64,000 nucleotides of DNA. Origin: Sarea resinae (lineage: Eukaryota). Shown here one piece after another: positions 1 to 64,000 of this stretch (the stretch's first letter is position 1; each line of letters begins with the position of its first letter). Under the pieces are notes generated by a model. The model saw only the letters and a list, made by a program, of their open reading frames with translations. It was not told the origin of the DNA and did no database searches. The stretch lies in NCBI GenBank assembly GCA_026026165.1, contig JAPEUD010000018.1, positions 62,001-126,000 of the forward strand, written 5' to 3'. Both the position numbers and the translations under genes were made by a program.

Positions 1-1976
1 ATGTCGCCGCTCACCGTGCGAAGAGCGGTCCATTCCACGGCGGAGTCGCCGCCGCCTCTCACAGTGACCTATTCAAGAGTCCCGTAAGCCGATTTGGACG
101 ATATATCATTGTCAAAGAACATCTCTCATCATGCATAGTCTTCCCTGAGGAAACCAAAGGCAAAGCGATGGGATCGTGAGTCTCTGCTCCGCCATACGGT
201 GCGGTCTCGATGCCATTGTCTTGCGTACTGACCCGTCGCACAGACCGTCTGAATCTGGAGAGCACTTCACGAACGGTACGAGGATGAGAGATCATTTGCA
301 TCAGGCATGAAGGCTAATTTCGACCAGTCGACGACTCTCAAAGGTCTTGCCAGATACCTTGCAAAACCTGGTAAGTCGTTTTTAAAACTGCCGCGCCGTG
401 GGCTTCTACTGACTGGGATACCACAGGCATGATATCTCTGGGAGGCGGTCTTCCTTCAAGCCATTACTTCCCTTTCGAGGAAATCGATCTCAAGGTCCCA
501 GCCATCGGCCATTTCACGGAAGAAGAGACTCGAGAGTCGGGCAAAACTTTACGCCTTGGAAAATATGATGTGGCCGAAGGAAAGGGTTCATTTGGTGGGT
601 TGGAAGGACGATAGCGTCTGATCGGAATATTCAAACTTAGCATGCTGACGGAATGGCAATTGCTTGCTGCAAGACCTCTCGATAGCTCTGAACTACGGCC
701 AAGGAACTGGGTCAGCACAGATGCTGCGGTTTGTGACCGAACATACCGAGGTATGCTATTCGGCCCTTTGGAGGGTTTCCGTCGTAGTGTCTGACCAACT
801 CAGATTGTCCACAACCCCCCTTATCAAGATTGGTCGTGTGCCATGACCGTTGGCAGTACCTCAGGCCTGGACATGGCTTACCGCATGTTTACGAACCGGG
901 GCGACTTTATCCTCTCGGAAAAATATACCTTTGCGACCGCCATCGAAACAGCTGCCCCGATGGGTGTCCGTGTCGTGGGCATCGAAATGGACGAACAGGG
1001 TCTCCTCCCCGCCGACATGGACGACGTGCTGAGCAATTGGGACGCGGCAGCTCGAGGGGCACCGAAACCCTGGCTCCTCTACACGGTGCCTTCAGGCCAG
1101 AACCCCACGGGAGCCACGCAGGGTGTCGAGCGTCGGAAAGAACTTTACAAGGTAGCGCAGAAACACGACGTCTACATCGTCGAAGACGAACCCTACTATT
1201 TCCTCCAGATGCAGCCCTACACGGGCCCGGACAGCCCGGGCGTTCCGCCACCCGCCTCCCATGAAGACTTCATCAAGGCACTGGTGCCATCGCTGCTCAG
1301 CCTCGACACCGACGGGCGCGTGATGCGGCTGGACTCTTTCTCGAAGGTGGTTGCCCCGGGCTCTCGAGTGGGTTGGATCACAGCCTCGGACCAGATCGTC
1401 GAGCGATTCGTGCGGCACAGCGAGACGTCGAATCAAGGTCCCAGCGGCTTCTCGCAGGTCATCCTGCACAAGCTGCTCGATGAATCGTGGGGCCATTCTG
1501 GCTACCTGGATTGGCTCATGCATATCCGAGTCGAGTATACGCATCGCCGAGACGTCATTCTGAAGGCGTGTGAGAAGTATCTGCCACGCGAGGTCGCGAG
1601 TTGGAATCCGCCCATGGCGGGCATGTTTGTTAGTCTTTCCCATCCCACCATTTGATTTCTCTCATCCCTCCATCCACCGAGATACCGTCCACTAACCCTT
1701 TTTTTCTCTTCTACACAGCATTGGATACGCATCGCGCACACGCTCCACCCGCACTACCCGAAAAAGACGATCCTCGAGCTCGAAGACGAGCTGCTACACT
1801 CCAGCATCGACCGCGGCGTGCTCGTGGCGCCGGGCAGCTGGTTCCGCACGGACAAGGAGTCGGAGCCACACGAGCTGTTCTTCCGCGCCACTTTCGCCGC
1901 CGCCCCCGCCGACAAGATGGACGAGGCCATTCGACGCTTCGGCGAAGCGTTGCGGGTCAGTTTTGAGCTGGTGTGA
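1..1976 (+). CDS. ARO8: Aromatic amino acid / 2-aminoadipate aminotransferase (class I PLP), multi-exon; N-terminus lies upstream of the window
   Basis: Spliced translation gives VAAHRAKSGPFHGGVAAASHSDLFKSP, MISLGGGLPSSHYFPF, DLSIALNYGQGTGS, LYTVPSGQNPTG, IVEDEPYYFLQ and the PLP-lysine motif RLDSFSKVVAPGSRVGW. The last exon reads FFRATFAAAPADKMDEAIRRFGEALR and ends at TGA 1974-1976. Several GT-AG introns (e.g. 84-139, 371-426, 751-803, 1629-1718). Confidence 0.93.
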
Positions 1977-2139
1977 GGGGGCTGACTAGAGGGATGGGAC
2001 GGCATGTGACGGGACGGCCGGGGGTAAGAAGGACAAATGAAATGGAAAGGGGCATGGAAGAGTGGTTCAAATGATAGAGCATGTCGTTGAATGGAGGTGC
2101 ATGATGACAATATCCATACAGACCATGGACAACGGAGTG

Positions 2140-3355
2140 CTGAGTTTGAGACTGAGTCCGAGTTTGAGTACGAAACCTGTACAACGAGCTGACTTCGCAT
2201 CCGTTGGCCACATGAGTATGAGTATGAGTATGAATAGCACGGCTTGGGCGGGGTAGGGGCGGGGTAGGGGGGGGTTTTGTTTCGGTTCAGCCGTGATTCT
2301 TGGTTCCGAGCACACAGACACACAGACACAGACACATAGATTTCTCAATCCAATCAAAGATTATATCGGGTAATCTACGCCATCTTCCCGTGATACTTTA
2401 CCCTCTGTTCTTCTACTCTGCTACTCTCCTGCTCCTCTGCTCCTCTGCTCCCCTGCTCTCCTGCTCTCCTGCTCTCTAGCCTTTTTCTCTTGCGAGCGAG
2501 TGGGAAACAGGAAACACGAAAAAGCGAAGAGCAAAGGCCAAAAAAAAAAAAAAAAGGACATATGACAGCCTTGAAAACACAAACACAAACTCATGGAAAC
2601 CCAATGGAAAACCGAATCCCGAAAATTCAGATTCGAATCGGGATTCATGGATTGATGGATGGATGGATGGATGGATGGATATAGTTAGGTAGGTGGTTGG
2701 ACACGTTAATCGGACTCGGACTCGAAGGAGGAGGACGTGGATTCGGATTCGCGTCCTTTTTTCGTCCTTGGTCTTTTACTTTGTCTGCCTGTTTGGTTTG
2801 GTCGTAAGCCTGTTTGGTCGTATGGCTGGGTGGCTGGCTGGTTGGCTGGCTGGGTGTCGTATGTAGCTGGTTTGTTGGTTTGTTGGTTTGTTGGTTTTTG
2901 GTTTTTGGTTTTTGGTTGTGGGTTTTGGGATTCAGATGTGGGATTTGGATCTGGTTCTGGTTTTGGTTTCAGTGGCTCTTGGCTCGTGTAGCACTGTCTA
3001 GCACTGTCTAGTCCTGTACAGCCCTGTCCAGCCTGAACCAGCCCGGCAAGAGGGGGACGAGGGTGAAGAGGGTGAAGAGGGGGGGGGGGGGGGGGGAGGA
3101 AGACGAGGCTAGAAGCCAAGTCTCCCAAAGCATAGGAAAGAAAGAAAGAAAGAAAAAGACAAGAGAAAGAAGAGAAAAAAAGAGAGCACTGAAGTAAGCC
3201 AAGATGCACACTCGTATTGAATTCTCCTATCTAGGCGGAATCGATTTGGTTCTGATGGATTATGTAGGTGCCTGACTGACTCCGTACTCCCTACCCCTCC
3301 TTCCCCCCTATCCATTCTTCCTTTCTTCCTTTCTTCCTTTCTTTTGTTCTTTTGT
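2140..3355. repeat. Microsatellite/low-complexity cluster between convergent ARO8 and UTP23
   Basis: (ATGAGT)n, (ACACAG)n, CTCCTG-type repeats, poly-A, (ATGG)n, (TGGC/TGGT)n, G18 run at 3079-3096, (GAAA)n. Confidence 0.9.
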
Positions 3356-3359
3356 TCTT

Positions 3360-4788
3360 CTATGTCTCTGCATCTGGTCCGTCGTCGGCCTCACCGCCGT
3401 CACGGCGAGTAGTGCGGGGAGCAGCACCAGCAACAGCAGCACCGCCATCGCCGCCGTGCCGACGCTTCCTCTTCCGTTTTCTCGCCTCGCCTGAAACAGT
3501 GCCGGCTGTACTATTCTCGTCATCATGATCATCATCATCTGCGCCTCCTGCGTTTCGACCTCGCTTTTCGGCGCCGCGGCTGCCGAGACCGCTGCCATGT
3601 CTGTCCTGGTTGGTTTCTGTAGCAGTAACAGCAGCAGCAGCGCCAACGCCGTCGTCGCCGTCGGGGTCTGTTGCTTTTGATGCTGATCTTGAGTCCGGGT
3701 TCGAGCTCGAGGCTGTGGGTCGGGGTCGGCGGGTTGATGTGGTTGTGGATGTGGATGTAGGTTTCGACGACGAAGTCGAAGGAGCGGCGGGTTTCGCCGT
3801 TTTGGCTTTCTTGACGCTGAGTGGGTTCGGGCCTTTGGGACCCTTTTGTTTTTTCTTCTTGGGCTTTTCTTCGGCGGCCGAGGGCCGAGTGTCTCGGGCG
3901 CCTTCCCGTAGGGCGCGACGGTCTTGGTTCTCCTGATGTTCGTCGTCCTCCTCCTCATCATCTCTCTTCCTCTTCGCGGCCACCCCGGCCCCGGAACTAC
4001 CAGCGGACCTCGCCCCCTTCAATCCCGCCCGGAACTTCCCCCGCTCCTCCCTCTCCCTCAGATCCGCCGTGCTATCCGCCATCGGCTCCAGAATCATGAC
4101 GCTGCGGCGGATATAGACGAGCGGCACGCCAGGGATGTCGCGGAAAAGGGCGCGCACCGCGGCGTCCTGGCACGCGACCACGTAGCGGTGTTTGTTGGTG
4201 TGCGAGCCCTTGGGGTCGAGGATTGAGCTCAAGCAGGCTTGCGTGGAGAGCGGAGCCGGTAGTGTGTGGTGATTGCAGCGCCGCCGTTCGTACGTGCGCG
4301 CTTCGGCGATCAGCGGGTCCGGGTTGAGCGGCGGCGGTGGTGGTGCGGATGGCGTTTCTATTGTGCTGGCGGAGGCGGTGGTGCGGGACGGGTGGGGGAG
4401 CGCGTAGAGGTGCCGCATGCTGCATTGCGTTATCACTGTTATAGAGAGAAAAGAGCGTTAGTAAAATCTCAGTGCGTCGATAGACAGAGACAAGGCCAGA
4501 ACAGAAGGCTATGACATACTCGGCTTGACCTTGCCATGCAGTGTACGTTCCAGACTGCGCACCAGGTCCATCTTGTAGCGCGCTGCGTCTTGTATCATCT
4601 CTGCATCCACTGAATCGCGAGCGCATCTCGCTGTCAGCGGTGTGTTTCCTTCTCTGTGCTGCGGGAAGTGCAGGGAACAGGGACATGATCTAGAACATAC
4701 CCAAGACTTGATAGGGCTCCCGGAAGCCGAACGTGAGACCATATTGCTGCATCAGCTTGCGGTATTGTTTCGAGCGTTTGCCGCGCAT
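3360..4788 (-). CDS. UTP23: rRNA-processing protein Utp23 (PIN domain, SSU processome), 2 introns
   Basis: MRGKRSKQYRKLMQQYGLTFGFREPYQVL / VDAEMIQDAARYKMDL / MITQCSMRHLY / YERRRCNH / YVVACQD / IPGVPLVYIRRSVMILEP and C-terminal KGPKGPNPLSVKK. ATG at 4788, TAG at 3360-3362. Confidence 0.93.
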
Positions 4789-5641
4789 GATGGGCAATGT
4801 GTGTCCGCTTGATGGATGTTGGTTGTGGGGTGTTTGGTGGTTTGCAGATTTCGAGGTTCGGAGTTCTGTTGTAGTACGTGCAGTCAAGGTTTACAAAAAA
4901 AAATAAGCGGTGGTCTGTGCACGATACGATACACGGCCCCTTACCCAAGTGGGTAGGTTGCGATGTTGATTTACATCACATCCGTTTACGGAACATTATC
5001 ACCGACGTGGGAAGATGTATAAAGATGGGCGTAGTCTCAGAAATGATTTCAAATGTCCGTTGAGGACTCGACTCGGCCCTTTCTGAACCGGGTTCTGCAT
5101 TTTTATGTACAATACGGTTCAGGTACGGATAGCCAAGCCGCGAATTGCGGGCTCTGGTTACCGGCGGCATGGTCTCGACGGCAGTATGAGGGTGCAATCG
5201 TCTTCTGAAAGAGCTAGCTAGTGGTGATTGGACTGCGTTGCAACCCTCGTTGAGTACGCCGTGTTCCCCAGCTCTTACAATTTCAAAATGGTAGCTTGTC
5301 GATCCGTTCGTGAGGCTTCCGGCCACCCAAGCACATTCTGAGCCGAGCAGGTCGAAACGGCCACGCCGAGATACAGAGAATGATGACCAGTCCCACGAGA
5401 ATTCCACCCTCTCGAAACAGGTCAAGGCGAAAGAGTTGGCCGTGTGTGTACTGCAGGCCCTTCTGTCCCTATGATATGTCCTATCTTCCTCTGGGAGAGT
5501 ACAGGTGTCCAAAAAGACCGTAGTTTTCGATGCGTCGTCATCGTGCAGAGCCTTCGGCATCGGTCTCTCCTAGCGATAAGGCTGCCGCAGTGGTCATTTA
5601 CATGTTCTTGAGCGATCCGGAATCTTGACGGCCGTGGTATT

Positions 5642-6913
5642 TCAGCCCTTCCTTCGACGACATATCGCCGCAACTACACTGATATCGTCCAGCTTCCCTG
5701 GATATCATTAGCAGAAGTCTCTCGCATGAGGCAAGGTTCACAAACCTCCTTCCATGGCTAGACCCTCCTCAACCGCTCTCTCCATAAAGGGACTCTCAGC
5801 AAATGGATCCTGGGCAATCACTCTTGCGGCTTTCATCAATTCATTGGCCACAAACTGCATTTCAGCTCCCGAAGCCGGTGCAGATGCTCTTTCTTTCAGG
5901 TCCCTCCCACCTTCCCACGACTCCCACTTCGCTAAGCTGTCCACAACGCTCTGCAACACCTCGTGCTCCCAAAGATTGTCTACCACGCCATCCGACATGG
6001 CTAGGACCACGTCATTTTCCTCAATCGGCACCTTTTCCATAACTGCGTTTTCTTGAGGTGTATCTGGACTATTGGTCCCCAGCTGGCGCGGACAATCAAA
6101 CCAATGCCATTGTTCTTTGGTTCGATAGATGACTTCCTGCTCGCGAGGCCGGAGTACCAAGATCTTGGAATCGCCCAAGCTCGTCACGTAGAGAAGTGGA
6201 TGAGTTGGATTCTCGCCGACGACGTGATGTAATAGGGCCGAGCAAGCAGTGGTCGTGCCATGCCACGGGTTGGGCGTCGATGTCGCTGTGACCGTCTGCT
6301 CATATGCTTTCTGGAGGTATTTGACGGGATCCGGCTCCGCGCCATCATCAGGATATGCTGCCACCGACTCGTCTCTCTCGGCCTCAAGAGCCCAGAAATG
6401 TAATATGAGTCTCGCCCAGAGTCTATATCGCGTTAGTGGAGTGTATAGAACTATCTTCATTTCAGCTTACGCCGCATGACCTCTCGGTCTGGTCGCCCAA
6501 GCCCCAACGCCATCATCGGCACCTATGAAGTTCTCGCTCACGATGACCGCATCGTCACCATTCGTTATGCCTCTGATTATTTCTCCGTTGACATACGATC
6601 GTCTGTCTCTGCTCCGGTGATGTGTGCTCAACGGATCCGAGAAGGAGCCCGAGGGGAACGAAAAGAACGGAGGCGGGAAAGGTCGAGAGGCTCTCTTGGC
6701 GAACAAGGCATATCCGGTATCAAAGTAGAAAGGTGATTTCGATGGAGGCGGGGGCTCCTCATCGGGGAGGGAAGTCGACGTCCCTGACTGCGAGAGGGCC
6801 TCGGTCGAGTCGGAGTTGGACGAGGCCAGCCGCCAACATGCCTGAGGATATCGTCGGGTGGCCCATTTCTGGAGCGCGCCAATTCGAGATAGTGGGGAAT
6901 TCGATCTGATCAT
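5642..6913 (-). CDS. PP2C-family (PTC7-like) protein phosphatase, probably mitochondrial, 2 introns
   Basis: TNGDDA, GADDGVGAW, GTTTAC, LGDS, QWHWFDCPRQLGTNSPDTP, AMSDGVVDNL, and last exon GGKLDDISVVAA ending TGA 5642-5644. The N-terminus is Arg/Ser-rich and presequence-like. Confidence 0.9.
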
Positions 6914-9886
6914 GCCAGAGCTTGGAATGGCAACGACACCGGCCTGTCGACCTGCTGTGTCCGCGCTGTTTGCTGAGGGTCAGCGACTCCCGCATGAGGC
7001 GGGACAGCAACAACACGTGATGATTGTGCCTTTCTGTCTTGGTCTGCGACAGCTCGGACGCATGCGCTGATGGAGAATGAACAGAGAGATGACCCTCCAC
7101 GGTGCTGCGACAGATACTTCGGTATGCAGAGGCGATCCAGTATCACACGGCCATTGGGATGGTCATCCGTACAGAGTACTCAGTCAATTCAATTGGGTGT
7201 GGTTACGGGCGCTGGCCATCAATACTGAGGGGCTCGACAGTTGTTTAGCCATGTACGGAGTACTCGTAAGGTGGTAGGTAGGTATGTAAGTACGGAGTAT
7301 GTCGGTACTACTACGTAGTATGTAGGCGGTAGGTACCAGGTACAGAGTACAGATGGGCGGTCTTGCTGGGGCTGAGGTACGGAGTGCTGCGGTACTCGGA
7401 GAGGAAGAGGAGCTGCAGTTCCGCGGGTGGAGTGCGCAGTGGAGTGAATGGCAGGTGGAGTGGAGCGATGATGTGCATAGTCGGCAGAGGTACCTGTGGA
7501 GTACCTCGCTACACGTCGGTACCTACCCTAGGTACCTTAGCCCTGGAGGTTGCCGCGATTGGCGGTGCACATACCACGGCGGAACGTACCGTATGGTCTC
7601 TTAGTAACGATCTGATAAGCGGATGCAGATGCTGAATGTGTAGGCAAGGTACACTGTACGTCCGTACCCCAGAAATCCAGTCGGAAGCGTCATGGCGTGC
7701 TCGGCCATCACCTCCTACCTTTTACTACTCGGGTGCACAGTAGGAGTCGTCTTGGACTTTCTTGTCTTGATCGTTACTCGTACTGCTTGCTCCTCAAGGT
7801 ATCATGTGCTCGGACCAGTCGAGGCATTGAACATGATGGTTGCTGTCGATGGGGCTTTGCATGCTTTTAAGGATCCCTTTGTCATGCACCCGACTGCGTA
7901 CCTACTAAGCTCCAGTAGTAGTACCTCCACCTACCATTCCAGACCTTAACCCTGGCCCGGAGGACGCGCGGAGTTCACTTCATGGGACCCGACAGCAGCC
8001 CTGGAGTCGCCAAAAATAGCACAGAACCGGCACTTGCGACCTTCCGGAACTCTACGGCGTAGTACATGCGAGATAGGTATGGAGCAATCTTACACCCTAA
8101 GGTACCTACCGCCACAACGCTACGAGTACTCCGGAGTAGACGAGAGCAAAGTACTGAAGTAGGCAGTTGGGGAGGGCCCTTTCTTGCTTTCAAAGGAGAA
8201 GGTCAGTTACCGTCCCAGGGAGCTCGGAGATGGATGCATGCCATCTTCAAGGGCTTGGGCCCGCTTCTCCTGCCATTGCTCTCGCAGCCCTGCAGGTATT
8301 TGAGGTCAGATCCATACCAGATTCCCTACCAGGCCGTTTCCCGCCTCCCACATCCTGGAACAGCCCTGGAGACACGGAGCCACGGAGCCGTGGAGTACCG
8401 GTGTTTGACACGGTGCGGTTTAGTACATCCATGGGTTGATGCGCGGACACCGCCTGGCCGCATCAGGGGTCTTTCCGCCTCCATAAGATCACGAATCGAA
8501 CGAAGTGTTGAAGCGGAGATTCTCCCGTAGATCTAGTTGCTCTGATCACTACTCCGAAAGTAATCCCCCGTATTGATGATGCCGTCCCGATTGGGGTCCA
8601 CAGCCAGACAGACGACTGCATGCGCGGTAAGACATGTACGAATGGCGTACAAGAGTGATGACGACGTTGGCTGACCTCCAGCTGGTCTTGGCTAGGTGCC
8701 CTCCCTTTCTCATCATGGACGGGGCTAATGGATGGCCAATTGACCGTCCGGGCAGGTGCCTCGACTCCCTCGCCAGGCCTGGGCACAGAGGCACTAAGAC
8801 CTCACTTGGCAGTAGTTTTCCAATCGATCCGGGCCTGAACCGCACAGTTCTGCTTAGACCAAGGGCACCTCTTCAAACACGGGTAGCTATCTGAAGCGGA
8901 AGGCAATAGTAAGGCGTGGAAGGGCCGGGCAGAGGATACCTTACGTTTCGTCGTGGGCAGTCCAGCCGGCTGCCCGTGGCCCATGCTCTTACTACTCTTA
9001 CTACTCTATTTGACTGACAACTGGAGAAGCGAAGCTTGGAAGCCGGCCAAGTGCCTCGATCAATTCCAGTAGCAGAGAGTGCTGCGTAGAGTACAGCGTA
9101 GCGGAGTAGGTAGAGTACAAGTAGCCGTTGGTTGCCATCTGATTCGGGTTCTTGACGCTAGGAAGAAGATGCTGCGGTCGATCCTTTCCACACACCCTCA
9201 TCGTCAGATCCTTCAAGAAAACCACTGCGTACTAGGAGACATCTCGTGTGGACATTCGCTCACTTGCTCACTCGTTCGCCGCCAACAGGGATACGGCCAA
9301 GGTTGCAGCACGCCTGGAGGCAAGGTGAGGTACACGCTACACAGTGCCCAGGTAGCAGCAGGTAGTGCCCGGTCACCTCCACCCTACGAGGGTACGGCCA
9401 CGGTACGGACTTCCCTGCCTCTCGTACCGAGCAATCCGCCTTTCTTGCTTTCTCTCACTCAGCAGGCCGTACTGTGAGTACAGACGGTCCGACATCTCTA
9501 CTCGACCTGCCTGCCTACCGATCGAATATTCATTCACTCTTGTCAACACAACCTCACCTCACCTCTCCTCACCTCTCCTCTCTCCTCACCTCGTTTCTTT
9601 CTTCTCCTCTACTCTTCTACCTCTCTCACCAAGGTGTCTCTGGGAGACATCTTTCTTTCACCCTACCTACCTCATCGCCTCCCTCTTCCTATCATCACCT
9701 GCCGACATCTTTGGAGTACTTCACCTGCCGTCTTGGCCCGTGACGCAAACGGTACCTGCATTTTTGTTACGAGTTGTTTTTAGAGACCCTTGGCCGGATC
9801 TTGCGGCCACCATCTCCGTAAGCTGGTGAAGCCAGCAACCGTCGCTCGTTGAAGTCAGAGTTTGTTTTCAATAATAATACGCCAAG

Positions 9887-12800
9887 ATGGCTCCACGGTC
9901 GCGAGGTGAGCTACTGTCGATTCCTCGTGCTGGAGGCGTTGCCCTGGGACCTAACTTTGTCTTCCACAGTCATGTCGTTCATGTCAGCGTTCGGCGCTCC
10001 GCCGAAAGCTGCTACCATGGACTTGCCAACCAGCAACCCTCAGCCTCTCCGAAAGGAAGCCCGGTCGTTCTCTGCACAAGCTGCAGCTCCCGTGAGAGAT
10101 TCACCAACACCTCCCCGAACCAGGGAACGTGCTCCGTCGAGACCGATGTCCATGGTGCAGACCTACCAACCACCGTTGATGGATGTGGCCCAAGACACTC
10201 TTCCAGAACTACAGCCGATCTTCACATTCCTAAACAGTCACTCCAACAAATTGTATCAGGAAGGATACTTTTTAAAGTTCAACGATCTCGATACCAGTGA
10301 GTTGTTTGCTTTGAGAAATTGTAGTCACCGGCTAATACCTAGCAGATGGAAATCCAACGAGAGGGCCGGAACATGCTTGGAAGGAATACTTTGCTCAACT
10401 GGTTGGCACGATATTGTCGTTGTGGGATGCAGACGCTCTGGATGCTGCCGGACAAGACGGCGAAGTCCTCCCGACCTTCATCAATTTATCAGACGCTTCA
10501 ATCAAAATGGTCAGGATCAACGTGCCCTCGCTGTATATGCATGAGCTGACGGCATATAGATCAAAGAGATTCCTTCAGAGTCTGGAGCTTTGGAGAATGT
10601 GCTTAGCATATCAACAGCAGGCAAAAACCGATATCTCTTCCACTTCAATTCCTACAACTCATTAACGCAATGGACGGCCGGTATTCGCTTAGCCATGTTT
10701 GAACAGGCGACTCTTCAGGAGGCCTACACGGGAGCGCTCATTGCTGGGAAAGGCAAGATGCTCAACAACATTCGAGTGATTATGGAGAGGTCGAAGCTCA
10801 AGACGGAAGATTGGGTCCGCGTGCGTTTCGGCGCTGGCACACCTTGGAGACGATGCTGGTGCGTCATCACTCCTCCGGATGAGAAAGAATTTCAGAAGCA
10901 TCAAAAGGCCCTTCGCAAGAGATCAGCTTATGATCGATCATCCCTTGTTCCGAAAGGTGATGTTAAATTCTACGACGCCAAAAAAATCACCAAGAAGACA
11001 AAGCCCATCGCAAGCATATCGAATGCCTATTCAGCCTATGCGATCTATCCGCAATCGAAGGCTTTGATTGATCACTCTACACTGGTCAAGGTAGAGGGGA
11101 CCATCCAGATCTACAACCCCGAGTCTACGACCGAGGGTTTCGTGTTTGTTATGCCTGAAATTCACCCGGCTGTAAGTGGCTTCGAGATGATGCTCCGCTG
11201 GCTTTTTCCTGTCTTCGACACCTTTGGCTTGTACGGCAGGCCAATTCGGTTAGTCGCGGACACTCTGGATGTTCGTAGCCTGATGTTCGCAATGCCCAAA
11301 GAGCGGCGGTACGGTTATTTGGAGTTGCTCGACGTCGCAGGATTGATTCATACCGACGGCAGTAGCGAATGGACCGACCGGGAATGGCGCAAGAGAATGA
11401 AAGAGTTAACTTCGAGACGGATGACGGCATTCCAATCTGCTACGAGCAGAGTCGGCAGCACAAGGATAGCCCGGCGGAGTACTACTCGCAACAGCCGCAC
11501 AGCAAATCTAAAATTCGATGACGGCTCCTCGATAAGATCGTCACCGTCAATGCGTCAATCACAAGCTATCTCTGCTAGCGAAGATTCGTTGGTCATGGGC
11601 CCTCGGAGGACAGATTCAGCGCCGGCGTCCGGGTTACCTTATACGGTCCATCAACGCTCTGTCTCCGAGGCGCAAGGTTTCAGGCGTTATCAAAGCGAAA
11701 TGCCCTCGCGCTTGTCTCACGAGGCAACCCTGCCACGACTTGAAGATGGCGATGAAGGACCTCCCCCTCCTCCCCCACCGCACGCGGTCGCTGTTAGAGG
11801 TCAGGCAGATTACGATGACCGGTCGAGCCCAGTTCCGGGAAATAGTGAGCGAAGCAGTGAGCAGAGCAGCCTTGAAGCCGATCAAAAGAAGGATACCACG
11901 ACGACAGACATTTATGAGTTGCAGCCGACGTCGCCAGTGGGACCGGTTGCTTCGCCACCGGCCTTCTCCCACGGCCCTGGAGCAAAGATGCCTCCTTCTA
12001 AGCTATATCATTCTCCTGAACTCAGAAATGCCAATAGTCGTATGTCGACCGCTACGCTTGCACAAATGCGTTCCGGTGGCGACTTGGCTGCAAATAGCGC
12101 CGCAGCTGCCTGGAGGGCAAGCCCTGATGGATTGAGAAGTGCGGGAGATGAGGGGAATGGCTACTCGGGGGCGGAGGGAACGAGAGGGGTATTTAAGACT
12201 GCAGATGCTACCATCGAGAGGATGACTGCTGACCAGACTAAAACCGAAGGGTTGGTAACTCCGAGGGATAGGCAAGCCAATAGCGTTTCTCAGATGACGC
12301 CTGATTCTCGCTCTCGAAATATGCCACCACAATACTCTTCTATAGCCAAGGCCAGTGCACGAGAGGCCCTGCAAACTGGACAGCAGCGTGGTCAATCGAA
12401 TCAAAATGTCTCGTCATCTACCGCACCTTGGCTTGGTACTCAGGTCTCTTCCGACCCTATTACATATGCTCCCCTCGATACCAGACAGGAATCAAATGGC
12501 CGGATTCCCTACACTAATTCGGACGTTCCGAGGCCTTCTAATGATCCAGCTACGAGTCCAAACCAGGCACCGGGACGTTCAGACCAGCAACCTATTCCTT
12601 TAGCATCCGGACAAAGCATCTTACGAAAACCCGTTCCTGTGCGATCACAACCGCTTCAGCCTATTGATGCCGATGGCTCTGAACGGACGTCAAGTCTGGG
12701 AAGTTTGCAAGACCATGTATTTGACCCAGAAGCCCTAGACAAAGTCATCGCTCGCATTCCATCTCGGCCCTCGGATGATGATGATGATGATGATGCATTC

Positions 12801-14201
12801 AAAATACATCGGCAGCCGAGCGAGGCTAGCAGTGCTTACGATACTGGTACACCTGATTACGCGAGTACAGTGGAGTCAAAGCATTCTGTTGCATCCGTAG
12901 AGAAACCTCGGGCTGGGGTGTTGCGTACTGTTGGCGCTGTTGAGCCAGTACAGAAAGAGATCGTCGTAGGCGACGCGCACTATACTGCCGATTCTCCTAA
13001 GCAGGCAGTCCTCGCAGATATTCCTGATGTCGACTTTGGTCCTACTCTTGCCTATAGAACAGGAAACAACAGTCGTCCAGGCTCGAGCATGACTTTGACT
13101 CAGCCTACGTACGACAAGCTAGAAGATAATGCGACTGAAGGCCGTCTGCCCGGTGTTTCGGGCGAGAGCAAGCGCAACTCGTTCGTTCGACCCTCGAGTA
13201 GCAGTCCCAGACCGGAGACGCAGGGAAGGTCTAACTCGAGGCCTGCTAGCCGACATTTGAAGACGCCTGAACTTTTAGAAAATGAAGACGACGGAAGAAG
13301 CATCGCGTGGTCCCCCGGAATGGCAGCTCGTCACTCTCCGCGGCCGAGCTTGTCACCTGAACAATTTGTTCAGCAGCGTGCCGCCGTGGCTAGCCAATAC
13401 GTCACGCCGATATATGCACATCAGAGGACTCCATCTGGAAATGTTCTTCGGTCTGGTACTCCACCTTCAAGGAGTACATCTGGAGACTGGTCGGCACTGC
13501 TCAATCGTAACAAGGAATTGCCTTCTCGTCCACACTCCCGAGGAGCTTCACCGGTGCTATCTACAGGCTTAGCCGGTCGATCATATGAGTCGCTTCCTCG
13601 TCCCCACTCCCGAGGAGCGTCTACGGTGCTATCCACTGGTCTGCCGTACGACGCTTCACATCTTTCGGCTCGCGAACAGGAGCATATCTCCCGTGTCACG
13701 GGTTCGCCTTTGATAAACCTAGCAGGACAGCATGCGCGGGCCTCTTCGAGCGGTGGCCTAGTGGGAGCTATTGAAGCTCGCGAGATAGAGAAAAAGCAGA
13801 TTAAAGAAGGATTCGGTGGCCAAGCCGTTCAGCATGCCATTATGATGCGGCAACAGCAGGCCCAAGCGGAAGCACAGGCGCGAGCTCTCCAACAGCAACA
13901 AGTATTTCCAAGTCCGCCAATGTATAGCCAGGTGGCTGGTCAGCAAATCTACGGTCCTGGTGGACAATTTCCGCCAGATTACATGCACGCATCTTCCGCG
14001 TCCTTTGCTGCGCAGCAACCTGGGCAATATCAGCAGCCTCAAGATCAGAGGTGGGTCTCTCCGCAAGCCCAGATTTATGCCCAGGGTGGTGGATGGGATG
14101 CAGCTGGGTCGGGGTATCATTATCCACAGTACCAGCAGCAGCACCCTGGCGGATACTATGGTAATGGGCAGCAAGGTCCACAACAGGGGCCAACATACTA
14201 G
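9887..14201 (+). CDS. PH-domain protein, Skg3/Caf120-like, 3 short 5' introns then one long exon
   Basis: MAPRSR|VMSFMSAFG, TLPELQPIFTFLNSHSNKLYQEGYFLK, WKEYFAQLVGTILSLWDA, LSISTAGKNRYLFHFNSYNSLTQWTAGIRL, DWVRVRFGAGTPWRRCWCVI; long S/P/Q-rich tail. Introns 9906-9969, 10297-10345, 10510-10559. Confidence 0.85.
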
Positions 14202-15224
14202 AAAACGACGGGCTGTTCATAGATCCAACCTTTCTTTTGTATCACGTTATGTTGCATGGGTCGGTCGGTGGCATCGGGCTGCATATATCCCAGTCAGTCT
14301 CTGGGTCCTGCGCCTTTATTGTTGTTTTTCATAAATAGCATTCGCCGGAGCATATATTCATTCCTTTACTATGCATTTTATGGGCATAGGCATCAGGCGT
14401 CGCATCCCCTCGATGTGCATGGAAAGGCGGTGGGTGCATAGCATATGGGAGTTCTACTTTGCTTAACCTTCTTACACGTTCCTTATCATCTGGTCAGTCG
14501 GACACGTCTCACCAGGTCTTCTGGGTGCACATGCTGCTGGACAATCACACGACTCGGCTTTGCTGCGGCGGCTTGTTATTCCTCAACGCATTAATTCTGA
14601 TAATGTCTATAGGAGTATATATGTTACTTACAAGAATGCGACGGGCACAAAAGAAGGCCAACTTCATCAGACCGAGACTGTATGTTCCTATGTGAGAGGT
14701 GACAGTAGACCCATATTTACACGGGGATGGCATTCCTTTCTGTGTGAGAGGAAGCATCCTGCCGCTTCTGACCTTCTATTGGCATTGGAACGCTTGCGCA
14801 TATGTAGTCGGTAAAGCATCTCTCATGCTCTTGTCATGGCTAACAGGCTCGTGCCTCTTTACGATTAGAAGAGTGGGGTGCTGGGCGTTTTATTGCTCTC
14901 TGCCTACGATCTAGCACAGCGCCTCACAACTCATTTTGATTAAGATAGACAGAATACGGTCGATGTCAAGCTTCTATCAAAGATACTTACAAGGTCGTTT
15001 ACCAAGAGTATCCCTGGAGGTAAGAGAATGGCCCGTTTCTAGCCCAAGGCTGGAGTTGGCCTCTCCAAGTAGGCGTCCCATCTGGTGCGGGGTACGAAAA
15101 CCGATAAGATCTCTTCTCCCAGCATGGCAACTCGCACTCGCGCGTCACCCATCTCCCGCCCGCCCATCGTCAACCCTTTTTCCACTTGGTCGAGAAGTCG
15201 AGAAAGCAGCCGAACGCCGCGACA

Positions 15225-16186
15225 ATGGCCCCCTCTCGAGCCATCACCGAGACTATCATACTTCACTTGGAAGAGGGCGTCAATCTCGCAGACGCGGCAT
15301 CCGGCAGTGCAGCAGTACAGACGTTCGCACAGTTGACTAACACCATCAAGGCTCAGCAGGGTTACATATGTCAATTCTGGGTAGTTGATCTCTCACATCT
15401 CCTCAGTGGTAAGCTCAATTATATAGGGTCATCAAGTCGAAGATCCTACTTTCTTTGTGTGGTATATCGGTAGGTCACTTCTAAAGATCCACACTGGGCC
15501 AGGCCAGCCTTGGTCGGTGGCTCCTCGTCTAATCATTGGTATATCTAGATTGGCAATCCTCTGAACATCATGCTGCATTCATCAAGTCCAAAGCATACAA
15601 ATCGTTCATAGCTGGTGTCGGTCAAGTGTTTGCTCTTGAAGTGGCGGCACCTCTGAAAAGTAATGATGCTCGTTGTGCTTCTGACTCTTGCATCACGCAG
15701 GGCTGAATCGATTAGTATATACCCGTTTCCCTTCTGCTTCTGGCGCAACGGCGGCTCTCAAAGCACCCGTGACAGAAATCGCCTTCCTCACGCTGCCAGA
15801 TGGCGCCGGCGAAGATGTGCGGGCCACCATCGACAGGAAACTAAGGCCTATTGATGAAAACGTGACAACGGTTGGCAAAGGCCTGGCAGCGGCCACTGGC
15901 TGGGGTGAGTTGTTTTTGATTTGGCAAGCTTGCCCTGTCCTTTGCAATCTGATACTGTGCAGTATTCGAGGTACAGAACCACGCCGAGGCTGTCAATGGG
16001 GCGACGATTGCTCTTCACGGACTCTTTGGGTACAACAGCATCGAGGATCACATGAGATGGAGGGAGACCCCCGAACATGCCCAGGCCATCGAGACGATGG
16101 AAGACGTGAGCAAGAACCAGGGTCTAGAGGATGCCAATGTCACGGGCAGAGACATGTTCCATGTGCACTTTCACGCAGGAATATAA
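15225..16186 (+). CDS. Tandem dimeric alpha+beta barrel (ABM-like) protein, 5 exons
   Basis: Splicing at four canonical GT-AG introns gives a continuous frame: TIKAQQGYICQFW|GHQVEDPTFFVWYI|DWQSSEHHAAFIKSKAYKSF...APVTEIAFLTLP...ATGW|VFE...ALHGLFGYNSIEDHMRWRETPEH...MFHVHFHAGI*. The repeated 'W/Y.S.E.H..F/W' motif is typical of this fungal family. Confidence 0.8.
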
Positions 16187-17229
16187 AGAGATATTGATAT
16201 TCTGATGTAGACTTACATAGCGGACTAAGATGTGGGAAGCCCGTGGTAGAATCCTTCTTCAACCGTTGAAAGGTTGAACGAGTTCAGTTGCTGCGGCAGA
16301 ATACTCTTGTCTTGATCTTGCATGACGCAAACAGAGAGACTGACCGATCAGACCCGATGGCGGCGATAGAAACGAAGATACCATTCGTGGCGTGCCTACT
16401 TCGTGGCAAGGGACCGTCTAATCTCTTCACTACGTTATATCAGAGCAGGCCTACATGACAGGTCCACACCTGTGTCTGATATATTCATACCCTGATATAA
16501 ACCATGGTATCCCCTCAATTCCGCTCTTGCTCAGAATGCGAGTCATCCTCTCACTCATATCAGCGAGGCCTCTTTGATCGTCTCACTGACCCAAGCACCG
16601 CGGATGACTGCCATCTCTACGACGCCAAGATAGACTTACCCCTATTGTCCCAGAAGCATCCGCGGGGAAAGAACGTGAAATCCAGCCTCTGAATCATTTC
16701 CTAGCTCGTCTCGAGACCAGCGACTGTACTCCGTAGGTAGTGGAGCATCAGATCCAGATCGCAGCGGCGGCCCTGTTCCTGCGTGATCGGAAAACCAAGT
16801 ACGAATCCGTCACTTCACTGTGCCCAGGCGGATAAGATGTCGGACTCTCTGAACGAACCGAGAGGAAACGCTCCCTTCAAAAGCTTTTGGTCTGTTCGGA
16901 GACACCCATTGTTCGATTTCGACGTAAGATCCTGTCTATCCTACTGTAGGTACTCTAATACTACATTTTCTCCCTCCCCCCTCAAAAGGAGGTCCAGGTC
17001 AGGTAGGGACTTGGTGCAAACGGTCTCGTGGTGCTGTATCTGCTTTTAAGAAAGTTTTGCAAAATACAAATATTTTAGATATTGTATAGAGAGCCCTAGG
17101 AAGCTGCGAGAATAACGTTTATGTTTATACCTTGCTATTATCAACTATGGCTATTGCTTGTACAAATCGTTTGTTTCTTTCTACTGCTTTTTAAGCTTAG
17201 GTTTAGCTTATCTTAAGTGCTTATAAGAA

Positions 17230-17600
17230 CTATTCACTTTGATCTTTAGTTGTTCTCTTTATCCTTACTCTCTTTACTCTCCTTAGCACTCCTCTTACCC
17301 TCCTTAGCACTCTCCTTACAGTCCTTATAGTTCTCCCTATCCTAGTCGAGCTTAAGCCCTGCCTAGTTAGCAGTGGCACAGTAGCAGGCTTCTAGGTCAG
17401 CTATCTGTGTAAATATTAAAAGTTAAATATATTCAAAAAATATAGAGTAGAAATAGCGTACTTTCTTAAAGGTCTATAGACCGAACTAAGTCTTAAAGGC
17501 CTCTAACATTGTTTTTTATGCTGCCCTAGGGTAGCTAGAGGAGAGCCTTTACCCTTTATAAAATTAGTTGAGTTAAATAGTACCAAAAAAAAAAGCCTTA
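17230..17600 (-). pseudogene. RIP-damaged gene fragment with a retained intron and a formerly acidic tail
   Basis: Minus strand GTACGC...TTTACACAG intron (~17461-17405) followed by AAGGAGAGTGCTAAGGAGGGTAAGAGG repeats that revert to E/D-rich codons if G->A changes are undone. Confidence 0.4.
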
Positions 17601-19699
17601 TAGCCTTCTTATTCGCTAGAATTTTTCTTATTAGCTAAATACATCTCTAGTATACTAGCCTAGGTAAGGTGTGTTAATACAGAATATAAAAAGTAGAGAT
17701 AAAACTCACAGTATACAAACAGCTACACAGCAAGAGATCGTCCTTATCTTCCCTAACCAGCTTGTTCTCGCCGACTGGCATTTGCTAATCGAACGTTAAA
17801 TATGTTCATATAAACAGTTTACTAAACAGCACTTACAGCATGTCCCTCAGAGCAGGGTACGGCAACGGGGCTCTTTCCCTTTGTAACGCCAAAATCAAGC
17901 ACTTGCGTAAAATCAGCACACCTTTTAAGAAGTTATAAAAACAGTATATAGATACCGAAAATTCTCTTGTCCCTGCTTATCGTGTCGTGGTCCAGATAGT
18001 AACAGCCAAGTTCGATCGATCCTCCTCTGTCCCGTCGGTGTATTTGAATTCTGCACGTCGGAGAAGAGGCTCGCTTTGAATGTGTCTACTTGAATATTGC
18101 GTACTGTGTATCTGGTCTTCAATAATAATGTGATCAGAGGTATCAGATATGTATGGACCGGTTGTAGGATGTAAGAAGTCAGAAGGTAGGTTCTCGGAGG
18201 TAGAAGCAAATACTCGTATTCTATCCCTGGCCTGCCTAGGATATTCAAGCATTCCCCTCCACTTGCGGCAGCAATTGTTCCAAACGTTCTAGATATACGA
18301 GCCGTCTCAATACTTAGCCTAAGCGTGTGATTTGTGCTTCAACAAAGCTTTGTGTCGCGTCGTCTAAAGAACTTATCGACTTCAATGACTGCTCGAATCG
18401 TTTCGGTGACATTGCCTTTCTCAAGTTCTCTGCATTCGCGGACTCGATCGAAGCAAGGATAGAGTAGCCGCTAAGGAATGTGTGACACCTCGAAGGAGCT
18501 GTCAGAACGTTTCAATAAATCACAAAAGTATCCTCTTTGGTCCACATCGTCCTCTATTGTCTGTAGCTGGGATGAGGGCGGAGCTGTAAAGACTTTGAGG
18601 ACGATATTGGCTGGTCTGCCTTTCGGATGATCTTCAGGAAACGCTTTCTATAGCATAGGTAATAGAGTAGGGCTTGTGATTTGATACCATTCAAGGAGAG
18701 AAAAGATACTGTCATAAGTCGATTGTACAGTCTTGAGGCCCTGAACCCCAGGGCCCCTCGCCGCCGGCGATGAAGAGCTCTTCGGCCTGTCATAGGCCCG
18801 GTTTTGAAAACGTTTACGAGGTCTTCTAACTTGGTTTCAGAGCTCCTTCTATTATTCTGCTTGATTTAAGCTGGTATCGGAGAGCAGGCGGACGTACAAG
18901 AGCTGCGCGGTAGATGGTGTTGCGCAGCTCTTGTGGTCGTTGACGATTCGTTGGATTCGCAGATCCCTTCGACGATGCCTTGTTGTCAGCGGCAGGTCTT
19001 GGCCGAAGCTTGAGAAGAGATAGTGTTATATTCAATTTCTTTCTAGTTCCTGCTCGAGGATCTCGGCCTGATCCTTGTTCGATACTTTTGGAAGTGCGAA
19101 GGATACACTGTACGATCAGCATCTAGACATGTGCCGACTCTTGAGATCCCTCAATAATGCAGCTAGAAATGGTAGTTAGCAAGTCTTATGGCTTGAGCTT
19201 TCTTCTCTGAATTCAAACGACAAATCTGCTGGCTGCAGCATTTCGAAGATCCTCTCGATATCGAAGAGCAAAGCGCGGCAAAGTATAACGTATGCCGCGA
19301 ACCCTTGGCGAGATCCCAATATGCCAGTCCCATATGGTGTTCTTCTGTGCATTTAGCTTTCGTTCTGGCTGGCTTCCGTACACTCTGGGAGATGCTATAT
19401 AGATCGCACAGTCTTTTCTCAATGCAATCGCTCTCTTCGTAATTCATTTTTGCTGTCGCCTGCAGGCGGTCTGAGAGTCGAGTATAATTCACAGAACGCT
19501 TTCATCAAACTCTAGCTCAACGCGAACTGTTCAATCAGGCAGAAGAAGTACAAAGTCGACAATATTCAGGGGTTAGTAAGCCTGTATATCCCCTGTCCCT
19601 ATCTGCAGATAAATAGCGCTATACGCTTTTGTAGAGTCTCTACTATGTTCCCTTTATCACTAGTCTTTAGAGAGAGGTTGTTACCAGCCTGTAATGTTA

Positions 19700-20160
19700 T
19701 TAGCGTTATGTACTTATGAGAGCGTCACTGAAAGCAGTTACCTTTTGACTTAGTTCTAACACTCTCTTAGCTAACCTAGCGTTAGCAATTTCATTAAATT
19801 TCTCCTTAGCTGCCTGTTCCTCTTTATTTAATCTTGCTATAATCTTAGACTCGATCTAAGCTAAAGACTGCTTCTCTTTCTATTGCTTCTCTTCTAGTAG
19901 CTCAAATCGTTTAGCTAGCATTTAAGCCTTCCTCTCTTTAGTAGCCTCTTAACAAGCAGCTGTTTTAAGTAAAGCCACTTTAGCATCACGTTTAGCCTTT
20001 TGGTCCGCTGCTCTAGCCCTTATTAGAGTCAACTTGTCTAGCGTTATCTAATACTTTGCATTGCAAGCATAAGAGGCAGAAGCCTTAGCTAAGTATTAAT
20101 TATAGTCCTTTTGCTAGATAAGGAGGTGACCTGTGTTCAAATAGGTCGTTGTTGTTCGAT
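19700..20160 (-). pseudogene. RIP-mutated coiled-coil protein relic
   Basis: One frame reads ...KERKA*MLAKRFELLEKKQ*KEKQSLA*IESKIIARLNKEEQAAKEKFNEIANARLAKRVLEL. The stops are TAG/TAA, consistent with CAG/CAA C->T changes. Confidence 0.6.
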
Positions 20161-20662
20161 ATTTATCGACTGATTAAATCAGGCCAGTCAACTGTTCACG
20201 AGGAGGGGGAGACACAAAAAGATGCCATAACGTCCCCGGAGCCATTCATGATCGGGTCCATATGCTGAGCGTCAGGCAGGGCAATAGCAGCTTGCGCTGG
20301 GTGAAAGAGGACTGAAACCCTATGCATCATTTGCAGTCAGCGCCCATCGTACACGATTAGTATTAGTCTTCAATCTCTTAATGGATTCAGCTTGTCGAGC
20401 CTCCACAGAAAGGAATTCCGTATTAGCTTACGGCCCTGTACAAGCAAAAGAGAGAGAGGTTTATGTCCCTCTCGACCTTAGAGACAAACCTCAGGCGAGT
20501 TCAATTGACTGCCAACGAACTACATGTCCCTAAGCTCCATTATCGATTTGACAATGACAGGAACCTTCGACTGAACGATCGGAGATTTGCTTTTCTCCCT
20601 GAGGGTCTCGATCCGCTCAACTCTTGGAGATCTGTTCTTGATCGATCAATGTATCTTCTTTG

Positions 20663-21129
20663 TCAGTTTAACGCAGAGTGATCTTCTGCTCTGGTGTTAC
20701 CCCTAACGCCAGAGCCAGGAGATTTGAGATCTCGCTCTAGGCGATGAGCGACGAATGACACTATGATTAGATGCCTTTGTGATTTGTAGTATGGCTCTAA
20801 AGTCCCTATCTCTTTGCACATTGATACCATATATAACATCATGATGAGCATCTTTAGTCTGTTATTGTGTCCCGTAAGAGATAGATTTGGTTAGGGTTTC
20901 TGTACTTAGGCAGCCGCATTTGAGTAAGAATAGTCGGCAAAAATATGCGAGTCAGCAGAGTCTCAGAGAAGTCTGACGCCGTCCGGAAAGCCTCGTCCCT
21001 AGGATTGATTCCTAAGATAGCCATGAAGTGAATTAATAGATAGTGGAATAGGTTCTGGCCTCGAAGCAGTTCTAGGCAACTCTTCGCAAAGTCTAGTGGC
21101 TCGATTTTTCTATCGTTTTCCCGGCACAT
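20663..21129 (-). pseudogene. Fragment resembling fungal DUF3505/telomere-linked RecQ helicase (TLH)-associated proteins
   Basis: LLIHFMAILGINPRDEAFRTASDFSETL resembles the family motif '(S)PLIHFLAVLGID...FR.A..FS..LA'. EPYYKSQ...IVSFVAHRL resembles 'T.YHKSQ...IPRFLP.RV'. Recognised from memory only. Confidence 0.45.
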
Positions 21130-23879
21130 GCGAACCTCGCCTTCGCGAATGTCCTAATTCTGCGTGAGGCTCTTTGCGAACTCAATTCTCGTGTTTCCAC
21201 CCTTCCTGCACAGGTCGCTGATCTTCTCTCCTAGTCTCGTCCACTGCTGCATACCCGGGATGATCAGTAATCTGAAACGTAGGATAGTTCTCTTCATCTC
21301 TTCCTATTTTCTCTTCCGATGCTTTCTCCCACATTCTGGTGCCCTTTGTCATCTGTAATACATATCGCCTTTCCTCCGCTGTCATGTAATGGCGCTCAAA
21401 GTGGATGACGATAGTGGCTGGCCGCGCCGTGGTAATATGCTTGAACAATCTGGAAGAGAGAAAAGGCAAGCCAACGTTGCCTAAGTAGACATAGTATTCC
21501 CGCTTTTGCCGGACAAGTTTTTCACGAAAGATAAACCGCAGTTTTATACTCGTCCTAAGAAGTGCAAGCATGTCCTTATTTTCAGGCGTAAAGTCAACCT
21601 TAGCAGGCACGTCTTTGAGATATTTGCCACAGATTTCTGTGATAGTCTCTGTCAGCAACTTTACCAGCGTGATGCTATTAAATGATAAGTAAAAACAAGG
21701 TAGACAATGATATCTGTGAGATTATACAGTTCGTGAGGGACTTGCTCTACACCATCAATATAATAGGACTTGAGCTAAGTACACGTCCGGTTATAGATCA
21801 CATTAGAACTCTGCTTAATAGATAAAGAAACAGAAATATTGCTTACCTATCCTAGGCGACCTCGATTAGTACAGCTTTCGCGTCAAATATTATCTGATTC
21901 TTCAGCCTAACATTCAAGCTGCTGTACTTATATTAGTATTGCTGTCTCAGAAATAATACTGTATATACGTACATCTCTCCTAACACCTTTCGGATAGGCC
22001 AGGGAGTGGACTCCGCCCTAGATTCCCGGCAGTGTGAAGCGGTACTGATAATTGCATGATTGTATCCATCATAAGTGTCGGTCCGGTGGATGGGTGACCA
22101 GTATCTAAAACCAGCTGGTGCGGAAGCCGATGTCCGCCGCATGAGTATGGCAGCCGAATCTTTACAGTAACAATACAATAAAATTTCTCTTATAGCTTTA
22201 CAGAGCATGCTTTTATCCTTATATAAAGTAACCCCTAAGTATAGAAAGCATCTGATGATTTTGCCTTAATTAGCGCTCTAATTCGGGGCTTAGGCTATGC
22301 GATAGTGCCTCTATCTTATCAATGTACGCATTATATTTCTCTAGCTCTTCTTTAGTAATGTCGATTACCAGAGGTTGTTCACTTTTAGCTTTAGTAGTAA
22401 CAGAGGTCTAGTCCGCGGATATCTGCACGACAGCAAGTAGTTAGCACCTCTTCCTTTGCTTTTTTGGTAGTCTTAAAATGGCGGCCGAGTTAAGTATCTT
22501 CATACTTCGACTTATTAGCTTCTTCGTTGACTGTTTCGAGGTTGGCGGCGATGTATCGTTTCAATCGAGCTATCTTAGACGAAGTCAACGTCAACGATCT
22601 CACCGAAGTTGAGCAGGCCCCATGAGGTTGGCGGACCATGAAGGCCATCTAAGGCAGGATAACAGGAAGAGGAAACGCCTTAGCACCAGCATCGAATAGC
22701 TTGCCCATTTTCGCATCTCTCTCCCCGGAAGATCATTAGAAGGCGCTTTAAAGGTCTTTCTATGTTGTTATCAATCTGTAAGTACTTGTAGTCAACATTA
22801 TTCCAATTCCCAGTGATGGCGTACTGAGCAGTAGAGTCCTTGACCCTTGGATCCGGATGAGGCAGAGACTGCGTGATTGTCAAGGAGTCTTTGAAGTTAA
22901 GCTTCACGTCAGGGCTCTCGCGGGAACCGGCACTATCATGTCTTTACCTTCTTTGTAAACCACTGATAGCTTAGCCCAGTATTGAAATGACGTATGACAA
23001 AACAAAATATATGTTCCCAATGTCTGAAAAAGTTGTCGAAACACTGCAAAAACAGCAATACCCTGCAAGGTTCAATTCGTCATCAGTCCAACGATGACGC
23101 TCATATATAGGGTTCATATCGGCAGACTTAAAACAATGAGGGCACTATCAAGGTGCTTCAGTTGACTTGTTCATAATCTCATCTTCGCGTTAGACCTAGG
23201 AACAACTCATCCAGCTCCCTGCTACGGCTCCACTCATCGTGTGACTCAGTTATCTTTACCTGATGCTGTTACCTTCAAAACTGGTAGCACGAACCTCTAA
23301 CCTCTATATAGTCGTGGTTGTAAGGCGAAATATATACTCTCTTCAAAACAGAATCGAAAATATGCTTCGTTGATGGTAGGTGCCAGGTCCGAAGCCCTAG
23401 TATGCCAATCCCATATGGTGTTGTTCCTAAATGTTGAATCGATTGCATATGTCATCATAAAACAGGCGTGGTATACCGCTGCAAATACCGATAAGCACTG
23501 GAAAGCCATCTGCAGATGCAGATACTTCTGATTATCCTGATTATTGTAAGCATTGTACTTGAAGAAAAGAAGCCACAGCAGAGGGATTCAATTGGGGTAA
23601 AACTTGCTATGGGGATGGCGCTCCATATATGCTTCTACCCGCTGGGTGTACGAGGCCTGTGCGTCTACTAATCGCGCGAAACATTCATCTAAAGCCCTCT
23701 GCGGCGAGTTGGCAGGCGATCTTGTGAAATTCGTACTGCCAATCGTTGAAAAAGCGAATAGGTGCATCAATCGACTTCAGCTGTCAGTCGCTCCTGTAGA
23801 GCAGAGGATTGCTTGTCCGGCCAGAGTCTCTCTTATAGTAATGAAGCTCGATAAATGCTTCCTTAAGCTTAGGGATGTC

Positions 23880-24295
23880 CCTGATTCCGAGGAGACGCAA
23901 TGATATCAAGTGACTCCAAACCGTTTCCATACGCCAGTAGAATCCAGGAGTTCTATAAACCCGCCTAAAGTCGCAGAGCCCTTTTCGCTGTCATGTCTTC
24001 CGATACTGACGCCTGGTTGAGCCGTAGTTTGCCAAGCTGAGTCTGAAAGCGATGTGTTTGACCAAACGATTTCACCTCTCCCGAGTTCGACGGCAACATC
24101 CTTCATCCCCTGCTCATTCAACAGACTGATAATGCATTTCTCGACTATCTTCCAGTCTTGGGTAGATGTTTTCTTGATAGTAACCATGACCGTGACAGTC
24201 CTAGAGCACGCTGTTCCCTTAAAAAGCAAGCATTGTATCTCGCAAATAGCGGCGGTGTTAGTATAGGCATTAATAAAAAGAGACTCTAACATCAA
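23880..24295 (-). pseudogene. Relic of fungal trypsin-like peptidase-fold family
   Basis: DVAVELGRGEI...QPGVSIGRHDSEKGSATLGGFIELLDSTGVWKRFGVT*YHCV matches the 'G.SIG...GTLGG..EL...fGLTC.HCV' pattern. There is an in-frame TGA and the frame is lost downstream. Confidence 0.5.
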
Positions 24296-24621
24296 ACCAG
24301 TGGTCCTAGTGTTACTATAGTTATAGAGATGTAGAGGTTATTAGTCCTTAACAAACAAAGATTCTCTGCAATTACTCGCTTTGTAGCTAATAGATTAGCG
24401 TCTCGTGTTGTAAAGCCTTGAACGTACGCAGGTGTCAACGCGTCCTACTCTCTAGCTAGGCACTGTGTGCCTTCTCAAATGCTAGTTGAATTGCTTGAAT
24501 CGGCGTCCAGAAGTAGTCGTGTTATTTCTGCCTCTATAAGGCCATCAGAGAATGTCAGGGTGCTAGGATCTGATTGCCGGGGTTGTGAGCGCTCTTGAAA
24601 GCTGTCAAAGCCCTGAGTCTC

Positions 24622-25385
24622 CTAGGCAGTCCAGAACGCACGCATGAAGACGTCCTTAGAGGTGTCCCTTAAGGCACTCTGTCTCGCCATGACGGAGAAT
24701 AAGATCAAGGCGGAAATATGCCATCGAGATGCGTCCGCCAATAGAGAAACGTAATGACTGGTCTCATAGTCTGGTCCAATGACCCTGGACCGACTATTCG
24801 GATCGTCGATAGCACCGGTTTTAATTCTTAGTCCGTCCACTTCGACAGCATCTGAGCTGTTTCCTCAGCATTCGTCAGAGTAAGGGGCAAAAAGGACGTC
24901 TCTAGAAACGTTATTGAAGGCACGACTGAGGGTGCGAGCTTTGGCAGACATGCGTGGCAACCCAAAGTACTTAGCATCTAAAGAAGTCTTCAGGTTGACA
25001 AGTATTTCAAGCTCGACGATATTTGTCTCAAGTGAAGTTGCATCCCTTGGTGTGGATTCAGCTGTGGCTCGTCCTTCACAGTACAATTCTGAAATCTCAT
25101 GCTAAGGGCGGTAAACTCGAATAGCCTTGATAGACTCCTTGAGTTCTCGAAAAAGCCTGATGCAATTGCGTCCGGGGCAGCATGACTAGGAGCCGTGATA
25201 ATCACATGTAGCCTGCATCTTTCGAACATGCCTGCAATTGCAATAATAACAGATATCTTCTCTGTTCCGCCGGGCCCAGCCATTAGTTGCAGTTTGTCTA
25301 GAGTTTCCGGCTTCCTTTGATAGCTTCGACCTGTTCTAGGTTCCACTCCTACTGGGAGAGCGTTGTAGCCATGATAGTATCGCAT
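24622..25385 (-). pseudogene. Degenerate SF1 (Upf1/Nam7/Sen1-like, AAA_11/AAA_12) helicase
   Basis: Degenerate Walker A LQLMAGPGGTEKIS, motif Ia HVIITAPSHAAPDAIA, and motif VI-like SLLADASRWHISALI. Split over frames with stops and far shorter than an intact helicase. Confidence 0.6.
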
Positions 25386-25887
25386 TCCTGCTTCTTGTCA
25401 AGGACCTTAATTAGGTCACAAGCAATATATTGTGCTAACTTCTAGCAAGCTTGACAGAATGTCGCCACTTTAGAGAGCATCCCCTTATAATGTTGTTTGA
25501 TTTCGTCAGTCTTCTTTATAAGGCCTTTGAGGCTCTACGTGCACTTGGCCGAACATTGATATCATTTAGGTACTCTGATTATGCATAGAGCATTTCGAGA
25601 CCGTTGAAAAACTCCCAGAGGTTTGGGCATAGGAATTGGTAGAACGAGTCAGAGATTGTTGAAGGAATCCGCAAAAGTGAAAATATCGAAAAGTTAGTGC
25701 TAGGTCATAGCGACTAGCACACGTCTATCCCACCCGATCCTTATTCGTCGAGGGGCGTATGCACAGGTAAACGACTTTCTGCTAGTATTAGTACTCGAGA
25801 AGAAAGCGTTTGGTGAGATGTGATGTGAAGAAGAAAAAGTAAAAGTCGATGTGGAGGAAGCACAAGAGGTTAGCGCATAGTGGGAAA

Positions 25888-25952
25888 GCAGTGAATGCTG
25901 TTGAAGCAGTGAATTTGTTGAGTGCGGTGAATGTTGTTGAAGCAGTGAATGC
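25888..25952. repeat. 18-bp minisatellite, ~3.5 copies
   Basis: gcagtgaatgctgttgaa / gcagtgaatttgttgagt / gcggtgaatgttgttgaa / gcagtgaatgc. Confidence 0.85.
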
Positions 25953-28379
25953 TTTTTTGTGAGTTTTGAATGTTTTTCTACCAACCAACGTGAGGGTCGC
26001 CGCTTACTTCTCTTCGGGCCCATGAGACCTTATACCCGGCATCGTCCAATCGTTGGGGCGTTATCGTTCTATGTAACTCATCGACGCTCATGGCAAATCA
26101 TGCCAGCTCGAGGCGAGAATTGAACAGAGAGGTGCTCGGGAGTTCGTTGTGTCGCGCGGCTTCTTGAAAGACACCCCAACGCGGGTGCCAGAGCTCTAGG
26201 CATGCCTTGAAGAAAAGTTGTACTGTCTGATATCGACGGTAGTCCCTTGGCCACAGGTGTCTCCGGCACGCCGTGATCAGACCTTGCAGATGTTTGACAC
26301 TAGCCAGGTCGAACATTTCCTGGCTTACCTTGGCCATAGAAGCTTGTGATGAAGGGATGGTCATCACCGCCCCTTACTCTGATGCAACTCTTACCCAAGT
26401 CTCGCATCAACGTCCAGTTCTGTTGTAAGACTGATGTCCTTATTGACCTCTTCGGCAACTTCTGGATAAAATCCGTTTCGTTCAGAAAAGACAAGTGATC
26501 GAGCGTCATCCGATAGACGCACTGAATCATTGGTATTTTTAATTCTTAGCAGGGATATATACTCTCATTACTGAACTTACCACCACTATAAGTCTTGAGA
26601 GCGTTGTGAATTGGGTCTTCATCTTGATTCTTGCCAATGAGTCAACCCAGCAATCGAATGCTTTGTAATCCTTTATAGTGAGTCTTCACTCGGAGAACAG
26701 TCTGGTAGGAACAGCTAGATAGTGAATGACTTAAGCCTAGATTTCATTTGTCAGAGATAAAATACAATGACACGTACGGATTTCCTGCTACTAGTTCTGC
26801 CTAGTCTTGAGGGCACCCCACTGTCGTAGCCAGACACCTCATGTGCAAGTAGAGTGTTATCCGGCTGTAGATGCCTCAAGAAGAGGATCGGAATGCCAAG
26901 AGTCCAGCCGCTTCCGATTTTAAGAGACGGTCTATGCAGCTGTGCATGCTTTTATAGACTCTAATTTTCTGCTCGTTGAATTGAGGTAAAGGTCGGACTT
27001 CTCTTCGTTCATCATTTGACTTTGATCCGAATCATTATAGCCAAATGTCTCTCACACTTTATCTATGTGGCGCTTTAGACGGACGTTATAGGCTCTGCAC
27101 CAGCTTGTAATTGAAATACCGAGATACTCGAGGTTCTTCAAGGATCCATTGTTTCAATGAACTCGTTTCGTTGACGTAGGTCCGAGGTCTGCCCTTTGCA
27201 TCGATTTGTGCATGAGCATTTAGTTTGCGTTTGGTATATAAAGTAGGTAGCGACGAGGACGACGAGCCGACGGAGGAGGCTTGCGATTTTGGTCCGATCT
27301 AGGCATGAAGCCTGTATAGTATTGGGCAGCCCTTGGATGCCGCTAAAGTCTTTGACTGTGAGAGATGAGAGATGAGAATGAGTGGGAGTGAGCGGGAGCG
27401 GGAAATTGAGAGAAACCGGCAGGCAGTCTGAGTACCGTTGAATGCTAGCGGTTTGCCAAACAGCAAATGAGTCCACCACTCACTCCAATCAGCAAGAATG
27501 CCTGATTGCTTGACGTAAAGCAACACGTGTTGAAAGACATACTCAAACAGATATATTTCGCGGCCACACGATCATAGCAAAGAGACGAATATCCCACAAG
27601 CATACAACAGACAAACATCCAAAAGCCTTAAAACGAATCATCAAGGCTTCGATCAACGAAGGCGGAAACAAAGGTGGAATACAGTATCCAACGCACTACC
27701 AAGAGCCTCGGAACAAACAAGAGCCCCAACCCAACAATAATAGAGCCCACAAGCACGACAAAGAAAGAGGAAGAAGAAGAAAGTCGAGACTTGGATGAGC
27801 TCTTTAAATATTCCCAATCCCGCAGCTTCCATTCCCCACTAGTAGGTCATTGCAGCAAACGAATAACATTCCCATCGTAAGTGAAAATATCATTCCCCCA
27901 CGGACGTGAAAGCCAAAGTTAGCGATGGATGATAGAAAACGTGAATTGGTCAAAAGCAAACCATTCCCATATCCCAGAAACATACAAGACAAGAGTGAAC
28001 TGTCATCTGAGCATACCACTGGTTGCGAGACCTTTTCGGGGGGCCACAACGAGTGTGGGTGAATGAAGACTTACCTTAGCTACGTACTCAGCACACGATA
28101 TCAAGCCCAAAAGCAGCACGAAACAATAGGACACAGACAGCATCACTCAAAAACCGTAAATGACATTAAAGTAGGATTTGTCCACACCAAAGGGTGAAAA
28201 AAGAGAAAGAAGACTTGATTTGAATTATTCGACAGGGCAGAACTATAACTTCAAAATCCACACATCCACGTATTCAACAATAACCCTGCGGTCTTGGCCA
28301 TCCAACAACCGCGCTACAAGATGTCCAACCAACTCACAGCAGCCAAAGAGCGCTGCTGTATTGGGCTAAATGTGCTTGT

Positions 28380-29973
28380 TTACGAGGCAGCCTCAGCGGC
28401 GAGCTGGAAGAGCGATGAGAGACCAGCATTGTTGGAGGCTTGGTTGGTGAAGCTCGAGATCGTCGAACCCGGGAGGCTGGTGTCGAAGGTTTGGTTGTCG
28501 TCGAGGATCTGGATGTGTGCCGAGGAGTTCTCACCAGTGAAGGTGACGGCGACCTTGATGGGAGCGCTGGTGGGGCGGTCAAAGTAGTCAGAGTCACCGC
28601 CCCATGGGTGGAAGGTGGACTTGGCGCGGGTGTCACCAGAGGCGAGAACTTCAAAGATATCGAATTCACCACAGCCGGAGGTCCAGCACGAGCACTCAGC
28701 ATTGCCGTATTGCAGAGTGCGGGGGATCTGAGCGTTCAGCATCCAGACGGCGGGCATGTTCTGGTTGGTCCACACGCCGCTAGTGCCGTCATCAGGCATA
28801 GAGAACTCCATCAAGAAAACCTTGGCAGCGCCGTCAAATCCGTCTACGAGAGGTTAGCTTCAGGAAGGGTCACATTAAGATTGGGAACGCGTACGGTAGG
28901 CAACAGTTCCCGGACGAGAGTAGCCGCAGCTGTCGCCGTCTTTGCACTGGCTGTCTGACATGATGATAACCTCAGTGTTGGAAGGCAGTTGGGTGTCAGA
29001 GAGGACTTGAGGAGAGGAAGCGCCACTCTTTCCATCCGAGGAAGCGTAGGAGAGAGAGTTGCCGAAGTTGCTGCGCATTGTTAATCCATGAATCGTCAAA
29101 CTGATCGAAGAGCGACTTACTTGTCAAACACACCGGAGCCAGAGCCACCGTTGTGGTTCAGGAATACCAAGCCATCAGCGGTACCAGAAGACGATTCATA
29201 GTAAGCTTGGCGACTCCAGGAGCCGGAGGTGCTGAAGGTGTTGGAGCCCGACGATGAGCTTGAAGACGAGCTTGAAGATGAGCTGGAGCTGGAGCTGCTC
29301 GAGGATGACGAGCTAGAGCCGGAGCTTGATTCCTCCTCCTTGGATGAACCTGAAGACGAGCTGCCGGTAGCCTGAGCTGCGGCGGCAGACGGAGTGCTCG
29401 AAGACCCCTGGGATGAGGCGGCGGTGGCGGCGGCACCACCAGCATAGTTGTTGGCCCACGATTCGACCTGACCGTTGATGGTTGCCACCACCTCAGCGCC
29501 AAGGCCACGCTTCTCCTCCTGGTCCTGAATCTCACGGATCTCCTTGTTGTGCTCGTGGAAGTGCTGGTGGCCGTGACGACGGTGGTTGGGACCAACACTG
29601 CGCTTCTTGCTGGAGCCAGAGCTCGGCGTGTAGACGGCGAACTGCTTCAATTGCAGAGGACCACGGAAGTGGAGGGAGACCTGGATTGCGATTAGACGAA
29701 ACCCACTCGAGATGGAAAGCAAGTACCCACCTCCTCATCGAGAGGGGAAATGGCGCCGTTGTAGCTCTTGGGCTGCGAGGAGCAGCTGCCGCCCTCCATG
29801 CTGGTGACCTGGTTGTACGAGCCAGACCAGCCGACTCCATTGTAGGCGATGTTCTTCACCGAAGAACAATACCAGTTCCCGCCGATGTCCTGAGAACCGG
29901 AGCTACAATCGTCGGCGACGACACCTGAGACGATGGCCGCGACCGCCGCACCCGCAGCGATGATCGAACGCAT
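28380..29973 (-). CDS. TOS1: Secreted TOS1/PGA52-like cell-wall protein (DUF2403+DUF2401, putative glycoside hydrolase), 3 introns
   Basis: Signal peptide MRSIIAAGAAVAAIVSGVVA; GGNWYCS; SPLDEE|VSLHFRGPLQLKQFAVY; Ser-rich linker; FLNHNGGSGSGVFD; MPAVWMLNAQIPRTLQYG; CSCWTSGCGEFDIFEVL. Exons 29973-29731, 29680-29121, 29070-28895, 28843-28380. Confidence 0.9.
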
Positions 29974-32900
29974 ATTTACTGTTTAGAAGATGTCCGAATG
30001 GAAGGATGATGGGACGATGGCTGAGGCGATCTGTCGCTGTCGGTGATTCTTTCCGGGCGGTTACACGAGCTGTTTTGATCTGGCGTGGGACGCGATCGTG
30101 AGAGGCAAGGAAGGATTAATGAACGTCGGTCCAACCTCGAAGGCGCAAGTAATGAATGACTGGGTTGGGTACCAAAAGAATGTGGTGAAGGAAGGAGTGA
30201 ATGAAGTTCGGACGACAGAGATGGCGATGGGGGGTGGGCCGGGGAGGAGAGAGTTTTAATGGGAATAAGAAGGAGAAAGCAACGACATGAGGTGAGAGGG
30301 AGAAAGTAGTCTAGGATAGGTGAGGAACGAGGGCAGAGGAGGGAGGAGAAGGGAAAGGAGGTGTCGGCTAACGAGTCAATGGCCAGCACAGTCGACGACC
30401 AACTGGCACCAACTGGCCTGCGTGGTGGGGATATACTTCCTAGTACTCATCCGAGTAGATTGACATACCCCGTAGTACAGGTAGTCTGGAGTATCCAGTG
30501 TGGATTGATTGTCGCCGTCTCATCAAACTACGAAGACATGCATGGGGGCGTGCCTGGGGCAGGGAGGAGGGAGGAGGCAACGGAAGAGATACAAGAGACC
30601 GGCATGACGAGGCGCATTGTTGACCCTGATCGTGGGCCAAAGACGCGCCAGTGCAGACTAGCGTCAGGTACCAGGGCCATGCAATTTCCGCGAGGAGCGA
30701 GCCTGCAAGGAACCATGTACCTCCCGGTCCTCTCGCTGCTCGCCAGCAACGGCGTGAGACCTCGAGAGACCTCCGCGACGACGTTTCGTGCAGCAGCCTC
30801 TCGAGCTGTCAGTGGTCGGGAAGACACTGCCAGTACCGCTAGCACCAGCCGAGGTGGCCTCATACCCGATGTGACTCGATGAGACTGCGCTGGTCGGGGT
30901 CCCACGTCTCCCTCGTCGACGGGCGCTTGCACTTGAGTGCACTACTACATAGTAGAGTGCACTGGAGTCCTATTGAGCACTAGCAGCGCACGACGACCAC
31001 TCACCACCCGCTGGAGGAAGACGATCCTGACGCAGATCTCGGCGACTGCGCGATCCATTCATCAGATCACTTGACGCGGAGATGATACATGTACAGCGTA
31101 CTCAAAGTACTCTAGGCTCTCTCGATAGAACATTGGATCCATTCGCTGATCGTCATCCCGTAGCAGCCAAATAAAGGAGTCGCCGATTGCAATCTGTGCA
31201 CGTTCTGGTGGACTGGACACGAATACATGTACAGTGCGGGCCACCTGTACGAATTGGAAGTACAGAGCACCACGGCCCCACCCCACTGTCTCTCGACAGA
31301 GTTTGTTCGTCTGCATCATGACTTTTCCCTCCGAAACCTGTCAAACTCTCTTCGCGTAGTAATGTACCACACAACTCATGAGCAACTCTTGGTGCTTCCA
31401 TTCCTCTCCCCGATCGCTTGAGTACGGTATGTACTTCAGTACTGCCTGTGCTTGATCACATGAGCTTCGACGACGCAGTTCTTCCCAAACATGCCACAAC
31501 GATTACCAGATCACCAAATCACCAAAGTCAATTAGCGGCTCTTCCGTGGACGCGTAACTCCGTAGCGTTCCTACTCAGCCACGCCGTCGTCGTCCGAGCC
31601 AGAGGAGTGCATCCACTTACCGAACTTTGTTCTGACAGGTGAGCCGCCGATTCGCGTGCGGTTCGGTTCGACGCCCAATCGAATTCCACGTCCCCACACA
31701 TCGGCGGCTTTTCCCCTCTAGTCGAGGAAAATTTCGCCCTTTATGGAGTCTCTATAAAGGTCAGATGGGGCCGCATGTGAAAAAAAAAATGGGAAGAAGA
31801 GGACGAGGAATTCTCGTTGACTCAGGAGACAGGTCAAAGATTGACTCGAAATGACTTTACAGAGACACCAGGTCGCATATGGCTTCTGAGTCCGGCCCGA
31901 ATGCACTTAACACCATGTTGCAAATTCATCGTGGCATCTGCCGTCTTTGTTTTAGCATCATCAGCCGCTGAGAACAATAGCAATAGCCATGCGACTCTTC
32001 GCGGTGAGAACAGGAGAAGCTTCCGAAGCCAGAAGATATCGACGAGGGATTTCTCAGATTCGATTCTTTGGAGACTCGGGCCCCGGCTGTTTTCTTACAA
32101 AATCCATCAAAACGGCTGACAAGGTAATGATCCACTCGCCAACAATTTCTGGTCAGAGGCATCCACCTGCGCCTGGACGAGAAGTCTCGAGATCACCCGA
32201 AGGTCTGCAGAGAAGAACTTCAGCTGGACTTTGGTCGAAAAATACGGTCATATCACCACGTGCTGCTTTCAACGCTCTCTTCCACCATCAGGACTGTGGA
32301 TCTCCGACTATTTAAATTTGGGCCGGGCATATGAGACAGTGGGCGGGTCCGAGGATCAAGTCCCACAGTGGGTTCTGCAACAGCCGTAAGGAAGACCATC
32401 TCGAGATTCTCTATCGTCGCTGCGAATGTCTTCGATCGTGAAGAAATCAGCTTTGGATCCTGAAGACCTTGAATGCTCTACGGCCAAGTCGGTCTAAATG
32501 TATCGAAAAGATTGCATTTGACGACCAGCTAGTCCAGTAGCTGCCACTATTAACATCTCAGATCTTGGCAGGTGGAAGAATCAAGCGTCTCCTGTGTCTA
32601 GACCAGGCATTGGATGCGCTGTTGTCTCTTCACTGACTAGGTTCTTCTAGCAGCAAATATCTTTTCCGTAGAGGAGAAGCTCTGTGCAGGCGGGGCTAAT
32701 TTTTATAGCAGTAGTCATAGCAAATAGTCTTAGCGAATTCCTTCGAATAAAACTTCACTGATCGTAATACTTATGCGACGCCAGCAGCATGCTGCACTCT
32801 GTTCCTCATGTGTATTCGTGCCAGAGATCACAGCATTCACATCTGTAAGGCAGATCTTCGTACAACTTCAAAACTGCATCCTGTGTGAACCATGCTAGTT

Positions 32901-33016
32901 CTACAGTCTACAATGGTAGAACTATATTTGACTACCAAAATCGAGACTGATATTCAGACTTTCCGTTTCAGGCAATAGTCAGCAATACACTGGAGATCTT
33001 TATTGAGATTCTCTAC

Positions 33017-33022
33017 CCGAGG
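33017..33022 (+). promoter_or_regulatory. CCGAGG (CCTCGG) candidate FarA/FarB/Ctf1 fatty-acid response site upstream of PEX13
   Basis: Exact hexamer ~235 bp upstream of the PEX13 ATG; this motif is established upstream of peroxisomal genes in Aspergillus. A short motif like this may occur by chance. Confidence 0.35.
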
Positions 33023-33255
33023 CTTAGCTGACATGCTACCCCGCGTCCTAAATTATTTCATCACGTGATACCTGATATAGTCGCTCCGACCGGTGCAGCC
33101 ACAAGAACTTCGGCAATACGTCAATCAATGATCGATCAAGTCAGGACGCTCATCATATAACATATATAGCAGAATTTCAGATTCGACGAGAAGAAAGAAT
33201 CATAAACGATAAGAATCTTCCGCGTACTGAACGCCCGAGAAAGTCATCCAGCTCG

Positions 33256-34753
33256 ATGGCCTCGCCATCGCCACCTAAGCCATGGGAAAGAGCTGGGGCG
33301 ACAGGTCCGAATAACAGTGAGAGGAGCTCCGCAACACTTTAGGACCAGCTGCTAATACAGTGTCCTTTTCCAGCACTGTCCTCGGGTCCATCAGCAACCA
33401 GTCAATCATTCAATGACTCATTCGCGTCGTCGACAACTGGCGCGAACCCCACATCAGGTTCTTCTGCGCCTGCCCTCCCAGAGAGACCTAGCTCTCTCAA
33501 CTCGGTCGCGAATCGTACTGCGTCCAACTATTCAGGTTACGGTGCCAACCGTCTAGGTTCATCGCCATACGGTGGTATGGGGGGATATGGGGGCTACTCG
33601 TCGCCGTACTCGCGATTCGGCGGCTTAGGAAGCTCCATGTATGGCGGCGGCATGGGCGGATATGGAAGCATGTATGGAGGCATGGGCGGTATGGGTGGCA
33701 TGGGAGGCATGGGAGGGATGTACGGGGGTATGGGAGGGATGCAGGGAGACCCGAACGACCCCAACAGCTTGACGAATTCTTTCAGCCAAAGTACTCAAGC
33801 GACGTTCCAACTAATCGAGAGTATTGTTGGTGCATTTGGTGGATTTGCCCAAATGCTGGAAAGCACGTATATGGCCACTCACAGTTCATTCTTTGGTAAG
33901 TTGACTATTTTCCGTTTTGGTTTACCACGACCGATGCATGTAGCTCTTCGTGGGTATATTTGGATTTTGCTGACATCTTCTAGCAATGGTCTCTGTAGCA
34001 GAACAATTTGGCAATCTACGCCAAACGCTTGGTTCCATACTAGGAATTTACACCATCATCCGGTGGATGAAAACTCTCGTAGCGAAACTGACCGGCCGTC
34101 CGCTCCCTGCTTCCGCTCAAGATTTGACACCATCCAACTTTGCCGCCTTCGAAAATGGCAGGGGATCAACCGCCGTCGGCCCCAACGGCGCCCCTCTCCC
34201 GCGTCCCAGTAAGAAGCCGTTCATCATGTTCATCCTCGCCGTTTTCGGTCTTCCCTACCTCATGGGCAAGCTCATCCGCCACCTCGCTCGAAATGAAGAA
34301 ACCGAGCGCAAGCGTCTCGAGGAAGCTCATGGCGGCGGGTCACAAAACCCACAACAGCAGCTTGATCCCTCCAAGCTCGACTTCTGCCGTCTTCTCTACG
34401 ACTACACCCCTGAAGCCTCTCCTAATGGTCCCACAGCTGGAATCGACTTGGATGTCAAGAAGGGTGACCTTGTTGCCGTCTTGAGTAAATCAGACCCAAT
34501 GGGAAATCCGTCCGAATGGTGGCGTTGCCGAGCTCGCGATGGGCGGGTCGGATACCTGCCATCCCCATACCTCGAAGGCATCCAGAGGCGTGCAGCTACG
34601 GCAGCCATCACAAGCGGGAGCCAACCTAGCAGCAGGGCCCAAACCATGACATCTACGACGGCGAGTTTCAAGGGTGAACCTAGACCAGAGGTCAAGGGCA
34701 AGCCGGGTGACATCTCAGCCGAGAGCTTCCAAAAAAGCACCTTTACTTCGTGA
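33256..34753 (+). CDS. PEX13: Peroxin-13 (peroxisomal docking protein, SH3), 2 introns
   Basis: MASPSPPKPWER, G/Y/M-rich N-terminus, STQATFQLIESIVGAFGGFAQMLESTYMATHSSFF|AMVSVAEQFGNLR, and SH3 FCRLLYDY...DLDVKKGDLVAVLSK...WWRCRARDGRVGYLPSPYL. Introns 33317-33373, 33896-33983. Confidence 0.96.
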
Positions 34754-36075
34754 GATGTCTTCCACTGTTAGACTGCCTATGTCTATGACGCGAGGCCATG
34801 ATTGTTCGGAAGATTCTCATTTTTTTGCTACATCCTTGCAACACGTTCGTGGCGCCGTCAGCTACCGACTCCTTACCTCATTACGATCTCCCCCCCAAGC
34901 AATAGCAAGCAGCAGGAGGAAAATCATGACAGCTTTTCACAGGGATTCAACCAGATTATCACACGCGAAACGCTCGAGCTCGCCCGGCAGTTGAAGAAGA
35001 AAGCATGACGATGTCAACAGAGTCAGGGCTTCAACGGAGCTAAATCACGGCCAAAACCCTTCTATCCTTTTCCATCCTCTTCTCCCTTTCTCCTCCTCTC
35101 CCCTGCTCTGCGAGTTCTCTTCTCCCTTCTCTCTTGTCTTTTTCTCATCTCATGCCATTATTTTTCTATCTCTATTTTTCACTATTTCAATCTTTGAACG
35201 ATTTCAGCGAGCGATCTTTATGAGCTCTAAGCTACTAGCTAAAGCCTTCAATGCCGCGGTAGAGCGCTCTATGGTATGATTGTTATATTTTCGGGACGAA
35301 AGTAGCGGGCGTTGTTCTTCTCTTGTAGTTGAGACATTGAGGGAATGGGATGGTCCCCAGTGTTGATCTTGTTTGGCTTGGCATGGCTTGGCATGGCTTG
35401 GCTGAGCTTAGGTAAAGACGGTATCAAGTTCTTATTTCCAAGGGCTCATTTGAACAGCTATCTAATCTGGTAATCTGGTGAGGGTAGAGAGATGTTGAGG
35501 TCGACTGTCGTTCGTCTCCGCTTCGACCACGCTGAGTAGAGTAGAGTAGATTTATCTGTTATACATTTTGGTCTTCAGGAGAAAATGAAGCGGTCATGTG
35601 TCGTTGATGTTTCTCTCCACCACGTATGATCACCTCGCTGATGTGACGTGTCAACATCTCCTGCCTCGCTCTCGAGCCGCTCCGACGTTAAACTTCAGGC
35701 TATAATGTGTTAGTGTGTTGACATCCATCACTTCCACTATCAACAACATCCCGACCCTCTGACGATGAATGACCCCACCCGTTCTAACCTCAATTCACTA
35801 ACCTCAATGCATCCAAGCAAGAGATAACACAACCGCTCCCCATCAACAACACTTCTCTACTAACATCCCCACCCATCTCTCACCGCCTCACCTCTTTAGA
35901 AACCCCACGGGACCCGCGTCACCCATTGCTCATCACAGCCATCCACTTGCTCGACTACCTTGCTCTTCGTCCACAGACAATTACCGCAGCGCACAGCAGA
36001 CAATCCTCTGCGCCTCCGTCAGGCAGACGCAAAATCCTCAACTTTCAACAATCCATCAAAGGCTATCAATACAAT

Positions 36076-36843
36076 ATGCCAAACAACACGTCTTCCTCTT
36101 CCGGTTCGGGCTCCGGCTCCTCCGGTTCAGGCTCCTCGGGAGCAGGTGGATACTCGTACAAGTCCTCGGGGACAAACAGCGAGGTACGCACCGGAGAAGA
36201 GGACCAAGGGTCCAGTTCTCTGAGATGAATCCTCCTTGTTCAGCTACCCATCCATCTCCCTGACTGCTGCATGTGTTCTGATTCCATGAACGATAACGCC
36301 GCTCGAGAGCTACGCGTGTGACAAATGTGCAATTCTAAGCCGCGACGGAATCGAGGATGTGGGATACGAAATATGACATTGAATAACATGCTGAATATAT
36401 GGATCATCACAGGGAAACCACTACTGCGCCCGTGACTACGGATCCGGCGCCTCGAACTCGAATTCCTACCATTATTCCAATACGTATGTCTTCCTCTTCC
36501 CCTTCTTCCCCTCCTCATCCTTCTTTATATCATTCGCTTCACTCTGCTCTCTGCTCGTGTCTCTCACAATCTTATCCCGCTTTTGCTGCCATTTGGTTTC
36601 TTTCTCATTCCCCAGCTATTTTGGCCGAGTCTCACTATTAATCCCTCTCTTTTCCTGTGTTCGATTCTTTTGCCTTTGGCCATTTGATCCTCCTCTACAC
36701 ACCTCCCGGACACTAGCCCTCAAGCAAAAAGAAACTGACCCAATAACCTGTCCACCTGTAGCGATGGCAGCTACTACTACTCCAACCCCAACGGCAGCAC
36801 GTACTACAACTCTGGCAACGGCTACAGCCAATACAAGCGCTAG
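36076..36843 (+). CDS. Small (86 aa) G/S/N/Y-rich conserved-type fungal hypothetical protein, 3 exons
   Basis: Exons 36076-36183, 36413-36483 and 36762-36843 splice in frame to MPNNTSSSSGSGSG...YSYKSSGTNSE GNHYCARDYGSGASNSNSYHYSNT DGSYYYSNPNGSTYYNSGNGYSQYKR*. Canonical GT/AG and CTGA branch sites. Confidence 0.8.
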
Positions 36844-37199
36844 AACGCAGACATAGCAGCGAGCACCGATCCCACATTCCTCTCTCTGTCTGTTTGCCTT
36901 TTGTTGGCCGAGTTGTGTCCTCTATACCCTCTTTAGTTTGGGGGGCATGCTGGGTTCAAGAGGTATGGGGAGGTCAGGGGATGGACTTAGACGGGATCAA
37001 ATGGGCCGGACTGGGCTGAGACGGGAATAGCACTCTCATAACCCAGTAGCCTTCAATCAAACAGGTCATCAATCACAAATCAAAGTCGCGACCAAACTCT
37101 GAATCATACCCCCTCTTCTTGAATCTTTTCGTCGTCGGTTCCGGTATCGGGTATCGTGAATGTATCCGAGCACGAATAGAACAAGGCAGCATGGGCGGC

Positions 37200-37760
37200 A
37201 CGAGACTGAGACGACAACTGAGAGACGGAGACGGAGACTGAGACTGAAACTACGATGAGATGAGATGAGATCCGGCGATATTCAAACCCTCTCTTCCTGG
37301 CCGGAACATTACCGTAAACACTGATATCCTTCCGGTCTTCTACTGTTATTGGTACTATTATTGTCATCCATTGTTTTTTTGTTATCGATCCCTGCAGGCA
37401 TGCACCTAACGGGACTTTGGTAGCTCCTTGCCTGGCATAGTGTACGGTGGATAGTACCTAGTAGCATAGTAGCATAGTAGTATAGTAGCATAGTAGTATA
37501 GTGGTATAAGGGCAAGGTGGCATAGTAGTATGGCGGCATATTCACTAGGTAGGTAGGTAGGTAAGGTAGGCGGAAGGGATAAGGGAACTTGGGGGAGCAG
37601 GGAGATAGCAGAACATAAGGTAGTATGACATGGTATGGCATGGCAGAGCAGAGCATGGCTTGGCTTGGCTTGGCTTGGCATGGTATAGAATCGTATGTAT
37701 AGTTTAGGTATGGTATAGTATACTATAACGCCGTATGGCTTATGCCAGCCTCGTGTTTTT
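37200..37760. repeat. Microsatellite cluster between the convergent microprotein gene and ATG6
   Basis: (GAGACG/T)n, (ATGAG)n, (CATAGTAG)n, (TAGG)n, (TGGCT/TGGCA)n arrays. Confidence 0.88.
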
Positions 37761-38117
37761 CGCTGGTTGTTTTTGGGTTGGTGTGCGGGCTCGTATTGTT
37801 ACACGCCCATCCCTTCTTTCCCTGACTCTTCTAATGAGACGGGAAGGGATGTGATGCGAGGTACACAAGTGAGCGAGTCCGAAGAATTAAAGAAGATGAG
37901 AAGATGGAAAGAGGAAGAAAAACAGGCAACGCCATGGAAGTCCAATTCCTGTGCCTATGCGCCTCGGACGCCCCTTTTCGCCTTAGATCTAATATTGCCC
38001 CTCATATACCGCCGCCGGTATCAGATCTCGATCAGAAAATTCCAATTGAGCCGTTTCCCTTGCCCATTTCCTTCCCTGTCTCCCTGCTTTCATCGCTCCC
38101 ATGTGCTGCCGTAAGAT

Positions 38118-39888
38118 TCATATACCTCCCTTATCCCTACTCCGGCCCGCACCGCCGATATTGCTCGCATGCGCAAGCAGGAATTTGCAGCACGTGAGCG
38201 TGTACTTGCACGCGCGGGTCCAGGCCTCGTCCTGGTTCAGGCCCAGCCGGATGCTAGCGTCGCCGATGCGATCTTTCTTGATCTCGTAGGGGAGTTTAAG
38301 ACCGGTGGCGGTGCCGTGGCCATGGCCAGGAGACGGAGACGGGGAGGGGGATGCTCTGCGGTGGTTTGGGTTTTGTTTACGGGTGGGTGTCGAGGAACGC
38401 GGTGTCGAGGACGTTTGTGCAGGAGGAGAGAAAGGGGCGTGCTCGACGAAATCACCGAGTTGCCGTAAGCATTCCAGAAAAGCTACCATGGCGTTGTCGA
38501 AGCGGCGGTGTAGGAACATACGGCCGAGTGGGAGGTCGCCGGAAGAGTAGAGCTCGAGACTAGTGATCTTGACCGGCGTTTTGTCGGCCGGATGGTGATG
38601 CGGAGGTTGTTGCGCAGTGTTTGCGGTATTACTGTTGGTGGTGGTGGCAGGGCGGGTGGGAGAAGACGTGGCGGCAGCATTGGAGGTCGACGTCGGATAC
38701 TCGACGCGCTCGATGCGAGATGTAGAACCCATCGGTCGGAGCCTGTAGCCCTCGAACGCGAAACCGAGCTTCTCGGCCACGCTGGCAAGTAAGAGCAGCG
38801 TCTGCCCCCATGCAGCATTGATTTCGGCCCACTCGACGGCGGGATTGGCGAGTCGGCCCAGCCGGAGCCCGTTGATGGTGCCGAAGAAGCCGTCGTGTCC
38901 GATGCAAAAGGTGTCGTTGTAGACGTTCGTCCGTTGCAGACGCTCGAGCTGTCTTGCGTCGTGGTCGTAGGCCAAGTTGACGCCGTCACGTTCGTTCTGG
39001 AATTCGGATAGCGTGAGCGCAAAGGCGTTGCGTTCGCGCCAGAAGACCTCTTCTTCGCTATCGAGTTGGTCGGCTTCGCGCTCGAGATCGGCGATCTCGG
39101 CGTCCACGGCAGCCTTTTGGCGCTCGACTTGTTGAAGTTCGGCGAAGGCGGCTTTCTCGGCCTCGCGCGCCGACTGGAGGTCGGTCTGGGCTTTGTGGAG
39201 TTCGGACGAGGTGGGAAGTTCGGCGTTTACTTTTCTGAGAAAGTCGACGTAGGCGTCGCGTTCGCGTGTGGTGTTGCCTAGGCGTTTCTGGAGGCCATCG
39301 ATGAGCAGTTCCGTGCATTCGACACAGATTGGGTAGTCGATGTCTGAACGGGACGAGAGGACTTCGAACAGGCGGGCTGTGGTTTCCATCTGGTGGGATA
39401 GTGAGCGTTTCTCGCCATCCTCCGTACCGTAGTCTGCGCTGTCTCTTCTCCGGCCATTTATTCCAGGCCGAGCTGATCCTTCATGTGCTCTGTGATTTGA
39501 AGGGGGTGGCACCACTTGAGACTCCGTGAGCATCACAAACGACATGGCTGGGTTATCTCTCGCAAGCCCTTTTGACGAGTCCGGAGCAGCGATGTAACCT
39601 CCTGGAGCAGGCCTCGGTCCTGGAACGACCCGTTTGAAGATGGGGGATTGTGCATGCTGGGCGGCTTGGTCGTATAGATCTTTACGGCCTTGAGGGTAGG
39701 GTCTTCGTGATGGACTGTAGGGATGCTGTTGCAACGAGGTTCCGGTTGAGCCTGCTACTGTCAGCGCGATTGTCTGAGAAGGGGTGAGCTGGCAGAGATA
39801 TACCAACGAGCAGGTCGAAGGCCGCTGGATTCAGGTCCTCGAGGGAGCCGTCGACCTTGAGAGGAGTCCGGCATTTCTGGCAATACAT
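38118..39888 (-). CDS. ATG6: Autophagy protein Atg6/Vps30/Beclin-1, 1 intron near the 5' end
   Basis: MYCQKCRTPLKVDGSLEDLNPAAFDLL, SFVMLTESQ, SDIDYPICVECTELL, coiled coil, TNVYNDTFCIGHDGFFGTINGLRLGRL, EWAEINAAWGQ, WTRACKYTLTCCKFLLAH. Confidence 0.96.
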
Positions 39889-40431
39889 GTTGGAGTGGAG
39901 CTCTGCAACAGCAGGTCATCGATGCATGTTCAGGCCGTGGTGAAGTGGTGAAGTCGTGAGACGGCGGGGTTGGGGTTGAGGTTGAGGTTGAGGTGTAGAT
40001 GAAGCTTTGAGAAGCTGGAGGCCCTCCAGGCTGCTTGCTATCGGGTCGGCGATAAAGCAGGCGAGCTGTTGTCATCGACTCTACCTATGGGTGGCGTACT
40101 CCTCTGTACTTCTTCGCCTAACGACCCTGGCGGAGGTACTTGCCGGTACTTGATTCCCGTCACATCGCGTCTTTCGCCGGCGCGTTGTGTTTAGAGAGCT
40201 ACAGCCACAGAGAGCTACTACCAGCCTCGAAATACTTCCTGAACGGCAAGACATGTCAAGTATTCCTGCTTCTTGCTTCACGCTTCATGCTTTATGCTTC
40301 AACCTGTTCTCCAATGCCCAGCCCTCATTGAGCAGAGATACTGGCTTGTGGGCTGGAACTACTCACTGTGAAGCATTTGTATGGCGCATCTCAGTACTCA
40401 TTCGCCCTAGACTCTGAGCAGCGGCGCCGAC

Positions 40432-43400
40432 ATGGAGCCACCGTTCAAACGCCTACGAACGCATGATCCAGATGATTTCGACAATTTCGAGGTCCTGGAG
40501 AGGGCTCGGGCTAATAATGATCAACGGCTGAAGTCACGCTTCGAGTCAATCTTCGAAAAGTATCAATATGACTTCAGCGAAGTTGGCGACGAGATAGACC
40601 TTGAGACCGGAGAGATCGTTGTCGACAACGGTCATCTGCGCGGGCTGTTGGGAGGGGAGAGCGCTGATGTTGGAAGCGCCTCCGGATTTCTGAAAGCTAT
40701 CTCGGTTCCCCCGGGACAAGAACACGGCTTTGCTAATGACGACGAGGACAGCGACGAGGACAACGGCGAGGACGACGACTTTGATGCTTCGGACGACGAG
40801 CCTGGCGGAGACCCATACCAAAACGAGGGAGTGTCAGATGACGTTGACGACGAGAATGAGGAGGATATGGAGGATGGGCAGGAAGTTGATGAAAGTGGAG
40901 ATGGTGTTGAGGCAGTAGAGAATCAAAGCGCGGCGAATGAAGTAGGGGGAGAAGGAAGGCGAATAGCTCACCCCGATCCCAATGATCAGGCAACAATCTT
41001 GGACAGTATCGAAGAAGGTGTTTCTGCACATTCCGACACAAGAGCAAGCTCGGAGGGAAAATATTCGTCTTTAGATGATTCGGAGAACTCCCGATTGCCG
41101 TCGGAGGCAGAGATAATACGGCAATTCGGCCCCGAAATTGGAGCAAAGGTTGCTCAATATGTTGCAAATCTCTCCAGAGAAGATGACCTTGGTGTCGACT
41201 CGTTATGGAAGGCGCCTCCACTGACTGGTCCGCTTCCCGCTGCAGTCTTTCCCAAAATGACTCGAGAGAAAATGCGATCAGCGCCAGCCGAACGAGATGA
41301 AATCTGGAGCTCTCGGCCATCTGGACGGCCAAAAAAGAGATCGAGGGTGGATCCATCTCATTTAGAGCTTATACTGGGCCGCCACTTCAAGGAGCCACAA
41401 GATACAGATAGAGTTTACGATATAGCAGCTGCAACTGCTGAGACAAACAACACTCCTAGATCAGTGAGATCGCTGATGAACGGGGAGGGCAACTTTGAGG
41501 GGCTTTCGCCAAGAAATATGGACCGCCGTCAAGGTGTGGCCATCGAATCCGATTCTGCTCTTCATCATACTGGATCGTCTGCTGTTTGCCAACGGAGATC
41601 TTCCCCCGACAAAGCGGCCGTTCTTCATCAAACAACCGAGACTGGTCGGCCATACGAAAGCACTGTTCTGCCTCTCTCTCAAGCGGAAAGCTCCCCTCTC
41701 TCCTATGCTTCTCCCCTGAGTCAGGAGGCATCCTTCAACCGAAAGGCACTCCAGAGGTTCAATTCAGAGGACGATCGGCTAATCGTTCAACTTCGTGAAC
41801 AAAAGATGACGTGGAGGGATATTGCCGCACGTTTACAGCGTTTGCCGCCAGCTGTCCATGCTCGCTACAGGAGACTCATGGCAAGAAAGAATGAAGAACG
41901 ATCTCGGTCAGGCTTCAAAGGTAGTGACCGCGTCAGCCCAATTAGTCAAGGTACAGATAGTGCGAATTCGGTTGGCCAAGGCAAGGACAGGGTCAATCCC
42001 ACAAGCAAAGACAGATTTCCTGCCAATTCAGCCGGCCAAGGCAAGGACAGAGTCAAATCGACCAGCAAAGACAAAGATCCTGCCATTTCAGCTGGCCGAG
42101 GCCAGGACATAGTCGATTCCACAAGCAAAAGCCAGGATCATGCCGATCTACTTGGCCAAGATGAGGGCAGACTTACTATCAAAGACAATTGCCCTGCCAT
42201 TCCAGTTGGCCCAAATAAGGACAGACTTAACTCCACAAGCAAAGACAAATTCCCTGCTAATGCAGCTGCCCAAGGCAAGGAGAGAATTGATTCAACAAGC
42301 AAAAATCAGGATCCTGCCAATCCAATTGGCCAAGATGAGGACAAACTTAATTCCACAAGCAAAGGCAAATGCCTTGCAAGGTCTGTTAGCCATACCCCTG
42401 ATCAAGATACGGGGTCAATACACAACTCTTCCGCGCTCAATGAATCACCAGCTGCACCGGATAGAAGCCAGGTATCGAGCCGCCCTACACGGCGACCCTT
42501 TACCCGCGAGGAAGACGAACAGATTCGTGAACTTAGAGATGTCCAAGGGTTGCGCTGGTCCGACATCGCCAGACACATGTCTGGCTTTTCAACAAAAGCT
42601 CTCTATACTCGTCATAGACTCCTGGTCTCAATGGAACGAAAGTCGCTCTTGTCAAAGTCGGAAAACGATTCGCCGAGACAGATTAACCCACCAGCGGCCA
42701 AATCCACTGCGGTAGACGACATAGGTAGATCTCGTAAAAAACGGCCGCGTTACCAAAGTTTCTCAAAAGAGGACGATGAATTCATCATCGACCTCAAAGA
42801 AAACAAAGGCCTGTCATGGGCCAAGATTGGTCAACATTTCCCACGCAGATCTCCTGGGTCTATCCAGGCTCGATACGCGGTTTACCTCAAAAGTCAGCCT
42901 CGCCAACCCAACACTCCATATTCAATCAATGAAGATCGGCTGCTTCTGCAGCTCAAAAGTTTGGGCATGATCTGGGAAGACATGGTGAAATATTTCCCAC
43001 GCAGGAATGCGCGCTCTTTGCACGTGCGATGGTATAAGCACTTGGCCAGAGATGGTATCGAGCTAGAGAAGAGTAACTTGGTGAGTGCTGTTTGCTTCAG
43101 TGTAGTTTCATGCTGTCGCATCTCAGCTAATGGCTGCGACAGCTTTTGACTTCATCTTCTCCGAAAAAAAGGGGAGCCTCCGATTCGGCTGGACCGCCAG
43201 CCCAAGGGCGAACACTTACCGGCAGTATCAACCAAAAGACACATTCCCTCATAACCAATGCCGCCAATGTCTCTGGCCTGCCAGCTAATGAGAGCACTCC
43301 TATCACCAATGAAACGACGCAAAACTTAGCATCACAGATACCAGAGCCCACTCCTAGCGATGCCCGTCTGCAAGGCTTCACTACTCTAAGCCCTGCACAC

Positions 43401-44390
43401 TCTTCAGTTGAAACATCAGAAAAAGCAGCTACAAACCTCCCTGATCCGCTATCTTCGAAAAATAGCCATCACTCCTCTCCTCCCGCTCGAAAACTACCAT
43501 CAGCGCTCAAGTTCCAATCTCAAACTCCCGCCCAGATTATTCCTGACTCCCAAGATAGTCCAAGCGAAAACGAAGACTACTCATCGCAAAACCCCCAAGA
43601 CAGCCTTTCGGACGACGAAGACATTCTCCAAACACCGACAAAAGAGCATATCAGCTCAGCTCCGAAATACTTTCTCTCTCCCGTGGCGCAGAAACCGAGC
43701 CCCTACCGTTCACAATCCCGTCATCTTACCCCGGCACAGCCCTTCAAATCGAGCCCGCTCCGGCCGTCTCATCGTCCCAGGCCTGCTCCCGTCACTAGGA
43801 GACAATCCTACCACTCGAGTCCTCTCCGGCCGCATCTGCCATCGCCGGCAATCTCGCACCAGAGAGCAAAGGCACCATCTTCTTCTCAGTCAAGTCCGCT
43901 CTTGCCAGGACAACCCCAAGCATTGGAAAATGGTCAGATTCCTAAATCTATGCCACAACGGGTAAAGTCACCAGTAAATCGCATCCCTATATTATCCAAC
44001 ACTCCCACCTTATCATTCCAACCCTCTCAGCCTTCTGAAACCCCTCCGCTCTCTCGAACGATCCCACAACCGGTAGCCTCCCAAACAGCTCCACAATCAC
44101 GCCCGCAAGTCATTGATCTCACCACCTCGTCTCCGCCTCCTCATCCAGGAGATGCTCCCAAAGTTCCACACGCGCGCGCTCGGTCGCCGCTCCGGCCTCC
44201 ATCTTGGTCTCAGGAGAGGGAGAGGTTGCAGCCGAGGCAGTCGTCGAAGTCAATGGAGGGAGATGAGAGCGAGACGAGTAACGAATTAGAGAGGGAGAGG
44301 GACATGTCAAAGTCGAGGTCTTCATCGCCCATAGATCTACTGATGCCGGACTACTATTTTCCCTCGGAAGAGCAACAGGGCGGAAATTAG
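40432..44390 (+). CDS. SCM3: Scm3 (CENP-A/Cse4 chaperone) domain protein with AT-hook-like motif and four Myb/SANT-like repeats, 1 intron (43081-43142)
   Basis: N-terminal RLKSRFESIFEKYQYDFSEVGDEIDLETGEIVVDNGHL is the Scm3 signature. SGRPKKR motif. Four 'F/Y..EDD..I..L....WxDI...R..' Myb units at ~41752, 42493, 42754 and 42913. The intron joins the two long ORFs in frame. Confidence 0.85.
41926..42399 (+). repeat. Eight degenerate 60-bp (20-aa) coding tandem repeats within SCM3
   Basis: DRVSPISQGTDSANSVGQGK / DRVNPTSKDRFPANSAGQGK / DRVKSTSKDKDPAISAGRGQ / ... / DKLNSTSKGKCLARSVSHTP. Confidence 0.9.
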
Positions 44391-44679
44391 GATCGGAAGC
44401 GGGAATCGAGGATGAATTGGCTACATAGTATTCTTTGGCAGGCAGTGTGGTAGCATGTTTTTAGGTGGATGCATTTGTTTTAGTGAAGGGAGAGGGGAGA
44501 TCTGTGAGGAGGGAGCAGGAAAGGTCTGTTCTGGCAGACGAGATGTGGGCTATGGGTTATGCCATCAGGCGGGAAAACCATGTGGACGGCAGCTTACTCC
44601 CCAGAAAGGTATAACTACTTATGAGCAAGACTCTCAACCTGTAGATAAGAAGGATCCTATATACTCCAGTTGTATTTGT

Positions 44680-46182
44680 CTATTTATTCGCGCTCCTGTT
44701 CCCGATCGTTTGCTGCCCAGCGGACAAAACGTCTTTCAGTTGTGTATCGGCTTTTCCGCCGATGTTGCCGGCTTTCGCCCAGAATTTTGAGAGATGTCTC
44801 GTCCCGGAGTCGCAGAGAATGGTGACGATTCTATGCCCGGGCCCCAGCTGGAGCGCAGTCTGTACAGCAGCAACACAGTTCACGGCGCTGCTGCTGCCAA
44901 CAAAGATGCCATCTTTTTCGACCAGCCATCGTGCCATGGCCATGGCCTGATCATCGTTGACCCGCACGGCATCGTCCACAAGCTCCCTGCCGGCCTCGAA
45001 ATTTTGCGTCACTCGATTGATGCCGACGCCCTCGACGATCGTGTCGACCTGGTGCCTGCGCCTCGTGCCCTCTCTCTCCTTGGGGTCAAACATGACGCCG
45101 TACTTGACACGGTTGAAGAGGCCACTCCCCTGCGGGTCGGCGAGTATGACCTTCATGTCTGGGATCCGGGGTTTCAGGAACAGGGCCACGCCGGAGATGG
45201 TGCCGCCGGTACCGGCTCCTGCGATGAAAGCGTCGAGGCGGCCGCCCGTTTGGCGGTAGATCTCGGGTCCCGTGCCCGTGAAGTGCGCGCGCCAGTTTGC
45301 TTCGGTCTCGAACTGGTCGGCGAAGAAGCCGCGGCCGGGGCGAGTGGGGTCGGCCGTCTGCGAGGCGGCCCCGCTGCGCGCGCGGTTGACGAACTGGTTC
45401 TGGTCGACGATGGGCGCGGGTCGGACGCGCTCGACTTCTGCGCCGAGCTTGAGGAGCAGGTCCGATTTCTCGACGGCTTGGTCGTCGGGCATGCATCTGG
45501 GAGAGTTCAGCGGAAACGGTCCTGGGGGGGTTGGCGGGGAGTCATGGACGGGCGGACGTACATGTGTGCTAGATAGCCGCGTGCTCTGCAGAGCGTCGCC
45601 AGCGATATCCCTGTGGATCCGACTGTGCCCTCGTAGATCATATCGCCTGAGAAGGGCGTCAGGAGGCCTTCCTCTTCGGCCTGGTATCATGACACTTTAG
45701 AATTTGTGATGCGAGCGGCTCGTGTGGGTGGGATATACCGTCTGAATGATGCTTAGGGCTACTCTATCCTTCGGACTGCCTCCAGCGCCATTGAGAAACT
45801 GCGTGAAGCAAAGAATGAGTCAAGTCCGAGCTCCTGGTCTCTTGAGATCACTTACCTCAGCCTTTGCCAGTATCTCGCATCCCGTCGCCTCGGATAGCGA
45901 CTTGATCTTGAATAGAGGGGTGTTGCCAATGCATGCTTCGATGCCCTCTGGTATGTTCTGTCCCTCAATGGCGGTGGACTGCCTACGGGTGTCATCCTGC
46001 AAGGAAATCCTCTCTCCGGCGTCTGGTTTGGGCTCGGCGACGGGGACGGGAAGATTCGCGGTGGGGTTCCGGCGTTGGCGGAATCGGCGCTGGAGATCTG
46101 GATAGAGGTCTTTGAAGCCGAGAGTCAGCAGGATGCCGGCTGCAAAGGCGGCGCCGACGAAGAGACGGGATCGGGTGTCCAT
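44680..46182 (-). CDS. Cysteine synthase-like PLP enzyme (cysteine synthase 2 / yeast MCY1-type) with N-terminal TM anchor, 3 introns
   Basis: AAFAAGILLTLGFKDLYP, CIGNTPLFKIKSLSEATGCEILAKAE|FLNGAGGSPKDRVAL, FFADQFE, GTGPEI, AGAGTGGTISG, IFVGSSSAVN, VTILCDSGTRHLSKFW. Confidence 0.92.
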
Positions 46183-46288
46183 TATCTGGTGTGCATCTAG
46201 GTGTTGGACATTGCTACCGTAATTCCATCATAGATGATGAAGACTGAAGCTTGAAGGTGGAAGCTTGAAGAAGCTTGGCTGTGTATCT

Positions 46289-46298
46289 CTAACCCTAA
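46289..46298 (+). promoter_or_regulatory. Telomere-like CTAACCCTAA (telobox / Tbf1-type site) in a compact bidirectional promoter
   Basis: Exact CTAACCCTAA midway between two divergent ATGs only ~215 bp apart. Confidence 0.4.
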
Positions 46299-46396
46299 TG
46301 AGATCTTCAAGCCCGGGCGTTCCTCCATCGCTTCCCCAGCTCATGATCATCATCACCATCACCACCACCACCACCGCCACCACCACCACCAACACC

Positions 46397-48165
46397 ATGG
46401 ATTCCCCGATCGTCACCCATCTCTTCCGCCAGCTGTTCAAGCATCGACCTTGTCCCTCGATACGCTCACATTCGTCATTGCCCATTCGAATAGCGAGTCT
46501 TGCCAGCAGAACGCAACAGCGTCGTGCCCTTTCCAATGGAGCAGATGCAACAGACGACACCAGCCGTCGTGAGAGCAATTGGCAGCAGCGAACCGACATC
46601 TTCCCGCTGGACAAGTCGGACGAGTTCAAGAAATACCCAATGGTTACGGCGGATCAATTGCGCTCGCGCAAGGAGAGACCGAGGCGTGTCAAGATGCTCA
46701 TGAGAGACTTTATAGACGGCATGCCCCCTCTTCCCCCCCCCTTCTCTACTCAAGTTCTCTACTGACCCATCCTTATAGACAGTCTCTACAACCCCAACTA
46801 TGGCTATTTCTCCAAACAGGTCGTCATCTTCAGTCCCGGTGAACCCTTCGACTTTAACGCGATGCGCGACGAACCCGAATTCCACCGTCTCCTTGGCGAA
46901 CGCTACACGGCCTTTGAAGACGCCCTGGACGCCAAATCGCCCAATGTAGCTCGCCAGCTCTGGCATACGCCGACGGAGCTCTTCCGACCTTATTACGGCG
47001 AAGCCATCGCCCGATATCTCGTCGCCAACTACCGCCTCTCCCTCTACCCCTACCACGACCTGATCATCTACGAGATGGGCGCGGGCAACGGCACGCTGAT
47101 GCTCAACGTGCTGGACTACATCCGCGACTTCGACCCGTCCGTGTACGCGCGCACACAATACAAGATCATCGAGATCTCGTCCTCGCTGGCGGCGCTGCAG
47201 CAATCGCATCTGATGGCGTCGGCGTCGGCGCGCGGCCACGCCTCCAAAGTCAGCATCATCAACCGCTCCATCTTCGCCTGGAACACGTACGTGGCGTCGC
47301 CGTGCTTCTTCTTAGCGCTGGAGGTCTTCGACAACTTCGCCCACGATGCCATCCGCTACGACCCCTTCACCGAGGAGCCGCTGCAGGGTACGGTGCTCAT
47401 CGACGCCCAGGGCGAATTCTACGAGTTCTACACGCCGCAGCTGGACCCGCTGGCCAGTCGGTTCCTGCGCGTGCGTGACGCCGCCTGTGCCACGCCATAC
47501 CCGCACCCTCTGCGGACGCCGAAGCTCCTCCGCCAACTCCGCTCCCGCCTCCCTTTCGCTCCCAATCTCACCGATCCCGAATATATCCCCACTCGTCTCA
47601 TGGAGTTCTTCGATGTCTTGCATAAGCACTTCCCTGCGCACCGGCTGCTGACCAGCGATTTCCACTCGCTCCCAGATACGATCAAGGGGATCAATGCGCC
47701 CGTGGTTCAGACGCGCTATCAGCGGCGGACCGTACCTGTCTCTACGCCTCTGGTGAGTTCAAGCCCCTCTCTCCCCCTTTTTTCACTTTTTCCTTCTTTA
47801 CCCTTTCTCCACCTCCTCTTTGCACTCTTTCTCTTCCCCTGCCCACCCTTCCCTCCCTTCTCCCTTTTCCGAGCTTCCTTCCTACTTCCCCTCACCACCA
47901 CCACCACCACCACCACCACCACCACCACCACCGCTCTCTAACACCACCCCCCCAGGTCCTCCAAGGCCACTTCGACATCCTCTTCCCCACCGACTTCAGC
48001 GTGACCGAGTCCATCTACCGCGCCATCACGGGCAAACTAACGCGCGTGCTCTCGCACGAAGAGTTCCTGCAGCGCTGGGCCTTTGTCGAGGATACCACGA
48101 CGCGCAGCGGTGAGAACCCGCTGCTGGGCTGGTATGCGAACGCTAGTGTCTTGTGTACGGTTTAG
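46397..48165 (+). CDS. Mitochondrial SAM-dependent methyltransferase, MidA/NDUFAF7 (DUF185) family, 2 introns
   Basis: Presequence-like N-terminus; KMLMRDFID|DSLYNPNYGYF; LWHTPTELFRPYYGEAIARY; IYEMGAGNGTL; ALEVFDNFAHD; last exon GHFDILFPTDF...GENPLLGWYANASVLCTV* (TAG 48163-48165). Confidence 0.92.
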
Positions 48166-48179
48166 GGGGCGATGTGTGT

Positions 48180-49120
48180 GTTTGGTTGTTGGGCAGCAGT
48201 GGAGGAGAGGAAGGAAGGCGGAGGGAGGGAAGAAGGGAGGAAGGGGAGAATACCAAGAGGGGAAAAAAGGAAAAGAAAGAAACAAGAAAGGAAGAGGATC
48301 TAAGAGGATCACAGAACAGAGCAGAGCAGCGTCGAGCGAAAAAGAGGAGGGGAAAGGAAGCAGAGGAAATCAAACAGACGGGGGAGAGACCAACCGTCCT
48401 ACTTACTTACGGGCCTTTTATTTTTTCTATCCTTTCTATCCGTCCAGCTTCGGGCCGGACTTGTGTATGAACTATCTACCCACCTACCTGCCATACTTAC
48501 CTACCTACTTACCTCCCTATCAACCTACCTACTCTATCAACCTACCCACTCATCAAACTACCCACCTATCCTACATCCCCTCAAAACAAAGTCCAATCCC
48601 ATACATATCTACATATTTACATATCCACGCACCCTCATAGACCTTCCATACTCGTACAAACAGAAAGCAATTTTTCAGCTTTACAACAGCTACGGCTCCT
48701 GCTCCAGCTCCTGCTCCTGCTCCAGCTCCTGCTCCTGCTCCAGCTCCTGTCAGACTATGTAGTACAGTACAGTACAGTACAGTACAGTAAACTGCAATAC
48801 AATACAAAAATCTGCTCTCCCATCCATCCATCTATCCATCCATCATCACCACCATCGTCGTTCGTTCGGTCGTTCGTTCGTTCATTCATTTGCGAAAAGG
48901 CGTGTTGCATGATTATATATATAGGATTTGACATTTTGTTCCTTGGGTGGATGTACTCCCGGACCTGCCTACTCATTGATTCATTCATTTACCTATCTGT
49001 CTATTCAACCACCTAGCCATCTTTTCCTTGTCGTTCTCTCTCTCTCTCTTCCTACTCTACCCCCCTGCCCCATACTGGACTTGCTCTAGTTTGCTTGTCC
49101 ACACACACACACACCACCGT
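48180..49120. repeat. Microsatellite cluster downstream of the MidA-like gene (convergent with TFIIS)
   Basis: Purine tract, (TACC)n, (GCTCCT/A)n 48695-48749, (CAGTA)n 48759-48789, (CCAT)n, (CGTT)n, (CT)n, (CA)n. Confidence 0.9.
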
Positions 49121-50138
49121 ACCAGATATCAGATACGGTCTACTATCGTGCTTGCAGTGTATTACTTTATTTTTTTTTTCACTTTGCTTGACTTTTCTCT
49201 ATGATACAACGGTTTCTGCAAAAACGAGCCAGCAGCCAACAGGACAGGAAGAAGAGAGAAAGACACAGAGAGGAAAGAAAATGCTAGCACTTCGCATCCA
49301 TCATTCCGTCGAGAAACCCATTCCATCTGACAGCATGTGTGTGTCAATAGCTCTCAAGTCTCGCCACGCCCACGAACAAGCGACCAGTATGAGAATGAGT
49401 CGTCAGAGCCCCCGATTTCTCGCCCGCCGCCACCACCATGAACATCCCCGCTGGTCAGTTGATCAATCTAATATTCCTTCCCCGCCATACCTCTCCATAC
49501 CTCTCCACTTCACTTCAACCCGCTCCATTCGTCTCCATTCTTCGTACCCCTCCCGCCAAAGCTGGCCATTTGTCCGCTGCCTCCGCCACCACGTTTTCCG
49601 GTTGTAAGTAGATAGCTCATAGAATGGGGAAAGGGAAAAAAAGGTAAGAGGTGTATGATGAGCATGATGACAGGAACAGGAAGTAGGGTACCCGAGACCG
49701 AGACCGAGAACCGAGATAAAGGGAAGGATGAAGGAGGGCCGATGTCGATAGATACGGCGCCATCTCTTGTGTTCTAGTTCTATCTCATCCCATCTCAATT
49801 TATCCCGTTATGTTGATTCCGTTTTCGTGAGCGTGATTGTCGACCGTCCCACGAATGAAAATGAGAAAGCAAGATAGAGGAAATGTACATCGGCTGAGAA
49901 TCGTAGGAGCAAAGAGTACAGTGTAAAGGGCATAGGGCAAGGGGTAAAGGGCAAAGGGCATGGGGCAAAGGGGGGCTTCTGCCTGCCTGCTTGAAGTAGG
50001 GCGAGAGCCATGTTGATGATGATTTGATTTAGAGCGCCACTCCACACTCCAAGGGCCAGCCAGGGAGATCAAGAAAATGACAGAGCTGAGCCGAGTCGAG
50101 CCCAGCAAACAGCAAGACAGGCACAGACAGAAGAGTGT

Positions 50139-51224
50139 TCAGGAGAACTATAACAGACCAATTAGTGACAGGGTTCTCATGAGACCGCCTGAAGCGAAAA
50201 GAAAAAAACAAGACATACCTTCCAGCGATGGCCACAATTGGTGCAATCGCAGAACGTGGTCATCGGCTCATCAGCACTCCTGGTCTGCGCCTGACTATAG
50301 GAAACCTTCTTCTGGCCACATTTACCGCACGTCAAGGACGCCGAGATGCTGCGCTCCGCTTGCGCCACCATAGCCTCGGACATGTTCTGCTTCTCAAATT
50401 GGGCGTCCTCGGCACGGCGCTGGTCGGACTTCAGTTCCTCATGCGTCATTTCGACGAAGCGCTCGGCTGAGATTTCATTGTCAAGGATGCGCGTGCGGAG
50501 TCCCGGGTTGGACTTGTTGCGTAGGTTCTGGAAGAGCGAGCGAATCTTGTTCTTGTACTTGTCCGTCGTTTCTGGGCCGAGAGTGGCAAAGGCAACGGCC
50601 TCGACTTCTTTCGCTTTCTCGAAAACCACGGAGCCAGCTGTATTACAGGTTGGACTTAACATCATAACAAAATTAGCGAACGAAAAACAAAGATAGAGCT
50701 TACGTAACGGCGAGTTTGTCACCAGGCCATTATAAAGAAGCCCCAGTGAACGGTTCCTCGAAGGGTTTCCCGTGAACTTGAGATTAATGCAGTCCGTCTG
50801 GTGGTCACGCTTATTCGGTGGCACGCTGGGCTGAGAGTTCGCCTGCGAGTTGACCTTGGTGGTGCCGGAGCTTCCTGGAGATGAAGCCACGTTCACTTGG
50901 CGGGCTGGGGACGATTTAGAGGATTTGGTCTTGCTGACATCGTGCTTCCATTTGGACACGATTTCGGTGGCCAGTCGAGCGACGGCCGGATCTTTGTGCT
51001 GCTTAGAGCGATTGACAACGACACCAACACGAGTGTGCTATAAAGTCAAAATCAGTCAAGTTGAGCATCACAAGACGGGCAAACTATACCCTCAGCAAGT
51101 CTTCCGTGGCTACAACATTCTTCTTCAAATTTTCCAGAAGAACAGTGATGTTAGCGGCTGACTCGCCCGCGGCAGTCGCTTTCTGGAGCTCCTTCACGTA
51201 AGTTTGTACTTCTTGAGGATCCAT
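50139..51224 (-). CDS. DST1: Transcription elongation factor TFIIS, 3 introns
   Basis: MDPQEVQ...TEDLLR|HTRVGVVVNR, YKNKIRSLFQNLRNKSNPGLR, Zn ribbon CGKCGQKKVSYSQAQTRSADEPMTTFCDCTNCGHRWK, and terminal micro-exon TTC TCC TGA (FS*). Confidence 0.96.
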
Positions 51225-52824
51225 AGTGGAGGTTCTGGTCTGTTTTTGAAAAGGAAGATATTGGAGAGGAATCTGCTCCGTCTTGAAGACGATTTGCGGA
51301 AGAAATGGGTATTAATTCTGAGCTTGAGGTCTGAGAGCGTGCTTGAAGATTTAGATTGATCAATTCGAAGTGCGTCTGATGATGATGATGATGATGATGA
51401 TGATGTTGGAAGAGCGTTGGTCTGTAGAAGTGGACTTGTCAGCTACTGCGCCATCAGTCATACTGTGAAGTGAGCTCGGAAAAGCAGAAGTGAATAACAG
51501 AACGTGACTGTCAATTAGATGCAAGTAGAACATCGTTTGGCCTATTGTCCTGGAGCCTCAGCATCTTCAAATCTTTTGACAGATAGTGAATGAATAGCTG
51601 ATGATGGGCCGCTTATCATTGAATAGTTGGATTCTTATTGAACTGTCGCTTGGCGCCATTGTCCCCAGCCAGCCACTCTGTATCTTCCGGTAGCAATCCA
51701 GCCAATGCATTGTGTCCGTCATAATTCACTTTATCCACACCAGTCTTGCAGTCTTCGAGGCGATTGCCCGTCGCTTGCGGCCGTCGATCGCGATCTGGTG
51801 ATGCCTTCAACCGTAGCCTCCCGTAGGGGCTCGCCCGTAAACCGCTAAATTGCTATTGCATGGTTGTATCGCCCCAACTGAGCGCCTAGCCATGTCTCCA
51901 TTTCGTGACGGTTGTCGTATCGTCATTGCTAGCCGTACGTCATTCGGATCGGTTCATCGCCGAAGCAGAGATCCGTTCAGTTAGTCCTCGACGGCGTGTT
52001 CGTCCCATGGTCATTCCTTCAGAGAGCATTGCCCAGCTGCCGGTCTCTTTCTCAGGTGCGACAAAACAAGAGAGCAAGGAAGGCAGATGCGGGAACAAAT
52101 GCAGCAGAGCACGAGACACTGTATAATAGGAAAGAGGCGGCCTACCTGGTATGTCTTGAATCGATCAAGATGAGTATTGATCCAGATGGTGAGCGGAGAA
52201 GATGAAGAGTGTCTGTATGATTGTGAGAGTCTAAAGAGAAGTTAAGAGAGGGGCGAAGCAGAAAAAAGGACGTTTTATACGATGGGGAGGAGTTGAGGCG
52301 TGAATGCGCGCGAGATCGGCAGTGGGATGAAGTTCGTGATGAATGACCTCGTCTACAGTCGGAGGTAGCGAAGAGCGCCGTTGCTTCCTATTCGGGCGCA
52401 TCTGCATCGGTTGGATCCTCATTCACGACGCTATGGAAGAAGGACAATCACTGCTAAAACTTGTGCCTTCATTCAGAACTGTCTTCTTCGGATTTCTTCA
52501 GATGATGTGTAAAATAGATAGCATGGTGAGCCATTTTGTCACGCGTTATCATCAGGTATCAACAAATTGGATGCTTTCAGATATTGAGATATGCCGTGGT
52601 TGTTTGAGCGCTTGGACAGCAGGACGTGACTACTGGCAGAGATATCAAGGGCAAGCAATCTGCAAATATTTATATCATATTATATAATACTATCTCGCTG
52701 GGTAAAAGATGTCGGCTTCTCGCTAGTGGACAAAAATGTATGACAGATCAACCCAACAGAGTAATGAAGACAACATCAAGCATCTGTAGAGGGCAGCCCC
52801 AGAGCGGCTTCCTCCATCATGCCC

Positions 52825-53971
52825 TCATGTATTATGATGTTCATGAACCAGTTGATCTTCGCTCTGTCTAACATCATCTTTCGGGGTGCTTTCTATCCCC
52901 TCCTCGGCCTCCCGCTGAGCAGTAGCGCTGTTATCCGAATGCTTTGCCGGATCAAAGACATAAATAGGTAATTCAAGGAAGACGGTCCGCTTTAAAAACA
53001 CCGGCATCCGTTCGTATAGCTGCGGTGGAAATGGTATAAGAATACTGGTACGACGAAGATAGCGTTCATAACCTTTCCAGTTGGTCCCAGATTCGTACCG
53101 CTTTTTAGCTCCGGGACGCTCTTGCAGTGGCAGGCCTGACACGAACATCAGGAGGATCGTGAGGAAAAAAGGCCCTAAGATGGTAGCATAGAGGGCTTTG
53201 TACGCTTGACCATGAACATATCCGTTTGCTGCTGGAGAGACAGCCATCATGTAGATAGCTAAAGAGAAGCAACTGATTAGCGACTTCGTCAACGATACGC
53301 TCGCATGATACATACAGAATTGGATGATGATCTCTGCAAAGTAATTAGGATGCCTTGACCAGTAGAAAAATCCAACGTCGCAGATCACTCCTTTATCCGA
53401 ATGGGTGCTCTTGAAGCGATATTTCTGGATATCAGCGACAGTTTCCATGAACAATCCAATAGCATAGAGCACCACGCCTGCAATATCTCTCCCGGTTCCG
53501 AAGCTGGGCTGATTGTACTTTGTCACATTCGGCGAGTTGAGTACCGTGACTGGCAATGACACAGTCCAGACCCAAATCATCTGGAAGACCCAAAAGCCAA
53601 GGAAGGGAAAGAATTTGTCCCGTTTGTCGTCGAAACGATCATCTTTGCCCGTTTTCAGGATTCGGAAGAGCAGGAAGCCGGACAGTCTCAGGCCCCAGAT
53701 CATAAGGAAGAGCGAGTCGACGATTTGACGAGCATGGTGGTGACCGCTGAAGGATAGGGTGATGACAGCCAAGACCACAAAATTCGTTCCACCGGCAAAA
53801 TCTACCAAGCTGGCATCAGTTCTGAGTGGTATGGAAGAAAGGCCGAGGCGCACCTGTCAGCTTGTCAAATTTGAGGGCGAATGCTATCGAGAAGAAGAAA
53901 AGCTGGTATCCTATGGTAATCAGTAGAGTAATGGCGAGATAGTAATTATCGAGGGCGTGCACTTCCGCCAT
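52825..53971 (-). CDS. DUF1295 steroid 5-alpha-reductase-like membrane protein, 2 introns
   Basis: LDNYYLAITLLITIGYQL, KFDKLT|DFAGGTNF, WGLRLSGFLLFRILKTGKDDRFD, FQMIWVWTVSLP, WSRHPNYFAE, FVSGLPLQE, YLRRTSILIPFPP. Confidence 0.92.
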
Positions 53972-54389
53972 CTCTGGGAATGCCTCTGGTCGAGAATGTG
54001 AGGCCTCGAGCTCTTGCAATTCTGCACTGATGATATAGGATTAATTGCTCGAATGTATTGTATTCTTATATAGGTGCTAATCAATTATTGTATGATATTG
54101 ATACATCAATGACCCATCCGGTCCGATGCCATTGACAGCTGCACGCAAGGTCAGCATAATGACGTTTACGATATGACGGACTCAATTCCTTTGGAAATCG
54201 AGCTATGATGGCTGTAAGAGGCTTAGTGCTCCCATCACGCTCTTGTCGATTAAGCGAGCAGGCTTAAACGACGGTCGGCTCGACTTCTCTTTCCCATCTC
54301 TTCTTTCCCGTCCTTTATCCCCAGACTACGAATACCTAGGGTTCCCGCTTGTTTACCCGGAGTACTTCGTGTTTACCCACTCTACCACG

Positions 54390-55676
54390 ATGAACACTAC
54401 AGTGAACATCATCACCACCACTGACACCACTGACACCACAAACACTATGAACACTATGAACACTACCAACACCACTGCTAATACCAGCGCTAATTCCAAT
54501 CCTAGAAATCATCCCTCCGTCACCGTTCACATCAATAGTGTTTGGGATCCCCACAGCGTGATGCGACCCTTCGCCAACACCTTACCCGAATGGAAGGCAC
54601 TCGTCCGTCTCCGTGTCAAACAACTAAGGAAAGGGAACGACCATACCTTGAGCTGGGAGGACACTTCGAAGCTCAATCTGGATATCGACTATCGCTCTGA
54701 CGTTGAACCCGTGCCACCCCCCAGCAACAATGATATCATTGCTACCGTCCTCGACGACTTCGATCTCAATCCGGATGCCGCGTATATGGGAGCAAAGTTG
54801 AGGCAGGAGACTGATCAGCTGCGTCCTGCAAGTGATGAGACCGCCATCATGAACGCGCTCAAGAAGTGGATTGTGGCCATAGCTGCAAAATATGATCCCA
54901 CCGTCGAAGATTCCGGGCCCTGCCTGATCCGTGCACCTACTGATCGCAGGTTCAAAGGCTATCCGGCGGAGATGATGCTGCAGGTGCATGCCTACGACGA
55001 CCTACACAAGCCGTCGTATCCCGTCGGTATAATCCGTACTGGTAAACAATGGTCTCCTGTCAATCTAAGTTCAGAGGTGTATTGCCTCTTCTCGCTTGGC
55101 CTGCAAGCGTATGTGCGCGACCGCTCACAAGAATCTTATTCTGTATGCCTGATCTCCGTCAGCAGAGATGCCATTCAGCCCCTGGTGGCCACAATCTCCA
55201 AAACCTACTTTGTGTCGTCACTTGGGCGCGGAGAGGAAGTCTTTGACCATGGACGGCCGACGACGCTCATGGGCGGAACGTTTTGCATTGAACGAAGGCG
55301 CTTGACTAGTCGGGCAAAGATCTGCCATCGTTCCGGCCAAAATTACATTCTCCGGTCTATTTTCACCTTTCCGAAGAGTTCACTGCCGCCTGAGGAATCG
55401 CGTGGTGATCCATCTGTTCAAGGACAGAGCCAGCCGCCTGTTCGCACGCCAAGCTCACCGTTCAGCCCGTTGTTGGCTCGAATACCACATCGCCAGCTCG
55501 CTTCGGCATCAAGTCAGCTGCCGTATGAGGCTCCCAGCCGGTCGGTGGCTCAACCACTCAACCCGCCGTTTCTCCAGGAATCACACGAACAACTCGTTCT
55601 ATCGCCGAGGCCATTGCAACTTCAGACGCCTAGCCAGCCGCCTGTCCACTCACCAAGCCCACAATATTTTTGCTAA
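54390..55676 (+). CDS. Orphan hypothetical protein, possibly with a degenerate PD-(D/E)XK-like fold; T/N-rich N-terminus and P/S/Q-rich C-terminus
   Basis: Intronless ORF of ~430 codons from ATG 54390 with a globular-looking core (DETAIMNAL...PVGIIRTGK...VCLISVSRDAIQPLVATISKTYF). No confident family match. Confidence 0.55.
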   Translation: MNTTVNIITTTDTTDTTNTMNTMNTTNTTANTSANSNPRNHPSVTVHINSVWDPHSVMRPFANTLPEWKALVRLRVKQLRKGNDHTLSWEDTSKLNLDIDYRSDVEPVPPPSNNDIIATVLDDFDLNPDAAYMGAKLRQETDQLRPASDETAIMNALKKWIVAIAAKYDPTVEDSGPCLIRAPTDRRFKGYPAEMMLQVHAYDDLHKPSYPVGIIRTGKQWSPVNLSSEVYCLFSLGLQAYVRDRSQESYSVCLISVSRDAIQPLVATISKTYFVSSLGRGEEVFDHGRPTTLMGGTFCIERRRLTSRAKICHRSGQNYILRSIFTFPKSSLPPEESRGDPSVQGQSQPPVRTPSSPFSPLLARIPHRQLASASSQLPYEAPSRSVAQPLNPPFLQESHEQLVLSPRPLQLQTPSQPPVHSPSPQYFC

Positions 55677-56602
55677 TGCCGCCTGAGTCGGGCCTGATCT
55701 CCAGTGTCTTCTTCGTGCTAGTGGTATTGTTTCTCTACCGGATTCATCAAATTTTGTTTGTCTAGCTAGCCGGCTAGATCATCATCATTATCACCATCAC
55801 CACCACCACCATCATCATCACTCCCGCCGTCTCCCTCCCCCCCACTTCCCGCTACCCCCGCCACTACTTTTCGAGGCATTCCATCGCCATCTCTTTCCAG
55901 CCCCGGAAAGAAGGAACCAGGAAGAAAGGGAGAGGGGTTGATGTACTTGGATATTTCTTTTTCCAATTGTTGCCCATGTACCTCCTGTTAATTCGCTCGT
56001 CTAGATCACTGCGCCATCTAGACAAAGCTTCCTATGTCTACTCATTGTTATTTTGTCTCCTTGCTTCTACCCCGATCTATCTTCGGACATCGTAACTAGA
56101 GAATCTTACTCTAGTCACTTTCAATCTTCAACTCCGGGGCTTTGGTAGAGAGAGGTCATTCTGGAGGATGGCGGGTGGGCGTTTCCAGGTGTCCTAGTGC
56201 TAGAGGGTGCGCCGTGTGCCTCCGCGTTGAAGTCTCGACTTGACTCGACCTGGCTCAACGTGTTTCTCTAGATTTCATACTTTCCTTTCCCTCTATCCAG
56301 TCGGACTTGCTTCCTGTGGGTCAGGTGAACTCGTTCTAGTTCATCTTTCTTTCTTCTCTCGTTTTCTTTCTCAAAATGGTGAGTAGCTCATTGGATGAGA
56401 AAAAAAATTCTTTTCTCGTTACTCGTGTCTTCTTTCCATCATCATGATTGATCAAAACCCCTGACGAGGACCCCCGCTCCTCAAGCCACACAAAGGGATC
56501 GGATGGTGTCGGCGTATCTTCGTGTCTCTATGAGATCGAGTGTGGTGAGTGAGGTGTAGTGGAGTGCATTGGATGAGCGGAAGAAGAATCATCATCATCG
56601 CC

Positions 56603-56656
56603 GCCATCTCTCGACGCCATCTCTCGACGCCATCTCTCGACTCCTATCTCTCGACG
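56603..56656. repeat. 13-bp tandem repeat, ~4 copies
   Basis: cgccatctctcga x3 followed by ctcctatctctcga. Confidence 0.85.
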
Positions 56657-56869
56657 TAGTCCCCAGATTCTCCGTATCCCGTCTCACGTATCAGGCCGAG
56701 TCTTTCGCATCATAGCTTACAATATCAATCACATCTAGCCTACCTCGTTTACATGCGTCTGTATAAAAAAAGCCCTGTACGCGAAGATCAAAACATTATC
56801 TGTCATTGTTTTGCTCGTTGTGATAATTGTGATTGTGGAGTGTATATCTATGCCTGGTAGTACCCATCC

Positions 56870-57430
56870 TTTTATTTATCCATCCATCCATCCATACATC
56901 CATACATCTATCCATCTATCCATCTATCTACCGAGCCAGACTATCTGTCCCGCTTCACCACGCGCTACGGGGCTGGTCTACAGAGTATGTTCTACCTACC
57001 TACCTCTCTGCTTATGATTATGAATAGAGATACTATATGCTGTGTGTGGTGTGTGCTATACAGCACGCTATACCCCTATCTAGTCTCATGATTGTGTGCT
57101 TGCTTTTACACCGTGTAATCGTGGCTGTGAATTGTGAATTGTGATTGTGAAAGGGCTCGTGGCTTTATGATCTGACTGTTTGAGAATTTCTGTTTGATTT
57201 GTGCATCTGTCTTGTTTCGTTGGTGTAGAATAGGATTGATTGATTGGTTGATTGGTTGGTTGGTTAGTTGGTCGGTCTTTTCTAATCAAACAATAACTCA
57301 ACCAAACCAGGATCAGGATCAGGATCAGGATCAGGATCAGGATCAGAACCAGCGAGATGAAAAACACGTAGTAGACAGAAAGTACATCTCCACCCCCACC
57401 AAAAACCCCAACCGCAACTAATCCTAATCC
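56870..57430. repeat. Microsatellite cluster 3' of ValRS
   Basis: (ATCC/ATCT)n, (TGTGAAT)n, (TTGA/TTGG)n, (CAGGAT)6 at 57308-57346. Confidence 0.88.
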
Positions 57431-60400
57431 TAATCCTCCAACTTCAGGCGCTCAAAGCCCTCGACATTGCCCTCGAGACTCCTAATCTCGGCCTCCAAGC
57501 CGCGGAGCTTCTCCTCCTCGACGCGCTGCAGCTCGAGCGCCACCTTGGCGCGATAGGCGGGATCGTGCAGGATCTTGCGCTGGCGGGCCGCGGCCTCGTC
57601 GGCGCGCGCCATGCGCGCCTTCGCCTTGGTGATCTCGGCGTCGATGTCGACGCGCCCGAGGATGCGCGCGTAGATGGTTGTCGTGGCGGATGTGGCGAGC
57701 GCGATGGTGCCGCGCGGCTTGCTCGTGCTGGTGGTGTCTGGGAGGAGGTGGAGCTCGCCGAGCGATTTGCCGGAGAGCGACTTGATGGCTTGCAGCTCGG
57801 CGCTCAGCGTGGAGTGGGATTGTGGAGAGGTCGTGTGGATGGTGACTTGTGAGGTTGGTGTTAGCTATGTTTTTCTAGAGCGCTTGGGGAAGGGTGGTGA
57901 TTTAGGTGGCGATCCAGGTGGTGGGCAAGGGATAGAAATGGGCGAAACAGGCGGTGTAGGGAGGCCGGTGGATAGATAAATAGAAGACATACCTTCGCCG
58001 TTCTCCTTAATCGAGTACTCGGCCAACAGCGACCGAATGCCCTTCGATACATCCAGGAGAAGCTCATACGCTTCCTCAGACTTCGGGTCGTCGAGCTCCG
58101 CGTCGTAGACGGGGTATTTGGCCTTGACAATCGAACGGGTGGAGTCGTTGGGACGGCGTGGCAGACGTTGCCAGAGCTCTTCGGTGAGGAAGGGCATGTG
58201 GGGGTGGATCATGGTCAGGCCGCCTTCGAGAGCCGTATAGAGGGTGTCCTTGGCCGATCTCTGCTCTTCAGGGCTGCCGTCTTGGATGATGGCCTTGGAG
58301 TTTTCCTGTTTGCGGGTGTTAGAGATTGTTGATAGATGCGGAGCGAATTAGAAACTCACAATGTACACATCGCAGAGGTGGTTATACCAGTATTGATACG
58401 CAATCAAAGTGGACTGGGAAAACTCGCGGTCTGTCAAAGCTTGGTTGATCTCCTTGGTGGCCGTGGTGAACTTGTGCAAAATCCATCGTTCGGCCAATGA
58501 CTCTTTGCCCGTCTTTTTGCCGCTCTCACGCGGCACGAAGTCGTCGCCGAGTTTGCCCAGAACGAATTTGGTGGCCTGGTAGATCTTGTTGCAGAATCTT
58601 CGGTATCCGAACATGACCTTGACGTCAAAGTTGATATCACCGCCTGTGAGAATATTAGTGACTGAAGTGAGAACGATCATGGTCAGGAAGCCTTACCACC
58701 GGTAGTGTACGAAATGAGAGAGAATCTCAACGCATCGGCACCGCATTCAGGAATACCATCGGGGAACGAGTTCTTTTGGAATTTTGTGGCTGTTGCCAAC
58801 TCCTTGGGGTCAAGATTGCCAAGAAGAAGCTTGTCGTGTAGTGACTGCAGCGGAATACCTTGCATGACGTCCAGAGGGTCGATCACGTTGCCAAGAGATT
58901 TCGACATCTTTCGTCCTTCGGAATCTCTGACCAAAGAGTGGCAATACACCTCTCTGAACGGTACCTGGCCGGTCATCTTGATACCGAGCATGATCATTCG
59001 CGAGACCCAGAAGAACAGAATGTCCCATCCAGTCTCTAGCACAGAAGTAGGATATAGAGTCTCCATGTCATGCGTCTTTTTGGGCCAGCCGAGGGTGGAG
59101 AAAGGCCAAAGCCCGGAGGAAAACCATGTATCTAGCACGTCGGGATCTCTCTTGAGGGTGAATTTCTTATCAGGAAACTTGGCTTTAGCTTTTTCTTCCG
59201 CTTCCTCTTCAGTTCGACCCGCAATCCACAAACTCGCGTCATTCTCACTGTTATTCTCCCCTTCAAGCTGGATAAAATAAGCTGGGCATTGATGACCCCA
59301 CCATAATTGTCTGGAAAGACACCAATCGTTGATGTTCTCCATCCATTTGATATAGCTCCTCTCGGCTGTATCTGGGCGGATCTTGATCTCGCCATTCTTG
59401 ACAACCTTAATGGCCTCATCTGCGAGTTCTCGCATGCGCATCCACCACTGCGGCTTCATGATAGGCTCGATGACGTCCTTGGATCTGGAGCAGAGTGGCA
59501 CCTTCATAGGATTGTCCTCCTTCTTGACGTACAGGCCAAGAGTCTTGAGATCCTCGACCACAGTAAAACGAGCATCAAAGCGCTTAACCCCTTCGTACTT
59601 ACCGGCATTGGAGTTCAGCGTGCCATTATCGTTCAAGATATTAATGAACTGCAGGCTGTGCCGGTTGCCGAGAGCAAAATCGTTAGGGTCATGAGCGGGC
59701 GTGATCTTGACCGCACCAGTACCGAACTCGGGATCCACGTAGTCATCGGCAACGATTGGCATCAGGCGGTCAACAAAAGGATGTCTCGCAAATTTCCCAA
59801 CGAGGTGCTTGTAGCGGTCGTCCTTTGGATGCACGGCAATACCGCTATCACCAAGCATAGTCTCTGGTCGAGTAGTAGCCACTTCGATCTTTTCTTCCGA
59901 ACCATCAATCTGATACTGGAAATGGGTGATGACGCCAAATTCCACCTTCCGTTCATAGCCAGGAACATCAAGCAGAGTGCGTCCTTCGAGCTCCTTGTTG
60001 TCGACCTCAAGGTTCGAAATAGCAGTATTGAGCTGAACGCACCAGTTAACAAGTCGGTCCGCTCTGTAGATGATGCCCTCCTCGTGAAGTTTCACGAACG
60101 TCTCTGTGACAGCAGCCGAGAGATTGGCGTCCATAGTGAAAGCCTCTCTCGTCCAATCAAAAGAACCACCCATTCTTCGAAGGACATTGTTGATCTTCGA
60201 ATGATACTCTCCCTTCCAGTCCCAAACAGTCTCCACAAATTTCTCTCTTCCAAGATCATATCTGGTCTTCTTTTGCCTCCGCCACAGCATGTTCTCCACC
60301 ACGCTCTGAGTAGCGATACCGGCATGATCGCAACCTGGTAGCCATAGAGTAGTCTTCCCCTGCATTCGATTCCATCTGATCAGGCAATCCTGAAGCGCAT

Positions 60401-61174
60401 TGGGAAGCGCATGGCCCATGTGAAGAGCTCCAGTTACGTTTGGTGGAGGCTCCGGGATGGAGAAATAACCTTCCGGCTTGACTTTTCCATCTGGACCAAA
60501 CTCGGGTTCAAAGAAACCCTCCTTCTCCCACCAAGCATACCACCCAGATTCGACCACGCCAGGAATGTACGCCTTGTGGTAGGCATCATCAAGCGGCTTT
60601 AGGACTGTTCGACCACGTCAGCTTCCCAGAACCGCCACAATCATTCGCAGAGCGGAATCACTCTTCTTCTCGCCCACAGGCGTCTCCTCCACGTATTCCG
60701 GCAACTTGTCCTCCTTAGCAGACTCCTGCTTAGATTTCTTTTCCTTCGTCTTCGAGCCCGCAGCTCCGGCGGCAGGTGCACCGAGGTTCTTGGCCTGCTT
60801 TTCGGCAAATTTCTTCGCTTTCTCGGCTTTTTTCCGTTCTTTCTCCACTAAAATCCTAAAGCATCAGAATTTAGGCCTCTGGCTGCTGTGGCATCGATGG
60901 GTTTGTTTGCATACGTTCTTTCTCCGTCTTGACTTTCTTGCCTAGCTGCTTGTCCCCTCCATCCTGACCTGAAGCATTCTGGCCAGTCGGCTCTCCACTC
61001 TGGGCACCGGAAATGGCTGCTTTCGTCTCTTCAGAGACGGCTGGTGGGTGTCCACTAGTTGGGCCCGTTTTTTCCCCGACTGTAGGCGCAGCTCGCATTA
61101 GATTGATCGCCAGCAAGACGGCGGGAGTCTAGAGGCTACTCACTGGGGTTGCTTGACGCTGAATTTGTCGCCAT
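57430..61174 (-). CDS. VAS1: Valyl-tRNA synthetase, multi-exon
   Basis: [15 protein letters not shown] (HIGH), [55 protein letters not shown] (KMSKS), [15 protein letters not shown]. First exon [10 protein letters not shown] at 61174. Confidence 0.97.
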
Positions 61175-61442
61175 TCTGACTCTACGAACTGGCGCGATAA
61201 GCCTTCTGGAGACCGGAGCGCGCAGTAAGAGCGCGCTGCGAAGGATTTTGAGATGCCCCCTCTGCTGAGGGAGAGCAAATGATCCCGGGGCGGATCGATT
61301 GGAATGCGCACTGTGGATGACCGATGAACTGGAAAACAGTCCAATTGCAAGATGAGGCTATTGATCGGAGAAGCTCTGCGCAATTGAAGGTGTTGATTCA
61401 TGAAATTCTTCGATGACCCGCATGGCAATCCTATCTCTCGCT

Positions 61443-61471
61443 TGAGTCACTGCACTCGGTCTAGTGAGTCA
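61443..61471. promoter_or_regulatory. Two TGAGTCA Gcn4/CpcA (cross-pathway control) elements upstream of ValRS
   Basis: Perfect TGAGTCA at 61443-61449 and 61465-61471, ~270-300 bp upstream of the ATG. Confidence 0.6.
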
Positions 61472-61921
61472 GTCACCACAGGGCCGATCAAGGAAACGCT
61501 CGGCTCATCTAAGATGCAGGGAATCATCGGAGACATCTGATCGCGGGGTCAAAGGGGAATCATGAAAAAGAACACAGATGATATTATTAATGCGTGCAAA
61601 GTTTATATACAAAATTGACTGAATCCATCTAATGCTGAGGAGAAAAGCGCCTACAGCAAACGCCCGCTTCGTCCACTACAACGCCCAGCTCCGCCCACCT
61701 AACCATCTGTTATGGACTTCCTCCTTCGAATCATGCATAGTGTTGTAGCAACCTTAGTGACGTAGATGTAGATGTAACGATCGAGTAGGTAAGGCACCCT
61801 CATGGCATCGTTGCAATCTGGGTGGATAGGATGCGCAAATCGTCACATCGTGAAAAGGTTCGCTGGTGCTCGTTGAGAGTAGAAGGAAGGTATTCATATA
61901 TGGAATTTCGTGAGTGTGATA

Positions 61922-63307
61922 TCAAGTAAGGGCGGGGGTATGATTTTGCAGCGCCGCAGCACTTCGCACAGGGCTGAAATAAGGGTGTGCCATCGCCTCT
62001 TTGGCCGTCAATCGTTCCTAGCCATTGTTAGATAATCACAGCCAGTATATCACGGGGGAAAATGGCACATACCTGATGATCGTATCTCAAAAGCTTGTCG
62101 AGGAAGTCAATGGCATCATTGCTGACTAGTCTTTGGTTCTCCGCGTTCACAAACGAATGCCATGGTTTCTTGGGGAATCTCCCCAGGATATCATCGTACT
62201 GTGCATCGAGCTCGATCTCATACTTGTCCAGATAGTCGAAAAGATCTTCCGTTCCGAGAACCTTGGCAATCTTCACCAGCTGGTCTGAATTGCTATTACC
62301 GTGGAAAAAGGGCTCCTTTCGGAAGATCATTGATGCGAACATGGCCCCTAAAGACCACATGTCTAGAGAGTAGTCGTACTCTTGAAAGTCTACGAGAAGC
62401 TCGGGACCTTTGAAGTATCTCGATGCTACTCGGACATTATACTCGGTGCCTTGGTGGTAGAACTCTGCCAAGCCCCAATCGATCAATCGCAACTACATCC
62501 TAGTGAGCCAAGAATCGAGGAGTGATGAAGAGATCGAGATAGTTACCTTGCGCTTCTCGTGGTCTATCATGACGTTGTGTGGCTTGACATCTCGATGCAT
62601 AATCCCTTTACTGTGGCAGAAATCAAGGGCCTTGTATAGTTGTTAGTCATCTGAGCGGTGCATCGAATAGCCATATACGCACCTTGAGCAATTCGTAGAT
62701 GTAGAATCGCACGTCGAAGTCAACAAACTTCGGGTACAGACTTCGAAAGTCCGTGTTGTTGACAAATTCGAAAATCAAGGATGGGGTCTTGCTCTGCGGC
62801 GAAGCCAAACAGTCAGTAAGCGTCTTCTATGGTGGATCATGCCAGGAGCTTTCCGTCCACATGCCGCTCCCTGATCATAGACCCAGTTGCGCCCACAACG
62901 TACCGTACTGTCCCTCACGACATCCAGCAGCGCGACGATGTTGGGGCCTCCCGACAGGTTTTGCAGGATCTTGATCTCTCGCTTTATCTTCTTCTTCTTC
63001 ACGGGCTTGAGGACCTTGATGACGCATTTCTGATAGTGAACGACGTTGATGCCCTCGAAGACCTCGGAGTATTTGCCTCGACCTAGACGGTGCAGGTCCG
63101 GTCAGCGCAAAGCGGGGTGGTGAGTGGTCGAGGCACACGATATCAGATAGAAGGTGCCCCGCAGTTAGTGAGATGGGAAGGCCTCGGCGTACCAATCTTT
63201 CGGACGACCTCATAATTCTCCAGCACGCCCCACGAGATATTGACGCTGTCGTAGTCCCAGTAAGACCTCGGCATCTGCTGGTTGACATCGGCGTAGACGC
63301 GCGCCAT
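61922..63307 (-). CDS. CKA1: Casein kinase II catalytic (alpha) subunit, multi-exon
   Basis: [88 protein letters not shown], and last exon [14 protein letters not shown]...HTPALT*. Confidence 0.97.
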
Positions 63308-64000
63308 GGTGCTGGCGGTCTAGGTGACGTGCAGAGTGCCGTTGAGGCTGATGAGATGCGGCGAGGCAGGCCACCCACCCAGTAGGATCGCAACAGGGAC
63401 GGCCTGGGTTGGATCTCGGGCGATGCGGTTCAAGACGCTCGTCCGCGCGATCGAATGGTGCGGATGAGGTCGAGTAGGAGGGCTATAGAGCGGGGACGGT
63501 GGGCGAGCAGGTAATGGCGAAGGCGAAGGCGAATGTAATGATGTTGTGCGCGTGTGCGACGCAAGATGTGTGCATTTCATTCCGCCGTCCATCGTGGCTG
63601 GGTCTCGCTTAGTAAGCCGGCAACCTCCCCTGCCGCTCGCGGGTCTTCAACTTCCTGCAGCAGACAGAGACAGACCTGGAAACTGATATGATATCCTATG
63701 ATATCCTATGATATCCAACCTCAAGAAAGGTCGAATCCATCAAGGGCGTAGCAGTGCTTTCAGACGGCTGGATTGCACTGGCCTGGCGAGGCAATGTTCT
63801 ATGATCTCAACGTCCCATGGACGCCCACCTCCCCAGATCTGCAAGCAACAATCACTTTCCTAGCTGAACGCAAGTAGCATCTCCCCTTCACGCTCCCCGA
63901 ACTCACTGACCACTGCCAAACAGTGGGCTACAATGTCGTCGCACTCAATCATACCGTAGCAGGAAAGCTACCACCAGACCTGGTACGGACTGCTTCCCGC

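What the first reader, a model, noticed from the sequence alone, without database searches (positions are those of the whole stretch)
61175..61357. AUG-less, presequence-like in-frame 5' extension of ValRS: candidate non-AUG-initiated mitochondrial isoform
Seen: upstream of the ValRS ATG (61174, minus strand) the same frame stays open for 61 codons back to a TAG at 61360-61358 and contains no ATG. It reads [62 protein letters not shown], with no Asp/Glu and many Arg/Ser/Leu/Ala. Near-cognate codons ATT (61345) and CTG (61339, G at -3) lie at its 5' end. Known: yeast VAS1 encodes both cytosolic and mitochondrial enzymes via alternative starts, and yeast ALA1/GRS1 use non-AUG codons for the mitochondrial form. 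Inference: this gene makes its mitochondrial ValRS by CUG/AUU initiation with leaky scanning, which annotation would miss.
Basis: partly seen in the sequence, partly recalled or inferred. Interest (0 to 1): 0.7.

Follow-up and report, generated by a model that had tools for sequence, protein, structure and literature searches.

The report
AUG-less mitochondrial leader on fungal ValRS
Just upstream of the annotated start of this fungus's valyl-tRNA synthetase gene lies a start-codon-less stretch that looks like a mitochondrial import signal and is kept in many related fungi, so the mitochondrial enzyme is probably made from a non-AUG start that annotation misses.

Summary
The ValRS frame is open for 61 codons upstream of ATG 61174, back to TAG 61360-61358, with no ATG and no Asp/Glu. 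In the window alone this is only weakly unusual.

The comparative evidence carries the case. In 27 distinct leaders (window plus 26 metagenome loci resembling Lecanoromycetes, Leotiomycetes and Dothideomycetes), a basic, acid-free peptide block sits in the ValRS frame at varying distances from the AUG. The block reads (I/L/F)-L-x-(R/K)-A-L-x-(V/L)-R.

- No ATG occurs in any frame (0 observed, 28.9 expected).
- Changed codons are synonymous in 38% of cases in frame 0, against 10% and 16% in the other frames.
- 27 of 27 carry a near-cognate codon with a purine at -3 at the head of the block. It is ACG in 19, often ACG ACG. It is ATT/ATC/ATA in the 8 without ACG, including the window.

The conserved candidate in the window is ATC 61246-61244, which gives a 24-residue presequence.

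Orthologues in N. crassa, yeasts and Cryptococcus carry an AUG-initiated presequence at the same place. No transcript or ribosome data cover the leader, and the rest of the genome could not be searched.

This is a new member of a known kind. This scan reached the same reading earlier on another fungal genome.

The parts
61175..61357 (-). AUG-less in-frame leader of ValRS (61 codons, no stop, no ATG, no D/E)
61358..61360 (-). In-frame TAG that bounds the leader; also the stop of the in-frame uORF
61244..61246 (-). ATC near-cognate codon (context CAAAATCC, A at -3), 24 codons upstream of the AUG. It sits at the conserved ATT/ATC/ATA position, 4 codons before the invariant Ala codon. Best candidate start of the mitochondrial isoform.
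61175..61243 (-). Conserved presequence block and its tail: L-R-S-A-L-L-L-R-A-P-V-S-R-R-L-I-A-P-V-R-R-V-R. From the ATC codon on: net charge +7, no acidic residue, one phi-x-x-phi-phi motif.
61232..61234 (-). Invariant Ala codon GCG of the R/K-A-L core (GCG in 25 of 27 leaders)
61343..61345 (-).
61337..61339 (-).
61172..61174 (-). Annotated AUG of the cytosolic form, strong context GTCAGAATGG. The N-terminus M-A-(T/L)-N-(A/S)-(A/G)-S is conserved across orthologues.
61144..61174 (-). Exon 1 of ValRS ([10 protein letters not shown] plus the first base of the Ile codon)
61080..61143 (-). Intron 1 (GTGAGT...CAG, 64 nt)
   Evidence: read against P0001
57430..61174 (-). Whole ValRS coding span, several exons. 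The largest exon is 58686-60617. The stop is at 57430-57432.
61214..61240 (-). GC hairpin inside the presequence coding region. Core AGCGCGC 61237-61231 pairs with GCGCGCT 61223-61217 around a 7-nt loop. Function unexplained.
61358..61423 (-). In-frame uORF (ATG 61423, 21 codons, acidic peptide, ends at the TAG)
61131..61401 (-). Out-of-frame uORF from ATG 61401 (weak context, T at -3), 90 codons, overlapping the main AUG. It argues that the main transcription start lies downstream of 61401.

Best explanation
The 5' leader of this single-locus ValRS gene is coding. A minority of scanning 40S subunits initiate at a near-cognate codon in the ValRS frame. The most likely codon is AUC 61246-61244, in the context CAAAAUCC. 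The initiator tRNA would read that codon as Met. This start places a presequence of about 24 residues, encoded as I-L-R-S-A-L-L-L-R-A-P-V-S-R-R-L-I-A-P-V-R-R-V-R, in front of the enzyme. The presequence is basic and free of acidic residues, and it sends this isoform into mitochondria. Most subunits scan past the AUC, because no AUG in any frame intervenes, and start at the strong AUG 61174 to make the cytosolic enzyme. Shown here: the frame, the composition, the ATG-free zone, the conservation of the peptide block and of a near-cognate codon at its head, and the coding-type substitution pattern. Inferred: that the leader is transcribed, that initiation happens there, that the peptide is an import signal, and that no other ValRS gene serves the mitochondrion. 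My confidence is about 0.8 that a non-AUG-initiated presequence exists, and about 0.5 that AUC 61246 is the main start; the figure given in the confidence field is for the first of these.
For: (1) fetched 80 metagenome loci. 36 had the conserved Met motif with enough upstream DNA. After removing identical or near-identical copies and L039, 26 loci plus the window were aligned.

(2) All 27 carry the block (I/L/F)-L-x-(R/K)-A-L-x-(V/L)-R..P..R in the ValRS frame. The distance from the invariant Ala codon to the AUG varies (15, 19, 20, 21, 22, 23 or 25 codons). In a MAFFT alignment built on the DNA itself, not on a translation, every gap is a multiple of 3 (3, 6 or 9 nt).

(3) From 8 codons before the Ala codon to the AUG, a stop occurs in 1 of 27 loci in frame 0 (L002, at the upstream edge), 9 of 27 in frame +1 and 16 of 27 in frame +2. 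ATG in any frame: 0 observed against 28.9 expected. The nearest upstream ATG lies 130-503 nt away. D/E make up 1 of 760 residues here, against 35 of 540 in the 20 codons further upstream.

(4) Over 18 close pairs, changed codons are synonymous in 38% of cases in frame 0, against 10% and 16% in the other frames. AGA and CGA (both Arg) interchange at two Arg columns.

(5) 27 of 27 have a near-cognate codon other than AAG/AGG, with a purine at -3, within the 5 codons that head the block. It is ACG in 19 (ACG in 16 of 20 Thr codons at one column; tandem ACG ACG in 8). It is ATT/ATC/ATA with A at -3 in all 8 loci that lack ACG, including the window.

(6) From that codon to the AUG the peptides have net charge +4 to +8, 0 D/E in 27 of 27, and a phi-x-x-phi-phi motif in 26 of 27. 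The median hydrophobic moment is 0.58, against 0.43 and 0.33 for the other frames and 0.43 for the frame-0 stretch further upstream.

(7) Orthologues with an AUG at this place: P0062 has an annotated 34-residue AUG-started extension that contains the same block. N. crassa NCU01965, C. albicans, Cryptococcus and S. cerevisiae ValRS are all typed 'DualAUG' in Table S5 of PMC7049704. The Cryptococcus protein begins M-L-R-H-A-L-R, which matches the window's I-L-R-S-A-L-L. Loci L034, L035 and L072 also have AUG-started presequences.

(8) Splicing-in of an upstream AUG exon is excluded in L012 and L028, which have no AG between the in-frame stop and the ACG. In the window no frame-preserving GT..AG has a GTRAGT-type donor.

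(9) The text of PMC7049704 (sections 20 and 21 read) states that weak AUGs and near-cognate codons have been exchanged repeatedly among fungal dual-localised aaRSs.
Against: There is no direct evidence of transcription or translation of the leader. The only RNA run found (X1, contigs) covers the upstream neighbour at 61573-62261 and nothing of ValRS.

The window's own genome is not held, so a separate mitochondrial ValRS gene was not excluded.

No dedicated predictor (TargetP, MitoFates) was available. The import-signal call rests on simple features.

In the window alone the open frame is not unusual (0.147 of shuffles).

Third codon positions of the core GCG (25 of 27) and CGC (22 of 27) are conserved more than coding requires. 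Some nucleotide-level constraint also acts here and could account for part of the conservation.

Frame +1 is also stop-free in 18 of 27 loci.

The loci are phylogenetically related, roughly 8 lineages, so counts of 27 overstate independence.

Two loci do not fit. L039 has the block but an in-frame TAG 8 codons before the AUG. L030 has an out-of-frame ATG 50 nt upstream.

AUC is a weaker near-cognate than CUG or ACG in N. crassa as I recall from Wei et al. 2013, which the library does not hold. Three in-frame near-cognates lie further upstream in the window (ATT, CTG, ATC).
Confidence: 0.78

Rival explanations
1. The leader is translated, but mainly from the near-cognate codons at its 5' end, as the first reader proposed (ATT 61345, CTG 61339; possibly ATC 61318). 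This would give an extension of 48-57 residues.
For: All three codons are in frame with a purine at -3, and ATT also has G at +4. A scanning subunit meets them first if the transcript includes them. The whole 61-codon stretch of the window lacks D/E, whereas relatives have 35 D/E in 540 residues upstream of the block.
Against: Nothing upstream of the block is conserved in the peptide alignment. Many relatives have in-frame stops only 2-12 codons upstream of the conserved ACG or ATH codon. The transcription start is unknown. Zero D/E in 37 extra codons has a rough chance of 0.08 at the relatives' rate (my arithmetic).
Confidence: 0.2
2. The leader is an untranslated 5' UTR. Its conservation reflects a nucleotide-level element, such as a palindromic GCGC-rich protein-binding site, a promoter element for a short transcript, or an RNA hairpin. 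Mitochondrial ValRS would then come from another gene or from weak import of the AUG-started protein.
For: GCG and CGC are near-invariant at third positions too. AGAGCGCTCT-type palindromes occur in several leaders. Hairpins are stable in the window, L002 and L004 (z -3.3 to -3.9), with L001 weaker at -1.7. No expression data exist. The genome was not searchable.
Against: A non-coding element does not explain five findings: frame maintenance across gaps that are multiples of 3; the total lack of D/E and of stops in one frame only; the excess of synonymous changes in frame 0; the Arg AGA/CGA swaps; and AUG-started homologous presequences in other fungi. RNAalifold finds 0 conserved pairs over the 27 leaders. 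The 96-nt fold of the window is no better than shuffles (z 0.07).
Confidence: 0.08
3. The extension is made from an AUG. Either an upstream AUG exon is spliced onto the leader, or the TAG 61360 of the in-frame uORF (ATG 61423) is read through.
For: An in-frame 21-codon uORF ends at the TAG that bounds the leader, and that stop is followed by C. 47 frame-preserving GT..AG combinations exist.
Against: None of the 47 combinations has a GTRAGT-type donor; the 2 that pass the script's looser GTRNG filter read GTGCGC. The uORF peptide is acidic and not signal-like. Relatives have different and often double in-frame stops (TAG TAA, TAG TGA, TGA TAA). L012 and L028 have no possible acceptor. The neighbouring gene's transcript reaches at least to 61573, which leaves little room for another exon.
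Confidence: 0.04

Closest known systems
S. cerevisiae ALA1 (alanyl-tRNA synthetase), mitochondrial form started at two successive in-frame ACG codons (Tang et al. 2004, as described in passages of PMC7600831)
   Same: One gene and one transcript. A near-cognate start upstream of the cytosolic AUG adds the import signal. 8 of the 27 related ValRS leaders even have a tandem ACG ACG at the head of the block.
   Different: A different synthetase and a different lineage. In the window the conserved codon is ATC, not ACG. Nothing has been tested experimentally here.
S. cerevisiae GRS1 (UUG start 69 nt upstream, 23-residue presequence; passages of PMC7600831)
   Same: A presequence of similar length (about 24 residues) placed directly upstream of the cytosolic AUG and started at a non-AUG codon.
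   Different: The start is UUG rather than AUC or ACG. It is GlyRS, not ValRS.
ValRS of S. cerevisiae (VAS1), N. crassa (NCU01965, cyt-20), C. albicans and Cryptococcus: 'DualAUG' in Table S5 of PMC7049704
   Same: Orthologous gene with the same layout of presequence, Met, then cytosolic enzyme. The Cryptococcus presequence begins M-L-R-H-A-L-R at the position of the window's I-L-R-S-A-L-L.
   Different: Those use an upstream AUG; VAS1 also makes two transcripts (passages of PMC7600831). The window and 30 related distinct leaders have no AUG there.
Cryptococcus ArgRS (AUU) and LeuRS (ACG/AUU), the near-cognate-started dual-localised class ('DualNCC') of Wallace et al. 2020 (PMC7049704, section 20 read)
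   Same: Single-copy aaRS whose mitochondrial isoform starts at AUU or ACG in a good context. The authors note repeated swaps between weak AUG and near-cognate starts among fungi.
   Different: In their six or seven fungi ValRS is never of this class. Here ValRS is, across at least three classes of Pezizomycotina by best-hit assignment.
N. crassa cpc-1 N-terminal extensions from conserved near-cognate codons (Ivanov et al. 2017, PMC5487733; abstract and term search)
   Same: Near-cognate-started, frame-conserved 5' extensions shared across Pezizomycotina.
   Different: It is a transcription factor, not an import signal. That paper's main text has no mention of mitochondria.

Membership tests
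Dual-localised aaRS with near-cognate-initiated mitochondrial presequence (ALA1/GRS1 type; 'DualNCC' of PMC7049704) | In-frame extension upstream of the cytosolic AUG with no in-frame AUG and no stop | tested here: met
   61 open codons, no ATG. The same holds in 26 related loci (open for at least 26 codons). L039 is the exception (8 codons).
Dual-localised aaRS with near-cognate-initiated mitochondrial presequence (ALA1/GRS1 type; 'DualNCC' of PMC7049704) | Extension has the properties of a mitochondrial targeting sequence | tested here: inconclusive
   Simple features fit: net charge +7, 0 D/E, 71% R/S/L/A, hydrophobic moment 0.80, one phi-x-x-phi-phi motif. No trained predictor and no localisation test were available.
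Dual-localised aaRS with near-cognate-initiated mitochondrial presequence (ALA1/GRS1 type; 'DualNCC' of PMC7049704) | Near-cognate codon in a favourable context at the head of the extension, conserved in relatives | tested here: met
   ATC 61246 has A at -3. 27 of 27 leaders have ACG or ATT/ATC/ATA with a purine at -3 within the same 5 codons.
Dual-localised aaRS with near-cognate-initiated mitochondrial presequence (ALA1/GRS1 type; 'DualNCC' of PMC7049704) | No AUG in any frame between the upstream start and the main AUG, and a strong context at the main AUG (leaky scanning possible) | tested here: met
   0 ATG observed against 28.9 expected over 27 leaders. The window is ATG-free for 224 nt. 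The main AUG has A at -3 and G at +4.
Dual-localised aaRS with near-cognate-initiated mitochondrial presequence (ALA1/GRS1 type; 'DualNCC' of PMC7049704) | Extension evolves as coding sequence | tested here: met
   38% synonymous in frame 0 against 10% and 16% in the other frames; all gaps are multiples of 3. AGA/CGA swaps. Caveat: GCG and CGC are also fixed at third positions.
Dual-localised aaRS with near-cognate-initiated mitochondrial presequence (ALA1/GRS1 type; 'DualNCC' of PMC7049704) | The gene is the only ValRS gene of the genome | not testable with these tools
   no genome is held for this window. N. crassa has one ValRS row in Table S5 of PMC7049704. S. pombe has a separate mitochondrial paralogue (section 21).
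Dual-localised aaRS with near-cognate-initiated mitochondrial presequence (ALA1/GRS1 type; 'DualNCC' of PMC7049704) | Transcript includes the leader, and ribosomes initiate there | not testable with these tools
   the one RNA run found covers only the neighbouring gene (61573-62261).
DualAUG ValRS (VAS1 / cyt-20 type) | Upstream in-frame AUG heading the presequence | tested here: not met
   there is no in-frame ATG in the leader. The only in-frame upstream ATG (61423) is separated from it by a TAG.

The most novel reading that the evidence does not exclude
Across much of the Pezizomycotina (loci resembling Leotiomycetes, Lecanoromycetes and Dothideomycetes, plus this Sarea genome), the mitochondrial ValRS has been made for a very long time from a conserved non-AUG start. 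Lineages have switched among ACG ACG, AUU/AUC/AUA and AUG at nearly the same codon. In the AUH lineages a GC hairpin just downstream, together with the nucleotide-level fixation of GCG..CGC, is a second selected layer that sets the mitochondrial-to-cytosolic ratio of the enzyme.
Probability: 0.3. Interest if true: 0.7.

Novelty: new member of a known kind. Interest (0 to 1): 0.55.

Why it matters
Every mitochondrion needs ValRS, yet 53 of the 61 orthologous models of 980 residues or more that I read start at the cytosolic Met motif. Only one (P0062) carries an upstream presequence. As annotated, these proteomes therefore lack a mitochondrial ValRS.

Non-AUG-started presequences on aaRSs are known for AlaRS and GlyRS in yeast and for ArgRS and LeuRS in Cryptococcus. 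In every fungus typed in Table S5 of PMC7049704, ValRS is either AUG-started or cytosol-only. My five library searches found no report of a non-AUG ValRS in filamentous ascomycetes.

If confirmed, the case gives a deeply conserved natural series of ACG, AUH and AUG variants at one site. Such a series would be useful for studying start-codon stringency and for correcting gene models and localisation predictions. It is not a new mechanism.

Tried and rejected
- Own-genome search for a second ValRS: no genome is held.
- RNA evidence: the single run offered (X1, share 0.09) laid only on the neighbouring kinase gene at 61573-62261, with a 55-nt intron. Nothing covered ValRS or its leader, which is no evidence either way.
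- Conserved RNA structure over the 27 leaders: RNAalifold predicted 0 pairs. The window's 96-nt leader fold scored z 0.07. The local hairpin is significant only in the window, L002 and L004, with L001 weaker. I left this unexplained.
- Upstream AUG exon: 47 frame-preserving GT..AG combinations exist, none with a GTRAGT-type donor.
- Papers. Ivanov 2017 concerns cpc-1 only and does not mention mitochondria. Wei 2013 is not held, so relative near-cognate efficiencies are recalled, not read. Kubelik 1991 (cyt-20), Kozak 1990 (downstream hairpin) and the TOM20 phi-x-x-phi-phi motif are also recalled, not read.
- Earlier scan notes: none on this genome. The two sequence look-alikes were bacterial valS and irrelevant.
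- Loci left out of the 27-leader counts. 44 of the 80 loci had no Met motif within 1600 nt or too little upstream DNA. 6 were identical copies. L066 repeats L065, L007 repeats L004, and L044 repeats L024. L039 has an in-frame stop.
- Of the 44, I read 10 by eye. L009, L040, L059 and L069 have AUG-less basic leaders. L034, L035 and L072 have AUG-started presequences. L030, L046 and L057 are unclear.

Full report
**What is there.** On the minus strand the window carries a multi-exon valyl-tRNA synthetase gene with coding span 57430-61174. Its largest exon (58686-60617) is 100% identical to a 1100-residue database protein, P0001, which its source names as a Sarea resinae MAG protein. That protein starts [17 protein letters not shown] at ATG 61174. 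Exon 1 is 61174-61144 and intron 1 is 61143-61080 (GTGAGT..CAG).

Upstream of the ATG the same frame is open for 61 codons, to TAG 61360-61358. It has no ATG and no Asp or Glu, with S10 L9 R9 A7.

In the window alone it is not compelling. Among composition shuffles, 0.147 keep the frame open, and 0.053 of those lack D/E. A 224-nt stretch without ATG in any frame arises in 0.063.

**Relatives.** Of the 61 database orthologues of 980 residues or more whose N-termini I printed, 53 start at a conserved M-A-(T/L)-N-(A/S)-(A/G)-S motif. Only P0062 carries something upstream of that motif: an AUG-started, basic extension of 34 residues directly before the conserved Met.

Table S5 of Wallace et al. 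2020 (PMC7049704; rows read) lists ValRS of N. crassa, C. albicans, two Cryptococcus species and S. cerevisiae as 'DualAUG', each with a presequence before a second Met. S. pombe is listed as cytosol-only. So the layout of presequence, Met, then enzyme is the norm for this gene in fungi. The window has the layout but not the AUG.

**Comparative test.** A scan of metagenome contigs with the first 146 residues of the large exon returned 80 loci. 36 had the Met motif within 1600 nt upstream. After removing six identical copies, three near-identical ones and L039, 26 loci plus the window were aligned. By best hit to named proteins they resemble Lecanoromycetes, Leotiomycetes and Dothideomycetes.

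All 27 carry the block ..(I/L/F)-L-x-(R/K)-A-L-x-(V/L)-R..P..R.. in the ValRS frame. This holds although the distance from the invariant Ala codon to the AUG is 15, 19, 20, 21, 22, 23 or 25 codons. In an alignment built on the DNA itself, all gaps are 3, 6 or 9 nt.

From 8 codons before the Ala codon to the AUG:
- Stops occur in 1 of 27 loci in frame 0 (at the upstream edge), 9 of 27 in frame +1 and 16 of 27 in frame +2.
- ATG occurs 0 times in any frame against 28.9 expected, and the nearest upstream ATG is 130-503 nt away.
- D/E make up 1 of 760 residues, against 35 of 540 in the next 20 codons upstream.

Over 18 close pairs, changed codons are synonymous in 38% of cases in frame 0, against 10% and 16% when the same differences are read in the other frames. 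Two Arg columns swap AGA and CGA. The pairs and loci are related to each other, roughly eight lineages, so these counts overstate independence.

**The start codon.** At the head of the block 27 of 27 leaders have a near-cognate codon other than AAG/AGG with a purine at -3.
- In 19 it is ACG, 5-7 codons before the Ala codon. At one column 16 of 20 Thr codons are ACG, and 8 leaders have ACG ACG.
- The 8 leaders without ACG (the window, L001-L004, L019, L021, L033) all have ATT, ATC or ATA with A at -3, exactly 4 codons before the Ala codon.
- In the window this is ATC 61246-61244 (CAAAATCC), 24 codons before the AUG.

Read from there, the encoded peptide is I-L-R-S-A-L-L-L-R-A-P-V-S-R-R-L-I-A-P-V-R-R-V-R. 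Its first codon would be decoded as Met by the initiator tRNA. The Cryptococcus presequence begins M-L-R-H-A-L-R at the equivalent place.

From that codon to the AUG the 27 peptides have net charge +4 to +8 and no D/E at all. 26 of 27 carry a phi-x-x-phi-phi motif. Their median hydrophobic moment is 0.58, against 0.43 and 0.33 for the other frames and 0.43 for the frame-0 stretch further upstream. That this motif is the TOM20-binding consensus is recalled, not checked.

Many relatives have in-frame stops only 2-12 codons upstream of their ACG or ATH codon. These upstream codons may add longer isoforms if they are transcribed, but they are not the conserved site.

**Further loci.** Four more loci read outside the alignment also have AUG-less basic leaders. 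L009 has ACG, L040 has ACG ACG TTG, and L059 and L069 have ATC and CTG just after a stop. L034 and L035 (yeast-like) and L072 (Neurospora-like) have AUG-started presequences.

Two loci do not fit. L039 has the block but a TAG 8 codons before the AUG. L030 has an out-of-frame ATG at -50.

**Rivals.**
- An upstream AUG exon is unlikely. L012 and L028 have no AG between the stop and the ACG. In the window none of 47 frame-preserving GT..AG combinations has a GTRAGT-type donor.
- Read-through of the in-frame uORF (ATG 61423 to TAG 61360) would add an acidic, unconserved peptide.
- A purely nucleotide-level element would not explain frame maintenance, acid depletion in one frame or the synonymous excess. 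Something of that kind does exist in addition, though: GCG (25 of 27) and CGC (22 of 27) are fixed at third positions too. The window, L002 and L004 fold this stretch into a stable GC hairpin (z -3.3 to -3.9); L001 is weaker at -1.7 and the ACG-type leaders show none. RNAalifold finds no common structure. I leave this unexplained.

**What is missing.** No RNA or ribosome data cover the leader. The one run found covers the neighbouring kinase gene down to 61573. The uATGs at 61423 and 61401, the latter opening a 90-codon out-of-frame uORF across the main AUG, suggest that the main transcription start lies below 61401, but this is inference. The genome is not held, so a separate mitochondrial ValRS cannot be excluded. 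No trained targeting predictor was available.

**Comparison with what is known.** The mechanism is that of yeast ALA1 (two ACG codons) and GRS1 (UUG), as described in passages of PMC7600831. It is also that of Cryptococcus ArgRS (AUU) and LeuRS (ACG/AUU), described in section 20 of PMC7049704, which notes repeated exchange of weak AUG and near-cognate starts among fungi. For ValRS all typed fungi use AUG.

Five library searches turned up no report of a non-AUG ValRS in filamentous ascomycetes. The library lacks most subscription journals, so this is not proof of absence. This scan already holds a report on another fungal genome with the same reading (e1-7709891). I found it only after my own analysis.

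**Verdict.** It is a new member of a known kind.

Noticed in passing
window 61214-61240 (-); L002, L004, L001: In leaders of the ATT/ATC/ATA type, the codons around the invariant Ala fold into a GC hairpin. In the window this is 7 bp plus 2, -15.7 kcal/mol, z -3.45. One pair changes on both sides between the window (C-G) and L004 (G-C). ACG-type leaders show no such hairpin.
   Followed up: partly
window 61232-61234 and 61220-61222 (-); alignment columns 28 and 32: The Ala codon GCG (25 of 27) and the Arg codon CGC (22 of 27) are conserved at the third position, unlike neighbouring codons. With flanking bases they form AGAGCGCTCT-type palindromes in many loci. This points to a DNA- or RNA-level constraint on top of coding.
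   Followed up: partly
window 61358-61423 and 61131-61401 (-): Two uORFs lie just upstream. One is in frame (21 codons) and ends at the TAG that bounds the leader. The other is out of frame (90 codons, from a weak-context ATG) and overlaps the main AUG. Five more uATGs lie at 61508-61628.
   Followed up: partly
window 61573-62492 (-): The upstream neighbour encodes a protein kinase domain (Pfam PF00069, E 1.7e-19). A contig from a wood-decay metatranscriptome, about 98% alike, covers 61573-62261 with a 55-nt GT..AG intron at 62017-62071. A TATATAAA sequence lies at about 61608-61601, inside that covered stretch.
   Followed up: partly
L039 about 2980-3060; L030 about 3110-3258: L039 has the conserved block straight after TAG TAA CTG, but an in-frame TAG 8 codons before the AUG. 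L030 has an out-of-frame ATG 50 nt before its presumed AUG. These could be lineage-specific loss, an intron, or an assembly error.
   Followed up: no
window 61144-61174 (-) and all aligned loci: The first ten residues of the cytosolic form, M-A-(T/L)-N-(A/S)-(A/G)-S-x-N-P, are nearly invariant across classes, with freely varying third positions. 16 of 27 leaders have Arg directly before the Met. This would fit an R-2 processing site that yields the same mature N-terminus as the cytosolic form, but it may equally reflect the A at -3 of the AUG context.
   Followed up: no
P0017, P0020, P0036, P0042 (database proteins): Several annotated orthologues carry short odd insertions at the positions of intron 1 or intron 3 of the window's gene. 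These look like retained introns in the gene models.
   Followed up: no
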